A stretch of DNA of 64,000 nt from Octopus sinensis (Eukaryota), in NCBI RefSeq assembly GCF_006345805.1, contig NC_043000.1, positions 18,538,001-18,602,000 on the forward strand, read 5' to 3'. Positions 1 to 64,000 of the stretch are shown one piece after another (the first letter of the stretch is position 1; each line of letters opens with the position of its first letter). The notes beneath the pieces were generated by a model, which was given only the letters and a program-made list of their open reading frames with translations, was not told the origin of the DNA and did no database searches. Position numbers and translations under genes: made by a program.

Positions 1-880
1 TTCAATGCTATGATCTTGACATCGTTGCTTTATCTGAGACGAGATTACCTGGAGATGGTCATCTTACAGAATCTTGTGGAAAATATACATTCTTTTGGAA
101 AGGGAGAGATGAAGAGTTTAGAGGAGAAGCTGGAGTGGCATTTGCTGTTAAGACTTCTCTTGTGGACAAGTTGGAAGAATTCCCAATCAGAATTAATGAG
201 CGTCTTATGTCCATGAGAATTCCTTTGGCTAAAGGAAATTATATGACCTTGGTGAGTATGTATGCTCCAACTATGTGCTATACTGATGACGAAAAACTTT
301 CTTTCTACCATGCTTTGAAGAGCATTATAAGAAATATCCCTCGGGCAGACAAAGTCATCATACTGGGTGACTTTAATGCTAGAGTGGGTAGGGATTTTAA
401 CACATGGACTGTAATTGGAAAGCATGGGGTGGGGAAGTGTAATAGTAATGGCATGCTTTTGCTGCTAGATGTGTGTGGAACTGCGTCTGTGTGTTACCAA
501 TACCCTGTTTCAACAAAAGAATAAGTTTAAGACTACATGGATGCACCCTGCATCTAAAGAATGGCATATTCTGGATTACATCCTTGTTAGGGTGCGTGAC
601 AGACAGGATGTGCAGTGTGTTCGTATTCTTCGTGGAGCTGAGTGTTGGACTGATCACCGCCTAGTACGTGCAAAAGTGAAATTAGTCACAAAGCATAAAA
701 TCCGAGCTGCAGGGATGTCCCTGCCTAAAAGACTGAATGTTGATCGTCTTAGGTATAATAGTGTGGAGAGAACTTTACGAGAGGAAATGAATGCTGCAGA
801 TATTGGGGAGGATTGGCTGACCCTTAAAAAGTCAGTTTATGATATAGGCAAGAAAGTTCTGGGATTGATACAAAGAAAAC
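1..880 (+). mobile_element. RTE-clade LINE fragment: apurinic-endonuclease (APE) domain, frameshifted near 465
   Basis: Translation gives DIVALSETR...GVAFAV...SMYAPT...ILGDFNARVG...TWMHP...WHILDYILV...TDHRLV, the conserved APE motifs of RTE elements. The fragment is truncated at a (CATA)n microsatellite. Confidence 0.9.
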
Positions 881-1284
881 ATACATACATACATACATAT
901 ATATATGTATGAGTTAGAGGTTAAGAAACCGTCTAAGGGATATCAAATATCCAATATACTGCTGGATGTGTATCTAAGTATTTATAACCAAGTGCTTACT
1001 ATTGTATGGCAATATCACAATTGAGTATTAGGTATGGGTGGGGGTAAATTAGAAATTTACCCAGGAATTTATAATGCAAATAAGAAAATGGAGAGGGTAT
1101 ACAATTGACAAACATCAGCCAGTAAATATTCAATTATATCTATTTATTAAATGATTAATAAACATATGTGTGAGTGATACAAATTAATGAATGAAATAAA
1201 TCAATAACAGCATAAAGAGATACACACACGCACATGCACACACACACAAACACATATATATATAGAAACAAATGATATGTATAT

Positions 1285-1316
1285 ATGTATCTATATCTAT
1301 ATCTATCTATCTATCA

Positions 1317-1388
<72 letters not shown>

Positions 1389-1392
1389 GTCA

Positions 1393-1437
<45 letters not shown>

Positions 1438-1473
1438 TCTACCTACCTACCTATCAGTCTGTCTGTCTGTCTA

Positions 1474-1569
<96 letters not shown>

Positions 1570-1570
1570 A
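1285..1570. repeat. Compound (TATC)n/(TGTC)n/(TC)n/(TA)n microsatellite
   Basis: Read directly; it explains the overlapping YLSI ORFs. Confidence 0.97.
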
Positions 1571-1571
1571 A

Positions 1572-2497
1572 TATATATTATTATATGTAGAAAAATACAA
1601 ACTGGGACAAGAACGTAAAACATTTAGAAGACGTTACAAAAAACACGGACGGGACATTCGAAGCCTTCAATCTTCAGTCAAGAACCGGATCATCCTAGCA
1701 ATTTCGGCTGATTAATCTTGAGATCGCTCCAATCCGGCCAGCCCCAAGGAAAAACTAAGCTACGAGCATTAGATTTCTTGGAAGAAGGATCGAATGCATA
1801 CGAAACAGGGACAGAAAAACGGACGATGCCACACGAATATAAATACAAAAAACAATAATGGTAAAAGCAGGACAAAAACAGCGGGTGTCTTACGACTAAT
1901 AAACAGTACAAGTTTAGCAGGTGTATTTGGAAAAAATGCCTTTATCGGCAGATGAAGACAACGATGTTCTCACGGCAGTGGTCGAAGGCCAAAAGGCTGA
2001 TTTTGACCAGCGGTCACGTGAGGGAAGAGAGAGAAAAGAAAGGGGGCAAAGGAAACAAAGAGAGAGAGAGAAAGAGGGACGAAGGCAACAAAGAGGGGAG
2101 AAGAGAGAGAAAGAAGGAATTAAAGAGGGGAGAAAGAGTGCATGCCAAGGATTGGCTTGTGAGTGCAAAGTGAGAAAGACAGAAATGTGAGAGAGTGGGG
2201 GAAGAGTAGACCAAAGAATCAGAGGCAAGAAAAGAGAAAAGGAGGAGAAGTAGAGAGAGAGAGAAGGGGACAGATCAGAGTAGAGTGCAAAGTGTGAAAA
2301 GCGGAGAAATGTAGGAGAGAGAGACAGTGTGTAGAGTCGTACCAAATTATAGGAATATGTACTTACATAAGGCCAACGAGGATACGGACGCTGCTATATA
2401 TATTATTATATGTAGAAAAATACAAACTGGGACAAGAACATAAAACATTTAGAAGACGATACAAAAAGCACGGACGGGACATTCGAAGCTTTCAGTA
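1572..2497. mobile_element. Partial-tandem repeat element (Penelope-like pseudo-LTR architecture)
   Basis: A ~100-bp direct repeat (tattatatgtagaaaaatacaaactgggacaagaac...cgggacattcgaagc) occurs at ~1572 and ~2395 around an AG-rich interior, with microsatellites on both sides. Confidence 0.55.
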
Positions 2498-2700
2498 CAT
2501 ATGTGTGTGTGTGTGTGTGTGTGCATGTATGTATATGTATATAATTTGTATCACTCGCACATATGTTCATAATCATTTAATCAATAGATATAACTAAATG
2601 TTTACTGGCTGATGTATGTCGATTGTATGTTCTCTCCATTTTCCAATTTGCCTCAACCACACGTGAATCGTTGGAAATTTTCTTCCTTCGTCTTCCCTCT

Positions 2701-2736
2701 GTTTCCGAAGAAGAGCATCTGCTCGAAACGTTAAAC
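2701..2736 (+). ncRNA. Minimal type I hammerhead ribozyme variant (U4C core)
   Basis: gttt-CCGAAGA-A-GAGC atct GCTC-GAAA-CG-TT-aaac, with palindromic AACGTT at stem III. Confidence 0.6.
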
Positions 2737-2832
2737 CATCTTTCTATCCTTTCCTCAGCGTCTGCTAATACATTACATGTACCACGCCCTCGTGTTGTTG
2801 TATTTTTTGTGTTTGCTCTTTTTGGGGACTTA

Positions 2833-2860
<28 letters not shown>

Positions 2861-2867
<7 letters not shown>

Positions 2868-3330
2868 ACAAGATAAGGGCAGAAGAATCCGGATTCTATC
2901 ACTCTGTGAAAGTTTCTAGTTCGAATCACACGTGTCTCGAGGTGCGCAGAAGATTTTTCTATTTTTGATATATTTGGGGTACTTAAGTCTGCTCAGGACT
3001 TAGTGCTTGCTTCTTCCATGGGTATGAATAAGTATTTCATTTATATCTCGCGTGTTTGCCGCTGAAGAGGGGAAAATTTCTTGTGAATTAACCCCGAAAT
3101 TGGACCAATACGGTAATAACGAATTTTTTAGAGATTTCTATCAGTTTGTTTCGAGACGCATAAATTTAATGGTGATCGACAAATTTTTTGTTTCGGCGTA
3201 TCTGGCATTAGAATTTTTCTTCTGCCCTTATCTTGTAAATTATGTATAAATTTTACCTTTAAAGGCATTTTTTGATATGCTGGCCATTGATAAAATTTTT
3301 TTTCCGAAAAAAGTTTTATCCTATATTAAT
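2861..3330 (+). mobile_element. Penelope-like pseudo-LTR element with short inverted arm
   Basis: 2861-2886 is the reverse complement of ~3217-3243. It contains the hammerhead at 3056, and its 3' part aligns by eye to 32470-32725. It sits in (TA)n. Confidence 0.65.
3056..3116 (+). ncRNA. Type I hammerhead ribozyme
   Basis: ttgccg-CTGAAGA-GGGG...CCCC-GAAA-TTGG a CCAA-TA-cggtaa: full core, three stems, predicted cleavage after 3110. Confidence 0.85.
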
Positions 3331-3349
3331 TATATACATATATATAAAG

Positions 3350-5110
3350 ACATGCTTTTGAAGCCATCTTGGATAGAAGAATTTTGGAGCTCTGTTGTAA
3401 GGTAGGACTCTTGTTTTGGGGTCCAGTGGAGGTTGTAGTTTGCGGTAATAATTTTTTGTACAAGCAAGAAATCCTCAGTGGATTCTAAACTCTAGTCTGC
3501 CTGCAGTGGAGTGAATATTTTTTCTCAATTGTGGGAATTTTTGTTTGGAGGCGTATCCCGCTTCCAAGGTAGTGGTTCATGTTAAGTGAAAATTTTTTTC
3601 TCACTTAATTGTGAGAATTGTTGCTTGGAGGAGTATCGTGCCTCCTAAAAATTTGTTCACTTTTGTGAATTTTTAAAATAATTGTGAGAATTGCTGTATT
3701 GGAGGAGTGTCTTTGCCTCCGAAGATTGAACGACTTGTATACCAGTTTTTGTGGAAGTTGTGTTCCAGTTGTAGCGTTCCAGGTTCGACCTTGGCCGGGA
3801 GTACCTAGTGGCCAGAAGATTTTTTTGCTGTGTTTTTGAACTCTTGACTTTCTTTCTTCTAAACTTTTTTTACTTTCTTTTTTCGTGAATTGTTTTCCTT
3901 TTCTTCCTGCTGTTTTATTGTGACTTTCTTTTGATTTCTTTTTTCCTTTTTCTTCTCTCTTTTTAAGTTTTATTTTGAACTATTTTCGAACTTTTATTAC
4001 AAAAAAAAACCCCCAAAAAAACATGGCAATGAAAAAAGACAATATTTTGGAGTGGGAAATTATACCACCCAAACTGGTTGAAAGACCGCAAAGAGAGGAC
4101 GGTGGTGTTGAGGACTTACTCCAAGTCGCTTGATACCATCGCCCTTTATGAAAAGACTGTAATTGAAAAGGAGTTGGCAGAGTATCTACCAACTATTAAA
4201 TTCATTTCCAGTGGGATCAAATACGCAACGGTGTGGTTGCTATTTGGCACCCCTGAAGAGGCTCGCAAATTTGCGAGCCAGCCCTTAGAGGGCAAAGAAA
4301 TTTTGTTTCTTCCCACGTATTGTGGGAAGAGGTTGACAAGAGCTTGGGTCAGCGGGTTTCCACCTGGGATAAAACCCGAGTGGATAGAGATTATCTGCTG
4401 GGGTCTGGGTGGCAGCGGAGCCAAGCTCCTTAATGTGAAAGTTTTTCCTGCAGTTGATTGGGTTGGGTCAAAAGCTTGTTTTGACCCTTTGGACCCAATT
4501 AGCCAATCTGGTTTTTCCAGATTTTTTGAAGATGGCCGGGTGCAGGTACCCGGTGATTCTTGAGGGTCGTCCACCCCCAGGTGTCATCGGTGCCTGGAGC
4601 CTGACCATATAAAGAAAAACTGTGCCGTCAACGGTAGAATTGGATATCACGCCCCCGGAGGAAGACGAATTATTGGTCTTCTTCTATAGAAGCAGAGAGG
4701 TAGAAAAGGTGGTGGAAATGCACCATAAGGGAGCACTTTTAGCCTGCACACAGGATCCCGAATAGCCTCCGCAGATAGCTGTGGAGGTCATAATGTTGCC
4801 CATGTTGAATAGGCTGAAAGTACTCAATGCGGAATATCGCTTGTACGCGGGTGATGCCGACACGGCACTCGCTTTGATCTTGAATGAGGCGTGGATGATG
4901 GCGGAGTATGTGGGCACAAGCGATGTTGAGGAGGAATAGTGATAAGAAGTTGAAAAGCCTCAGCGTTATTGAAAGTTCCGAGTTTGGAAAGAAAAGTAAG
5001 AGGCTTAGCACCTCATTTTGTTATTGAATATTGTGAACAGTGTAGAGTTTTGTTGCCTCATGAAAAATATACAAGAGATCAATGTTCTCGGAAAAAAATC
5101 GATCGGCGGG
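3350..5110 (+). mobile_element. 5' part of a Tx1/L1-like non-LTR retrotransposon: repetitive 5'UTR plus degraded gag-like ORF1 (from ATG ~4023)
   Basis: A CCHC knuckle CHRCLEPDHIKKNC is encoded at ~4582-4623. The ORF is frameshifted. Three ~75-bp diverged tandem units (aattgtg(g/a)gaatt...ggagg) lie at ~3527-3722. Confidence 0.6.
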
Positions 5111-5228
5111 CGTCGTTTTTACCCCCATTAATCATCATTTTTATTTTCATTTCATATAACATGTCTACGTCCAGCCCGTAGCTTCTTTTCTCTATGTAAG
5201 GCCTTAAAGCCAATATAATGAAATAAAG

Positions 5229-5492
5229 AAACTTACTTCCCAACCACATGGTTACAGGCTCAGTACCTCTGCATGTCATCTTGGGCAAGTGTCTTCTATG
5301 GTCTCGGGCCACCAAAGCCTTGTGTGTGGATCTGGTAGGCGGAAACTGAAACAAGCCCATTGAATGTGTATATATATGTGCATGTTTGTTAAGTGTGTGT
5401 CTGTGTACGTGTGTATGCGTGTATCTATGCGTGTTTGTATTTGTGCCTGTATTTATCCCCGCCTCCATCACCATTTGACAACCGGTGTTGGC
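5229..5492 (+). mobile_element. Degenerate tRNA-derived SINE (family A)
   Basis: Matches the 18422-18820 copy (cttgggcaagtgtcttct...ggaaactgaaa). Confidence 0.8.
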
Positions 5493-5751
5493 GTGGATTT
5501 TAGTTTTAAGTACTTTTTAGTTTCTTTTAAAGGTGACGAACTAGGCAAATTCTACTGTAGAAATCTTGTTCTGTACTTTTCCAGGTGTAATAACCTAAGC
5601 ATATTAACATGCATACGCTTACATTCTTCAAATCCAGGAAAATTCTTCATTCCATACAACTACTGTCTCACAGCAAAGCTAAAAGTGACGCCCATAATGG
5701 ATTTTTTTCTCCGTTATTTTGGACAGAGCTGCTGTTACATACAGCGATCTC

Positions 5752-6394
5752 GGATCTTTTCCTTTTGAACAGCAGTTTAGTTAACTAAACACTTTTAAAC
5801 TTCGTATACTGGTAGAATGTGTTTATAAAACATCATTTTTTCTTGGCTTTATTGAGAAAATTCTATATGTTGTAACATATTTCGACTTTAATTTCGAGCA
5901 TTTCGGCAATTTTAACCAATTGCTGACCTCCATTGACATAAACAACATTCTGTGCTGTATGAATATGTCCGTCTTTTAAGAAACAGATTGAATTTATTTA
6001 CATTTGCGAAGGAAAAACCATACCCTTCCCCCACCCCTAACCATAACTCTAACCCTAACCCTAAAATTGATTGAAAGGCAATATATCGATACTAGGGTTA
6101 TAATTATGGGTGACAATTTCATACGATACCGCCACAGAAAATGGGATTTTTTTCTAGCAGTGTCAAATGAAATACAACACGGAATGTTGTTTATGTCAAT
6201 GGAGGTCAGCGATTGGTTAAAATTGCCGAAATGCTCGAAATTAAAGTCGAAATATGTTACAACATATAAAATTTTCTCAATAAAGCCAAGAAAAAATGAT
6301 GTTTTATAAACACATTCTACCAGTATACGAAGTTTAAAAGTGTTTAGTTAACTAGAAATTGTGTTGAAAACTGCCGTTCAAAAGGAAAAGATCC
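5752..6394. mobile_element. MITE with ~210-bp TIRs and 8-bp TSD (Merlin- or hAT-like)
   Basis: Termini are GGATCTTTTCCTTTTGAAC...GTTCAAAAGGAAAAGATCC. TSD GCGATCTC lies at 5744-5751 and 6395-6402. An internal CCCTAA-like run is at ~6033-6065. Confidence 0.92.
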
Positions 6395-8079
6395 GCGATC
6401 TCCACGATGACATCCAAAGAAACGACAGTCGACTCTTCAGTATGAAGCTACTCCCCAACACATTCCTGCCTCTACCCACAGTTACTTCAATGAGCTCTGC
6501 TCCTTGGATATAGCTTGTTACGTGCAATCCAAATTCCCACATCTGTTTTCCTTCCATCCATTATTGTGTATTCCCCACACCGTTTCCTGCACTACGCCAG
6601 TTCTTCCTCTCTACAAGGTCATCCCGTTGATATCCTCCAGCACATACTTTTCCTTTCAGCTCAACTTTCAAATGTTTAAGAGGAATATGAGCCACTACAA
6701 TCTCACAGCTCAAAGAGGACCTGTAACGGTTTTGGGTACAGCTCTTTTCCTCCAGGACAAACCAATAAAAAACATTTACCATTTCTGTGAATTATCTTGA
6801 GTTTCCTATACTTTTTACCAGGTATGATGTTGTTCTGAAGCTTATGGAAATAATATTCCTTCATAGATATAAACAGTTAATGATTTTTGTCACGTCTTGC
6901 AAGCCTGTTTTTGTTTAAAAAAAATTAATATACATAAAAACATAAAAATACGCATTTGCGATCACATAAATAATGATCGATATTGACATTAAGAGCCTCT
7001 ACAAATGACGATTAGCAATCAATCAATGTGGAACCTGTACGCTGTCGCTTCAAGTTCTGTTTATAGCAATTAATTTTCCTGAAAATTGCCCCCAGCAGTT
7101 TTTCCAAGAATATACAATGAATTATGTATCCTATACAGGGTATGCCCGAAAAATAACAGACAAAAGTGACCAGAGTTAGGACATCTTTGGTAATAGCTCA
7201 ACTCGATCAGGCATCAACAAGTCGTTCTGCTGAACAATTTCTACAATTCATTTCGGACTTTATATACATTCTTAATATCATCGTTGTTGTCTACGATATC
7301 TTTTCCTTGGACTTAGTTTGACAAACGACTCAGTAGCAATGCTATCTTTCTCTACGGTTAAACTGTTTTTATGACTAGTAGAGTAGCAAGATTAGTGATA
7401 TCCATGACTTTCAAAGATATTCGAGGTTTTATGGAAAAAAATGAAATAACCGCAGCTCATAGTTTTCTGTGGCAGGTAGCACCAAACCAAGATATCGAAA
7501 CTTGGTCCGAGAACTTGCAATTGGGTGGACTCTACCAAATATACTCAGAACTCAGGTGTGTGTGTGTGTAAGTGTATATGTGTACATGTGCGTCTGTGTG
7601 TGTCTCCAGTAGGACTTGCCTTTTGCTGTCATCCCTTCTCAGCAGTGTTATCACAACCCGGTTCATATCACTAACCACCTCTCGATCCCAATAGAGCACG
7701 AAATGAAAATATCTCACGGTCACCGGAAAGGGGCACAAGTGCATGAGTTCCAGAGGTTTTGGTCTCGTTAATGGCCATCACATCTGTATCAAGCAGCCTG
7801 AGGTCGTTTATCAAGTGATCATACTTCCAAACTGATTCCTAGGCTGCGCACATTTATCCACCAGATTTTGAGGTTAGTCACGTTGTCGGCGATAGAAAAG
7901 AAAAAGAGTACGAGAGGGATCACTAACATTGATCCTATAGAATGTCAGTTTGATTCAGCCTTCTTAATTAAGCGAGAAGTTTTATAAGGTCTTTGCAAAG
8001 CATTTCGATATGGCGGTTTTCTAAAATTCCCAATCAAATGAAAAATGTTTTGCTTTTAATTTTCTATATGTCTGCAAAG

Positions 8080-8585
8080 TGTAGTGACATCATTTTCCAG
8101 TGTGCGCACACGCAACGTCATTCTTAAGTGTGCGTGTGCGGAACGTCATTCTTCAGTGTGCGTGTGCGGGGCTGGAACCTTCTGGAAAGGCCTAAGGAAG
8201 TTCCCTCATGCACATGTGCAAGAGACTGGGGAAGAAAATTCTATCGCGTTCCTTGTTAGTGTCATTGACTTGAGACACGGCTATTGAGGAGAAAGGACGT
8301 GTTCAATGTGTGATCTGCCTATTCTCCTGTCCCAGACGCTTAGAATTTGACCTGCTCTGTTGCTGCTGAATTTGTTGTAAGAATCTTACAAATATTAAAA
8401 TTCAGCCTTGCTATATCGAACCAAGTGGATACCAATATATCAACGTACTTCTTTTGTAAATAAGAAATAAAGAGTATATATATTTTTAAGGTTGCGTTCT
8501 TGTTCCTGACTGGTAGTTTCTGGAAATTAAAGAAAGGAAATTGGTTGCACCCGAACAGTGTAAAGAATTAACCAGTTCCATTACA
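8080..8585 (+). mobile_element. Solo LTR (Gypsy-like, 4-bp TSD)
   Basis: Termini TGTAGTG...CATTACA; TSD AAAG at 8076-8079 and 8586-8589; internal AATAAA; 3' part similar to 46822-47376. Confidence 0.85.
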
Positions 8586-8769
8586 AAAGCAATTTGTATT
8601 AATAGTCTATATTGGGAAGATTTGGAGAGGAACTCATCAAAGCTTTTCCCATTAATGTCAATGTTTGTTTTTGTTTTTGCTTTTAGACCTTCTCCATCAA
8701 CATGACATATGTTGATCTTTCGATCTTTCAACTGAGAGCACCGAAAGGCTTCATACATCATTGGAACAG

Positions 8770-9140
8770 GCCTGGTTCTGTGTTCAGTCCAATTGCATGA
8801 CACCTCCAATAAGTGTCTTCTACGATAGCCTCGGGCCTGCCAAAGCCTTATGAGTAGATTTGGTTGACGGAAACTAAAAAACGTCCAACGTGTGTGTGTG
8901 TGCATGCATGTGTGTTCACGTGCATGTGTGTGCGTGCGTATGTGTCTTTGTGTTTATGTTTTCCCCCAACACTGCTTAATAATTGGTGTTGGTTTGTCTG
9001 TTACCGTAACTAGCATTTCGGCTGAGGAAACATATAGAATATGTAAGTACCAGATTAAAAAAAAAAAGTATTGAGGTCGATTCGTTCGACTAAAAAACCT
9101 TCAAGGCTGTAGTCATGACTGCAACAAGTAAAAAAAAAAA
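8770..9140 (+). mobile_element. Degenerate SINE (family A)
   Basis: Similar to the 18422-18820 body and tail. Confidence 0.75.
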
Positions 9141-11035
9141 GAAATCTATTTGAAATCTGAAATCACGAGCACTTTCCGATCCATCGAAATAATATCATGG
9201 ATTTTTGTTTCCAGCCTTGTACATCTGTCTTTGAATCTCACCAACCATTAAAGCTTACACTTTGTATGGTCAAGTCACCTTATTACTCATCTAAGATCAA
9301 GCTCTCCCCGAGACACTGCATGCTTCCGGTTTTTAATTAATCGTCTGCATGTTGGACAAAATGCTTAGCTGCAACACATCCGTTTTTACGCTCTGAATTC
9401 AAATTCCGCCGAGGGTCGACTTTGGCTTTAATCCTTTTAGGGTCGATAAAATAAGTACCAGTTGAGCACTGGGATCGATGTAATCGATCTCCCACTCCCC
9501 TGAACCTGCTGGTTATGTACCAAAATTTGAAACCAATATTTTAGAGTTGTTTCTCTTAACTTTTAACAAAAATTACCATCTACATTAATGATTTTTTTTC
9601 TTTACATTTCAGGCACTGTTTTGATAGGTAAAAACATATTTTCTGGATTTTTTATATTCATATGTTAGCATTTGCCTAAGTATTTGTTTGTTGTCAATAT
9701 ATAATGTTACAAGATCAGTTCTTTTTTTGTTATTACATCGGTTTTTTGTGTAGACTCTCTGATGAGCGTAAGGTTTATTTAAGCTGCATAATTAAATTTA
9801 TCATAATGATGTTAATTATCCACCTATTAAAGACAGAATTGATATTTTTTGCTTCTAAAAGTATTTGATTCTTGCTTCTAAAGAGATATTTGATAAAATA
9901 TGCGAAAAAATTGATCTGAAAAACTATATTTAGTAAAAAGTATCACTGAGAGTGTCTCCGCTTTCACAGAACAAAGAAAGATTTTTTTCAAAACCTAGCA
10001 ATGATAAAATTTTGAGCAGTTATATCCAGTTTCTGCGTTAAAAGGGTTGGTAACCATTTCTCTAATCCGGCATTTTCTAGTGTGTTTTTAATACCACTAC
10101 CATACCACAAGGACCATTTGGATGACATAGGATGGAGATTGACCAACCAGTTTTTTGTAATTTAACAAGCCATCCCACGAGGACCATTTTGGCAGTTTGG
10201 GATAAAAATCAGTTTTGATGTGATTTAACAAGTCATCAGGATTCACTCAAGATATCAAGATGCAGAGGAAGGTTATTTATTAAAACTGAATATCATACTA
10301 GGTATGTTTCATTTACATAAGCGTACAATGTTGATTGATTGGTTTCTTATTAAAAGCTAAATGAGTCTTACTTAATTTTTCATTTTAATCCACACTTACC
10401 CATAATTTAAAACTCTATTTAGTTTCACCATTAATCCCCGTTTATTTAGCTCGCTAATCCAGTTGCTGTAATTTTTCTGTCTCATAAAATTCCCTTATTT
10501 CACAATCACAGTGCAATAGTTGTTTCCAGTATAGGCATAAGTCCTTAAATATGTGGGAGTAGTTTAGTCGGTACCATCACTCCTAGTCACCTCAAGTACC
10601 TAATTGGCACTATGTGTTACAGACTTGACTGAAAAGATGAAGGACAGAATCAGAAGAATATGGAACGGAATGCTTAGAAGATCTTATTCCAATTCTTTAC
10701 ATTCTAAGTTCAAGTTCTGTCGAGGTCAACTTAGTCTTTCATCCTTCCGGGTAATGAGTTGGAGTTGATAAAATAAAGTACTAGTCATGTAGTGGGAATG
10801 ATACAATAGTATGTTCCCTATTTGTGCTTATGTTAAGAAACAGTTACTATACTGAGGCAAGGTCGAAGAATGGCAGAATGAAAAGCGCTTAGGACAAAAT
10901 ACCTGGCGGTAATTAACTGCATCGCTTTAAGCTCTGAGTTCAAATCCCGCCTTGATCAGTTTTGCCTTTCATTCTTTCAGAGTCAATAAAATAAAATATC
11001 CGTCAAGCACTGAAGTTATTAAGGGCGATGATATT

Positions 11036-11266
11036 TATTTCTTTACTACCCACAAGGGGCTAAACACAGAGGAGACAAACAAGGACAGACAAACGGATTA
11101 AGTCGATTACATCGACTCCAGTGTGTAACTGGTACTTATTTAATCGACCCCGAAAGGATGAAAGGCAAAGTCGACCTCGGCGGAATTTGAACTCAGAACC
11201 TAACGGCAGACGAAATACGGCTACGCATTTCGCCTGGTGTGCTACTGTTTCTGCCAGCTCGCCACC
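11036..11266 (-). mobile_element. tRNA-derived SINE (family B) with ~19-bp TSD
   Basis: Reverse complement of the ggcggcgagctggcag... family; flanked by TATTAAGGGCGATGATATT on both sides. Confidence 0.92.
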
Positions 11267-11394
11267 TATTAAGGGCGATGATATTGCTTAACCCTCCTCA
11301 AATTTTAGCCCTTATGCCTTCGTCAGAAACAATTATTATATTGAGATTGTGGAAGGATTAGCAAATAGGGGATTGGATAAAAGCGTCACACATC

Positions 11395-11503
11395 TGTTTA
11401 GGCAGATTATCTGACAGATAATCAATGAATTATCTGTCAGATAATTAATGAATTATTTGTCAGATAATCTGCCTAAACATTGATTATCTGACAGATAATC
11501 AAT
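11395..11503. repeat. Nested palindromic array built from ATTATCTGACAGATAAT
   Basis: Four copies of a self-complementary ~17-mer; the first three are enclosed by tgtttaggcag/ctgcctaaaca. Confidence 0.85.
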
Positions 11504-11977
11504 GGATTTCTTGAATGCATATCTGAACTGATCTTACTGGGTCATGCAAACGAGATGTTTTAATCTTTGCCCATCCTGCGTATCATATGTGATTCACAGG
11601 ACTTATTCGTCTGGCGTCCATACATGATATGTGATATATATTCCTAATTTTTTTCAACCACCTGGGTAACTAGAGACTTATGAAAAGAATGCGTTATATT
11701 ACTCAAAACGTATGAAATAAAAGTTTGAAAACAAGCAAGGACGTTTAGGCAAAGGGTTAAATATATAACTTTAGGCTACATGTATCTCGGCATCTTGTGA
11801 AGAAGAATTGAGGAAATTCTGGTGACTTTCTAAATTACATAGAAACTGACCTTCATCCCAAGTTGCCTAAATAGTCCTCGTGGGTTTAATTTTGCAATGA
11901 TTACAAATGGCATTTAGAGAATACTGGATTAAAGAGGTGGTTAGTAGATGGGCTAGATAAGTCACACACATGCGCAC

Positions 11978-12008
<31 letters not shown>

Positions 12009-12312
12009 TGTATGTATGTATGTATGTATGTATGTATGTATGTATGCATGTATGTATGTATGCTAATAAAAACAAGTGAATAACCTTACTATTAGTACGG
12101 TCATTCATTAGCACTAATTACTTAGTAGTGACTATGCGATCCAGAGGGATAATAATAGGAAGGTAAATTTTATTATCGTTATTACGAATTATAAATGATA
12201 TAATACTAGGACCGCTTGAGTTAACATAATTATTGTAATTGCGATATCATAATTTTTCTCGGAAAAACGTTTCGCTTGAGGTCATAAGATAAATGTACAC
12301 ATTTCAAATAAT

Positions 12313-12736
12313 GGCGATCTTTCGTCTCTAGTAGACCTTTCCGTCGATTTCCGTAAAAAAATATTTTTTCTTTACATATGGGCTTGCGGGAACTTTTGAA
12401 GTAATATACATACATATACACATACACCGAGTAAAAAATTTCAGTTATCTCTTTCTTTCACACATTACTCTGTCTCTTCACACACACTAACAGAAGCACT
12501 TCACTTACACAACATACTTTCTGTCTCCCACACCCCATCAAACACACACACACACACATGTACATCAATGCTTCCCGTGCACGGTAACTTCAAAAGAATT
12601 TCCCTCGTCATACAATCGCTTTCTCTTAGTCTCTTTCACTCTCATTACTTCAAAAGTTCCCGCAAGCCCATATGTAAAAAAAAAAATTTTTTTTACGGAA
12701 ATCGACGGAAAGGTCTACTAGAGACGAAAGATTGCC
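12313..12736. mobile_element. MITE with ~92-bp TIRs and 8-bp TSD
   Basis: Termini GGCGATCTTTCGTCTCTAGTAG.../...CTACTAGAGACGAAAGATTGCC; TSD CAAATAAT at 12305-12312 and 12737-12744. Confidence 0.92.
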
Positions 12737-13064
12737 CAAATAATAATATTATGATAATGAAAATTCATTCTTTTTTTTTTTTGGCTTATTATTTTAATAA
12801 GGCTTTTTAAGAAGAGCAAATGCAGTGTTCTTATTCTGTTTCAGAGCCCCGAGACAATTGGCAGAAAAACAGGAACTTATTCTCAAACTGGAACCCTAAT
12901 CTGTATGCATCCAACGGGGTCGATTGCAGTGATAAATGATATAATTTACACTTCTTTATTCAATGTTGTTTTTGTCAGTTTTGAGCATCGTAGAATAATG
13001 GATTAACCGCAGACGAAAAAGTTAACGTCTAGGTTCGATTTCCGCGGTTATAGCAATTTACATA

Positions 13065-13823
13065 CCGTAAATCCTCGAGTATAGTCCGCCCTTGAGTATG
13101 ATATGCAGGGGACTAAGGCAGCGAGCTGGCAGAACCGTTAGCACGCCGGGCGAAATGCGTAGCTGTATTTTGTCTGCCGTTACGTTCTGAGTTCAAATTC
13201 CGCCAAGGTCGACTTTGCCTTTCACCCTTTCGGGGTTGATAAATTAAGTACCAGTTACGCACAGGGGTCGATGTAATCGACTTAATCCGTTTGTTTGTCC
13301 TTGTTTGTCTTCTCTGTGTTTAGCCCCTTGTGGGTAATAAAGAAACATATAATATGCAGGAGACTTTTAGGGGGCTGTACCTCTGAAAAACCTAAATGTT
13401 GTGTATAATACGCACCCCTTCTCTAACTTGAGTCAAGGGGGTCTATATAATGTCCTTGGTTTGTAAAAACGTAGACGGTAACATCCTTTATTATTATATA
13501 TATATATAACATAATGCAAACGTGTAGCATTTTTGTGCATTTTGTTTGCAGAAAATAAAGAAGTAACAGTAATAACATTTAATAAACGTTGCTTACTGCA
13601 AGTTATGGATGATTCTTTTGACTTCATTGCTTTCAGGCTTAGCTTAAGATATTTTCACGCCCGATATCACAAAATGCGTCTGAATAAACATTGCCGGACA
13701 GCAAACAGAGACTCGAACATTGCTTAGAAAATATTTTCATTTAACCTCGTGTATAATACGCACTAGGGGTTTTGGCCGTTAAATTTTGGGGAAAAAATGC
13801 GGATTATACTCGAGGATTTACGG
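13065..13823. mobile_element. Non-autonomous Tc1/mariner-superfamily element with nested SINE B (~13116-13346)
   Basis: TA|CCGTAAATCCTCGAGTATAGTCCGC...GCGGATTATACTCGAGGATTTACGG|TA. Confidence 0.9.
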
Positions 13824-15546
13824 TATGTTACTATTGACATCATGAACAGTATGAACGTCACAACTGCTATACCTTCAATACATGTCAATCAACCGATTCT
13901 TGTTATCGTATTTCAGAGAAAAAATTTTAACGATTTAAAAAAATTCCTTTTTAATCCAAACCTCTTTTTTTCTGTATATCGGTTAAGTATTCAATCGATA
14001 GAGACATGTGATAGAAATATGCATGTTTATGTAATATAAGGAGATTTGTATTTTCTTTTTGATGCTGCTTACGAATGAATAAGCAACAAGTCAAGCATGA
14101 CTGTTTCTAGGTAAGTTCTTTTTAAACCAACAGCAGTAACGATATAAATAATGAATTTACCACATGTATCAATTCATTCATTAAGATTGTTCAGAAAGAT
14201 CATCACCACAAAAGCTGTACATTTTATATGGTTCGGAGAAACTAACCATCACTGAAGCATCACTACAAGACAACCATCAATATAAGTGAGTATTGCTACG
14301 AGTTTTATTTTTTCACCTTGATAAGATCTGATCGATTTACTATTTCCCTTTGACACTAGGAGTGTAAGCGAAATGATGTAATTCCAAACAGGAAACGAAA
14401 CAGAGATGCAAATTTGGTTCACCGACAGTTTACATCTACACTTGTCGTTAAATTCACAAAAAGAAAAGAAAAAAAAAAACTAAAATCTAACGAGCGCCTA
14501 GACATACGAGGGGCACAGGTTATTGCTGCTGTAAGCTCCAATGTTCACAATTGCTCCTACACCATATATAATCACCATCAAACATCTAATACACAACCAT
14601 AGTATTTCATAACTTTATTATAACACCATCTTAAATACAATATCTCCCGCTCGGTCCATCCACCCAGCATAAAAAGAACACAAAAAGTGTAGCATCATTA
14701 AACTCATCAGCTCACCTACCCACTAAACATTATGCTAGTTAGAGAAACCGTCGCGCTTTCGCCGCATCCACTTAATCTGCCTCTGTTATGTCCATCAGCG
14801 TAATCTACATGCGTATATATTGGACATATCATATTGCACCTTACACGATTAACCACTGATTATGCAATATAATATCAGTTTAAAAGGAAGCAAGGTATTG
14901 AATCCGAGGCAAAAGATCTATGGACCACATTTAGTCATTCAGCCAGCTACTTTTAAATCACATGTTTTCTCGAACGAAGCTGACTTGGGGCTATCCAACT
15001 CTTATTTTTGTTCTATAGCTATTATTTGTCTTCTAAGATATGCTGTACTATGCCATCAAAAGGTGATGGATTAACAGAATCAGTCGAACAACAGTGACAG
15101 TGCCTTGCTGTATTTACTTGTGTTTTTCTCCATTCTGATTTTAATATCTGTGGTGGTTGATATAATGAAATACCAGTAAGCATTGGATAAATGTAATCAA
15201 CTATAACATCTTCCTTAAAATTGTGACACTAAAGGGTTCACAAATCACAAAGATTCACAAATCCGAAATCAATATTTAAAAGAACTGGATGATAGGAGCT
15301 GAGGGGGAATAATAAGTTTTAGACTTGGGAAAGACTATAGAGTCGCAAATCCTTATTTCCCTTTCTCTAAAAATATATCAGGCTCAATGACCAATAAGAT
15401 AAATAAATAAAGAAAACAAAATAAACGGTAGAACACTAAACTAAATCACTATAATTAGTTTCATCTCCGAAACTTCTAGGTTCAAATTCCATGGAAAGGG
15501 ACTATGCCTATCATCACAATTGACTCACTAAAATAAGTACCAGAAA

Positions 15547-15778
15547 GGCGGCGAGCTGGCAGAACCATTAGCACGCCGGGAGAAATGCGTAGCCGTATTT
15601 CGTCTGCCGTTACGTTCTGAGTTCAAATTCTGCCGAGGTCGACTTTGCCTTTCATCCCTTCGGGGTCGATAAATTAAGTACCAGTTACGCACTGGGGGTC
15701 GATGTAATCGACTTAATCCGTTTGTTTGTCCTTGTTTGTCCCCTCTATGTTTAGCCCCTTGTGGGTAATAAAGAAACA
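15547..15778 (+). mobile_element. SINE family B with 18-bp TSD
   Basis: ggcggcgagctggcag head with a box-B-like gagttcaaattc; TSD TAAAATAAGTACCAGAAA. Confidence 0.92.
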
Positions 15779-16530
15779 GATAAAATAAGTACCAGAAATA
15801 CTCAGAAATCAGCTTAATCGAAACCCAAGTTCCGAGAATTTATCGATTTTCTTTATGGTGTTGGTGGTGGGCAATATTGATGTCTTTTGATATAGTAACG
15901 TCAGTTATAAAATAATTGTATTTTTTTATAACATCAACCACAATATGAATTTTTCTGCTGTTCTATGTAATGTGGTCTGTTTTGACATCAAAGTCATTTT
16001 ATATTTTTGCTTCATTGTTTTCTTGCATTTTAATTTTTCACTTTTTATGTTGTTGGTGGTTCTTGATCTTTACTATCAAATGTGACCCTTTTACAGTCCA
16101 TCGACCAATATATTTTTTTAGTTTCTGATTTGTCTGTACATTGACTGTTATTTTGATGTAATTTTGCAGTCAAAATAAACAAAATAAATTGTAATTGAAA
16201 ATATTTATTTTACAGAGATTTGTGTGCCTTGAGTAGATATAATATTTTGTTTAGTTTTTAATGAGTTTTAAAAATGCTTATGTTGTCTTTGTGAATGAAT
16301 CAGAAACCAATATTTTTCCAATCCCTTGCTCTGATACATATACATATATAAATATATATATATATACATACATACATTCCATTTCTATAAGAACACCAAC
16401 CCTAACATAAATACACATTACCCATGTACTGTTTTCCAGAAAACACTTGTCGCCTCGCAACCGCAAACCCTATTCGTCTGTCCATCTCCAACAATAGAGA
16501 GCAGTCACCTTATTTCATTCCATAACTGCC

Positions 16531-16613
16531 ATCTCTGAAGAGCACATGGTTACATAATCGGACTGTTACCTAACACTCCGTTGAACCCCTAGTGCGAAAT
16601 CGATTGGTAAGAT
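16531..16613 (+). ncRNA. Type I hammerhead ribozyme with extended stem II
   Basis: atct-CTGAAGA-GCAC...GTGC-GAAA-TCGATTGG-TA-agat; GUA cleavage triplet, predicted cut after 16609. Confidence 0.75.
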
Positions 16614-16947
16614 CAGCCGTAAAGGATATATAATATTGTATATTTCAATGAATTTACCCACTCTATTGACAAATATACGAGTTCATTTTTTTCATATTTA
16701 TGGATTCTTATTGTGTGTGTGTAACACACTAAGAATCTTTAGTGTTCATATCTTCAATGTTCATGTAATGCTTATTTGTTCATGTTATTTTGAATTATTC
16801 AGGTTCAAGAGGGGTGTCCATAATATTTGCTTGTGACTTTGTAAATTTTTTACATACAGATTTGAAATTTTGTCTGTGGATGCATTATATACCACTGGTT
16901 TATTGGTATGCAATTTTAGCTAATTTTGCTGAGTAAATTTGACTTTT

Positions 16948-17230
16948 ATCATCATCATCATCATCATCATCATCATTTAGCATCTGCTTTCCATGCTAGC
17001 ATGGGTTGGACGGTTCAACTGGGGTCTGTGAAGCCAGAAGGCTGCATCAGGCCCAGTCTGATCTGGCAGTGTTTCTACGGCTGGATGCCCTTCCTAACGC
17101 CAACCACTCCGTGAGTGTAGTGGGTGCTTTTTACGTGCCACCCGCACAGGTGCCAGATGGAGCTGGCAAACGGCCACAGACGGATGGTGCTTTTTACGTG
17201 CCACCGGCACGGGGGCCAGGCGAGGCTGGC
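16948..17230 (-). mobile_element. 5'-truncated RTE LINE 3'UTR with (GAT)n tail
   Basis: Same 3' end as the ORF-bearing RTE copies at 51375-52856 and 56231-57418. Confidence 0.85.
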
Positions 17231-18084
17231 AGGTATGGGCAGGTAAATTTAATTAACAGGTGTAACGGCTATAGCTTGATGGATAAACACTAAAATTGAA
17301 TTAATAATGCGTCTTATTTGTTTGATTTGTTTGTAAAATTATCCCAGATGGCAACCAACAAAAATTTTGCCACTTTTCAAAATGAAGCACATTAATTTGA
17401 ATTAATTAAAATGCAGGTATTGTCAGTACAAGATCTTATTCTTTCGGTAAATATTTCGTACTTTGATGTGGAATAATTTTTTCCCTCAAATTTTTTCGAG
17501 TGCATTCAACGTATCTGAGCGCCAAACCCGCCGCAAGCCCCCTTTTCCCGGAAAAGAAAGGTGGGAGGGGTGGTGGGGACCTCGAAGTTTCCCACCAATG
17601 GACTTTTTTTTTCTTGTTTTCCAGGTTATTTTACAATGACATCAAAATCACGCGTAAAAGGAAAGATTTAGCATCTATTTCTAGTATGCCCTGCAATCAC
17701 GCAGCGGCTATTTGCGTTCACACCGAAATATTTACCAACTTTTTTCTTTCCATTTCTTTTTTCCACTTTATAGAAGTCAATATTTTCTCTGTTGACATCC
17801 GCCTCAGTTAATTTTACTTTTCCCCCAGTTCTGTGCTTTCTGAAAGAAAATACAATTCTGTGATTTCTGGAAGAAAAGCCCTCATATTAACTCAAAGCTA
17901 TGAGAATTCAGTAACGGGAATTAGATATAACGGGTTTTGGCTGGTTTAAACACTAAAGGCTTAAAAAGAACCAAAACTATAAAATCAGTTTTTTTTTTCC
18001 TTTTAAAGGGCTTTGGAACCCGAAAAGTATAATTGTTTTTCGCTTTAGAGTTTAAAAATGCTGATTTTATAGTTTTCATTTTAA

Positions 18085-18276
18085 CCCTTTGTGTAATTAT
18101 CAATCAAACGTATGCCTATTGATTCCATTGATTGAATTAATCATCATTATCTCATATCTAAAAGATGTTGATGGTGTAACATTGTAGGGTAGGTGTGAGA
18201 GCCTGGATCTGGTCAGTTTGAACATAAAACAGATTAGCTATTTTGGCCGGATATGGCCGGTTTAAATACTAAAGGG
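18085..18276. mobile_element. piggyBac-like MITE
   Basis: TTAA|CCCTTT...AAAGGG|TTAA. Confidence 0.75.
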
Positions 18277-18421
18277 TTAAAGGGCCTAAAAAAGGCTAAA
18301 AAAACATGTACACTATTAAATGTGTTAAGACAATCTGTAAAGAATAAAAACTTTTAAACGTTTACCGGTTTTTATGAAATTTTGGGGTTGTCAGACTTGA
18401 GTTACCAATTAAAAGTATACA

Positions 18422-18592
18422 GGCGCAGGAGTGGCTGTGTGGTAAGTAGCTTGCTAACCAACCACATGGTTCCGGGTTCAGTCCCGCTGCGTGGCATCTT
18501 GGGCAAGTGTCTTCTGCTATAGCCCCGGGTCGACCAATGCCTTGTGAGTGGATTTGGTAGACGGAAACTGAAAGAAGCCTGTCGTATATATG

Positions 18593-18625
<33 letters not shown>

Positions 18626-18820
18626 CTGTGTTTGTCCCCCTAGCATTGCTTGACAACCGATGCTGGTGTGTTTACGTCCCCGTCACTTAGCGGTTCGGCA
18701 AAAGAGACCGATAGAGTAAGTACTGGGCTTACAAAGAATAAGTCCCGGGGTCGATTTGCTCGACTAAAGGCGGTGCTCCAGCATGGCCGCAGTCAAATGA
18801 CTGAAACAAGTAAAAGAGTA
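18422..18820 (+). mobile_element. tRNA-derived SINE family A, full length
   Basis: ggcgcaggagtggctgtgtggt (box A-like)...gggttcagtccc (box B-like), internal TA/TG microsatellite, aagagta tail. Near-identical copies occur elsewhere in the window. Confidence 0.93.
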
Positions 18821-19821
18821 ATGAGTAAACATTCATATACATACATACAAACATACATACATACATACATATAAACACACACACATATATAACCCATGAT
18901 TTTTCTTGGCCTTGCATCACATCCACCAGTAACTTTACACTTTCACAATTTTGAGCGTTTTTCAATTTTCGCTTAGTGTACAATCCTGAAATTTTTCCTT
19001 GTATTGATACTCTGTCTCGGACATATTATCTTTGAGGAAAAGTGATCTAGGGACCAGCTATACTGCTTAGAGGATTCAAAATCCACATGCTTATTAATTG
19101 TTATACTGTTTTCCGTTGTTTTGTTTTCTCTCTGCACTTGGAGATTGATGAGGATGACTTGACCTCTGAGACCTCCTCTAGTCGTGGAAAGGTCAATCCT
19201 TTATATTAGGTTAGTGGGTTTGGTCAGTCTCTTTGGTCATAGCTCTGAATGGAGAAGAGAAGGACAATGCACTGCTTAAGCTCTCTGCTTGACAATACAG
19301 ACATCTCTCTCTCTCTCTCTCTCTCTATCTCTATCTACCTATCTACCTATCTATCACTTCATATTGACATTTCTGTGATACTGATCCCTATTGATCAATT
19401 TTTTTTCCTTTCCCCTTTTTTTCCTCACCTCCCTTTTTTTTTTTAAATTTTATTTTATCCCCCCCTTTTTTGTCCTCTTTCTTTCCATTTATGATCCCTT
19501 TTGATTGAAAACCAAACCCCCTTCTTTTACCCCCAAAAGAAAAGCTCTACTTTGTAATTTTGTCCTGTCTGTGTGCAGCCCCGTGTGGCTAATAAAGAAA
19601 CATATCTATCTATCTATCTATCTATCTATCTAGCATCAGGCACTGAAGTTAACTCTCACACGCAAAGAATCCATGGAACTAGAAAGTATTTTTATTGCAA
19701 CAAACTACTAACATGTGTATACACAAACAAACGACAAGATACCGTCATTTACTTTATAGTGTAGTGACATTAAAACAACCAGATATATTACAATCTTCAT
19801 AATTAATATTGTTCTCCAGTA

Positions 19822-19986
19822 GGCGCAGGAGTGGCTGTGTAGTAAGTAGCTTGCTAACCAATCACATGGTTCCGGGTTCAGTCCCACTGCATGGCATCTT
19901 GGGCAAGTGTCTTCTGCTATAGCCCCGGGCCGACCAATGCCTTGTGAGTGGATTTGGTAGACGGAAACTGAAAGAAGCCTGTCGTA

Positions 19987-20035
<49 letters not shown>

Positions 20036-20245
20036 TTGTGTGTCTGTGTTTGTCCCCCTAGCATTGCTTGACAACCGATGCTGGTGTGTTTACGTCCCCG
20101 TCACTTAGCGGTTCGGCAAAAGAGACCGATAGAATAAGTACTGGACTTACAAAGAATAAGTCCCGGGGTCGATTTGCTTGACTAAAGGCGGTGCTCCAGC
20201 ATGGCCGCAGTCAAATGACTGAAACAAGTAAAAGAGTAAAGAGAG
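19822..20245 (+). mobile_element. SINE family A, full length
   Basis: Near-identical to 18422-18820. Confidence 0.93.
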
Positions 20246-20428
20246 TATTCATTCATATCTTCAATGCATCATCATCATCATCCAAAATTCATCGTTACTT
20301 TCGATTTCTCAACCAATAATGCCGTTACACACAGACACATGCACACACACACACACACACAAACACATAACCGCACGTGAACTGTTGGCGATTTTTCCTT
20401 ATTTTTCTTTCTTTCTCTTTGAACCTTC

Positions 20429-20466
20429 TTGTTTCCGACGAAGAGCTATGCTCGAAACGTTAACAA
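20429..20466 (+). ncRNA. Minimal hammerhead ribozyme variant (U4C core)
   Basis: ttgttt-CCGACGA-A-GAGC tat GCTC-GAAA-CG-TT-aacaa; same family as 2701. Confidence 0.6.
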
Positions 20467-20707
20467 CTCTCTCCTTTCACCGAGCGTCAAATTAATATAT
20501 TGCGTTTTTCTTTTTTTTCTCTGTTTTTTTTTTTAATTGTTTGTTATTTGAATAGACTATATATAGAGGAAAATAAACGTTTTTTTGGGTTGTCAATATC
20601 TCGAAAGTTGCCTTTTCATTGAAACCTTTATTACTTTATATTCCTTTAGCTCTATTTAATGAGCGCTAACTTTTGTTCTGTATAGGAAATTCATTCCCTT
20701 CTATTTT

Positions 20708-21897
20708 CAGGGCTTGGACAAAATAATGGAAACACCTGGCATCATAACATCGTAATTTTGAAATATCTGTAAAACCGTCGAAGCTTGTTTATTTTTATAT
20801 TTTTGATTTATTATTAGTGTTGCTTAATATGTCTTGCTACAATTGCTGTTTCTTTTCAGATATCATCAGAAAAAGGTAATTAAAATTAATTAAAATGTTA
20901 GATCTATCAGACTTTCAAAGAGGTCAAATTGTTGGTGTTCATATGGCAGGCGCTAGCGTAACGAAAACAGCCAAAATGCTTGGTGTATCAAGAAGTGCTG
21001 TCTCGAAAGTAATGATAGCCTTTGAGAAAGAGGGAAAAATCTCCTCCCCGAAACAAAAATCCGGAAGGAAACCAAAACTTTCAGATAGGGACCATCGGAC
21101 TCTTATGTGAATTGTTAGAAAGGATCACAAAAGTACAGCTCCTAAAATTACTGCAGAGATTAATGACCTCCTCGAGAACCCAGTTCTTCTCAAAACTGTT
21201 CACCGGAGTTGTACAAAGCCGGATTCACGGGAGGTCTGCTATCAGAAAACCACTACTTTCAAAATCAAAGGTTGTAAAGCCTTCAGAGTGGAGTAAAAAC
21301 CTACAGAATTGGTCCCTAGAGCAGTAGAAGAATGTTATTTTCTCGGACAAGCCATCCTTTACCTTATTTCCAACCACGGCCGAGTATACATGTGGAGACA
21401 GTCAAAAGAAGTATTCGAACCAGACTGCCTTCTTCCAACTGTCAAACATGGAGGAGGATCTGTGGGATTATATCTTGGAAATCCGCTGGCCCAATGGTTT
21501 CTCATCATGGCAGAATTAATAGTCAAGACTATTTAAGCATTTTATCTGATGATATTCATCCTATGGTTGCGGAACTGTTTCCGGAGGGAAACGCAATCTT
21601 TTAAGATGATAATGCACCAATAAACACAGCTAAAGTTGTTAGTGAATGGTACGAGGAACATTCGAGGAACATCTGGCCACCATAGTCCCCAGATCTCAAT
21701 ATTATTGAACATTTATGATGCAATTTAGAAAAACAAGTAAGGAGTCGATATCCTCCACCATCAGCACAAGAACTGGTTACTGTTTTAGCTGAAGGCTGGA
21801 CAAAAATTCTTTTGGAAACAATTCAAACTTTGTATGAATCCATACCTCATAGAATTCAAGCTGTAATTACTGCCAAAGGCGGTCCTACCTCATAAAA
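20708..21897 (+). mobile_element. Tc1-family transposon, degraded transposase (20895-~21895), right TIR missing
   Basis: Left end CAGGGCTTGGACAAAATAATGGAAACACC; paired-like HTH MLDLSDFQRGQIVG...; PTVKHGGGSV; DDNAP; WPP*SPDLNIIEHL*; several stops and frameshifts. Confidence 0.92.
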
Positions 21898-22168
21898 AAT
21901 GGTGGATTCGTTATTTTTTCTCTTTACCTGCGTGAGTTGGGAGTATTGCTGTCTGGGAGATATCTTATGGTAGTGAAATAGTATTTAACTGCTATTTCTA
22001 AATTTCGGTATGAGGTGAAGCAATTTTGCTAAACCCTAATTATAATTAGGCTTATAATTATAGAATTTTTGTATAAGGTTACCAATAATGATTCTTTTAA
22101 CATACCGAACTACTTGGTAAAATTATTAATTATTAATTGATTAATTAATTTTACCGTTTATAATAAAA

Positions 22169-22201
<33 letters not shown>

Positions 22202-22202
22202 T

Positions 22203-22940
22203 AATTCGTTTATTGGCCACAAGGGCTAACAAAAATCAATTAAACATAAAGGGACAAAACACAGGATGAAAGTTACAAAGGGTTTTGTCCGTTTGAAAAA
22301 AGTCCGTATACAAAAGCAGGATAACAACGAAATGTAAGTAACAATTAAAACTCCCAATAGGGGGGAGGCGCTTCGAAAGGTTACTGGTGGGAAAACCCAT
22401 AAAAGCCATGGGAACCTGGTCAAAAGGGAGGTAGAGAGACCCTTTCTTCTTTTATATTTCCTTTTAATTTTTCACAGGTGTATCCTCAGAATTAGTCCGT
22501 TTATACTGGCCATTCTTGCGACATTCACCCACCTTTCAATAAACTTGCTACGAGACAGCACTTCCCTCTCTACTCTCATCTTCCTTTTCAAGTGAAACTC
22601 GAAAAAGTTGATGAGGCCTTGGCCAAAGAGGAAAGTGTCTGACCTTAGCCCTTTCAAACGAGTCCACCATATCACCTCTTTCGCTACAGCCACTAGACAA
22701 AGGAAAACTGCCTTGCCCTCCCGATTAAAGGAGGTCGGTGGGGCAATCCTCACTATGGATTCAGCTGATAGCTGGATCCCTCCTATACGCAACAGTAGCT
22801 GTTCGACATAAGCCCATAGTTCAGCAATACTCGGGCACTGGACGAGTGCGTGCAGAACGGTTTCGTCGTCCTGGGCGCACCTCAGGCAGGCCCGTCTGAC
22901 TGCACTTCCGTGCCGGTAGAGTTTATCCCGAACAGGCAGA
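22203..22940 (-). mobile_element. 3' end of a Tx1/L1-like LINE (C-terminal zinc finger)
   Basis: CLRCAQDDETVLHALVQC motif, then a 3'UTR with AATAAA and an (ATT)n tail on the minus strand. Confidence 0.8.
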
Positions 22941-22984
22941 AATAATAGTAGTAGTAATAATATATATATATATTCTAGCAAAAA

Positions 22985-23022
22985 CTGTCCGATGAACGGC
23001 AACGCAAAACTCAGAGTAACAG
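22985..23022 (+). ncRNA. Degenerate hammerhead ribozyme
   Basis: ctgt-CCGATGA-ACG gcaa CGC-AAAA-CTC a GAG-TA-acag. G12A and a stem II G>A change suggest it is inactive. Confidence 0.55.
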
Positions 23023-23054
23023 GTTTTGTAGAATTTTCTGCTGCTTTAAATAAA

Positions 23055-23094
<40 letters not shown>

Positions 23095-23335
23095 TATATA
23101 TAATAAAATATTAGGGAATAAATCCAAACTTACAGGGAAAAATCAGATTTAGGATTAAATCCAATTTTATAGTATAAATATATTATATTATATTATATTA
23201 AATTAGAGATAAAACCACTATTAGGCAAATCAAACAATGAAAAACATAAGCCAATACATAAAATTAATTTAATTTATATTATTTTAAATATATATCAAAA
23301 GTATTAAAAGTTTAATAAAAGATAAAGAGTAAAAC

Positions 23336-23402
23336 ACTACGATTGTTTCATGGCTGTACAATTCGTAATAATTCGAGTTATGGTTACAGTCAATCTTCAG
23401 GT
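23336..23402 (-). ncRNA. Hammerhead-like motif with long stem II and 2-bp stem I
   Basis: Minus strand: ac-CTGAAGA-ttGACTGTA...TACAGCCat-GAAA-CAATCG-TA-gt; paralog at 33128. Confidence 0.5.
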
Positions 23403-23751
23403 TAATTGAAATATCTAAAATATAATCAGAAATATTTAAAATATATATATATAATAGAGAGAAAGGTAAGAAAGGCAGAAAGGAATGAAGTTAATAGCTA
23501 ATACTTATAAAATAGACAATATTAAGCATTATATACCGTATTTGCGAATAATTTTAGAAAAAGAAGAAAAATCACTGACTTAATGAATTAACATCTGTTA
23601 TGAAGGGTTTTTCTTACTTCTTATTTTGTTTTCTAGGAGAATATCAATATGTTGGTGAGTGCCATTCGTGACTACTGCTAATAAGAGAATCATTCAGATG
23701 TTGCTCATTGAACTAAGAATAGATTGACTATAAACAAATCACAAAGCCGCA

Positions 23752-23850
23752 ATGTCTGGTGACCAAGCTTTTGAGCCGGATGAAATGTTTCCCGTTGTTT
23801 CTAACATAGATGAACTTGAAGATCGAATAGTCATAGGAAATATCCCCCAG
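23752..23850 (+). CDS. Probable first coding exon of the TRP channel gene (exon ~23637-23850)
   Basis: Acceptor ttttgttttctag|23637; gcaATG start; MSGDQAFEPDEMF...GNIPQ; donor CAG|GTTAGT in phase 0, matching the phase-0 acceptor at 26605/26606. Confidence 0.6.
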
Positions 23851-23868
23851 GTTAGTAATTCTACTCCT

Positions 23869-23976
<108 letters not shown>

Positions 23977-24510
23977 CTTTATTTATTTTTGTCTTTCCCA
24001 TTATTGTATTAAGAACATTATTCACGTCTGGGCCTGACATGAATAGCAATAAATTATTATTTGGTTTTTTAATTTGTTAAGATGGTAAGGCGGCGACTTG
24101 GCAGAATTCTTACCGCGTCGGAAAATATGCTTAACGGCATTTCTTCAGACTTTACGTTCTAAGATCAAATGTTGCCGGGATCGACTTTGCCTTTCATTTT
24201 CGGGGTTGAAAAAATAAGTATTCAAGGAGTTATTATTAACAACCGGTGGAGGGTCATATTGAAACGAAAACTTAGAGCAGTATCGATTAGATTTAGTAAA
24301 GAGATTGGGATCGATGTAATCAACTTAACGCCTTACTCCGAAATTTCTGGTCTTGTGTCACAATTTGAAACTAATTTAGCAGGATGTTATTCGAAGGAGG
24401 CTTGGCTGGAAATGGGCGATCAACTGCATGGAGGCTCTTTCAATAACTCTAATACAAAAAACAGTACACTACACAAAATGTCATGAACTACAAGGGATTA
24501 GCCTGGGGCT

Positions 24511-24767
24511 ACACCACCACCGCCACCGCCACCACCACCACCACCACCACCGCCACCACTACCGCCACCACCGCCACCACCGCCACCGCCACCACTACCG
24601 CCGCCACCACCACCACCACCGCCACCACCACCGCCGCCGCCACCACAACCACCACCACAACCACCACCGCCACCACCACAACCACCACCACAACCACCAC
24701 CGCCACCACCACCACCACAACCACCACAACCAAAACCGCCACCACCACCGCCGCCGCCACCACCACC
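24511..24767. repeat. (ACC/GCC/ACA)n trinucleotide low-complexity tract (intronic)
   Basis: Pure triplet repeat; it explains the poly-Thr, poly-His and poly-Val ORFs. Confidence 0.9.
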
Positions 24768-25149
24768 AAAGACTCAGTGGAAAAGGCAGTTCTGAAAATA
24801 GATTGGATAGTCACGGCTAGAACACCTTTGATCATCCAACAAAAGCTGATATGGTAATTAACAACAATATCCTTTTCTACTATAGGCACAAGGTACCGAA
24901 ATTTTGGTGGAGCGGCCAGTTGATCAGATCGATCCCAGTACGCAAAGTCAACCTCAGCGGAATTTGAACTCCACGTATATCAAATTTCGTTAGGTTAGCA
25001 GATAGGATTAGTATAAGCTCTCCACAGATTCAGATAGTTAGCAACGTGGACCACCAATTCGTGAGATGTACTGTCAACTTCAAGCAGACTGGGAGAGAGA
25101 ACTCCAGTGACTTGAAAAGGCATCATCATCATCATCATCGTCATCGGCA

Positions 25150-25196
<47 letters not shown>

Positions 25197-26605
25197 GTCA
25201 TCAAGGCGGCGAACTGGTAGAATTGTTAGCACACTGGACAAAATGCTTAATGGCGTTTCGTCTGTCTTTCCCTTCTGAGTTCAAATTCCACCGAGGGTAA
25301 CTTCACATTCATTCTTTCGAGGTCGATGAAATAAGGACCACTCAAGTACTGGGGTTGATGAAATCGACTAGTCTCTGCCCCCATTTCCCCCAAAATTTCA
25401 TGCTTTGTGCTTATAATAGAAAGGATTATAATTGACGGTCGTGAGTGAACGGGCGTGAGTAAGTGATAGCGCGTCGAAATAAATGCCTAAAGTTTCTTAA
25501 ATTCAAATAATATTGGATGCCAAGTTTGGCATTAATTCCTTTTTGGCGGGAGAATCGGAGGTTTGTGTGGATATCAAGATTCCCTCACTGTTCCTAAACA
25601 AGATATTTAACTCTCACTGCTTTGACCAAAGCAAATGAAACGAGCATGCACAGCTAATCGTTTCATGCAAATAGAAAAAAAATCAGTATGATTGGTGTCT
25701 TTTTGGGAACTAGTGCTCAGATTCACCTTGGTCTCTAGAAGACAACTACAAACAGTTTTGTTATATCCTTTCCAAGAATCCTAAAAATAATTTAGGTTTA
25801 TGTAGAATTACTGCCAATTTCCTGTAATCTGTTATAATGTTCCAGCAAGTGTTGTTTTTCTAAGCTGTCCTAAAAGAAACATTTAATTTATTTTTAACTA
25901 GCTAAAAAGCCACACTCCATACAGACTTTTAAGCTAGCTCTTGCGGAGAACTAATTGCGCCTGCGACTCAAAACTAAAGACAGCTAAATGACATTCACTA
26001 TAATACGTCTATAATGACTACATGGTGGTGTTTAATCAGAGGTTATGGATAGATGAGAATTAATTCAGTAATGTAATCATTCTATTCTCCCAGCCCCAAG
26101 TTGAATTCCAACTGTTGGTCAGTTAATCCCAAAGTTCTTATTACGACGTAAAATTAACGAAGCAAATGTCATTTATTTCTCCCTTGATCTGTGACGTCAT
26201 TTGACAAATGCTAACCAAGATGGCGGGAATCATCCAAGCTTTACATGCTAGTAATAGCAACCCAAATGCTTTTAAATCAGATCCCAATGCTAGATGTTCA
26301 AGAACCAAATGAAGGACCGATTTTCAATTCCGGGATCATCCTGATTCCAAAAAGGTATATGTTTATGTAGAGCAAATGTAGAATGAACTACAAGGGTCCC
26401 AGATGGACAGACAGAATTACATTTTTATCATTATAGATTTTATTTTTCAATTTAAATGCCTGTTGGGAATGTTAAATGTTAAATAATCTGTGTTTTATTA
26501 TGCAAAATTTTATTCTTATCTTAAACATTGTAGTACAATTAATAATTATATACAGACATCAACTGTTTATATTGTTTATTTATTTTTAAATAAAACTTTT
26601 TGCAG

Positions 26606-29600
26606 AGAGTCCCAGAAGCTTATAACTTTGAACAATTCAAAGGCATTGACTGGTCAGAACAATCAGCTACGTCTTCCGATGAATTGCGAAGGATAGTAAG
26701 AGATGACTCAGTAGAACTTCTTAAAGAATACCTGGAAAATAAGTCAGATTCTCTGAAACAACGTGCCTTGCAATATGCTATGGAAGATAACCAAATCGAA
26801 ACAATCAAGTGTCTAATTGAATATTTAGATGAATATATCTTGCTTAAGAAATATGACCTAGTTAGAAATGAAGGAATTATTGAGAAAAGTTTATTACAAT
26901 ATATAACTGAATCAAACGATAAAGATATGGCAAAATGTTTCTTAGACAAATTCCCAAAGGAAAAACGTCCGGAAATCATTCTACAAGAAATTCTTATGAA
27001 TATTCCAGGGAAATCATTCCGAACAGCAACATGTTACCATTTAGCTGCTTATTTAGGCTTTAGTGAATTAACAAATTTCTATAAATCGCAGGGAATTACC
27101 GTGGATAGTAAAACTTTGATGGAAGAAACTGCGTTAATGTGGGCGACACGGGGTGATCAAAAGTTACTAATTCAAGAGCTTATAAGAATGGGTGCTTGCC
27201 CATTTTTAAAAAACGTTAATGGGTGTACAGCACTTCGTTGGGCAGTACGTTATGGATACATTGAATGTGTCAACATTCTTTTAGGACATTTTACAAATGA
27301 ACATAAATCAGATTTAATATCATCTCTTAATCTTGCATCAGCTTTCGGCTACAGTCAAATCGTTGAATCGATAATTGCCTCATCTCTGATTGATGTGAAC
27401 ACCCCTGACTGCTACCAGCAATATCCTATTCATTATGCAGCGAATAAAGGTAACGAAGATGTCTTACAACTTTTAATCCAGAATAAGGCAGACCTTAATG
27501 TAACAAATGCAAAAGGCGATACAGCTTTGTTTTTGGCAATACAAAATGATCAGATGCATATAGTTCGGATGCTGATAGAATTTGGTTGTGAAGTCTATCT
27601 CAAGAATATGGAAGGCAAGGATATTTGGTCCTTTGCACTACTTAAGAGAGATAAAGCCTGTTTTCAAGGTCTCATACATATTATTACGGAAAAAATTATT
27701 AATGGAAGCACCGAGTTGGAGATGCTATTTAACACTCGATCACCTGTGTTTGAAATTGCAAAAAATGGAGATTTAAGTGGACTAGAGATTTTAGAAGAAC
27801 GTAAATTAGATATGAAAATAAAAGATGAGGATGGTAATACAATACTGCATATTGCCGCTCAAGGAAAGCATCATGCAATCGTGGACCGTTTTAAGGACCC
27901 AAATTTCCTTAATGAACAAAATAATAATGAGGAAACCGCGCTTCATTTAGCTGTTTCGACTGGAAGTTTTGAAACAATAAATGCGTTTCTTAAATTAGGA
28001 GCAAAAGCTAATATTAAAAATTGCAATGGGGAAACAATTTTGCATATTGCTGCAAAATCTAAAAACACTTCTGCTGAAGTCATGAGGCTTTTAGTTAATT
28101 ACGTGATGAACAGACATTCTTGGGATAATTTAAATGATACTGATAAGGAAGGAAGAAATGCCCTTCATGTGGCTGCACTATATAGCTCACCAGGCGTTAT
28201 TTGGGAATGCCGTATTTTGAACTGTAATACATCTGATATAAATGGTGATACCCCATATCATCTAGCTATTCGTGCAAAGCAACCAGAAATCTTTCAGAAG
28301 ATGCTTGATATTTATGAGTTTAAAATGAACAAAGCAGACCTCAACAAAAGGAATAATGAAGGAGAAACTGTAGTTTTTAAAGCCATTGAAAATAGTTTTT
28401 TATGTTGCTTTGAAAGGTTACTTCAACACAATATTGATTTAACATTAAAGTACAAAGAGAAAGAAAATACTGTCCTCCATCATTTAGTTAAAATTTGCAT
28501 CAAAAACAGTGAATGTCTCGAATTTTTCGACGTACTTCATGATCATTTTACTTCTAAAAATAACTTGAAATTTTCTTCCAAAGATTTCAGAAAATTAATT
28601 TTTGAAGTGAAGAACAAAAAACAGTTATGTGTGTTTAGTTTGGCTTTCATAAAATGTGCTAAAGACATTATAGAAAAACTGATGACACTAAAATATGTAA
28701 CGCAGTTTGATATAGGCGAACGTAAGTATTTTGATGTGACACAAATCCTGTTAAACCATGATATGTATTTCAAAAGCATTAAAAGAAACTCTGATACAAG
28801 TATGCCTTCTAATAGCGCCTTTGAAATATTTCTTAATATGGAAACTAAGCCAGCGCTTGGGGAACTTTTCACTATCTTACCATTAAAACATATTGCAGAG
28901 GTATACGAAAAAATGAATCATGATCTGTGTATCGTGGCAATGGCAGTGCATTTTTCACATATGATCTTATTGACTTATACTGCCAATTGCCTGGTGAAAT
29001 ATAGAATAGATGAAGCAGAGAACATTAACTTAAACCCTATAATTATTTGTAGCTTATGTGAACCAGTTGTAATCCTAATTTTCTGTCTGATATCTTCGTT
29101 CCGTTCTACCTGCAATTATTTAGGATATCAAGGACGTGATGAGGAGCCTGAAGAAGATGATAAAAATCATCATCAAAACAATATGATATGCTCATCGGCA
29201 GACAAAAATTCTTTTCGATATAAATTAAAAAAATTGAGAAAATATGTAAAAAAAAAATTTGCATTAACAACAATAATGTCCATTTATTCAGTACTTTCTA
29301 TCGCATGGATTATTCAGCTATGGACAAATGATCCAGACTACTACTTTTGTTTAGGTGTAGTTTTATGCTATGGTTGGCTTCTTGGCATAACTTTTATACG
29401 AGGTTTTAAACCATTGCATTACTTTTGGCGTGTGCTATCAGAAATGATTGAAAGGGACATTCTCAGGTTTTTTGGCATGTACGCGTGCGTTTTATTAGCT
29501 TTTTCGCTTTTATTTCATATCTGGTTAAATGGTTCCGGTAAAATTAAGGACGACAGCCCTTGGTTAACAATCTTTGCACTGTTTAATCTATTGTTAGGAA

Positions 29601-29962
29601 TGGAAGAAATATTTGAATATAATTTGAAAGATGCCCTGAATGAAGTCAGTTTACTGACTGACCTTTACAAAGTATTATATTGCTTATATTTTATAACAGG
29701 CGTCATTATTTTTATAAATCTTCTGACGGCAATGTTAAATGATACTTATTCAGTTATTAAATCAAGAAACGAACTTAACTGGCAAATAGATTCAATCAAA
29801 CAAGCCATTCGAGTTGAGAAGATTCTTCCTTGCGTAAGATCATTCTTCTATACTAGAAAGATTAAAAGAATGAAATGTCTTGATAATGAGGACGATTCGA
29901 TTAAATATTACGCTATTTTATCATTTAACAAAAACAAAAACAAACAATCAAAAATGAAATAA
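26606..29962 (+). CDS. Transient receptor potential cation channel: TRPV-type TM/pore region with ~16-18 N-terminal ankyrin repeats (main exon)
   Basis: 1118 open codons after the acceptor tttttgcag. Many ankyrin motifs (TALMWA, TALRWA, YPIHYAA, TILHIAA, TALHLAV, NTVLHHLV), six hydrophobic segments, and TRPV-like FIRGF...MIERDILRFF, pore LFNLLLGMEE and S6/TRP box NLLTAMLNDTY...NWQ. Confidence 0.93.
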   Translation, partial: RVPEAYNFEQFKGIDWSEQSATSSDELRRIVRDDSVELLKEYLENKSDSLKQRALQYAMEDNQIETIKCLIEYLDEYILLKKYDLVRNEGIIEKSLLQYITESNDKDMAKCFLDKFPKEKRPEIILQEILMNIPGKSFRTATCYHLAAYLGFSELTNFYKSQGITVDSKTLMEETALMWATRGDQKLLIQELIRMGACPFLKNVNGCTALRWAVRYGYIECVNILLGHFTNEHKSDLISSLNLASAFGYSQIVESIIASSLIDVNTPDCYQQYPIHYAANKGNEDVLQLLIQNKADLNVTNAKGDTALFLAIQNDQMHIVRMLIEFGCEVYLKNMEGKDIWSFALLKRDKACFQGLIHIITEKIINGSTELEMLFNTRSPVFEIAKNGDLSGLEILEERKLDMKIKDEDGNTILHIAAQGKHHAIVDRFKDPNFLNEQNNNEETALHLAVSTGSFETINAFLKLGAKANIKNCNGETILHIAAKSKNTSAEVMRLLVNYVMNRHSWDNLNDTDKEGRNALHVAALYSSPGVIWECRILNCNTSDINGDTPYHLAIRAKQPEIFQKMLDIYEFKMNKADLNKRNNEGETVVFKAIENSFLCCFERLLQHNIDLTLKYKEKENTVLHHLVKICIKNSECLEFFDVLHDHFTSKNNLKFSSKDFRKLIFEVKNKKQLCVFSLAFIKCAKDIIEKLMTLKYVTQFDIGERKYFDVTQILLNHDMYFKSIKRNSDTSMPSNSAFEIFLNMETKPALGELFTILPLKHIAEVYEKMNHDLCIVAMAVHFSHMILLTYTANCLVKYRIDEAENINLNPIIICSLCEPVVILIFCLISSFRSTCNYLGYQGRDEEPEEDDKNHHQNNMICSSADKNSFRYKLKKLRKYVKKKFALTTIMSIYSVLSIAWIIQLWTNDPDYYFCLGVVLCYGWLLGITFIRGFKPLHYFWRVLSEMIERDILRFFGMYACVLLAFSLLFHIWLNGSGKIKDDSPWLTIFALFNLLLGMEEIFEYNLKDALNEVSLLTDLYKVLYCLYFITGVIIFINLLTAMLNDTYSVIKSRNELNWQIDSIKQAIRVEKILPCVRSFFYTRKIKRMKCLDNEDDSIKYYAILSFNKNKNKQSKMK

Positions 29963-29996
29963 ATGGGAAGTTAGTCATTCTTACAGAATCCATTAG

Positions 29997-30183
29997 GGAT
30001 CTTTTCGGTTTGAGGGCCAGATTTTCCTAGTTAACTAAACAATTTGAAACTTCGTATACTGGTAGAATGTGTCAAAAGAAAATATAATTGTAAACCAAAA
30101 TGAAAACGGAATTGTAATTTCTAATTACAATTTCAAATTGTTTAGTTAACTAGGAAAATCTGGCCTTCAAACTGAAAAGATTC
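29997..30183. mobile_element. Short MITE of the 5752-6394 family, 35 nt after the TRP stop codon
   Basis: GGATCTTTTCGGTTTGA...TCAAACTGAAAAGATTC, ~53-bp TIRs, shared internal aaacttcgtatactggtagaatgtgt. Confidence 0.85.
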
Positions 30184-30718
30184 TCCATGGTTTAGTTTTA
30201 GTTTGGATATCAAAGAACCAAAGAAAGTGCAGATATCAATGGAAAATATTCGAAAGATATTTCATCAGAATAATAGATGAAATAAATATATAAATATGTG
30301 TACACACACACGCACACACGGACGCGCACACGCACACACACACACTGTTAAAAGAAAAAAGGATTAAAAGATCCTGGTAGATATCAATAAAGCACTCAGT
30401 AGTAAAAGAATCGGGCTACAAAAGTTCAACAATAAGGCACCAGTAAATGTAAATAAAATACATATCTCAGGTAAATCCTCATGCATAACAGGTAAATCCA
30501 AATATCCTTTGGCAGAATTTCGAGAAATTCAGAGTATTCGACAACAAAAAATATTAGAAAATTACCATTTTCAAATCTCACAACGTGAGATATTCAGCAA
30601 CAGTACTTAGTAGTAAAGATTGTTTGCCAACATAACATGGCAGTCCTGGTGTAGGACGAATGTTGCTGTAATTTAGCTCCAGGAGATATCGTCTCCAGCT
30701 GGCTATATGACATGATCT

Positions 30719-30942
30719 CTTTTACTCTTTTACTTGTTTCAGTCATTTGACTGCGGCCATGCTGGAGCACCGCCTTTAGTCGAGCAAATCGACCCCAGGA
30801 CTTATTCTTTGTAAGCCTAGTACTTATTCTATCGGTCTCTTTTGCCGAACCGCTAAGTGACGGGGACGTAAACACACCAGCATCGGTTGTCAAGCAATGC
30901 TAGGGGGACAAACACAGACACACAAACACACACAGGCATATA

Positions 30943-30987
<45 letters not shown>

Positions 30988-31152
30988 TACGACAGGCTTC
31001 TTTCAGTTTCCGTCTACCAAATCCACTCACAAGGCATTGGTCGGCCCTGGCCTATAGCAGAAGACACTTGCCCAAGATGCCACGCAGTGGGACTGAACCC
31101 GGAACCATGTGGTTGGTTAGCAATCTACTTACCACACAGCCACTCCTGCGCC
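30719..31152 (-). mobile_element. SINE family A inserted in the fold-back arm
   Basis: Reverse complement of 18422-18820. Confidence 0.93.
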
Positions 31153-31197
31153 TGTGTCCTTACATTTTCTAACGTCCCCACTCTGCTCAAAGCAATA

Positions 31198-31239
31198 TGT
31201 GTATCGTGATTTCTGGGTTATTTCTCTTCATCAGCACAG
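31198..31239 (-). ncRNA. Minimal hammerhead ribozyme (left arm)
   Basis: Minus strand: ctgtg-CTGATGA-A-GAG aaataa CCC-A-GAAA-TCACGA-TA-caca. Confidence 0.6.
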
Positions 31240-31252
31240 AATAATTGCTCGG

Positions 31253-31295
31253 CTGTGCTGATGAAGGGAAATAACCCAGAAATCGCTATACACAG
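31253..31295 (+). ncRNA. Minimal hammerhead ribozyme (right arm)
   Basis: ctgtg-CTGATGA-A-GGG aaataa CCC-A-GAAA-TCGCTA-TA-cacag. The two arms imply an ancestral TCGCGA palindrome. Confidence 0.7.
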
Positions 31296-31635
31296 ATATT
31301 GTTTTGAGCTGAGTTGGTGCTGCTAGATTCCCTTGTTCGAAAATATAAGGACACAGATCGTTTCGTATAGCCAGCTGGAGACGATGTCTCCTGGGGCTAA
31401 ATTACAGCAACATTAGTTCTAAACCTGAACTGCCATGTTATGTTGGCAATCAATATTTACTACAACAACAAATATGTATGGAGAAAATTACTTCTTTATT
31501 ATAGCTCTCATCTTATAAAGCCGACAATTGTTCCTATTGTATTAACACACACACACACACACACAAACACACTCACACACATACAGGCTCTTGCAGATAA
31601 ACTGAAACAATTTTTACGATGCATAAAACTGGTTA

Positions 31636-32028
31636 TCTTTATATATAAAAGAAAGGTTGTGTGTCTGTCTACTCTGATTTAGATTCCTAACTACTCCCAC
31701 ATTTTGCGGTGCAGTTTAACCAAAACCGGGTATCTTATAGTCGTGATTCATATCGAGCCATTCTAGGTATTAGCACGCGTCTACGATGAGTCTACGATTT
31801 TAAAAATAATTTACCATAATTTTTTTACATTTTAATGCATATTTTTTTAAATATAAGGGAAGTAACTCTCTAAAAATGTCTAAGATGAGTCAACGATTAT
31901 TAAAAAAATTTACCATAATTTTTTTTCCATTTTTAATGCATTTTTTGCTATTTTTTGGCTATAACTCTCTAAAAATGCTTTATAGTTATTTCCCTTACAA
32001 ACCCGAGCAACGCTGGGCGATACTGCTA

Positions 32029-32029
<1 letters not shown>
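31636..32029 (+). mobile_element. Non-autonomous Helitron
   Basis: A|TC 5' end, subterminal GC hairpin cccgagcaacgctggg, CTAG|T 3' end, no TSD; homologous to 48993-49393. Confidence 0.85.
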
Positions 32030-32091
<62 letters not shown>

Positions 32092-32150
32092 TATTATATA
32101 TATTATATATATATACACATATATATTACACACACACACATATATATATA

Positions 32151-32727
32151 TAATTTATAAACAAGGGCAAAAGAAAAAATATTTCTATGCCAATATGCTG
32201 AGAACAGATTTTAAATCGTCAATCACCACATTACAATATACATTCACTATAAATACACGTCGTGCTGGAATCGAGGAAAGCAGGCTAACAGAATTTTTTT
32301 AAAAATTCATTATTTCTATATTGAATCAATTTCAGGATTAATCCTATGGATTTTCCCCCTCTTCAGTAGAAAATACGGTAAGAAATAAATGAAATATTTA
32401 CAAGCACCTAGGGGAAAAAAGCAGAAGTATGAGTCATGAGTACACCGGATTAATCCCGAAATTGATTCAAAATAGAAATAACAAATTAAAAAAAAATTCT
32501 GTTAGCTTGCTTCCCTCGACTTCAGCACAATGTGTATTTATAGTGAATGTATATTGTAAAGTGGTGATTGACGATTTAAAGCCTGTTCTCAGCATATTAG
32601 CATAGAAATCTTTTTTCTTTTGCCCTTGTTTATAAATTGTTTATAATTCTCACCTTTAAAGGTATTTTAATAAGCTGCCACTTTTGATGAAATTTTCTCT
32701 GGAAAAATTTTTTTTATCCTATGTTAG

Positions 32728-32728
<1 letters not shown>
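32151..32728. mobile_element. Penelope-like pseudo-LTR with ~190-bp inverted arms
   Basis: ~32151-32344 is the reverse complement of ~32447-32640; homologous to 2861-3330; flanked by (TA)n. Confidence 0.8.
32314..32371 (-). ncRNA. Type I hammerhead ribozyme
   Basis: Minus strand: ttcta-CTGAAGA-GGGG...TCCT-GAAA-TTGA t TCAA-TA-tagaa; covaries with the 3056 copy. Confidence 0.85.
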
Positions 32729-32762
<34 letters not shown>

Positions 32763-32770
<8 letters not shown>

Positions 32771-34415
32771 TAAATTAGAGATAAAACCATTACTAGGCAA
32801 ATCAAACAGTGAAAATCATAAGCCAATACATAAAAATAAAATTAATTAAAAAATATATAAAAATATAAAATATAAAAATCCAATTAAAATATTTGAATTA
32901 AAGTTAAAAATTAAAAAAATTATTTAAATTAATAATTTAAACTTATAAATTATAAATATATATATATATTTATTATTATTTTATTTAATTATTTTTTTTA
33001 TTTATATTTTTTATTTTATTTTATTTTAATTTTTATTTTTTAATATTTTTTATATTTTTATATTTATTTATTTTTTTTATAAACTATCAAAAAGTATTAA
33101 AAGTTTAATAAGATAAAGAGTAAAAACACTACGATCATTTCATGCCCGTAACCAATTCGAATTACAATAATTTAAATTCAATTAATAATTCGAGTTATGG
33201 TTACAGTCAATCTTCAGGTTAATTGTAATATTTTAATAAATAATCAAAAATATTTAAACAACATTTTTTAAGAAATAAATAATATAATAAATTTTCTTAT
33301 AAAAAACTCTATTATCAAACTAGAAACTTAACGGTTATGATTATGTCAAAGCAACGATTATAATGTTAAATATTAATTTTAATTTTTAAGGTAAGAAACC
33401 CACCAATAATCTAATATCAGTAGTAGTCAATATCTAATTACATAAATATTTTACAAAAAAAATGATTATTCATATTATTAAAATATAAAATTTAAATAAT
33501 ATATAAATTATCAATGAAAATATATAAATGTATATAAATATATAAATATATAATTAAGATCTAAATAATCTCTATAAATAAATATATATGCACATATAAT
33601 AAGACCTAATAAATTAATTTTACATATTTAAAGATGAAATAGCTAATTTCAAAAATACAAACAAACCATCTTAAACGAACGCTATAGTAAATTAACTATC
33701 TTTATCTCTTTGGCTAAATAATAACTTTCAAAAATCTTATCTTTAAAGTACTTAAAGAAATAATCAATTCGTAGTTATATAGTAACAAATAAATACTATA
33801 AATATATTTATCAATGGGAATAATGTAACTAGCAAATAACAATTTAAAAAGACAATATATAAGTTAAAATAATAATTATAAGAAATTTAAAACTACAATT
33901 AATGCTATTAATACATGTATATACATGAATCTAACTTATACAAACTCATATACTTGCTATCAAACAACATATCTATCGCTAAGTAAATTCTTACGAATAA
34001 ACTTAAAGTTAATATCTAATAATTATATAGAAAATTACGATAATTGGATAAACAACGATATATATATAAAAAAACAATAATATTATACCATGAGACTTAT
34101 AAATATTAAAATTTAAAGATCTTAAATATAAATATATACTTATCTTAGCGAGGTTTTGTAATGAACTCTTTTTTTAATTCTTTTAATTTTTAACTTTAAT
34201 TTAAATATTTTAATTGGATTTTTATATTTTATATTTTTTATATATTTTTTAATTAATTTTATTTCTATGTATTGGCTTATGATTTTCACTGTTTGATTTG
34301 CCTAGTACTAGTTTTATCTCTAATTTAATATAATATATATTTATACTATAAAATTAGATTTAATCCTAAATCTAATTTTCCCCTGTAAGTTTGGATTTAC
34401 TCCCTAATATTATTA
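32763..34415. mobile_element. Very AT-rich element with ~170-bp inverted arms (Penelope-like); partial copies at ~23103-23440 and ~37909-38020
   Basis: ~32763-32925 is the reverse complement of ~34170-34335; the shared ttagggaataaatccaaacttacagggaaaa terminus recurs; contains a hammerhead-like motif. Confidence 0.7.
33128..33219 (-). ncRNA. Hammerhead-like motif with long stem II
   Basis: Minus strand: ac-CTGAAGA-TTGACTGTAACCA...TGGTTACGGGCAT-GAAA-TGATCG-TA-gt. Confidence 0.55.
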
Positions 34416-34709
34416 TTATTATTATATATATATACATATATTAAATATATATATTCTTTTTTCTTATTCTTTTTACTTGTTTCAGTTATTTGACTGCGGT
34501 CATGCTGGAGCACCACCTTCAGTCGAACTAGTCGACCCAAGGTTTATTCTTTGTAAGCCTTGTACTTATTCTATCGGTCACTTTTGCTAAACCGCTAAGT
34601 TACGGGGACTTGGAGACACCAACATCGGTTGTCAAATTATGGTGGGGGGACCAACACAGACACACACACATATACATACATACATATACATATATATATA
34701 TATATATAT

Positions 34710-34740
<31 letters not shown>

Positions 34741-34741
<1 letters not shown>

Positions 34742-35393
34742 CAATATTTAAATAATGAGGGAGATAAATTAATATTAATTTTAATATCAATTTAAAACCA
34801 GTAGTCTAGCATACAAAAAATCTGAGAAATCAGAGAAAATTCTAATATATGTGTATATTGGCAGGGCAAGACTGCTAGGTAGTCGGCCGTATGCTAGAAA
34901 CAGATCATCAACGATCAAACTACAAAGAAAGTTCTCTAGAGGAAAAATTCAGCGAACACCAGAACCAAATTTGGCGGGCAGGACAGATGAAAATTTATAT
35001 AAAAAACAGAATTAACTGCATACCTCGGTTTCGGTCTTTAACAAAAGAATTACTTACATAATTCAAATGTCCGTGGCCTCATCAGTACAATCGTTCAGTG
35101 TAAATTCAATTTGAAAAACTAACCCCAGCTTTCTGTGCCAAAACAGACACGTGTTTAGTTTTACCGATTACATTAGGGATAAAATTTCAAATGTCTTAGT
35201 TCCGGCACGCTAAAAAATTCATGAAGTGAAGAACTGCAGTAAATAATTCACTGCGGTTAGTGCTTGCTACTAGAGAACGTATTTATTTCAATATTTAAAT
35301 AATGAGGGAGATAAATTAATATTAATTTTAATATCAATTTAAAACCAGTAGTCTAGCATACAAAAAATCTGAAAAATCAGAGAAAATTCTAAT
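34741..35393 (-). mobile_element. Partial-tandem Penelope-like pseudo-LTR
   Basis: A ~106-bp near-perfect direct repeat at 34741-34846 and 35288-35393 flanks the hammerhead at 35017. Confidence 0.75.
35017..35089 (-). ncRNA. Type I hammerhead ribozyme
   Basis: Minus strand: tgta-CTGATGA-GGCC...GACC-GAAA-CCGAGG-TA-tgca; GUA triplet. Confidence 0.7.
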
Positions 35394-35429
35394 TTGTAAA
35401 TATATATATATATATATATATACATATAT

Positions 35430-36560
35430 ACCCTCCAATACTTCCTCGACCGACGCCCTGACCCCACACCCAGCACCCCCACCCTTCTTTGCCTGGCCGA
35501 GCTCATCCTCACCCTCAACTACTTTACGTTCGCCGGGGAGACCTACCAACAGATGTCTGGGGTCGTGATGGGAACGAGAATGGGCCCTAATTTCGCCAAC
35601 CTCTTCGTTGGCTACATTGAGGCCCAGGCATTCTCCCAGTTCTCCGGGCCGACCCCAGAGCTATACGGTCGCTACATAAACGACTGTATAGGTGCCACCT
35701 CCCTCTCCCGCGAACAACTCTGTCACTCCATCTCTTTCCTCTCTAACTTCCACCCTTCTCTCCATTTCACTTCTACTATCTCTAATACCTCTGTTAACTT
35801 CCTCGACATCTCTCTTAGCATTGGCCACCCCTCCCACTCTCTCACCACCTCCGCCTTCTTCAAACCTACGGATTCCCACCTCTACCTCGACTTCTCCTCC
35901 TCCCATCCCTTCCACACCAAACGGGCCATCCCCTACTCCCAGTTCCTCCGCCTCCGACGCTTGTGCAGCTGTGACCAGGATTTTGAGACCCAGTCACAGT
36001 ACCTGGCCCGCCTGTTCAGGCATTGAGGATACCCCACGACCCTGGTCCAGAACGCCCTTGCCTGCGCTCGTCGAATCGACCGCACCACCGCCCTCTCTCC
36101 TTCCTCTCACCAACCCTCCTTTTCCACCCCTCCACTCTACCCCTTCGTCGGAGGATACTACGGGCCTTCCGTCGTCTCCAGGTCGACCCCACCACCTGCC
36201 CCTTTTCCCCCAACCCACCATTGTCCTCCTTCAAACGAGCCTGGAACCTCTTCCTCCTCAGCCCCCCCCCCCCATGGATCCTTCCCGTGCTCCAGATCCC
36301 GCTGCAACACCTGCCTCTTCATCACCAACATCACTGCTATCACCGGCTCCAACCAACGAACTGTACGTATAAGACATTCTTTTACGTGCACTTCATCTGG
36401 TCTCATTTACTGTATAAAATGCAACCTCTGTGGGATGCTTTATGTAGGTCAGGCGGGCCGCCGACTGGCCAACTGGTTCACCGAACATCTAAGGGGTGTT
36501 CGGCTACGTTCCAACTCTTCCGTCACCCGTCACTTCTGCTTCGCCAACCATTCCCCCTGT
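35430..36560 (+). mobile_element. Penelope-like element (Neptune-type) fragment: RT C-terminal half, Cys linker and GIY-YIG endonuclease; degraded
   Basis: GVVMGTRMGPNFANLF; YGRYIND (decayed YIDD); VNFLDI; KPTDSHLYLDFSSSHP; PCSRSRCNTC; FTCTSSGLIYCIKCNLCGMLYVGQ...TEH; stops and deletions present. Confidence 0.92.
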
Positions 36561-38330
36561 AACATCTTACATATATATCATAAATTCAGCTTTTGGTGAA
36601 AGTCAACAAAGTTTGCTTTAGAAGCGTTGAGATATATTGAAAGATACAGAACTGATTTTATTCTCAAACGCCAGATAATGCTAATACTATAGCATAAACA
36701 GGATAAACTATTCATATTTAGCAGAAAGATCAAGTGCTTTAGAATTAAGCTAAACTGCCCAGGGACAAATTCTGTAATTTTAGGATATATAAATTTTAGG
36801 ATATATATATATATATATATATATATATCGCTTGACAACTGATGTTGTTGTGTTTACGTCCCCTTAACCTAGTAGTTCGGCAACAGAGGCCGATAGAATA
36901 TGTACAAGCTTACAAAGCATAAGTCCTGGTGTCGACTTGCTTGACTAAAGGTGGTGTTCCAGCATGGCTGGAGTGGAATGACTGAAACAAGTAAAAGAAT
37001 ACAAGAATACATACATACTAACGCACACACACACATATATATAATCTTAGTTAAATTTCTAGTAGTTGAATAGGAAAACTTTATAATATGGCGATTAAAT
37101 AATTTCCCATACTTATTGGAAGATAGAAAATACGTACTTAGTACAGCAAAAAATTTACAAGGGATATTGGTAGCAATTGAATCAAAAGTAAATCTACTAA
37201 TCTTAGTAAATGCATCTGGGATTTAAAAGATAGGAACATTAAGTATGATCTAAAGTGGTTCATTATTAGTTATGCATCATCGTACAATATTAGTAATTCT
37301 ATATGTGATCTCCTCCTCTCTCTCTATATATATATGATAATGCAATAGAAACAATTGTCGGTTTTATAAAGTGAGATCTATAATAAAGATATAATTTTCT
37401 CTATACGTATTTTTTATTATATTAATATTAATATTAATATTCAATTTTTTCACCCTTATTTTTGATTATATATATATATATATATTTGCTGTGCAAGATT
37501 TTTTATGTGAAATCGTGTGTTGAAACAGATATTGTATTTCGGAATGGTCATTTTGCCAGTTTAGCCAATAAAAACACATGCACTGTATATTTGGTGTTAC
37601 TTTGCTTCAGTGTTATTTATTTTTTACATTAAACTTAATCTTATTTCGGCCAGAGTTCTTTCATCACACTCCTGTGACCGCATCAGTGGTCCTTTGCTTT
37701 CTTCTTTCTTATTTGTGTGTCTCTCCTTACTAACCGTAACAAAGATATTGAATGGCAGTGGAACAACCCTGGACATAGGTAGTTGAATAAAGGTATGTAG
37801 ATATATTCAAATATTATTTTTGAATTTTACTTCAGAAATGGCATGGACATTTGTTCCAACCCAATATATGTATGTATATATATATATTATATATATATAT
37901 ATATTAATTATAAAATATTAGGGAATAAATCCAAACTTACAGGGAAAAATCAGATTTAGGATTAAATCCAATTTTATAGTAAAATATATTATATTATATT
38001 AAATTAGAGATAAAACCATTATTTTATTTAGTTTCAGCTCACAAGCTGTGGCAATGTTGGGGCACATATATGTATATATATATTATATATTGTATATACA
38101 ATATATATATATATATATATATATATTGTATATATATATATATATATATAAATATATGTGCCCCAGCATTGCCACAGCTTATGAGCTGAAACAAAATAAA
38201 ATAAATATATATATATATATATATATACTGTATATGTATATATAAACAATATCTATCCAGCTGCTTTAACTCTTATATATATATATATATAAGCAGCGTT
38301 AGTGTTGTAAGCATTATCGACCACACACAC

Positions 38331-38578
38331 TCATCATCATCATCATCGTTTAACGTCCGCTCTCCATGCTAGCACGGGTTGGACGATTCGACCAGGTTCC
38401 AGTCTTATCTGGCAATGTTTCTACAGCTGGATGCCCTTCCTAACGCCAACCACTCCATGAGTGTAGTGGGTGCTTTTTACGTGCCACCCGCACAGGTGCC
38501 AGGCGAGGCTGGCAATGGCCACGGTCGGATTGGTGCATTTTACATGCCACTGGCACAGAAGCCAGTCGAGGCGGCACT
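38331..38578 (-). mobile_element. RTE LINE 3'UTR fragment
   Basis: (CAT)n plus gtttaacgtccgc...ctggatgcccttcctaacgccaacc. Confidence 0.85.
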
Positions 38579-38973
38579 CAATGTATGTGTTTTGTTTGTT
38601 CGCCGGTTCATTGAGATAGAGGCTGGTGGGTGACTCCCTCATGACACTAGGTGTTAGACCACCTGGAAGTCATAGACAGGCGAGACAACTTGTCTCCCAT
38701 CCCATTCAGGAGTGATGGATACCGATATTTCGCATTTTCGCAGCTTATCAACATCACGTACCTCAATCGAATTGTGACAATTGCCATTTCATGTGTACGG
38801 TTTTGTTTCCGAAATCATCTAATCCATTGTTTTAGCATGAAATAATAGCAGTCACTGGATATAGGAGCTCATTGACTTTCTCAGCAATGAAATTCTTCTC
38901 ACATTTCTCAGGCAGTGTTATTATCACTCTTTCCTTCTTTCTCTGTACATGATATAACTGGCACACCATCAGA

Positions 38974-39355
38974 AGGAGGCGCAATGGCCCAGTGGTTAGG
39001 GCAGCGGACTCGCGGTCATAGGATCGCGGTTTCGATTCCCAGACCGGGCGTTGTGAGTGTTTATTGAGCGAAAACACCTAAAGCTCCACGAGGCTCCGGC
39101 AGGGGATGGTGGTGATCCCTGCTGTACTCCTTCACCACAACTTTCTCTCACTCTTACTTCCTGTTTCTGTTGTACCCGTATTTCAAAGGGCCGGCCTTGT
39201 CACTCTGTGTGTCACACTGAATATCCCCGAGAACTACATTAAGGGTGCACGTGTCTGTGGAGTGCTCAGCCACTTACACGTTAATTTCACGAGCAGGCTG
39301 TTCCGTTGATTCGGATCAACCGGAACCCTCGTCGTCGTAACCGATGGAGTGCTTC
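38974..39355 (+). mobile_element. tRNA-derived SINE family C with 11-bp TSD
   Basis: tRNA-like head ggcgcaatggcccagtggttagggcagcggactcgcggtc...ttcgattccc; TSD CACACCATCAG at 38962-38972 and 39356-39366. Confidence 0.88.
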
Positions 39356-39366
39356 CACACCATCAG

Positions 39367-39645
39367 TTATGACGACGAGGGTTCCAGTTCCGATCAATGA
39401 AACAACCTGCTTGTGAAATTAACGTGCAAGTGGCTGAGCACTCCACAGACACATGCATCTTAACGTAGTTCTCCGGAGGATTTAAGCGTGACACAGAATG
39501 TAACAAAGCCGGCCCTTTGAATTACAGCTGAGTGGACTGGAGCAACATGAAACAAAATGTCTTGCTCAAGGACACAACACACTGCCAGGAATTGAACTCA
39601 TGATCATGAGCTGATTACCCTAACCATTAAGCCACACACCTTCAC
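39367..39645 (-). mobile_element. Older SINE sharing the family C body, opposite orientation (another copy at ~41195-41510)
   Basis: Reverse complement of ~39190-39340 (gtgcaagtggctgagcactccaca). Confidence 0.75.
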
Positions 39646-40539
39646 TGTACATGAGACAATTCGTCACAAAATATATTTTAATAACAATAACAAAAACAAG
39701 TTAGGAGTTCAGACTTTTTTATCTTGTGTTTATGAAACTAACCATATACCACATAATCTAAAATATATATGTATAACATGATGTTTCCCAATCATTAATA
39801 CAATAATTGATTGTAATACAGTACATTTCCCACTAGTCAACATTCCTAGCCACTGTCTATGAATAATAGATATATATGTTCATATTGAAACAATGCCAGT
39901 TGCCCGAGGTTCAATAAATAATTAGTTTTACTCAAACGTGGACTTAATTTATGAAGTAAATAAATAAAAACTGCTTTGGAACAGGCATAGCTGTGTGCTT
40001 TGCAACCATGTAGTTTTGGGTCCAGTTGCACTACATGTCACCTGGGGCATGTGTCTTCTACTATAGACCTGGGCTGATTCATGCCTCATGAATGAATTTG
40101 GTAGATGCTGAGTAGAAGCTTAACCTATACATCTTTTATCTTTAACTTGTTTCAATCATTAGACTGTGGTTATGTTGGGATACCGCCATGGAGAATTTTC
40201 TTTGTTTTTAGTTGAATCAATTGATCTCAGGACTTATTTTTTTAAAGCTTGGTACTTATTCTATCAATCTCTTTTGTTGAACTGCCAAGTTATGGGATCA
40301 TAAACACACCAGCACCAGTTGTCAAGCAATTGTAGAGGACAAACACAGACATATATGACAGGCTTCTTTCAGTCTCTGTCTACCAAATCCATTCACAAGG
40401 CTTTGGTCAGCCCAAGGCTATAGTAGGAAACAGTTGTTCAAGGTGCCATGCAATAGGACTGAACCCGGAACCATGTGGTTGTGAAGAATGCTTCTTGGTA
40501 TATATACCATCAGCATTTTATAGTCATGATATATATATA

Positions 40540-40773
40540 CCTATTTCTTTACTGCCCACAAGGGGTTAAACACAGAGAGGGCAAACAAGGACAGACAAAG
40601 GGATTAAGTCGATTACATCGACCCCAGTGAGTAAATGGTACTTAATTTATCGACCCCGAAAGGATGAAAGGCAAAGTCGACCTCGGCGGAATTTGAACTC
40701 AGAACGTAATGGCAGATGAGATATGGCTACGCATTTCGCCTGGCGTGCTAATGTTTCTGCCAGCTCGCTGCCT
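40540..40773 (-). mobile_element. SINE family B
   Basis: Reverse complement of the 15547 copy; flanked by duplicated gtcatgatatatatatacc. Confidence 0.88.
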
Positions 40774-43594
40774 TGTCATGATATATATACCATCAGCATT
40801 TAAATATCCACTTTCCCATGCACACACAGATCAAATGGAATTTGTTGAGGCAAATTTTCTATGGCTGGATGCCCTTCCTGTCACCATCCTCACCTGTTTT
40901 TAAGCAAGGTGATATTTCCTTGTAGCCAGACTTGTTTTCCATGGAAGACTAGGAACGAACAACATTGCTTCTTTGACAGTAATGCTCATTTACAACATCA
41001 CATGATGTCAAGACAAAGGTACTCACATCTTTCAGTTTCTGTCTATCTAATTCACTCACAAAGCCTTTGTTGGCCCAGGATCATAGGACAAGATATACAT
41101 ATACTTAATGTGATGGATTCTCCTATCAAAGAGTATTCAGTTTTTACTGAATGACCTGTGCAAAGGATTTGCTTATAGTCATACTTAATGTGGAGCACTC
41201 CATTGGTTGTGACGACGAGGATCACAGCTGATCCGATCAACAGAACAGCTTGCTCGTGAAATTAATGTGCAAGTGGCTGAGCACTCCACAAACACGTGTA
41301 CCCTTAACTAGTTCTCGGGGAGATTCAGCATGACACAGTGTGTGACAAAGCTGGTCCTTTGAAATACAGGTACTACTCACTTTTGCCAGCTGAGTAGACT
41401 GGAGCAACGTGAAATAAAGTATCTTGCTCAAGGACACAACGCACCGCCAGGAATTGAACTCACAACCTTACGATCATGAGCTGAATGCCCCTAACCGCAC
41501 AGCTATGCACCATCACTTAATGTAACACATATAAAAATACTTATCCTGTCCAGTTAAAGAAAAAATGTAAAAAGTATCTTTAAACATTTTCATGCTGTTT
41601 CCACATTTTACCTATAACCTTTGATTTGTATGAATTTTTAACCCCTTTTCAACTATGTGTATATGTACATAAGTAAGTTTGTATGTGTGTATGAGAAAGA
41701 CCATGTGTGTGTTTGAGTGAGTTTGTATTTCTCAGACTATATGAGTAATTGTTGATTGTAAACAATGGCTTTGCTATTGATGTAATTTGCTTGCAGTAAA
41801 ATATGAAAACGGATCTGGACAATGTGACAAATTTTGGCATGTTGTGCAGTCTTTGTAATCAAAAAAGCTCACTCAATAAAATGTCATTTGTTTCAGATTC
41901 TCCATGTAAACATGTCAGAGCTGCTTGTTCAATAAACTAAAAGATTGTTGCCTCACTTGGAAACAAGTAGGAGTTGGTGACAGGAAGGGGATCTGGTCAT
42001 AGGAAACATTTATCAAGCTGCCACAAAACGGGACTAAACCCAAAACCAACCTTCCAATCACACCATATATGTGGAAAAAAAATCTTTTTCCTTTTAAATA
42101 TAGATTTAGGTAAACCGGTTTTTCTATAACCACTAACTAAATTGTGTAATAGTGACAGCTATAAACGTCTTCTTTAACATTTAAAATAAGGAAAGAACAC
42201 ATTAGATAACAAAGTCCTAAATAAGATAAGATGGAATCAATTGACATATTTCTATTATGGTTGACTTGGGGCTGAACAAAAAAGATAATCCATTGACTTA
42301 TGACTAAATTATTGAGTAAACAGAAAGAATTCTTGTCCCATAAAGTCCACTAGCTGTTTACATCAGGATACTGAAAATCAGTATATTGGTCTCTAAATTT
42401 CAACACCATCCACGATATTTGTGGAAAGGCATAAACAATTACATGAAACCTAGTTCTTAACTGGTACTAATTTCAGCAATATCTGAGATGACTGAAGTCA
42501 AAATTGTCTACAAGAATCAAATCCCAAACATCAAGAACTCTAACTAAATACAGCAAGCATTTTTCAGTTGCTCTCCTATCACCATTCTTATGAAAACCAG
42601 AATGTTACATTATTGCTATCATCAGTTTAATGCACTCTTTTCTATGTTTGCATGGGTCAGACAGGAGTATTTTGATGACAGAGGCTTCTTTATATGGATG
42701 TCCTGCCCGTCATCATTTCCCATTTGTTTCCAACTCAGGTAATAATCTCCCAGTCTATTAAACAAGCAGCTTGGACATATTTATGTGGAGAATAGGAAAC
42801 AAAGAACACAGTATGGATGAGCCTTTTGTTTTACAAAAATTGTAAATTGGATGTGCTCTCATAGTGAAATGCAAGCAAGTCATACTGTTAGCAAAGCCAT
42901 TGCTCACAACTAGTAAGCAAAACATGAGCAGTCAAAGGGAATATGAACTCATTCACAGAAACAAATAACAAATACATTAATTCACGAATGACAAGCGAAC
43001 AAGAGTCATAAAATCAACTTCATTGGCTTGCAGCTATTTCTGCTATAAGAAGCAGTGAACTCAGAGTATATGTATTGAGTTCTAACAATTGATTATTAAT
43101 ATCACTATGCCTAAGTGAAATCAGAAGATACATAATATATATATATATATATATATATAGGTTTCAAATTTTGGCATAAGGCCAGCAATTTTTGGGCAAA
43201 GGAAATAAGTCAATTGATCCCCGCATGCAGTTGGTACTTATTTTATTGGCCCCGAAAGGATGAAAGGCAAAATCGACTTTGGTAGAATTTGAACTCTGAA
43301 CATAAGGATGGATGAAACATTGCTAAGCATTTTACCCAGTTCAGTAACAATTTTGCCAGCTCACCACCAAGATATATACACATGCACACACACACCCACA
43401 TATATATATAATGAGCTTGTTTCAGTTTCAGTCTACCATATCTACTCACAAGGCTTTAACTAGTCCAGGGCTATAGCAGAAGATACTTACCCAAAACCAT
43501 GTAGCTGGGAAGCAAACTCATTAACCACATAATCATACCTGCAGTTTCAGATTGTAGAAATCTTCATAATTAGCATCATCAGTATTTTATATTC

Positions 43595-44245
43595 ATTTTT
43601 CCATTATTTACATCTGACAAATATTTATCTTCATCTTGTTTGTTGTTAACACAATGTACTCTGCAGCCTTCATCAGGTGTCCTGGAGGAATTTTGAACCT
43701 GGGTTCTCATTCCTAAGGTATTTTTCTGATGTTATTATTATTATTATTATTCAGGTCACTGCCTGGAATCGAACTTGGAATCTTGGAGTTAGTAGCTTGC
43801 ACTCTTAACCACTACGCCATATGCCAGTGGGCAATTATGGAGTGAATTTTAGGGTTTATAAATCTAATATTTTCCTATCCTTCCTTAATACTGGTTCCTA
43901 TATTCTACTCATATCTGCACTAGGTCTGTTTAGGAGGTTATTATGTCCTAGCATATGTGCTGCCTATTTTAGTTTTTGTATTTTCCATTGGTGTTCTCTG
44001 TCTATTATTTTAACTTCATCCCACAAGGGGAGGTAGTCTCCGTTTTTTTCATACATGATCAGCTATACCCGATCTATCAATATCTCCATATCACAGCTCT
44101 GTGATGTTCCTCTACCCTTATCTTGAGGGGGTAGCATGTTCTACCTTTGTATAACCTACATCAGCCGAAATGTTGTGCTAACAACAAACAAGAGGAGGAC
44201 AAATATCTGTCAAATGTAAATAATGTACATAATTCCTCATCTCTC
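43595..44245. mobile_element. Decayed fold-back Penelope-like element
   Basis: ~43602-43655 is the reverse complement of ~44172-44226; only hammerhead remnants remain (ccttcatcag on the left arm, cagccgaaa on the right). Confidence 0.55.
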
Positions 44246-44626
44246 AAATATAGAACTGTTTCATTTTCCCATGTTCGCACAGATTGGACAGATCTGTTCC
44301 AGCACAATGTTTTGCTACATGTTGTCTTTTGTCATCTAATATACAGAACAGCAGAAAAAAACAGACAAATCTTTGTTGTTCTGCATGTTACAATTGTTAT
44401 ATCTGAATGTCCATTTTATCACCAACCCCTTTATAGAAACGACTGAATGAATCGTTGTGCTACTGACAATGTTAGTGAGCGAGATATTATGCAGTGGACA
44501 ACTCAACTAAATAATTAACACTTAGTACAATCTGATTTTCTTACTTTTTTTAGCTTCAGACCATCTGTTATTTTTCCATTCCTCACCCTCAAAGAAATTG
44601 TTTAGATGTTTTAAACTCTTTATTAA

Positions 44627-44846
44627 CCCTTTTATTACTGTATTTATTCCGAGATGCTCTCTGTTTCTTTCAATTACTTTCAATATAACAAAGAATTTAG
44701 TAAAATAACTTAGTTACCATTCAGCTAGTGTTAGGAACATAAATTGTGACTAAGGTTTGGTGGTATATTTTAATGCAAAACTTATGAAAATAAGACATTT
44801 GTACTCAGAGCCAGAGCCGGTTTCAGCCAGGTTGGTAACGAAAGGG
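44627..44846. mobile_element. piggyBac-like MITE
   Basis: TTAA|CCCTTTTATTAC...GTAACGAAAGGG|TTAA. Confidence 0.8.
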
Positions 44847-45090
44847 TTAAAAAGTAAACAAAACAAATTACAACAAAAGATGCATGAAATTGATTCTAAA
44901 TAGAGTCAAAATGTTTATTATAATATACAATATAATTTTGTACTCAATTTAATAATTTCTATAATATAAATGAGAATAAATTATAGCAGCATGTATTGCT
45001 GTACATGTTTGAAGATAACTTAATACAAAATATAAATAAATAATAGCAAATAAAAAAATTAACCAAATATCTTAAATATTAAACAGTATC

Positions 45091-45713
45091 TCAGATATCC
45101 AGCCCATCCATTTGGTCAAAATGCATGTTAACATGCACTTCAAAATCCTTTTGAGATACATGTTGAAAGTTTTTGTCACATACAGGACATTTACGGTGTG
45201 AGTCTCTTGTTTCACCTTGGGAGGAACATTTAGCAATATGCTCTTGGAATTTAACCATTTCTAAACAATGAAAGCTTCTTGAACAATAAGGACAAATAAT
45301 ATTCTCATCTTCGGTCCTCTTTGTAGGGTTTTCAAAAGGAAGGTTATATGCTGCCTCTGCCACAGAAGAATTTTGAGGAGAATGAGTTGTAGATTCATAC
45401 AGAAAAGTTTTGTTTAAATCTGTAAGTTTATCAACAGTTTTTGGCTTCTGATGCAAGTCAATCACTTTTTGAGGATTATGTAGAGTTTGAAATGGGTCTC
45501 TCTTGAAATCCTGCCAGCTAGGATCATTATCATCGTCATCATCATCCTCATCCTGAACTATTTCAGCTGAAGGCTCCACAGAATAAGGATAACAAGGTTT
45601 AAAATGCTCACTTGGGTTTAAGATATCAAGTTCATTATGTTCTAGTTGTTTTCTTGGATGTGATGAGGTGGATAATGTTGCAATCACATTGGAAGGATTT
45701 CTATGCAGACGGA
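45091..45713 (-). CDS. Last coding exon of the AZI2/TBKBP1-like TBK1 adaptor; two UBZ-type zinc fingers
   Basis: Acceptor ctaatctttcag| in phase 1; acidic DEDDDDDND tract; CPYC...HIAKC and CPVC...HVNMHF; TGA at 45091-45093; AATAAA on minus at 44914-44919. Confidence 0.85.
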
Positions 45714-46821
45714 CTGAAAGATTAGTAAAGTAAAAAAATCACAATTAATTTACATCCTAGAAATATTGATAGAGAGATGTAGTAAAAAAGTAAAATATAG
45801 AGACAACAAATTCTCACATATAACATGAGGCAATTAAAAAAAAACAAACAAGGCTAAACGTTTTTCCAGAGAGATATTCAGGAAAAGTTAAGAAATATGA
45901 ATTGAAGAAATGACAATGTAGACAAGACACTGGTAGATGAGAAAAGGTATTGTATGAAGAAGATGATGTACAAAAAAAACAAAAACAAAACAAAACAAAA
46001 AAAAAACCAACAAAAAACCCCCAAAAACTAGACAATTCATGATAGATGGCCAGTGAAGGTCGTGGGCACTGTGTCCTTTATCTCTCTATATATAAATGGT
46101 AAAACGTCTGTCTGTGTGTGTGTCCTTTATATAAATCCACAATTTTTCAGTTAGAGGGCTCACACTTTCTATGGTCATTCAAAACCGTCCAAGGGTGGTC
46201 GTACACATCTTTACATTTCCCCAGTCACCCCGCAAAGCTATTAAAAAAAATCAATAGAAGTTACTTTTTTGTGAATTTTCTATCCAAAACCCAATCAAAA
46301 TGCCTGAAATTTGATACGCCAATTGAATGCCAGCAAGCTGTATGTGATTGGTCAGAGATTTGGACAGTACTCGCGTGTATGTGCGCACGCACGAAGCTGT
46401 CCTAACTAAACCATTTGAGGAAGATAAGAAATTATGACTACAATACAGTTATTAATACATGAATTCAAATACTAGGAATAATAGTGACAATGTGTCATGA
46501 ATTGAATATGTTTGAGCAACAATATTATCTCATGTGCAGGCCTAACCTGTGTAAAACATGATATACTTCATTTCAACTGTTTCGCTTGATTAAATTTTTC
46601 ACTGTTGTGAAACACCAGTCTTCAATTGTTTGTGAACAGACTGGGTAACAAAGTAATTGCAACATATCTTGACAGCTGTTCTGCATCTATCCAGTCAAAG
46701 ATTTTACAGCAGAACGTTACAGTATTGAGACAGAGCAGGAAGAAGTTCAGTATATTTGGAGTATAAGACATGTAGGCTGCCACTGCTTAATGTTCAAGTG
46801 ATGAACTTCAAACCATAGATG

Positions 46822-47376
46822 TGTAGTGATCCTGTACAACGGCACGCGCGCGCACCGCCCTTTTCTGTTTCGCGCGTGCGGGGCCGGTGCTTTCACCACC
46901 GGAAGAAGGAATTTGCCTATGTGGCAGTTTAGCCGCGAGGCAAGGGAGCGTAGGACGTTGACCACCAGCGTCCAGTAGGCAGTGACTTGAGACACAGCGA
47001 CCGAAGGCATCAGACGTGTAATTCTCTCTCTCTGTCCGGACTTGATAGCAGCAGTCAAGAGAAGACTTTTAACCAGGATTTGTTGCCGACCACATCATAT
47101 TCTCTCCCTATTCGGACGCCATCTTGACCAGTGTTGTTTGCATTTGAACACTGTAAATTCTACAGCGATAAAGTTCAGCTCTGACACATCCATGCCAAGC
47201 GGAACCAGATATACCACTTATTTGTTACTGTCATAAGAGAATAAAGTAGATATATATTTTTTATGTCTGCGTCTTGTTGTTTCTGACTGGTAGAATCTGG
47301 ATATTAAAGCAATGGTAATTTGTATGCACCAACTGCACCTTAAAAGTGCAGTGAAGCTATGTTAGTTCCCGTTACA
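46822..47376 (+). mobile_element. Solo LTR (Gypsy-like, 4-bp TSD), intronic
   Basis: TGTAGTG...CGTTACA; TSD GATG at 46818-46821 and 47377-47380; related to 8080-8585. Confidence 0.85.
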
Positions 47377-47544
47377 GATGTATTCAGACATAGTCAAACC
47401 GGAGATATACCAACTTTCATATCATGTTTACAACTATTTTGCATACATTTGTTTAACAACTGAGTTTCTTCTCTTGTTTTTTCATTCCATTCATTTTTCT
47501 GTAGGATACCTGTTTTCAATGTCCATGTTTTATGGTCATACAGC

Positions 47545-48242
47545 ACCACAACCCTGGTCTAGCGACCGAGACTTGTGGAAATATGCTGTGCTCGAGAAGA
47601 CCCGGCAAGCCAGATGAAGTCATAACCCATGGCCTATGCCAGGAGCATAACCAGCCCCGCTTATGCGTAGCTTTTCCTTCTTTGGTCACTAAACTTTGCT
47701 TGCGAAGACCTGTTGAGGCAAGTGAAATCAAATCAAAATCATTTTGATGACTGGCATCTGTGATAGCGGGGTGCAAAGAGCACCATACGAGTGTGACCGT
47801 TGACAGAGTGGCTATTCGAGTATGATCATTACCAGCGTCGCCTTACTGTCACTTATGCTAGTAGGGTGCCAAGAGCACCATCCGAGCGTGATCGTTACCA
47901 GAGCGGCCAACTGGCTTCCGTACCCGTGGAACGTAAAAGGGCACCATTCGAGCGTGATCGTTACCAACGTCGCTTCACTGGCACCTGTGGCGGTGGCACG
48001 TGTAAAAGATTCGAGTGAGGTCATTGCCAGTACCGCCTGACTGGCACCCGTGCAGGTGGCACGTAAAAAGCACCCACTACACTCTCGGAGTGGTTGGCGT
48101 TAGGAAGGGCATCCAGCTGTAGAAACTCTGCCAGATTAAGACTGGAGCCTGGTGCAGCCATCTGGTTGCCAGCCCTCAGTCAAAAGCGTCCAACCCATGC
48201 TAGCATGGAAAACAGACGTTAAATGATAATGATGATGATGAT
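47545..48242 (+). mobile_element. RTE LINE 3' end
   Basis: DRDLWKYAVLEKTRQ terminus followed by a repetitive 3'UTR and (GAT)n. Confidence 0.85.
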
Positions 48243-48479
48243 AGAGATAAAAATTCTCTAATGACAATAAAAACTAAGCCCCTTAAATATGTTATGTACT
48301 TTATTAAGCTCCTGAAGGTTCCATTCCAGCAAAACTTATATACTATCCCAAGCAAACTACAGGGGCAGTTCTTGGTGTTTTGTTTCTGATATTTCTTACT
48401 GACAGTTTTACCAGTTCATATGGTGCACCTAAACCACTGACTCTTTGTTCACCTTAATTTCCATTACACATTTTGCATA

Positions 48480-48992
48480 TCTATATATATAAAACTGTAG
48501 TTGTGTGAGTGTCTGTCCCCTTCGATTTAGATTCCTAACTACTCCCACATTTTGCGGTGCAGTTTAACCAATTTCGGGTATCTTACAGTCGTGATTCATA
48601 TCGAGCCCGTCTGAGTATTAGTGCGCGTCTACGATGAGTCTACGATTTTAAAAATAATTTAACATAATTTTTTATTCCATTTTAATGCATAATTTTTCGT
48701 GTGTCGATGGCGGCGGAGTTGGCGTCCATGGTCACACCTGCACCTGTTTGCTTCTCCCCCTTCTTCCCTCCCTCGTGAAGCTGTGGGGAAGGGAGCGTAA
48801 GGAAATCAATGTCGCAAAGCATTGTCAAGGAGACCAGCGTTCTTTTAGAACAACGGCTTCATGGCTTGAAGACACCAAAACAGAAATGGCTAAGAAAGCC
48901 CGAATTGGCATCTATAAGGGAAGTAACTCTCTAAAAATGCTTATATAGTTATTTCCCTTACAAACCCGAGCAACGCCGGGCGATACTGCTAG
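48480..48992 (+). mobile_element. Non-autonomous Helitron with an extra GC-rich internal segment
   Basis: A|TC start; hairpin cccgagcaacgccggg; CTAG end. Confidence 0.85.
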
Positions 48993-49393
48993 TCTTTATA
49001 TATAAAAGTCAAGTTGTGTGTCTGTCTCCTACGATTTAGATTCCTAACTACTCCCACATTTTGCGGTGCAGTGTAACCAAAAGCGGGTATCTTATAGTCG
49101 TGATTCATATCGAATCCGTCTGGGCATTAGCGCGCGTCTACGATGAGTCTACGATTTAAAAAATAATTTACCATCATTTTTTTCCATTTTAATGCATTTT
49201 TTTCACTATTATATAAGGGAAGTAACTCTCTAAAAATGTCTACGATGAGTCAACGATTAAAAAAAAAATTTACCATAATTTTTTTTCCATTTTTAATGCA
49301 TTTTTTTTTGCTATTTTTTGGCTATAACTCTCTAAAAATGCTTATATAGTTATTTCCCTTACAAATCCAGGCAATGCCGGGCGATACTGCTAG
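48993..49393 (+). mobile_element. Non-autonomous Helitron, head-to-tail with the previous one
   Basis: TC start directly after the CTAG of the upstream copy; CTAG|T end; near-identical to 31636-32029. Confidence 0.85.
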
Positions 49394-49615
49394 TTGCTTA
49401 TATAACACTGAACTGGTATTCTCTCATTTTCCATGAGAGTTTTTTAAATCTTTTCCTATTTCCTTGTCTTACGGCAAAATATCCCCTCATATATTTTACT
49501 TAAGCTCTTTTTGACATAGATTTCCACTATTTTTTTTAAAACTCTAGTAATTATTATTGAATAATTAGCTCTGCTAGCTTCCTCACGAAAATAAAGTATG
49601 GCTATTTTCCAGCTA

Positions 49616-49930
49616 ATCATCATCATCATCATTTAGAGTCCGCTTTCCATGCTAGCATGGGTTGGACGGTTCAACTGGGGTCTGGGAAGCCAGAAGGCTG
49701 CACCAGGCCCAGTTTGATCTGGCAATGTTTCTACAGCTGGATGCCCTTCCTAACACCAACCACTCCATGAGTGTAGTGGGTGCTTTTTACGTGCCACGGG
49801 GGCCAGGCGAGGCTGGCAACGGACACGAGCGGACGGTGCCTTTTATGTGCCACCGGCACGGGGGCCAGGCGAAGCTGGCAACGGACACGAACGGATGGTG
49901 CTTTTTACGTGCCACCGGCACGAGGCCAAA
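49616..49930 (-). mobile_element. RTE LINE 3'UTR fragment (further copies at ~50007-50230, 50715-51012, 54479-54838, 61224-61570)
   Basis: Same conserved tail motif and (CAT)n. Confidence 0.85.
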
Positions 49931-50483
49931 ACTCCTACAGCTATTAAATATTTTTTATTATGAGCATGATAGTGACAGTTAGCCCACACAACCAAGAAGA
50001 TCTGGAATCATCATCATCATTTAACATCCATTGTCCATGCTGGCATGGGTGGATGGTGTGACCAGAGTTGGCAAACCACAAGGCTGCAACAGACTCCAGT
50101 CTGATTTGGCATGGTTTTTATGGCTGGATGCCCTTCCTAATACCAACCACTTTACTGAGTATGCTGGATGCTTTTACATGGCACTGTAGGGGCATTTTAA
50201 TGTAACACCACACAGGTCCTTTTACATACATGAAGCATACACTCATGTGTCTATGTGATGCCACATGGGCGCTTGAGCTGACATTTAAGGAACAAGATTA
50301 ATAAAAGAATTATCGTCTTCCATTGAAGACAGTCTTTGGATTCCTTCGTGCCAGATTCTTGGTAAATAAATCCTGTCAAAATTCTATCTGCTGCTTTTCC
50401 CCCACATCTATAATTTCATGAAGATTGAAAGTAAGAACTGTCAGACATCTTAATTAATTGAAAGAAAGTAAGTAAGTACATAC

Positions 50484-50576
50484 TTTTCCTAACTTCCATT
50501 TGATGAATTTCAACTATCTTCTCTAAAAACTGAATGTTTTCCATCAACTTGTCAAGACTTTCCATGCTGCCAATTT
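50484..50576 (-). CDS. Internal 93-nt exon of the AZI2/TBKBP1-like gene; candidate TBK1-binding helix
   Basis: Strong acceptor tttctttctctttacag| and donor |GTATGT; phase 1-1; encodes EIGSMESLDKLMENIQFLEKIVEIHQMEVRK. Confidence 0.75.
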
Positions 50577-51211
50577 CTGTAAAGAGAAAGAAAAAACGAA
50601 AAAACAAATACAAACAAAAAAACAAGCCAGAAATGTTTATATTAATATCTCTCTTTTAAAAAATTTTTTACTACTACTACTACTACTACAATTATTACTA
50701 TTATTATTATTATTAAGGTATGCATAAGGTCTTCACAAGTAGAGTTTTGTGTTCCAAGAAGGAAAGGTATGCATAAGTGGACTGGCTACATCCCGTGTAG
50801 AGACCATAACCCATGGCCTCGTCTGGCACCTGTGCCGGTGGCACATAAAAAGCACCCACTACACTCACGGAGTGGTTGGCGTTAGGAAGGGCATCCAGCT
50901 GTAGAAACATTGCCAGATCAGACTGGGCCTGGTGCAGCCTTCTGGCTTCCCAGACCCCAGTTGAACCGTCCAACCCATGCTAGCATGGAAAGCGGACGCT
51001 AAACAATGATGAAGGTGGCAAAGCTGGCAGAATCGTTAGCATGCTGGGCGAAATGCTTAGTGGTATTTCGCCTGTCACTAAGTTCTGAGTTCAACTTTGC
51101 CTTTCATCCTTTTGGGGTCAACTAAATAAGTACCAGTTAAGCACTGGGGTTGATGTAATTGACTTAATCCCTTCTACCCAAATATGAGGCCTTGTGCTTC
51201 TAGTAGAAAGG

Positions 51212-51255
<44 letters not shown>

Positions 51256-51374
51256 CATCAGCATCATCATTATTCAGGCCTTGTGCCAATAGTAGAAAGG
51301 GTTATGATTATTACGATTATTATTATTATGAGATATTGGAGTGTAATTTCTAATCATTTGAGCACTGCTAAGTG

Positions 51375-52856
51375 TTCTCATCTGCTACAGATGAGTGGTT
51401 AGTGAGAGCTGTACAAGTCATGTACAGGGATGCTGTCAGTAATGTGAGGGTTGGTAATGAGTACAGTGAAGAATTCCGGGTAGGAGTAGGGCTCCACCAA
51501 GGATCAGTCCTCAGCCCCCTCTTATTTATCATAGTCCTTTAGGCAATAACAGAGGAATTCAAGACAGGGTTCCCCTGGGAGCTTCTCTATGCTGATGACC
51601 TTGCTCTAAAAGTGGAGTCACAATCAGAACTAGAGAAGTTTCAGGTGTGCAAGCAAGGTCTAGAATCGAAGGGCCTTAGAGTCAATCTAGCAAAAACCAA
51701 AGTCTTAATAAGTAGGAAAGCAGATAAACCACAAATCCCTTCAGGTAGATGGCCCTCATCAATCTGTAGAAAAGGTGTAGGTAGAAACTCCATAAGATGT
51801 AAGCAATGGATACATAAGAGAGGTGCAGCAATATCAAAGGAAAGCTAACAGGGAAGATCGATTTTGTGTGTGTCAAATACTCAGGTGCAATGAACACTGA
51901 AATTGTGCAGAAAACAGTCGCTGTCACATTCCTGGGGGTAAAACTACAAGTAGTTGATAGCTTCTGTTACCTAGGTGACCAAGTCAGCAGCAGGGGTGGT
52001 TGCTCTTAGAATGTAGCTGCTAGAATAAGAATAACCTGGGCAAAGTTCAGAGAGCTCCTACCTCGGCTGGTGACAAAGGGCCTCTCACTCAGAGTAAAAG
52101 GTAGACTGTATGATGCATGTGTGTGAACAGCCATGCTACATGGCAGTGAAAAATGGGCCATGACTGCTGAGGACATGCATAAGCTTGCAAGGAATGAAGC
52201 TAGCATGCTCTGCTGGATGTGTAATGTCAGTGTGCATACTCGACAGAGTGTAAGTGTCCTGAGAGAAAAGTTAGACATAAGAAGCATCAGATGTGGTGTG
52301 CAACAGAGATGACAGTGCTGGTATGGTCATGTGTTGCGTATAGATGAGGACAGCTGGGTGAAAAAGTGTCACACCCTTGCAGTTGAAGGAACCTGTGGAA
52401 GAGGTAGACCCAAGAAGACCTGGGATGAGGTGGTGAAGTACGACCTTCAAACGTTGGGCTTCACCAAGGTGATGACAAGTGACCAGGACCTTTGGAGATA
52501 TGCTGTGCTTGAGAAGACTGTAACTGTAGCCTATGCCAGTGCAACATAACAAGCCCATTTAAGAGCACCCTTCAATCATTGGGCAATAAACTGCACTTGT
52601 GAAGACCTGTTGAGGCAAATGAAGTCGTCATGGTTGATGACAGTACCACCTGATTGGCACCTGTGCTGGTGGCATGTAAAAAGCACCCACTACACTCTTG
52701 GAGTGGTTGGTGTTAAGAAGAGAATCCAGCTGTAGAAACTTTTCCAGATTGGATTGGAACCTGGTGCAGTCTTCTGGCTCGCTAGCCCTCAGTCAAACCA
52801 TCCAACCCATGCCAGCATGGAAAATAGACGTTAAATGATAATGATGATGATGATGA
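51375..52856 (+). mobile_element. RTE LINE: degraded RT plus 3'UTR
   Basis: GLHQGSVLSPLLF; ELLYADDL; KGLRVNLAKTK; multiple stops; (GAT)n tail. Confidence 0.92.
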
Positions 52857-53489
52857 ATACTAATCTGCTAAGTCATGTGCCTGGTGTACCCTTATCAGGT
52901 GAATAGTCATGATGGGTGCATTGGGCTTTATATATTTGTGTCCCAGTGTCACTTTGATGGCATGAGCTGCTCTCTCACTCAATAATAATATTAACAAAAA
53001 CAAGATACTATAACCAAAGGCGTTTCTTACTGAAGTTTTTGAGACAGTATATCTAAGACTGTATGTATTATCTAATGTGTCTTTCTTTCTTTTTTTTAAA
53101 ACCTCTGCATTGGATTTTATGTTTACAGCAATAAGGACTGAGAGGACAAACTTAGTACTGGACACTGCTGTGTCCAGTGCTGGTAGCTGTGTGGCACCTA
53201 GAACAACTGCCTTGTGTTGACTTATAGCTTGTGAATGGGATTTATGAAATAGTACTGCAGAAACCAATAGGTCAGAGTGAATTTGTAATTCAAAGAGCCA
53301 ACCAAACTGTGGAATAATTAGCCACTTACAAATTCAGAATCTAGAAAGTCCAGTTGATCAACCAAACAGAGTACTCATTGTCAAAACTGACAAGAAATCC
53401 ATATACTAAATAAAATGTTCAATTTGTGGCTGGCAGTCTTACAGAAACTTCTTCTGAAGGAGACCAGTGGCATCAGAGGAGCTTCCATA

Positions 53490-53915
53490 GGAAGTATGCA
53501 TCAGTCCTCTCCATACTCCTCTATGGAGCAAAGATGCAACACCTCTTGAAGACCTTGGCAAAGTGGCTCAATGGCTTAAATAGCAGAGCCTTGAGAACCA
53601 TTGAAAACATCAGAAGGTGCCATTACGTTTCCAACAAAGAATTGCGTGCACACAGGTTTCAATCTGTTTCAATCTGTAGCCTCCCATTGCATGCACTGGT
53701 ATGGACATGTCTTCCATCTCCTGCTAGATCACCATACCAGTGATATATTCTCATTCGATGGAGCAGCTGTGCGCTGGAAGAGACCTTGTGGAAGGCCCTG
53801 CACTAGCTGGCTGGATGTGATTAAGGAAGATCTCCAGAGACTCGACACCACTCTGTAAGGTGCACAGGGGCTGGGATGGGACTGCCAGCGATGGAGAGCA
53901 GTAGTGGACCTAGCT
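53490..53915 (+). mobile_element. Old RTE-like LINE C-terminal fragment
   Basis: VLSILLYGA...WYGHV...RPCGRPCTSWLDVIKEDL. Confidence 0.7.
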
Positions 53916-54118
53916 TGCAATTCTTTTGAGCAAATCTAATCTTAAAGGAAAAGGGGAAAAAAATTAACAACTCTAAAATTCAAAAATACATGATGCTATA
54001 TACTATTTATTAGCTGTGACGCTATGTGATACAAAGCACTTATCAAATTTAAAGAAATTAGGCATGAAACTTTAGGACCTTAAGTCACTTATGTAGCTTT
54101 ACAACAAATAATAATATA

Positions 54119-54259
54119 TAAGGTTGTCCCAAAAGTTCGTAGAAAGTCTTGGAAAATAATGGTCTTTATTTTGAGGAATAATTTTTGTTGTTTTTGTTAG
54201 TACTTGGCGAGTAAAAATTCAATTTTCGCAAGTGTTTATGAACTTTTGGGACAACCTAA
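54119..54259. mobile_element. mariner-type MITE
   Basis: TA|TAAGGTTGTCCCAAAAGTTC...GAACTTTTGGGACAACCTAA|TA. Confidence 0.85.
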
Positions 54260-54901
54260 TATATCATCATTATCATTTTAACACACACACACATATGTTT
54301 TTTGTTGTATTTTTCCTTTGTTTTTCTTTTTTGATCAACTATTTACTGTATGCGCACATGGACCCCTGGCCTTCCAACTGATTTTGGAGTACTTAATTCG
54401 CAGAATTCTTTCTACCATCAGATTACATTACCTTGTTTATTCGGAATATGCCATTTCTGCACCTTGATTGTGATTCATATCATCATCATCATCATCATCG
54501 TTTAACGTCCGTTTTCCGCGCTAGCACGGGTTGGATGGTTTGACCGGGGTCTGGGAAGCCAGGGGCCGCTCCAGGCTCCAGTCTGATCTGGCAGAGTTTC
54601 TACGGCTGGATGCCCTTCCTAACACCAACCACTCCGTGAGTGTAGTGGGTGCTTTTTACGTGCCACCTGCACAGGGGCCGGGGTCCGGCATCGGTCACGA
54701 TCGGTTCGAGCTTTTAACGTGCCAGCCAAGGCGGCGCAGGCAACGTTCGGATGGTCTTACCAGCACAGAGGCCAGTCGGGGCAGCGCTGGCATCGGCCAC
54801 GTTCGGATAGTACTTTTTGTGTGCCACCGGCACAGGCATCATATATATATATATATATATCAAGAACAATCTTACTTAGAAATGGATGCGTGCGTTCCGT
54901 C

Positions 54902-55238
54902 ATATAATAAATTAATAAATAAATAAAACATATGCATATATACATACATATATGTACGTACCTACCTCTACATGTATATATACACGCATATATGGGTACA
55001 GGACACCAAAAAAACGTCGAACACAATGAGGAACGTAAACATGAACACAAAACCAAGGAACTGGACATTTTTCTTAAACAACGAAAAAATAGAGCACAGG
55101 ACAAATAACACAAGGAAAATTCCCCTTCGTTTTTTTGGTGTCCTGTACCCATATATGCATGTATATATACATGTAGAGGTAGGTACGTACACATATGTAT
55201 GTATATATGCATATGTTTTATTTATTAATTTATTATAT
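54902..55238. repeat. Inverted repeat (~110-bp arms), probable Penelope-like fold-back remnant
   Basis: ~54902-55016 is the reverse complement of ~55128-55238; flanked by (TA)n. Confidence 0.75.
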
Positions 55239-55264
55239 ATATATATATATATATATATACATAC

Positions 55265-55296
<32 letters not shown>

Positions 55297-55340
55297 GAAT
55301 AAATAAGTGGAGTTTAACGCAGGTGTAATCAAATATTTTT

Positions 55341-55426
55341 ACTTTCGACACATGTTTCGAAAATTCCACTGATACTATTCAAAAGAATAAATGGTATAAA
55401 CAATGCAATCTTCTCCTCAGGAAAGT
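55341..55426 (-). ncRNA. Type I hammerhead ribozyme (GUC site)
   Basis: Minus strand: actttc-CTGAGGA-GAAGATT...AATTTTC-GAAA-CATGTG-TC-gaaagt; stem I extends to ~10 bp. Confidence 0.85.
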
Positions 55427-55689
55427 GAAAAAAGCGAAACTCGTCAATAAGACATTTTAGCAAAAAATGATGGATTTGTATAGCGATTGACAGAACGCTA
55501 TTAATATTGTTTAAAAAAACGTTATCTGATATAACGTCATAAGTAGCTAACAGAAAGAGTAGGGATACCAATAGTGAATACTTATATGCACTAAATGTAT
55601 GTTTACTTGTGAGATTTTTGCTACCCTGGTAACTATTTATTTATTTTTTCTGTGTTAATTGTTAACAAGGTAAAAATACACTCATCTAT

Positions 55690-55749
<60 letters not shown>

Positions 55750-55809
55750 TTTTAAAATATAAATATATGAAAGAATGGAGTTGAACGACGAATTAACAAA
55801 ATTCCTTTA

Positions 55810-55892
55810 TTTCCGACATATGTTTCGAAGGCTGCATATTCCTAATTGCAAAGGAATAAGGAGTATATTATGCTGCTTTCTCATCAGGAAAA
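55810..55892 (-). ncRNA. Type I hammerhead ribozyme (left arm, GUC site)
   Basis: Minus strand: ttttc-CTGATGA-GAAAGCAGCATA...TATGCAGCCTTC-GAAA-CATATG-TC-ggaaa. Confidence 0.85.
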
Positions 55893-55962
55893 GCAACTGG
55901 CAAAAACACACCTTTCAATCATATGAATAATGATATGATTGAAAGGTGTTTTTGCCAGTTGC

Positions 55963-56045
55963 TTTTCCTGATGAGAAAGCGGCATAATGTACTCCTTATT
56001 CCTTCGCAATTAGGAATATGCAGCCTTCGAAACATATGTCGAAAA
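55963..56045 (+). ncRNA. Type I hammerhead ribozyme (right arm, GUC site)
   Basis: ttttc-CTGATGA-GAAAGCGGCATA...TATGCAGCCTTC-GAAA-CATATG-TC-gaaaa; predicted cut after 56040. Confidence 0.85.
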
Positions 56046-56230
56046 TAAAGGAATTTTGTTAATTCGTCGTTCAACTCCATTCTTTCATATATTTATATTT
56101 TTAAAAATAACATACAAATTTCCACATGAAAGCACGTAACTTCAAATGTGTCTTCTCTGATGTGAATTTGCTACCCAGGTATCGGTTAACCGAATTATCC
56201 ATAACAAGATAATTCATTCTACTACTCAAA

Positions 56231-57418
56231 TCATCATCATCATCATCGTTTAACGTCCGCTTTCCATGCTAGCATGGGTTGGACGGTTCAACTGGGGTCT
56301 GGCAAGCTCGAAGGCTGCACCAGGCCAGTCAGATCTGGCAGTGTTTCTACAGCTGGATGCCCTTCCTAACGCCAACCACTCCGAGAGTGTACTGGGTGAT
56401 TTTATGTGCCACCGATACAGGTGCCAGGCGAGGCTGGCAGACGGCCACGCTCGGATGGTGTTTTTATGTGCCACCGACACAGGTGCCAGACGAGGCTGGC
56501 GAACGGCCACGCTCGGATGGTGTTTGTTACGTGCCCTCAGCACGGAGGCCAGTCGATGCGGTACTGGCTACGGTCACGCTTGGATGGTTTTCTTATGTGC
56601 CAGCGGCACTGGTACCACAAGGATACAAATTCCATTGATGTTCATCTATTTTGATTTGGTTTGATTTGATTTGATTTGATTTGATTTGATTGATTTTCAC
56701 TTGCCTCAACAGGTCTTCACAAGTGTCACAAGAAGGAAGGTATGCACAGGTGGACTGACTACGTCCCAGGTAGGTGCCACGGGTTATGGCTTCACTTGTC
56801 TTGCCGGGTCTTCTCACGCACAGCATACTTCCATAGGTCTCGGTCTCTAGTCATTTCCATGGTGAGACCTAACGTTCGAAGGTCGTGCTTCACCATCTTG
56901 TCCCAGGTTTTCCTGGGTCTACCTCTTCCACGGGCTCCCTCAACTGCTAGGGATTGGCACTTTCTCACACACCTATCTTCATCCATTCTCGCCACATGAC
57001 CATACCAGCGCAATCGTCTCTCTTGCACACCACAACTGATGCTTCTTAGGTACAACATTTCTCTCAAGGTACTAATGCTCTGTCGAGTATGTACACTGAC
57101 ATTACACATCCATCGGAGCATACTGGCTTCATTCCTCATGAGCTTACGCATGTCCTCAGCAGTCATGGCCCATGTTTCACTGCCATGTAGCATGGCTGTT
57201 CGTACACATGCATCATACAGTCTGCCTTTTACTCTGAGCGAGAGGCCTTTAGTCACCAGCAGAGGTAAGAGCTCCCTAAACTTTGCCCAGGCTATTCTTA
57301 TTCTAGCAGTTACACTTTCAGCGCACCCACCCCCACTACTGACTTGGTCACCTAGATAACGGAAGCTATCAACTACTTCTAGTTTTTCCCCCTGGAAAGT
57401 GACGGAAGTTGTTTTCTG
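56231..57418 (-). mobile_element. Young 5'-truncated RTE LINE (open C-terminal ORF plus 3'UTR)
   Basis: EVVDSFRYLGD...LYDACVRTAMLHGSETW...RLRWYGHV...GRGRPRKTW, uninterrupted; (GAT)n tail. Confidence 0.93.
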
Positions 57419-57591
57419 ATATATATATATATATATACGTACAGACATACACAACCACTTTACTTTATGTTTTGAGTGGTTCTTCTGCAGTCAGTAAAAC
57501 CAAACCTATGACAGTTATGTCCCTTAGATAGAAAAATGCTTGCAAAATGCCTGTCCAATGCAGAGGAGAAAAACGTAAAATATCTACTAAC

Positions 57592-58036
57592 CTTTACTAG
57601 TAAGAGAAGTATTAGGAGTTGTTTCCACACTATGGCTTTGCAGTTGTGATCTGAGTCTCTGATTTTTAGTCTTCTCAGCTGCTAATTCCTTTTTCAGTTT
57701 ACTGACTGCTTTGTGTAGCGTGTCGACTTCACTTCTGCGCTTCATTTCATCAGGATTATCAGAAGGCAAACCTTTCATTTGCTTCATCCCTCGTTCATCG
57801 ACAAGCTTCAATAAATCTTGATATCTTGTATTGAGTTCGTTATACTTCTTCTTCAGTTCTTCGTACGCATCTTTTAGAGCAGACATAGAGGTTATACCAA
57901 GGGATGAAGTAAGATTTTGTCGTGATGCTGACAGAGTAAAGGTGATATTTGGACTTGCGGCAGCAGCATCAGAAACATCATCTTCGTTTGGTATTATACT
58001 AATATCATCATCTTGGCACACATTGTAACTGCTCAT
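57592..58036 (-). CDS. First coding exon of the AZI2 (NAP1)/TBKBP1 (SINTBAD)-like TBK1 adaptor; coiled coil
   Basis: Acceptor tttttccag|cata ATG. N-terminal DDDISII and ALKDAYEELKKK resemble AZI2 EDDICIL/ALVTAYEDIKKR and TBKBP1 EDDISIL (recalled sequences). Donor G|GTTAGT in phase 1. Confidence 0.8.
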
Positions 58037-58067
58037 TATGCTGGAAAAATAGAAAATATAGATATAC

Positions 58068-58457
58068 TCTTTTACTCTTTACTCTTTTACTTGTTTCAGT
58101 CATTTGACTGCGGCCATGCTGGAGCACCGCCTTTAATTGAACAACTCGACCCCGGGACTTATTCTTTTGTAAGCCCAGTACTTATTCTATCGGTCTCTTT
58201 TGCCGAACCATTAAGTAACGGGGACGTAAACACACCAGCATCGGTTGTCAAGCAATGCTAGGGGGACAAACACAGACACACAAACATACACATACATATA
58301 TACGACGGGCTTCTTTCAGTTTCCGTCTACCAAATCCACTCACAAGGCATTGGTCGGCCCGGGGCTATAGCAGAAGACACTTGCCCAAGGTGCCATGCAG
58401 TGGGACTGAACCTGGAACCATGTGGTTGGTTAGCAAGCTACTTACCACACAGCCACT
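58068..58457 (-). mobile_element. SINE family A, just upstream of the splice acceptor
   Basis: Reverse complement of 18422-18820. Confidence 0.9.
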
Positions 58458-58891
58458 ACATACATATATATAATATTTTATAAGCTTAAAGCTTATAAGC
58501 AATCACTATGCAATGACTAAAGAAAATAGTTTAATATTGGAGAATATAAGACCTTGATGGAAAAAAGTAAGGTTCACTTTCTATGCAAACGAGAACCCTA
58601 CTTTTTTTCCATCAGCACTAGTGTTGCAAATATTATCGAACATTTACACTCAATGTATTAGCTTAGCTTGTTTGCCAGTAGGCTGCAGTTTGACATGGTG
58701 GAGATGACTCTCTCAAAGCACTGGGTGTTAAAAGACATAAAAGACGTAGACAGGTGTGACAACTCACCCCAAATCCCATTCAGGAGTGATGGACAATGTT
58801 GAAACATCAATGTCCAGCGTTGAAAATGGCTGGTATAGTGAACTAAGGGCTATAGTGAAAGCAAAGGATAACTAGTTTGAATTGTAAATAT

Positions 58892-59279
58892 AGGCATAGG
58901 AGTGGCTGTGTGGTAAGTAGCTTGCTTACGAACCACATGGTTCTGGGTTCAGTCCCACTGTGTGGCATCTTGGGCAAGTGTCTTCTACTATAGCCTCGGG
59001 CCGACCAAAGCCTTGTGAGTGGATTTGGTAGACGGAAACTGAAAGAAGCCCGTTGTATATATGTATGTGTGTGTATAAGTTTGTGTGTCTGTGTTTGTCT
59101 CCTCAACATTGCTTGACAACCGATGGTGTGTTTACGTCCCCGTAACTTAGTGGTTCGGCAAAAGAGACCAATAGAATACGTACTAGGCTTACAAAGAATA
59201 AGTCCTGGGGTTGATTTGCTCGACTAAAGGCGGTGCTCCAGCATGGCCGCAGTCAAATGACTGAAACAAGTAAAAGAGT
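58892..59279 (+). mobile_element. SINE family A
   Basis: Matches 18422-18820. Confidence 0.9.
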
Positions 59280-59720
59280 ATGTGTAAAATATTGTCAATA
59301 TATAACAACCTGTAAATTCTCATTAACCTCACCTGTTTCCAAGGAAACCAATTTCCCCCCATGATCAGATGTGGCTTTTTTTCCATAGAAGATTGCCAAT
59401 GAACAACACCAATTGTATGATGGTGATATTTGTTTACAACCATCATGTGATGTTAAGACAAGGAAACACACACACACACAATGGTCTTCTTTCACATAAT
59501 GTTCACATTAAAGTAAACATTTTCTTTTAATTCATATATTAAACAAGCAAATGCAGTTTTCTTCAGTTTGAAATACATACAGTATGTTATTTTATTATTT
59601 TGCCGAGGCATAGCAATACTAAGAACCTGGTGTTAGAACTCAACATATATATGGTTCATAGCAGTAATAAGAAATAGAATAAATGACTAGGGAATAAGAA
59701 ATTATGTTATGAATTTCATT

Positions 59721-59801
59721 AGCTTACAGCTGTTTCTGCTATACGATGCAATGCATTCATAGATGAGTGCTTGTGTATCATCCTATAGTTTCATCAGAGC
59801 T
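59721..59801 (-). ncRNA. Type I hammerhead ribozyme with extended stem II (GUA site)
   Basis: Minus strand: agct-CTGATGA-aaCTATAGGATG...CATCGTATAGca-GAAA-CAGCTG-TA-agct. Confidence 0.75.
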
Positions 59802-60529
59802 TCAAAAATGAATTGCAACTATATTTAGTAAAGGCAAAAATAATAAAAGCTGTGAACTACTCAGATATATCTTATTACTGTGACTAGGTAAAAAAAAAAA
59901 AAAGAGTTGACAGTGAATAAGAGAACAAATTAGTATATAACAGAAACATGGACATCAACTTTCACATAATATCTAAAATAATACTATTGCACGAAATTAA
60001 AATGAGAAAAAACAACAGACAAAACGGCAAGAAAATAATTAACACAAGCTTATTGGGTAAGAAGCCAGAAGAGTTTTGCTGGTAAGCTTAACATTAGTTT
60101 TTCCATACAGGTAAGATATCAACAGATTTATAAGTCAGATCTCCTTGTTCTTTAATACTGCATCATCATCTCTTCAAAGCTCAGTGTTATCACCTGATCT
60201 ATTTTTACTATATGTACTCTCAAATCCAATAAGTATCTTCTATTCATAGTTGGCTTCGCAATGTCTCTAATTCCCTATCAAGAAAGCATGAATGAATTGA
60301 ATCACACTCAATTCAAAGTTAATATTAACCATCTGACACCAGGCCACATTCCTAGTGCCCCCATCCCAAACATAGACTTCTTTCTGAAGCAAATTCAAAG
60401 TAACTGCATTTCACAATTAAAACTAACCTAGCAAACCCATTATTTTGTTGTTTTAACATGAATCGCCACCCCATTATTGCCCCACTTTTCTTCAACATCT
60501 CCTTGGAACTTTCCACTGCTCCCAGGGGA

Positions 60530-61040
60530 GCAATTCTCCTTCATGGCAGCGAGTCATGGCCAATGAGGATGGAAGATATTAAGCGACTAGAATCCTTCGA
60601 TCACCTCTGTCTACGCTGCATCCTTCATGTCCGATGGCATCACTTTGTCTCCAACAATTCGGTGCGACACCAGTGCACAATCACCTCCCTCCGACAAGTC
60701 ATCCTTACAAGATGTCTGCGTTGGCTGGTTCATGCCCTCCGTCATCAACCAGGAGAATTCATCTACGAAGCAATTGTCCCAGCTCCTCTTCAGGATTGGC
60801 GAAAGCGATGTGGTGGACAACGAAAAACCTGGCTGATGACAGCCAAGGCTGATCTGGAACCCAACCTAGGCCCCCATGTCTACGGCGTTCGCCGCTGGAA
60901 TAAGGAGTGGTTGGAGATCATGCAGTTGTTAGCCTCAAATCGCCAGGCCTGGTCAGCGTTTGTGAGAGATGCAGCATTGAGGATGAATGAAACCAGCTCA
61001 ACCCACCCCGGGTGAATGCTGTCTCAAGACAAGAAGAAGA
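60530..61040 (+). mobile_element. RTE (BovB-like) LINE 3' fragment
   Basis: ILLHGSESWP...FDHLCLRCIL...LRWLVHALR...GGQRKTW. Confidence 0.85.
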
Positions 61041-61890
61041 GGGGAGCAATACCACCCACTTTGGGAACCACTGCTTTAAACCAAACTCTGTCAAGACAGG
61101 CTGCTCTGCTTCAGGAGTTTAACCCTTTAGCATTCAGATTAGTTGGTCAAATATAATGCTTACATATTGTTTTTATTACAGTTTTTGATTAATCATGCAT
61201 TATCTCATTAGTTTCAAGATTTCGATGATGATGATGATGATCATCATCATCGTTTAACGTCCGTTCTCCATGCTAGCATGGGTTGGACGGTTCGACCGGG
61301 GTTCTGGGAAGCCAGAAGGCTGCACCAGGCTCCATCTTATCTGGCAATGTTTCTACAGCTGGATGCCCTTCCTAATGCCAACCACTCCGTGAGTGTAGTG
61401 GGTGCTTTTTACGTGCCACCTGCACTGGTGCTAGGCGAGGCTGGCATCGGCCACGGTCGGATTGGTGCAGTCGAGGCGGCACTGGCTTATATGGTGCTTT
61501 TTACGTGCCACCGACACGGAAGCCAGTCGAGGCGGCGCTGGCATCGGCCACGATTCGGATAGTGCTTTTTATGATGATGTGATTGTTTTTTTAGAAAAAG
61601 GGGTTGGATCTGGCCAATGTGAACATAAAACAGGTAGAATATTTGGGCTTGATGTGGCTGATTTAAATGGTATCAACAAACAAGACAACCATTTCACTTA
61701 AGTAATCCTAATGCATTCAAGAAAGGAGTCATAGTTATATCTTGGAGAACAGCTGTTATACAGCAGGTTCTCATTTAAATGTTTCTTATAATTTGTTATT
61801 TGCTCAGAGATAAAAGCCTTGTTCGTAATAGGGGCAGTAGTTCATTCAGCAACTTCTGACTTACATCAAAATGTTATTTCTTGCACTATA

Positions 61891-62297
61891 GGCACAGGAG
61901 TGGCTGTGTGGTAAGCGGCTTGCTTACCAACCACATGGTTCCAGGTTCAGTCCCACTGCGTGGCATCTTGGGCAAGTGTCTTCTGCTATAGCCTCAGGCC
62001 GACCAATGCCTTGTGAGCGGATTTGGTAGACGGAAACTGAAAGAAGCCTGTCGTATATATATATATGTATGTGTGTGTATGTTTGTGTGTATGTGTTTGT
62101 CTCCCTAGCATTGCTTGACAACCGATGCTGGTGTGTTTATGTCCCCGTTACTTAGTGGTTCGGCAAAAGAGGCCGATAGAATAAGTACTGGGCTTACAAA
62201 GAATAAGTCTCAGGGTCGAGTTGCTCGATTAAAGGCGGTGCTCCAGCATGGCCACAGTCAAATGACTGAAACAAGTAAAAGAGTAAAGAGTAAGAGT
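61891..62297 (+). mobile_element. SINE family A, followed by a partial older copy (62317-62490)
   Basis: Matches 18422-18820. Confidence 0.9.
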
Positions 62298-62514
62298 AAT
62301 TCTATCATGTATCATAGGCGCAGACAAGGCTGTGTGGTAAGAAGCTTGCTTCCCAGCCACATGGTTCTAGGTTCAGTTCCACTACGTAGCACCTTGCTCA
62401 AGTGTCTTCTACTATAGTTTTGGGCTGACCAAAGTCTTGTGAGTGGATTTGGTAGAAGGAAACTGAAAATAGCCCATTGTGTGTATATACACATACACAC
62501 ACACACACATTTTT

Positions 62515-62812
62515 TTTATGCACCCTTTTCAAGCCTAGCCAGGCTCAAGGGCCCGGTTTCCCGGTTTCTGTGGTGTATGTGTTACCCCCAGCTGGACAGG
62601 ATGCCAGTCCATCGCAGCATTACTCAAGAAACAGGAAGAGGGAGTGAGAGAAAGTTGGGGCGAAAGAGTACAACAGGAGCTGCCACCACCCCCTGCCGGA
62701 GCCTCGTGGAGCTTTGGGTGTTTTCACTCAATAAACACACACAACGCCTGGTCTGGGAATCGAAACTGCGATCCTCCGACCATGAGTCCGCTGCCCTAAC
62801 CACTGGGCCATT
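62515..62812 (-). mobile_element. SINE with the family C tRNA head and a different 3' body
   Basis: 62690-62812 is the reverse complement of the 38980-39110 head; the remainder differs. Confidence 0.75.
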
Positions 62813-63638
62813 GCAAATCCATACACATATATATATATATGTGTGTGTGTGCTAGTGCCACATAAAAAGCACTGAGTCCATTCTGCCAAGTGGTTGGTGG
62901 TTTTAGGAAGGGCATCTAACCGTAAAAACCCTGCCAAAATAGAGTAGCATAGGGTAGTTTTTCTACCTGGCTAGGTCCTGTGAACCATCCTAACCACGCA
63001 TGCGTGGAAGATGGATATTAAACGATGATGATGATGATGATGATGTGTGTGTCTGTTTATCACCCTGCCATCACTTAACAACCAATGCTTGTGTATTTAT
63101 TTTCCTGTAACTTAGCAGTGTGGTAAAAGAGTGATAGAATCAGTGCTAGGCTTACAAAGAGTAAGTCCTGGGGTCAATTTCTTTGACTAAAACTTTTTAA
63201 GGTGGTGCTCCAGCATGGCTGCAGTCAAATGATTGAAACAAGTAAAAGAGTAAAGACCAACCAAATAACAGAAGTTGCGAACTGCTCAGATGTCTCATGT
63301 GGTACATTGCTTCATGTGAATCCCTTGGAACACTTGGGTGCACCTAAAGGTGAGTCTGTTAATCTTACAAGAGACTAAATTACACCTAAGGTGAAACCAT
63401 TTTATATATGCACTGTTCAGTTGCAGTTGACTGCTTTTCACCATTCAATACAATGCAGAACTGGAGGGCTTTCAAAAGAGGTATGTGTGTGGCTGTGTGG
63501 TCAAGAAGCTTGCTTCCCAACTTTGTGGTTTCAGGTTCAGTCCAATTGCACAGAACCTTGGGTAAATGTTTTCTATTACAGCAGTGGGTTGATCAAAGCT
63601 TTGTAAGTGGATTTGGCAGATGGAAATTGTATGTGTAC

Positions 63639-64000
63639 GCGGCGAGCTGGCAGAAATGTTAGCGAGCCGGGCGAAATGCTTAGCGGTATTTCATCTGCCG
63701 TTACATTCTGAGTTCAAATTCCATTGAGGTCGACTTTGCCTTTCATCCTTTTGAGGTCGATAAATTAAGTACCAGTTACGCACTGGGGTTGATGTAATCG
63801 ACTTAATCTGTTTGTCTGTCCTTGTTTGTCCCATCTGTGTTTAGCCCCTTGTGGGTAGTAAAGAAATAGGTATTTCATCTGCTGTTACATTCTGAGTTCA
63901 AATTCTGTTGAGGTCGACTTTGCCTTTCATCCTTTTGGGGTTGATAAATAAAGTACCAGTTACGAACTGGGGTCGATATAATCAATTTAATACCTTTGTC
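63639..64000 (+). mobile_element. SINE family B with a partial tandem second unit
   Basis: gcggcgagctggcag head; the body restarts at ~63869. Confidence 0.88.

What the first reader, a model, noticed from the sequence alone, without database searches (positions are those of the whole stretch)
55749..56106. Young, near-perfect fold-back with an intact GUC hammerhead on each strand
Seen: ~175-bp arms with a ~8-nt spacer, each arm carrying a canonical core with CATATG stem III, in divergent orientation. A transcript from either strand contains one ribozyme plus its full antisense copy. Established: PLE insertions often have inverted pseudo-LTRs. Inference: the cassette could act as a folding-order switch. 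The antisense arm is transcribed first, so read-through RNA should lock the ribozyme in dsRNA (an ADAR or Dicer substrate), while RNA initiated at the centre would be free to cleave.
Basis: partly seen in the sequence, partly recalled or inferred. Interest (0 to 1): 0.75.

Follow-up and report, generated by a model that had tools for sequence, protein, structure and literature searches.

The report
Back-to-back stub of a Penelope retrotransposon
This mirror-image stretch is real but is one of many back-to-back stubs left by a Penelope-type jumping gene, with ribozymes that are clipped and predicted not to fold well, so it is likely an insertion by-product, probably made from two DNA copies started at the two cut ends of the target, rather than a regulatory switch.

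Summary
The palindrome is real: arms 55749-55924 and 55933-56109, 172 of 179 columns identical, 8-nt loop, one intact type I hammerhead core per strand. It is the 3' end (pseudo-LTR) of a Hydra-like Penelope retrotransposon with at least 1,569 copies of the motif in this genome. 50 of 79 sampled loci are inverted, and this one is older than most (rank 39 of 45). The right arm runs on to the element's tail (56230). The centre is the last 12 codons of the element's ORF, not a promoter. Both arms have lost the family's promoter-like module and the outer strand of ribozyme stem I. Helix III is the dimer-requiring type, and each strand has one copy. The switch idea is therefore not supported, although read-through dsRNA is likely (the stub lies in an intron). 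In 46 of 48 inverted loci one arm ends at each of two fixed sites, and 24 of 50 have non-nested arms, which points to two-ended (twin) priming. I found no paper proposing this for these elements, but this scan reached the same reading before on other DNA. No reads span the locus.

The parts
55691..55748 (.). (TA)n(CA)n(TA)n microsatellite at the left junction, the likely insertion target; no target-site duplication seen
   Evidence: sequence
55749..55896 (-). Left arm: inverted pLTR piece, element positions 3552 to 3397 (numbering of L031:3151-6845); ends at fixed site A, no tail
55815..55887 (-). Left hammerhead core (cut site predicted after 55815 on the minus strand); U-G wobble in stem I; outer stem I strand missing
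55897..55934 (+). Last codons of the element ORF in sense (WQKHTFQSYE**), element positions about 2768-2805; includes the 8-nt loop 55925-55932
55933..55958 (-). Inverted second copy of the ORF end with a 2-nt deletion; its junction to the pLTR is unique in the genome
55959..56230 (+). Right arm: pLTR 3' part in sense, element positions 3397-3690, with the tail (about 56108-56230) ending at fixed site B
55968..56040 (+). Right hammerhead core (cut site predicted after 56040); 5-bp stem I, long stem II with an A-C mismatch at pair 4, 2-bp palindromic helix III; outer stem I strand missing
57593..58036 (-). First coding exon of the host gene (coiled-coil adaptor with C-terminal zinc fingers, P0003); the stub lies about 1.4 kb into the following intron
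50485..50577 (-). Second coding exon of the host gene, closing the intron that holds the stub
45094..45714 (-). Last coding exon of the host gene (zinc fingers, Pfam PF18112)

Best explanation
The palindrome is a short, head-to-head insertion of the ribozyme-bearing 3' end of a Hydra-like Penelope retrotransposon, likely built in one landing event from two DNA copies primed at the two cut target strands, and it likely has no regulatory role of its own. Shown: family identity, boundaries, copy number, two fixed end sites, the ORF-end centre, the clipped stem I, the intronic position. Inferred, family level: the element protein would nick both strands of a (TA)n target; one nick would prime reverse transcription at site B (tail end, position about 3692) and the other at site A (about 3552); each copy would stop on its own, often at the RNA 5' end (about 3325), and the two would be joined head to head by 0-3 nt of microhomology. 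Inferred, this locus: the site-A copy stopped at 3397, annealed to the end of a longer site-B copy at about 2768, was extended 38 nt, snapped back on a 2-nt match, recopied its own junction and rejoined the right arm, replacing about 590 nt of spacer with a 26-nt mirror piece. The same switch could have happened later in DNA. In host pre-mRNA the arms would pair into a 175-bp hairpin, an incidental ADAR or Dicer substrate.
For: Family: 1,704 candidates; 1,569 exact 21-mer matches, 0 for the reversed control; parent element with RT and GIY-YIG-type ORF and pLTR in L031. Among the first 100 matches on contig C1, 19 of 21 close pairs are divergent and 13 lie under 400 bp apart. Of the 79 loci these 100 matches form, 50 are inverted, 28 single (15 end at A, 13 at B), 1 direct tandem; 46 of 50 have one A end and one B end, 2 are A+A, 0 B+B, 2 other (output, recounted by hand after dropping spurious CA-repeat hits; 46 of 48, p = 4e-12). 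24 of 50 have arms of which neither contains the other, 14 of them with a B arm made only of tail sequence that the A arm lacks. 26 of 125 inner ends fall at 3323-3340, just below a TATA-like box; in 6 loci (L059, L070, L073, L076, L097, L127) the A arm reaches this point while the B arm is short. By eye, the two arms of a locus carry the same subfamily alleles; 9 of 45 share locus-private alleles. The Anolis PAc protein nicks and extends both strands, starts at two sites that define the tail, and is predicted to be a dimer (PMC11167929). At this locus the loop is in register with the left, tail-less arm and the junction occurs nowhere else even with 2 mismatches.
Against: Genomic anatomy only; no biochemistry. 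One-sided deletions at the apex of perfect palindromes could also give non-nested arms. The earlier-noted signal of A-to-G changes shared by both arms was not seen here (0 of 11 shared private alleles). The sample is conditioned on one exact 21-mer and one contig, and duplicates (L086/L087, L112-L114) were not collapsed. The snap-back at the centre rests on a 2-nt microhomology and one locus; only 2 of 50 sampled loci have comparable three-piece centres (L083, L104). No contig bridges the centre in 7 runs laid. Expression of the host gene and editing of the hairpin were not observed.
Confidence: 0.7

Rival explanations
1. Single-copy self-priming: one cDNA (or an antisense RNA, as proposed in PMC3846280) folds back and copies itself; the endonuclease trims the second arm at site A, and later apex deletions make arms unequal.
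For: 20 of 50 inverted loci are nested with the tail arm longer; arms share subfamily and private alleles; PMC8557442 passages ascribe the one-sided tail to endonuclease resolution.
Against: 24 of 50 non-nested, 14 with tail-only B arms; 15 single copies end at site A with no B arm; 6 loci where the A arm runs to the RNA 5' end beside a short B arm; PAc shows both tail ends are RT start sites.
Confidence: 0.2
2. Centre made by second-generation retroposition: an RNA read backwards through an already inverted source copy carried the ORF-end/pLTR junction, and two cDNAs ran off its 5' end 8 nt apart.
For: Both arms carry the same odd junction and stop 8 nt apart, like run-off pairs at the promoter that stop 1-10 nt apart.
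Against: No source copy with this junction in the assembly at up to 2 mismatches.
Confidence: 0.25
3. One reading: read-through RNA locks the ribozyme, centre-initiated RNA cleaves.
For: Cores intact; intronic position gives read-through with the antisense arm first; hairpin dominates the fold.
Against: No promoter module at the centre; stem I clipped, hammerhead fold 11.6-12.8 kcal/mol uphill; dimer-type helix III, monomer +2.4 against intermolecular duplex -7.0 kcal/mol; a single minimal PLE hammerhead from Schistosoma showed no cleavage (PMC4209133); the PAc ribozyme needed protein and was dispensable for insertion in vitro; the same intron holds at least 5 other inverted repeat pairs of about 190-610 nt.
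Confidence: 0.04
4. Assembly or chimeric-read artefact.
For: No contig of 7 runs bridges either junction or the centre (the tool states that a hole proves nothing).
Against: Arms differ at 7 columns, two of them CpG-type transitions; each arm ends exactly at one of the family's two termini and does not duplicate flank; 50 of 79 loci have the same build.
Confidence: 0.04

Closest known systems
Endonuclease-positive Penelope-like elements with inverted pLTR and one-sided tail (PMC3846280 passages; PMC8557442 passages)
   Same: 5'-truncated copy with an adjacent inverted pLTR, tail on one arm only, palindromic junction, TATA and Inr-like motifs in the pLTR, asparagine-rich linker inserts in the ORF
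   Different: Tail is about 140 nt here rather than 30-40; this copy has an extra mirrored ORF-end piece at the centre; the data favour two-ended priming rather than the self-priming proposed there
Hydra clade of PLEs, incl. Hydra-1_Obim (PMC8557442 section 11, supplement search hits and part 2 of 59)
   Same: DKT motif, C-terminal GIY-YIG domain with CxxC and CxH instead of CCHH, hammerhead in the 3' repeat, (TA)n targets; RT resembles the printed Hydra alignments by eye
   Different: RWL/RWV instead of RWK; no CxCx5C linker motif (Asn-rich stretch instead); unit 3.57 kb; different hammerhead sequence from Hydra-1_Obim, so a separate family
PLE type I hammerheads with small palindromic helix III (PMC4209133, parts 1-2 of 4 read)
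   Same: Core residues, G10.1-C11.1 pair, palindromic helix III; that paper already reports pairs of minimal hammerheads 100-700 bp apart on opposite strands in Schistosoma
   Different: Very long stem II (54 nt) and, in native copies, an outer stem I of 9 bp plus about 8 more that this copy has lost
L1 twin priming (recalled from memory, not read here)
   Same: Two primers from opposite target strands give an inverted 5' segment joined by microhomology
   Different: Here both start sites are fixed in the RNA and the two copies often overlap, giving palindromes

Membership tests
EN+ Penelope-like element | Single ORF with RT and C-terminal GIY-YIG endonuclease in the parent | tested here: met
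   L031 ORF in two frames (582 + 310 aa) with YRDD and TIYQC...FYIGA motifs; 35% identity over 477 aa to an unnamed 937-aa relative. Pfam gave no RT or GIY-YIG hit. None of 7 long copies checked has an unbroken ORF.
EN+ Penelope-like element | pLTR with hammerhead; partial tandems; inverted 5' copy; tail on one end | tested here: met
EN+ Penelope-like element | Spliceosomal intron in the 5' region | not tested
   no RNA reads available
Hydra clade | DKT motif | tested here: met
   SDKTR in L031 and L103
Hydra clade | No CCHH; CxxC and CxH flanking conserved E and N | tested here: met
   CDICYSE...LINT...RCMH in L031
Hydra clade | RWK motif | tested here: inconclusive
   IRWLA in L031, IRWVA in L103; RW kept, K not
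Hydra clade | Linker CxCx5C motif | tested here: not met
   Absent in L031, L092, L093, L128; present in relatives P0005-P0007. Hence filed as Hydra-like, not as a member.
Hydra clade | Insertion into (TA)n | tested here: met
   flanks
Hydra clade | Short length (generally under 3 kb) | tested here: not met
   unit about 3.57 kb in L031
Hydra clade | Placement in the RT tree | not tested
   reference proteins were only readable in the supplement
Type I hammerhead ribozyme | Core residues CUGANGA, GAAA, UH | tested here: met
   both arms
Type I hammerhead ribozyme | Stems I and II supported by covariation in the family | tested here: met
   10 chosen copies: 13 of 38 pairs with two-sided changes, 0 of 500 shuffles reach this; slid controls give 4-10. 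Related sequences and a structure drawn from one of them inflate this.
Type I hammerhead ribozyme | Stable fold of this copy as a monomer | tested here: not met
   predicted 11.6 and 12.8 kcal/mol above the best fold; 2-bp helix III
Type I hammerhead ribozyme | Self-cleavage | not testable with these tools
   needs in vitro transcription
Non-LTR retrozyme | Non-coding tandem repeats of a ribozyme-bearing monomer | tested here: not met
   head-to-head, derived from a coding element; 1 of 79 loci is a short direct tandem
MITE or fold-back DNA transposon | Many copies of the same palindrome with TIRs and a TSD | tested here: not met
   junction unique; centres differ between loci; no TSD seen

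The most novel reading that the evidence does not exclude
The inverted pseudo-LTRs of Penelope-like elements are made by two-ended priming: each cut target strand starts a cDNA at one of two fixed RNA sites, and the copies are joined head to head. This family records it statistically (46 of 48 A+B, 24 of 50 non-nested), and this stub may even be a second-generation product copied from an RNA read backwards through an already inverted copy.
Probability: 0.6. Interest if true: 0.6.

Novelty: new member of a known kind. Interest (0 to 1): 0.33.

Why it matters
The locus itself is ordinary. The family anatomy bears on an open question: PMC8557442 names the origin of tandem and inverted PLE structures as unresolved and PMC3846280 left self-priming as a hypothesis. 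Two fixed ends plus non-nested arms give a prediction that the existing PAc in vitro system could test directly. A few hundred such near-perfect hairpins (about 200 by extrapolating 13 per 100 matches), some intronic as here, would also be natural long-dsRNA substrates in an animal known for heavy A-to-I editing (recalled), but that is a genome-wide by-product, not a property of this site.

Tried and rejected
Rfam scan: no match at gathering score. Pfam on the parent ORF: no RT or GIY-YIG hit. Run search: no RNA holder listed. Contigs of X1, X2, X3, X5 and X1, X4, X6, X10 laid on the stub: only family-type pieces, none bridging the junctions or centre; uninformative, and presence/absence polymorphism, editing and small RNAs could not be tested. 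Sigma-70 promoter scan: chance level and not relevant to an animal. Idea that the arms came from two different source RNAs: not supported, arms share subfamily alleles. ADAR imprint at birth: 0 of 11 shared private alleles are A>G; the two A>G differences in this stub lie on opposite strands. Centre as captured host DNA or a splice junction: rejected, it is ORF end. First energy run forced lone outer pairs and overstated the gap (19-21 kcal/mol); one search replaces it. Search for a source copy: none. Literature searches for twin priming in PLEs found no such proposal; the library lacks most subscription papers, and supplements of PMC11167929, PMC4209133, PMC3846280 and the bioRxiv preprint were not seen. 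Sequence look-up in earlier scan notes: nothing.

Full report
Observation. The arms (55749-55924, 55933-56109) match at 172 of 179 columns, with 4 substitutions, a 2-nt gap and a 1-nt gap, round an 8-nt loop. Each strand has one complete type I core, at 55968-56040 (+) and 55887-55815 (-), in divergent orientation. The hairpin is far beyond chance (z = -38.7, 0 of 100 shuffles). Rfam has no match at gathering score.

What it is. The arm has 1,704 candidate matches in G000, and a 21-mer across the core occurs exactly 1,569 times, with 0 for the reversed control. [quoted passage not shown] Pfam does not recognise it. Against the Hydra-clade description (PMC8557442, section 11; supplement hits and part 2 of 59) it has DKT, CxxC and CxH, a hammerhead and (TA)n targets, but RWL/RWV for RWK, no linker CxCx5C and a 3.57-kb unit. 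I call it Hydra-like. Its hammerhead differs from that listed for Hydra-1_Obim, so it is another family. None of 7 long copies checked has an unbroken ORF.

Anatomy of this copy, numbered on L031:3151-6845. On the + strand it reads: antisense pLTR 3552 to 3397; sense ORF end 2768-2805 (WQKHTFQSYE**); antisense ORF end about 2797-2768 with a 2-nt deletion; sense pLTR 3397-3690. The 'spacer' is the ORF's last codon and stop codons. The ORF-end/pLTR junction occurs only in these two arms, also at 2 mismatches. The left flank is a (TA)/(CA) microsatellite, the right flank the (CAT)n end of a common repeat; I see no target-site duplication.

Context. Both flanking frames belong to one predicted 386-aa protein, P0003, which a source labels as an octopus protein. 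Its coding exons map to 58036-57593, 50577-50485 and 45714-45094. The stub is therefore in the 7-kb intron after the first coding exon of a minus-strand gene for a coiled-coil, zinc-finger adaptor (PF18112; likeness to AZI2/TBKBP1/TANK is recalled, not tested). That intron holds at least 5 other inverted pairs.

How common. Of the first 100 exact matches on C1, 21 neighbouring pairs lie within 7 kb: 19 divergent, 1 tandem, 1 convergent; 13 divergent pairs are under 400 bp apart, against 205 bp here. I fetched all 79 loci these matches form and mapped them on the parent. The script called 15 'complex', mostly through spurious CA-repeat hits at 2955-3123; I reclassified those by hand. Result: 50 inverted, 28 single (15 end at site A near 3552, 13 at site B near 3692), 1 direct tandem. 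Duplicates L086/L087 and L112-L114 were not collapsed. In 45 two-armed loci (from this sample plus the loci picked by similarity) the arms differ by a median of 1.6%; this locus differs by 3.1% over 131 sites and ranks 39th. With the calibration quoted in PMC13282606 passages (JC 0.09 = 25 My), 4 substitutions give about 3 My (0.9-8).

The ribozymes. In native copies a 9-bp outer stem I plus about 8 further pairs clamp the motif, and the hammerhead fold lies 2.2-6.7 kcal/mol above the best fold in 20 of 21 copies (10.9 in one). Both arms here start at 3397 and lack that strand; the gap is 11.6 and 12.8. Helix III is the 8-nt palindrome ACAUAUGU: +2.4 kcal/mol as a 2-bp hairpin, -7.0 as an intermolecular duplex. 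Stems show two-sided changes among 10 chosen copies (13 of 38 pairs; 0 of 500 shuffles; slid controls 4-10), which supports the fold for the family with the caveats that tool states. PMC4209133 (parts 1-2 of 4 read) reports that such ribozymes need dimers, that a single minimal motif did not cleave, and that opposite-strand pairs 100-700 bp apart occur in Schistosoma. PMC11167929 (parts 1-2 of 4 and passages) found the PAc ribozyme inactive without protein and dispensable for insertion. Both arms here read through the cut site, so their templates were uncut.

The switch idea. Its first half is physically right: on the host's strand the antisense arm comes first, and forcing the hammerhead in the full + strand costs about 155 kcal/mol. 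Its second half lacks a basis. The family's promoter-like module (TGACGTCA, TATAAA at 3297, CTCATT at 3322; labels recalled) lies upstream of 3397 and is missing here, and 26 of 125 inner ends pile up just below it, which marks it as the likely start site. A freed arm would still be clipped and without a partner.

How it likely arose. Of 50 inverted loci, 46 have one A end and one B end, 2 A+A, none B+B, 2 other (46 of 48, p = 4e-12). In 24 neither arm contains the other (2 more are borderline), and 14 have a B arm of tail sequence only; 20 are nested. A single cDNA copying itself cannot give non-nested arms without later deletion. PAc nicks and extends both strands and starts at two sites that delimit the tail. 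Two-ended priming joins these facts. PMC3846280 (passages) proposed self-priming on an antisense template and left it open; PMC8557442 (passages) lists the question as unresolved. Searches found no paper proposing twin priming for these elements; L1 twin priming is recalled. I noted this reading before seeing that the scan had reached it on other genomes and on another family in this one; those notes are not independent support. One lead from them, shared A-to-G changes, was not reproduced (0 of 11). At this locus the loop is in register with the tail-less arm, so the extra turn was likely made by the strand growing from the left: a normal inversion junction, 38 nt of extension, a snap-back on 2 nt, and return to the right arm. 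Retroposition from an inverted source copy fits as well but no source was found.

Limits. No listed run is on record as RNA, and no contig in 7 runs bridges the centre; these blanks are not evidence either way. Artefact is unlikely because the arms have diverged and end at the family's two termini. Cleavage, editing, small RNAs and polymorphism are untested. The bioRxiv preprint 10.64898/2026.07.22.740005 was seen as passages only; other papers only as listings.

Verdict. Observation confirmed; interpretation partly supported. A new family member of a known kind of structure; locus ordinary; the family-level mechanism is the part worth testing. Interest 0.33.

Noticed in passing
window 55289-55448 (-): Older relative of the same pLTR with a hammerhead core (CUGAGGA, helix III ACAUGUGU) and a compensatory C-G pair in stem I, 468 bp from the left arm and on the same strand as its ribozyme.
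   Followed up: partly
window 26594-29962 (+): 1,122-aa stop-free frame with ankyrin repeats and an ion-transport domain, a TRPA-like channel apparently in one exon.
   Followed up: no
window 3062-3110 (+), 16535-16609 (+), 35085-35021 (-), 32366-32319 (-): Four more hammerhead-like cores with 4-7 bp stem I from other repeat families.
   Followed up: no
window 54902-55242: A second fold-back (115-nt arms, 94%, 111-nt spacer) of another multi-copy repeat, matching 4 fetched loci; no hammerhead core found.
   Followed up: partly
window 58080-59280: Inverted pair of a very common 400-nt repeat (hits in 53 fetched loci), 443 nt apart, just upstream of the host gene's first coding exon.
   Followed up: partly
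window 50578-57592: The host intron holds a 611-nt, 84% inverted pair and four of about 190-200 nt, so it would be rich in dsRNA apart from this stub.
   Followed up: partly
L031:3298-5948: The parent ORF lacks the Hydra linker cysteine motif and has Asn-rich stretches there, like the N-rich inserts described for rotifer Penelopes (PMC3846280 passages).
   Followed up: partly
L081:1010-2379: A whole fold-back is duplicated in tandem, putting two hammerheads on each strand 838 nt apart, a layout that could allow a cis dimer.
   Followed up: no
L031 element positions 3283-3325: pLTR has a TGACGTCA motif, a TATAAA box and a CTCATT motif in promoter-like spacing (labels CRE, TATA, Inr recalled); 26 of 125 copy ends map just below it.
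   Followed up: partly
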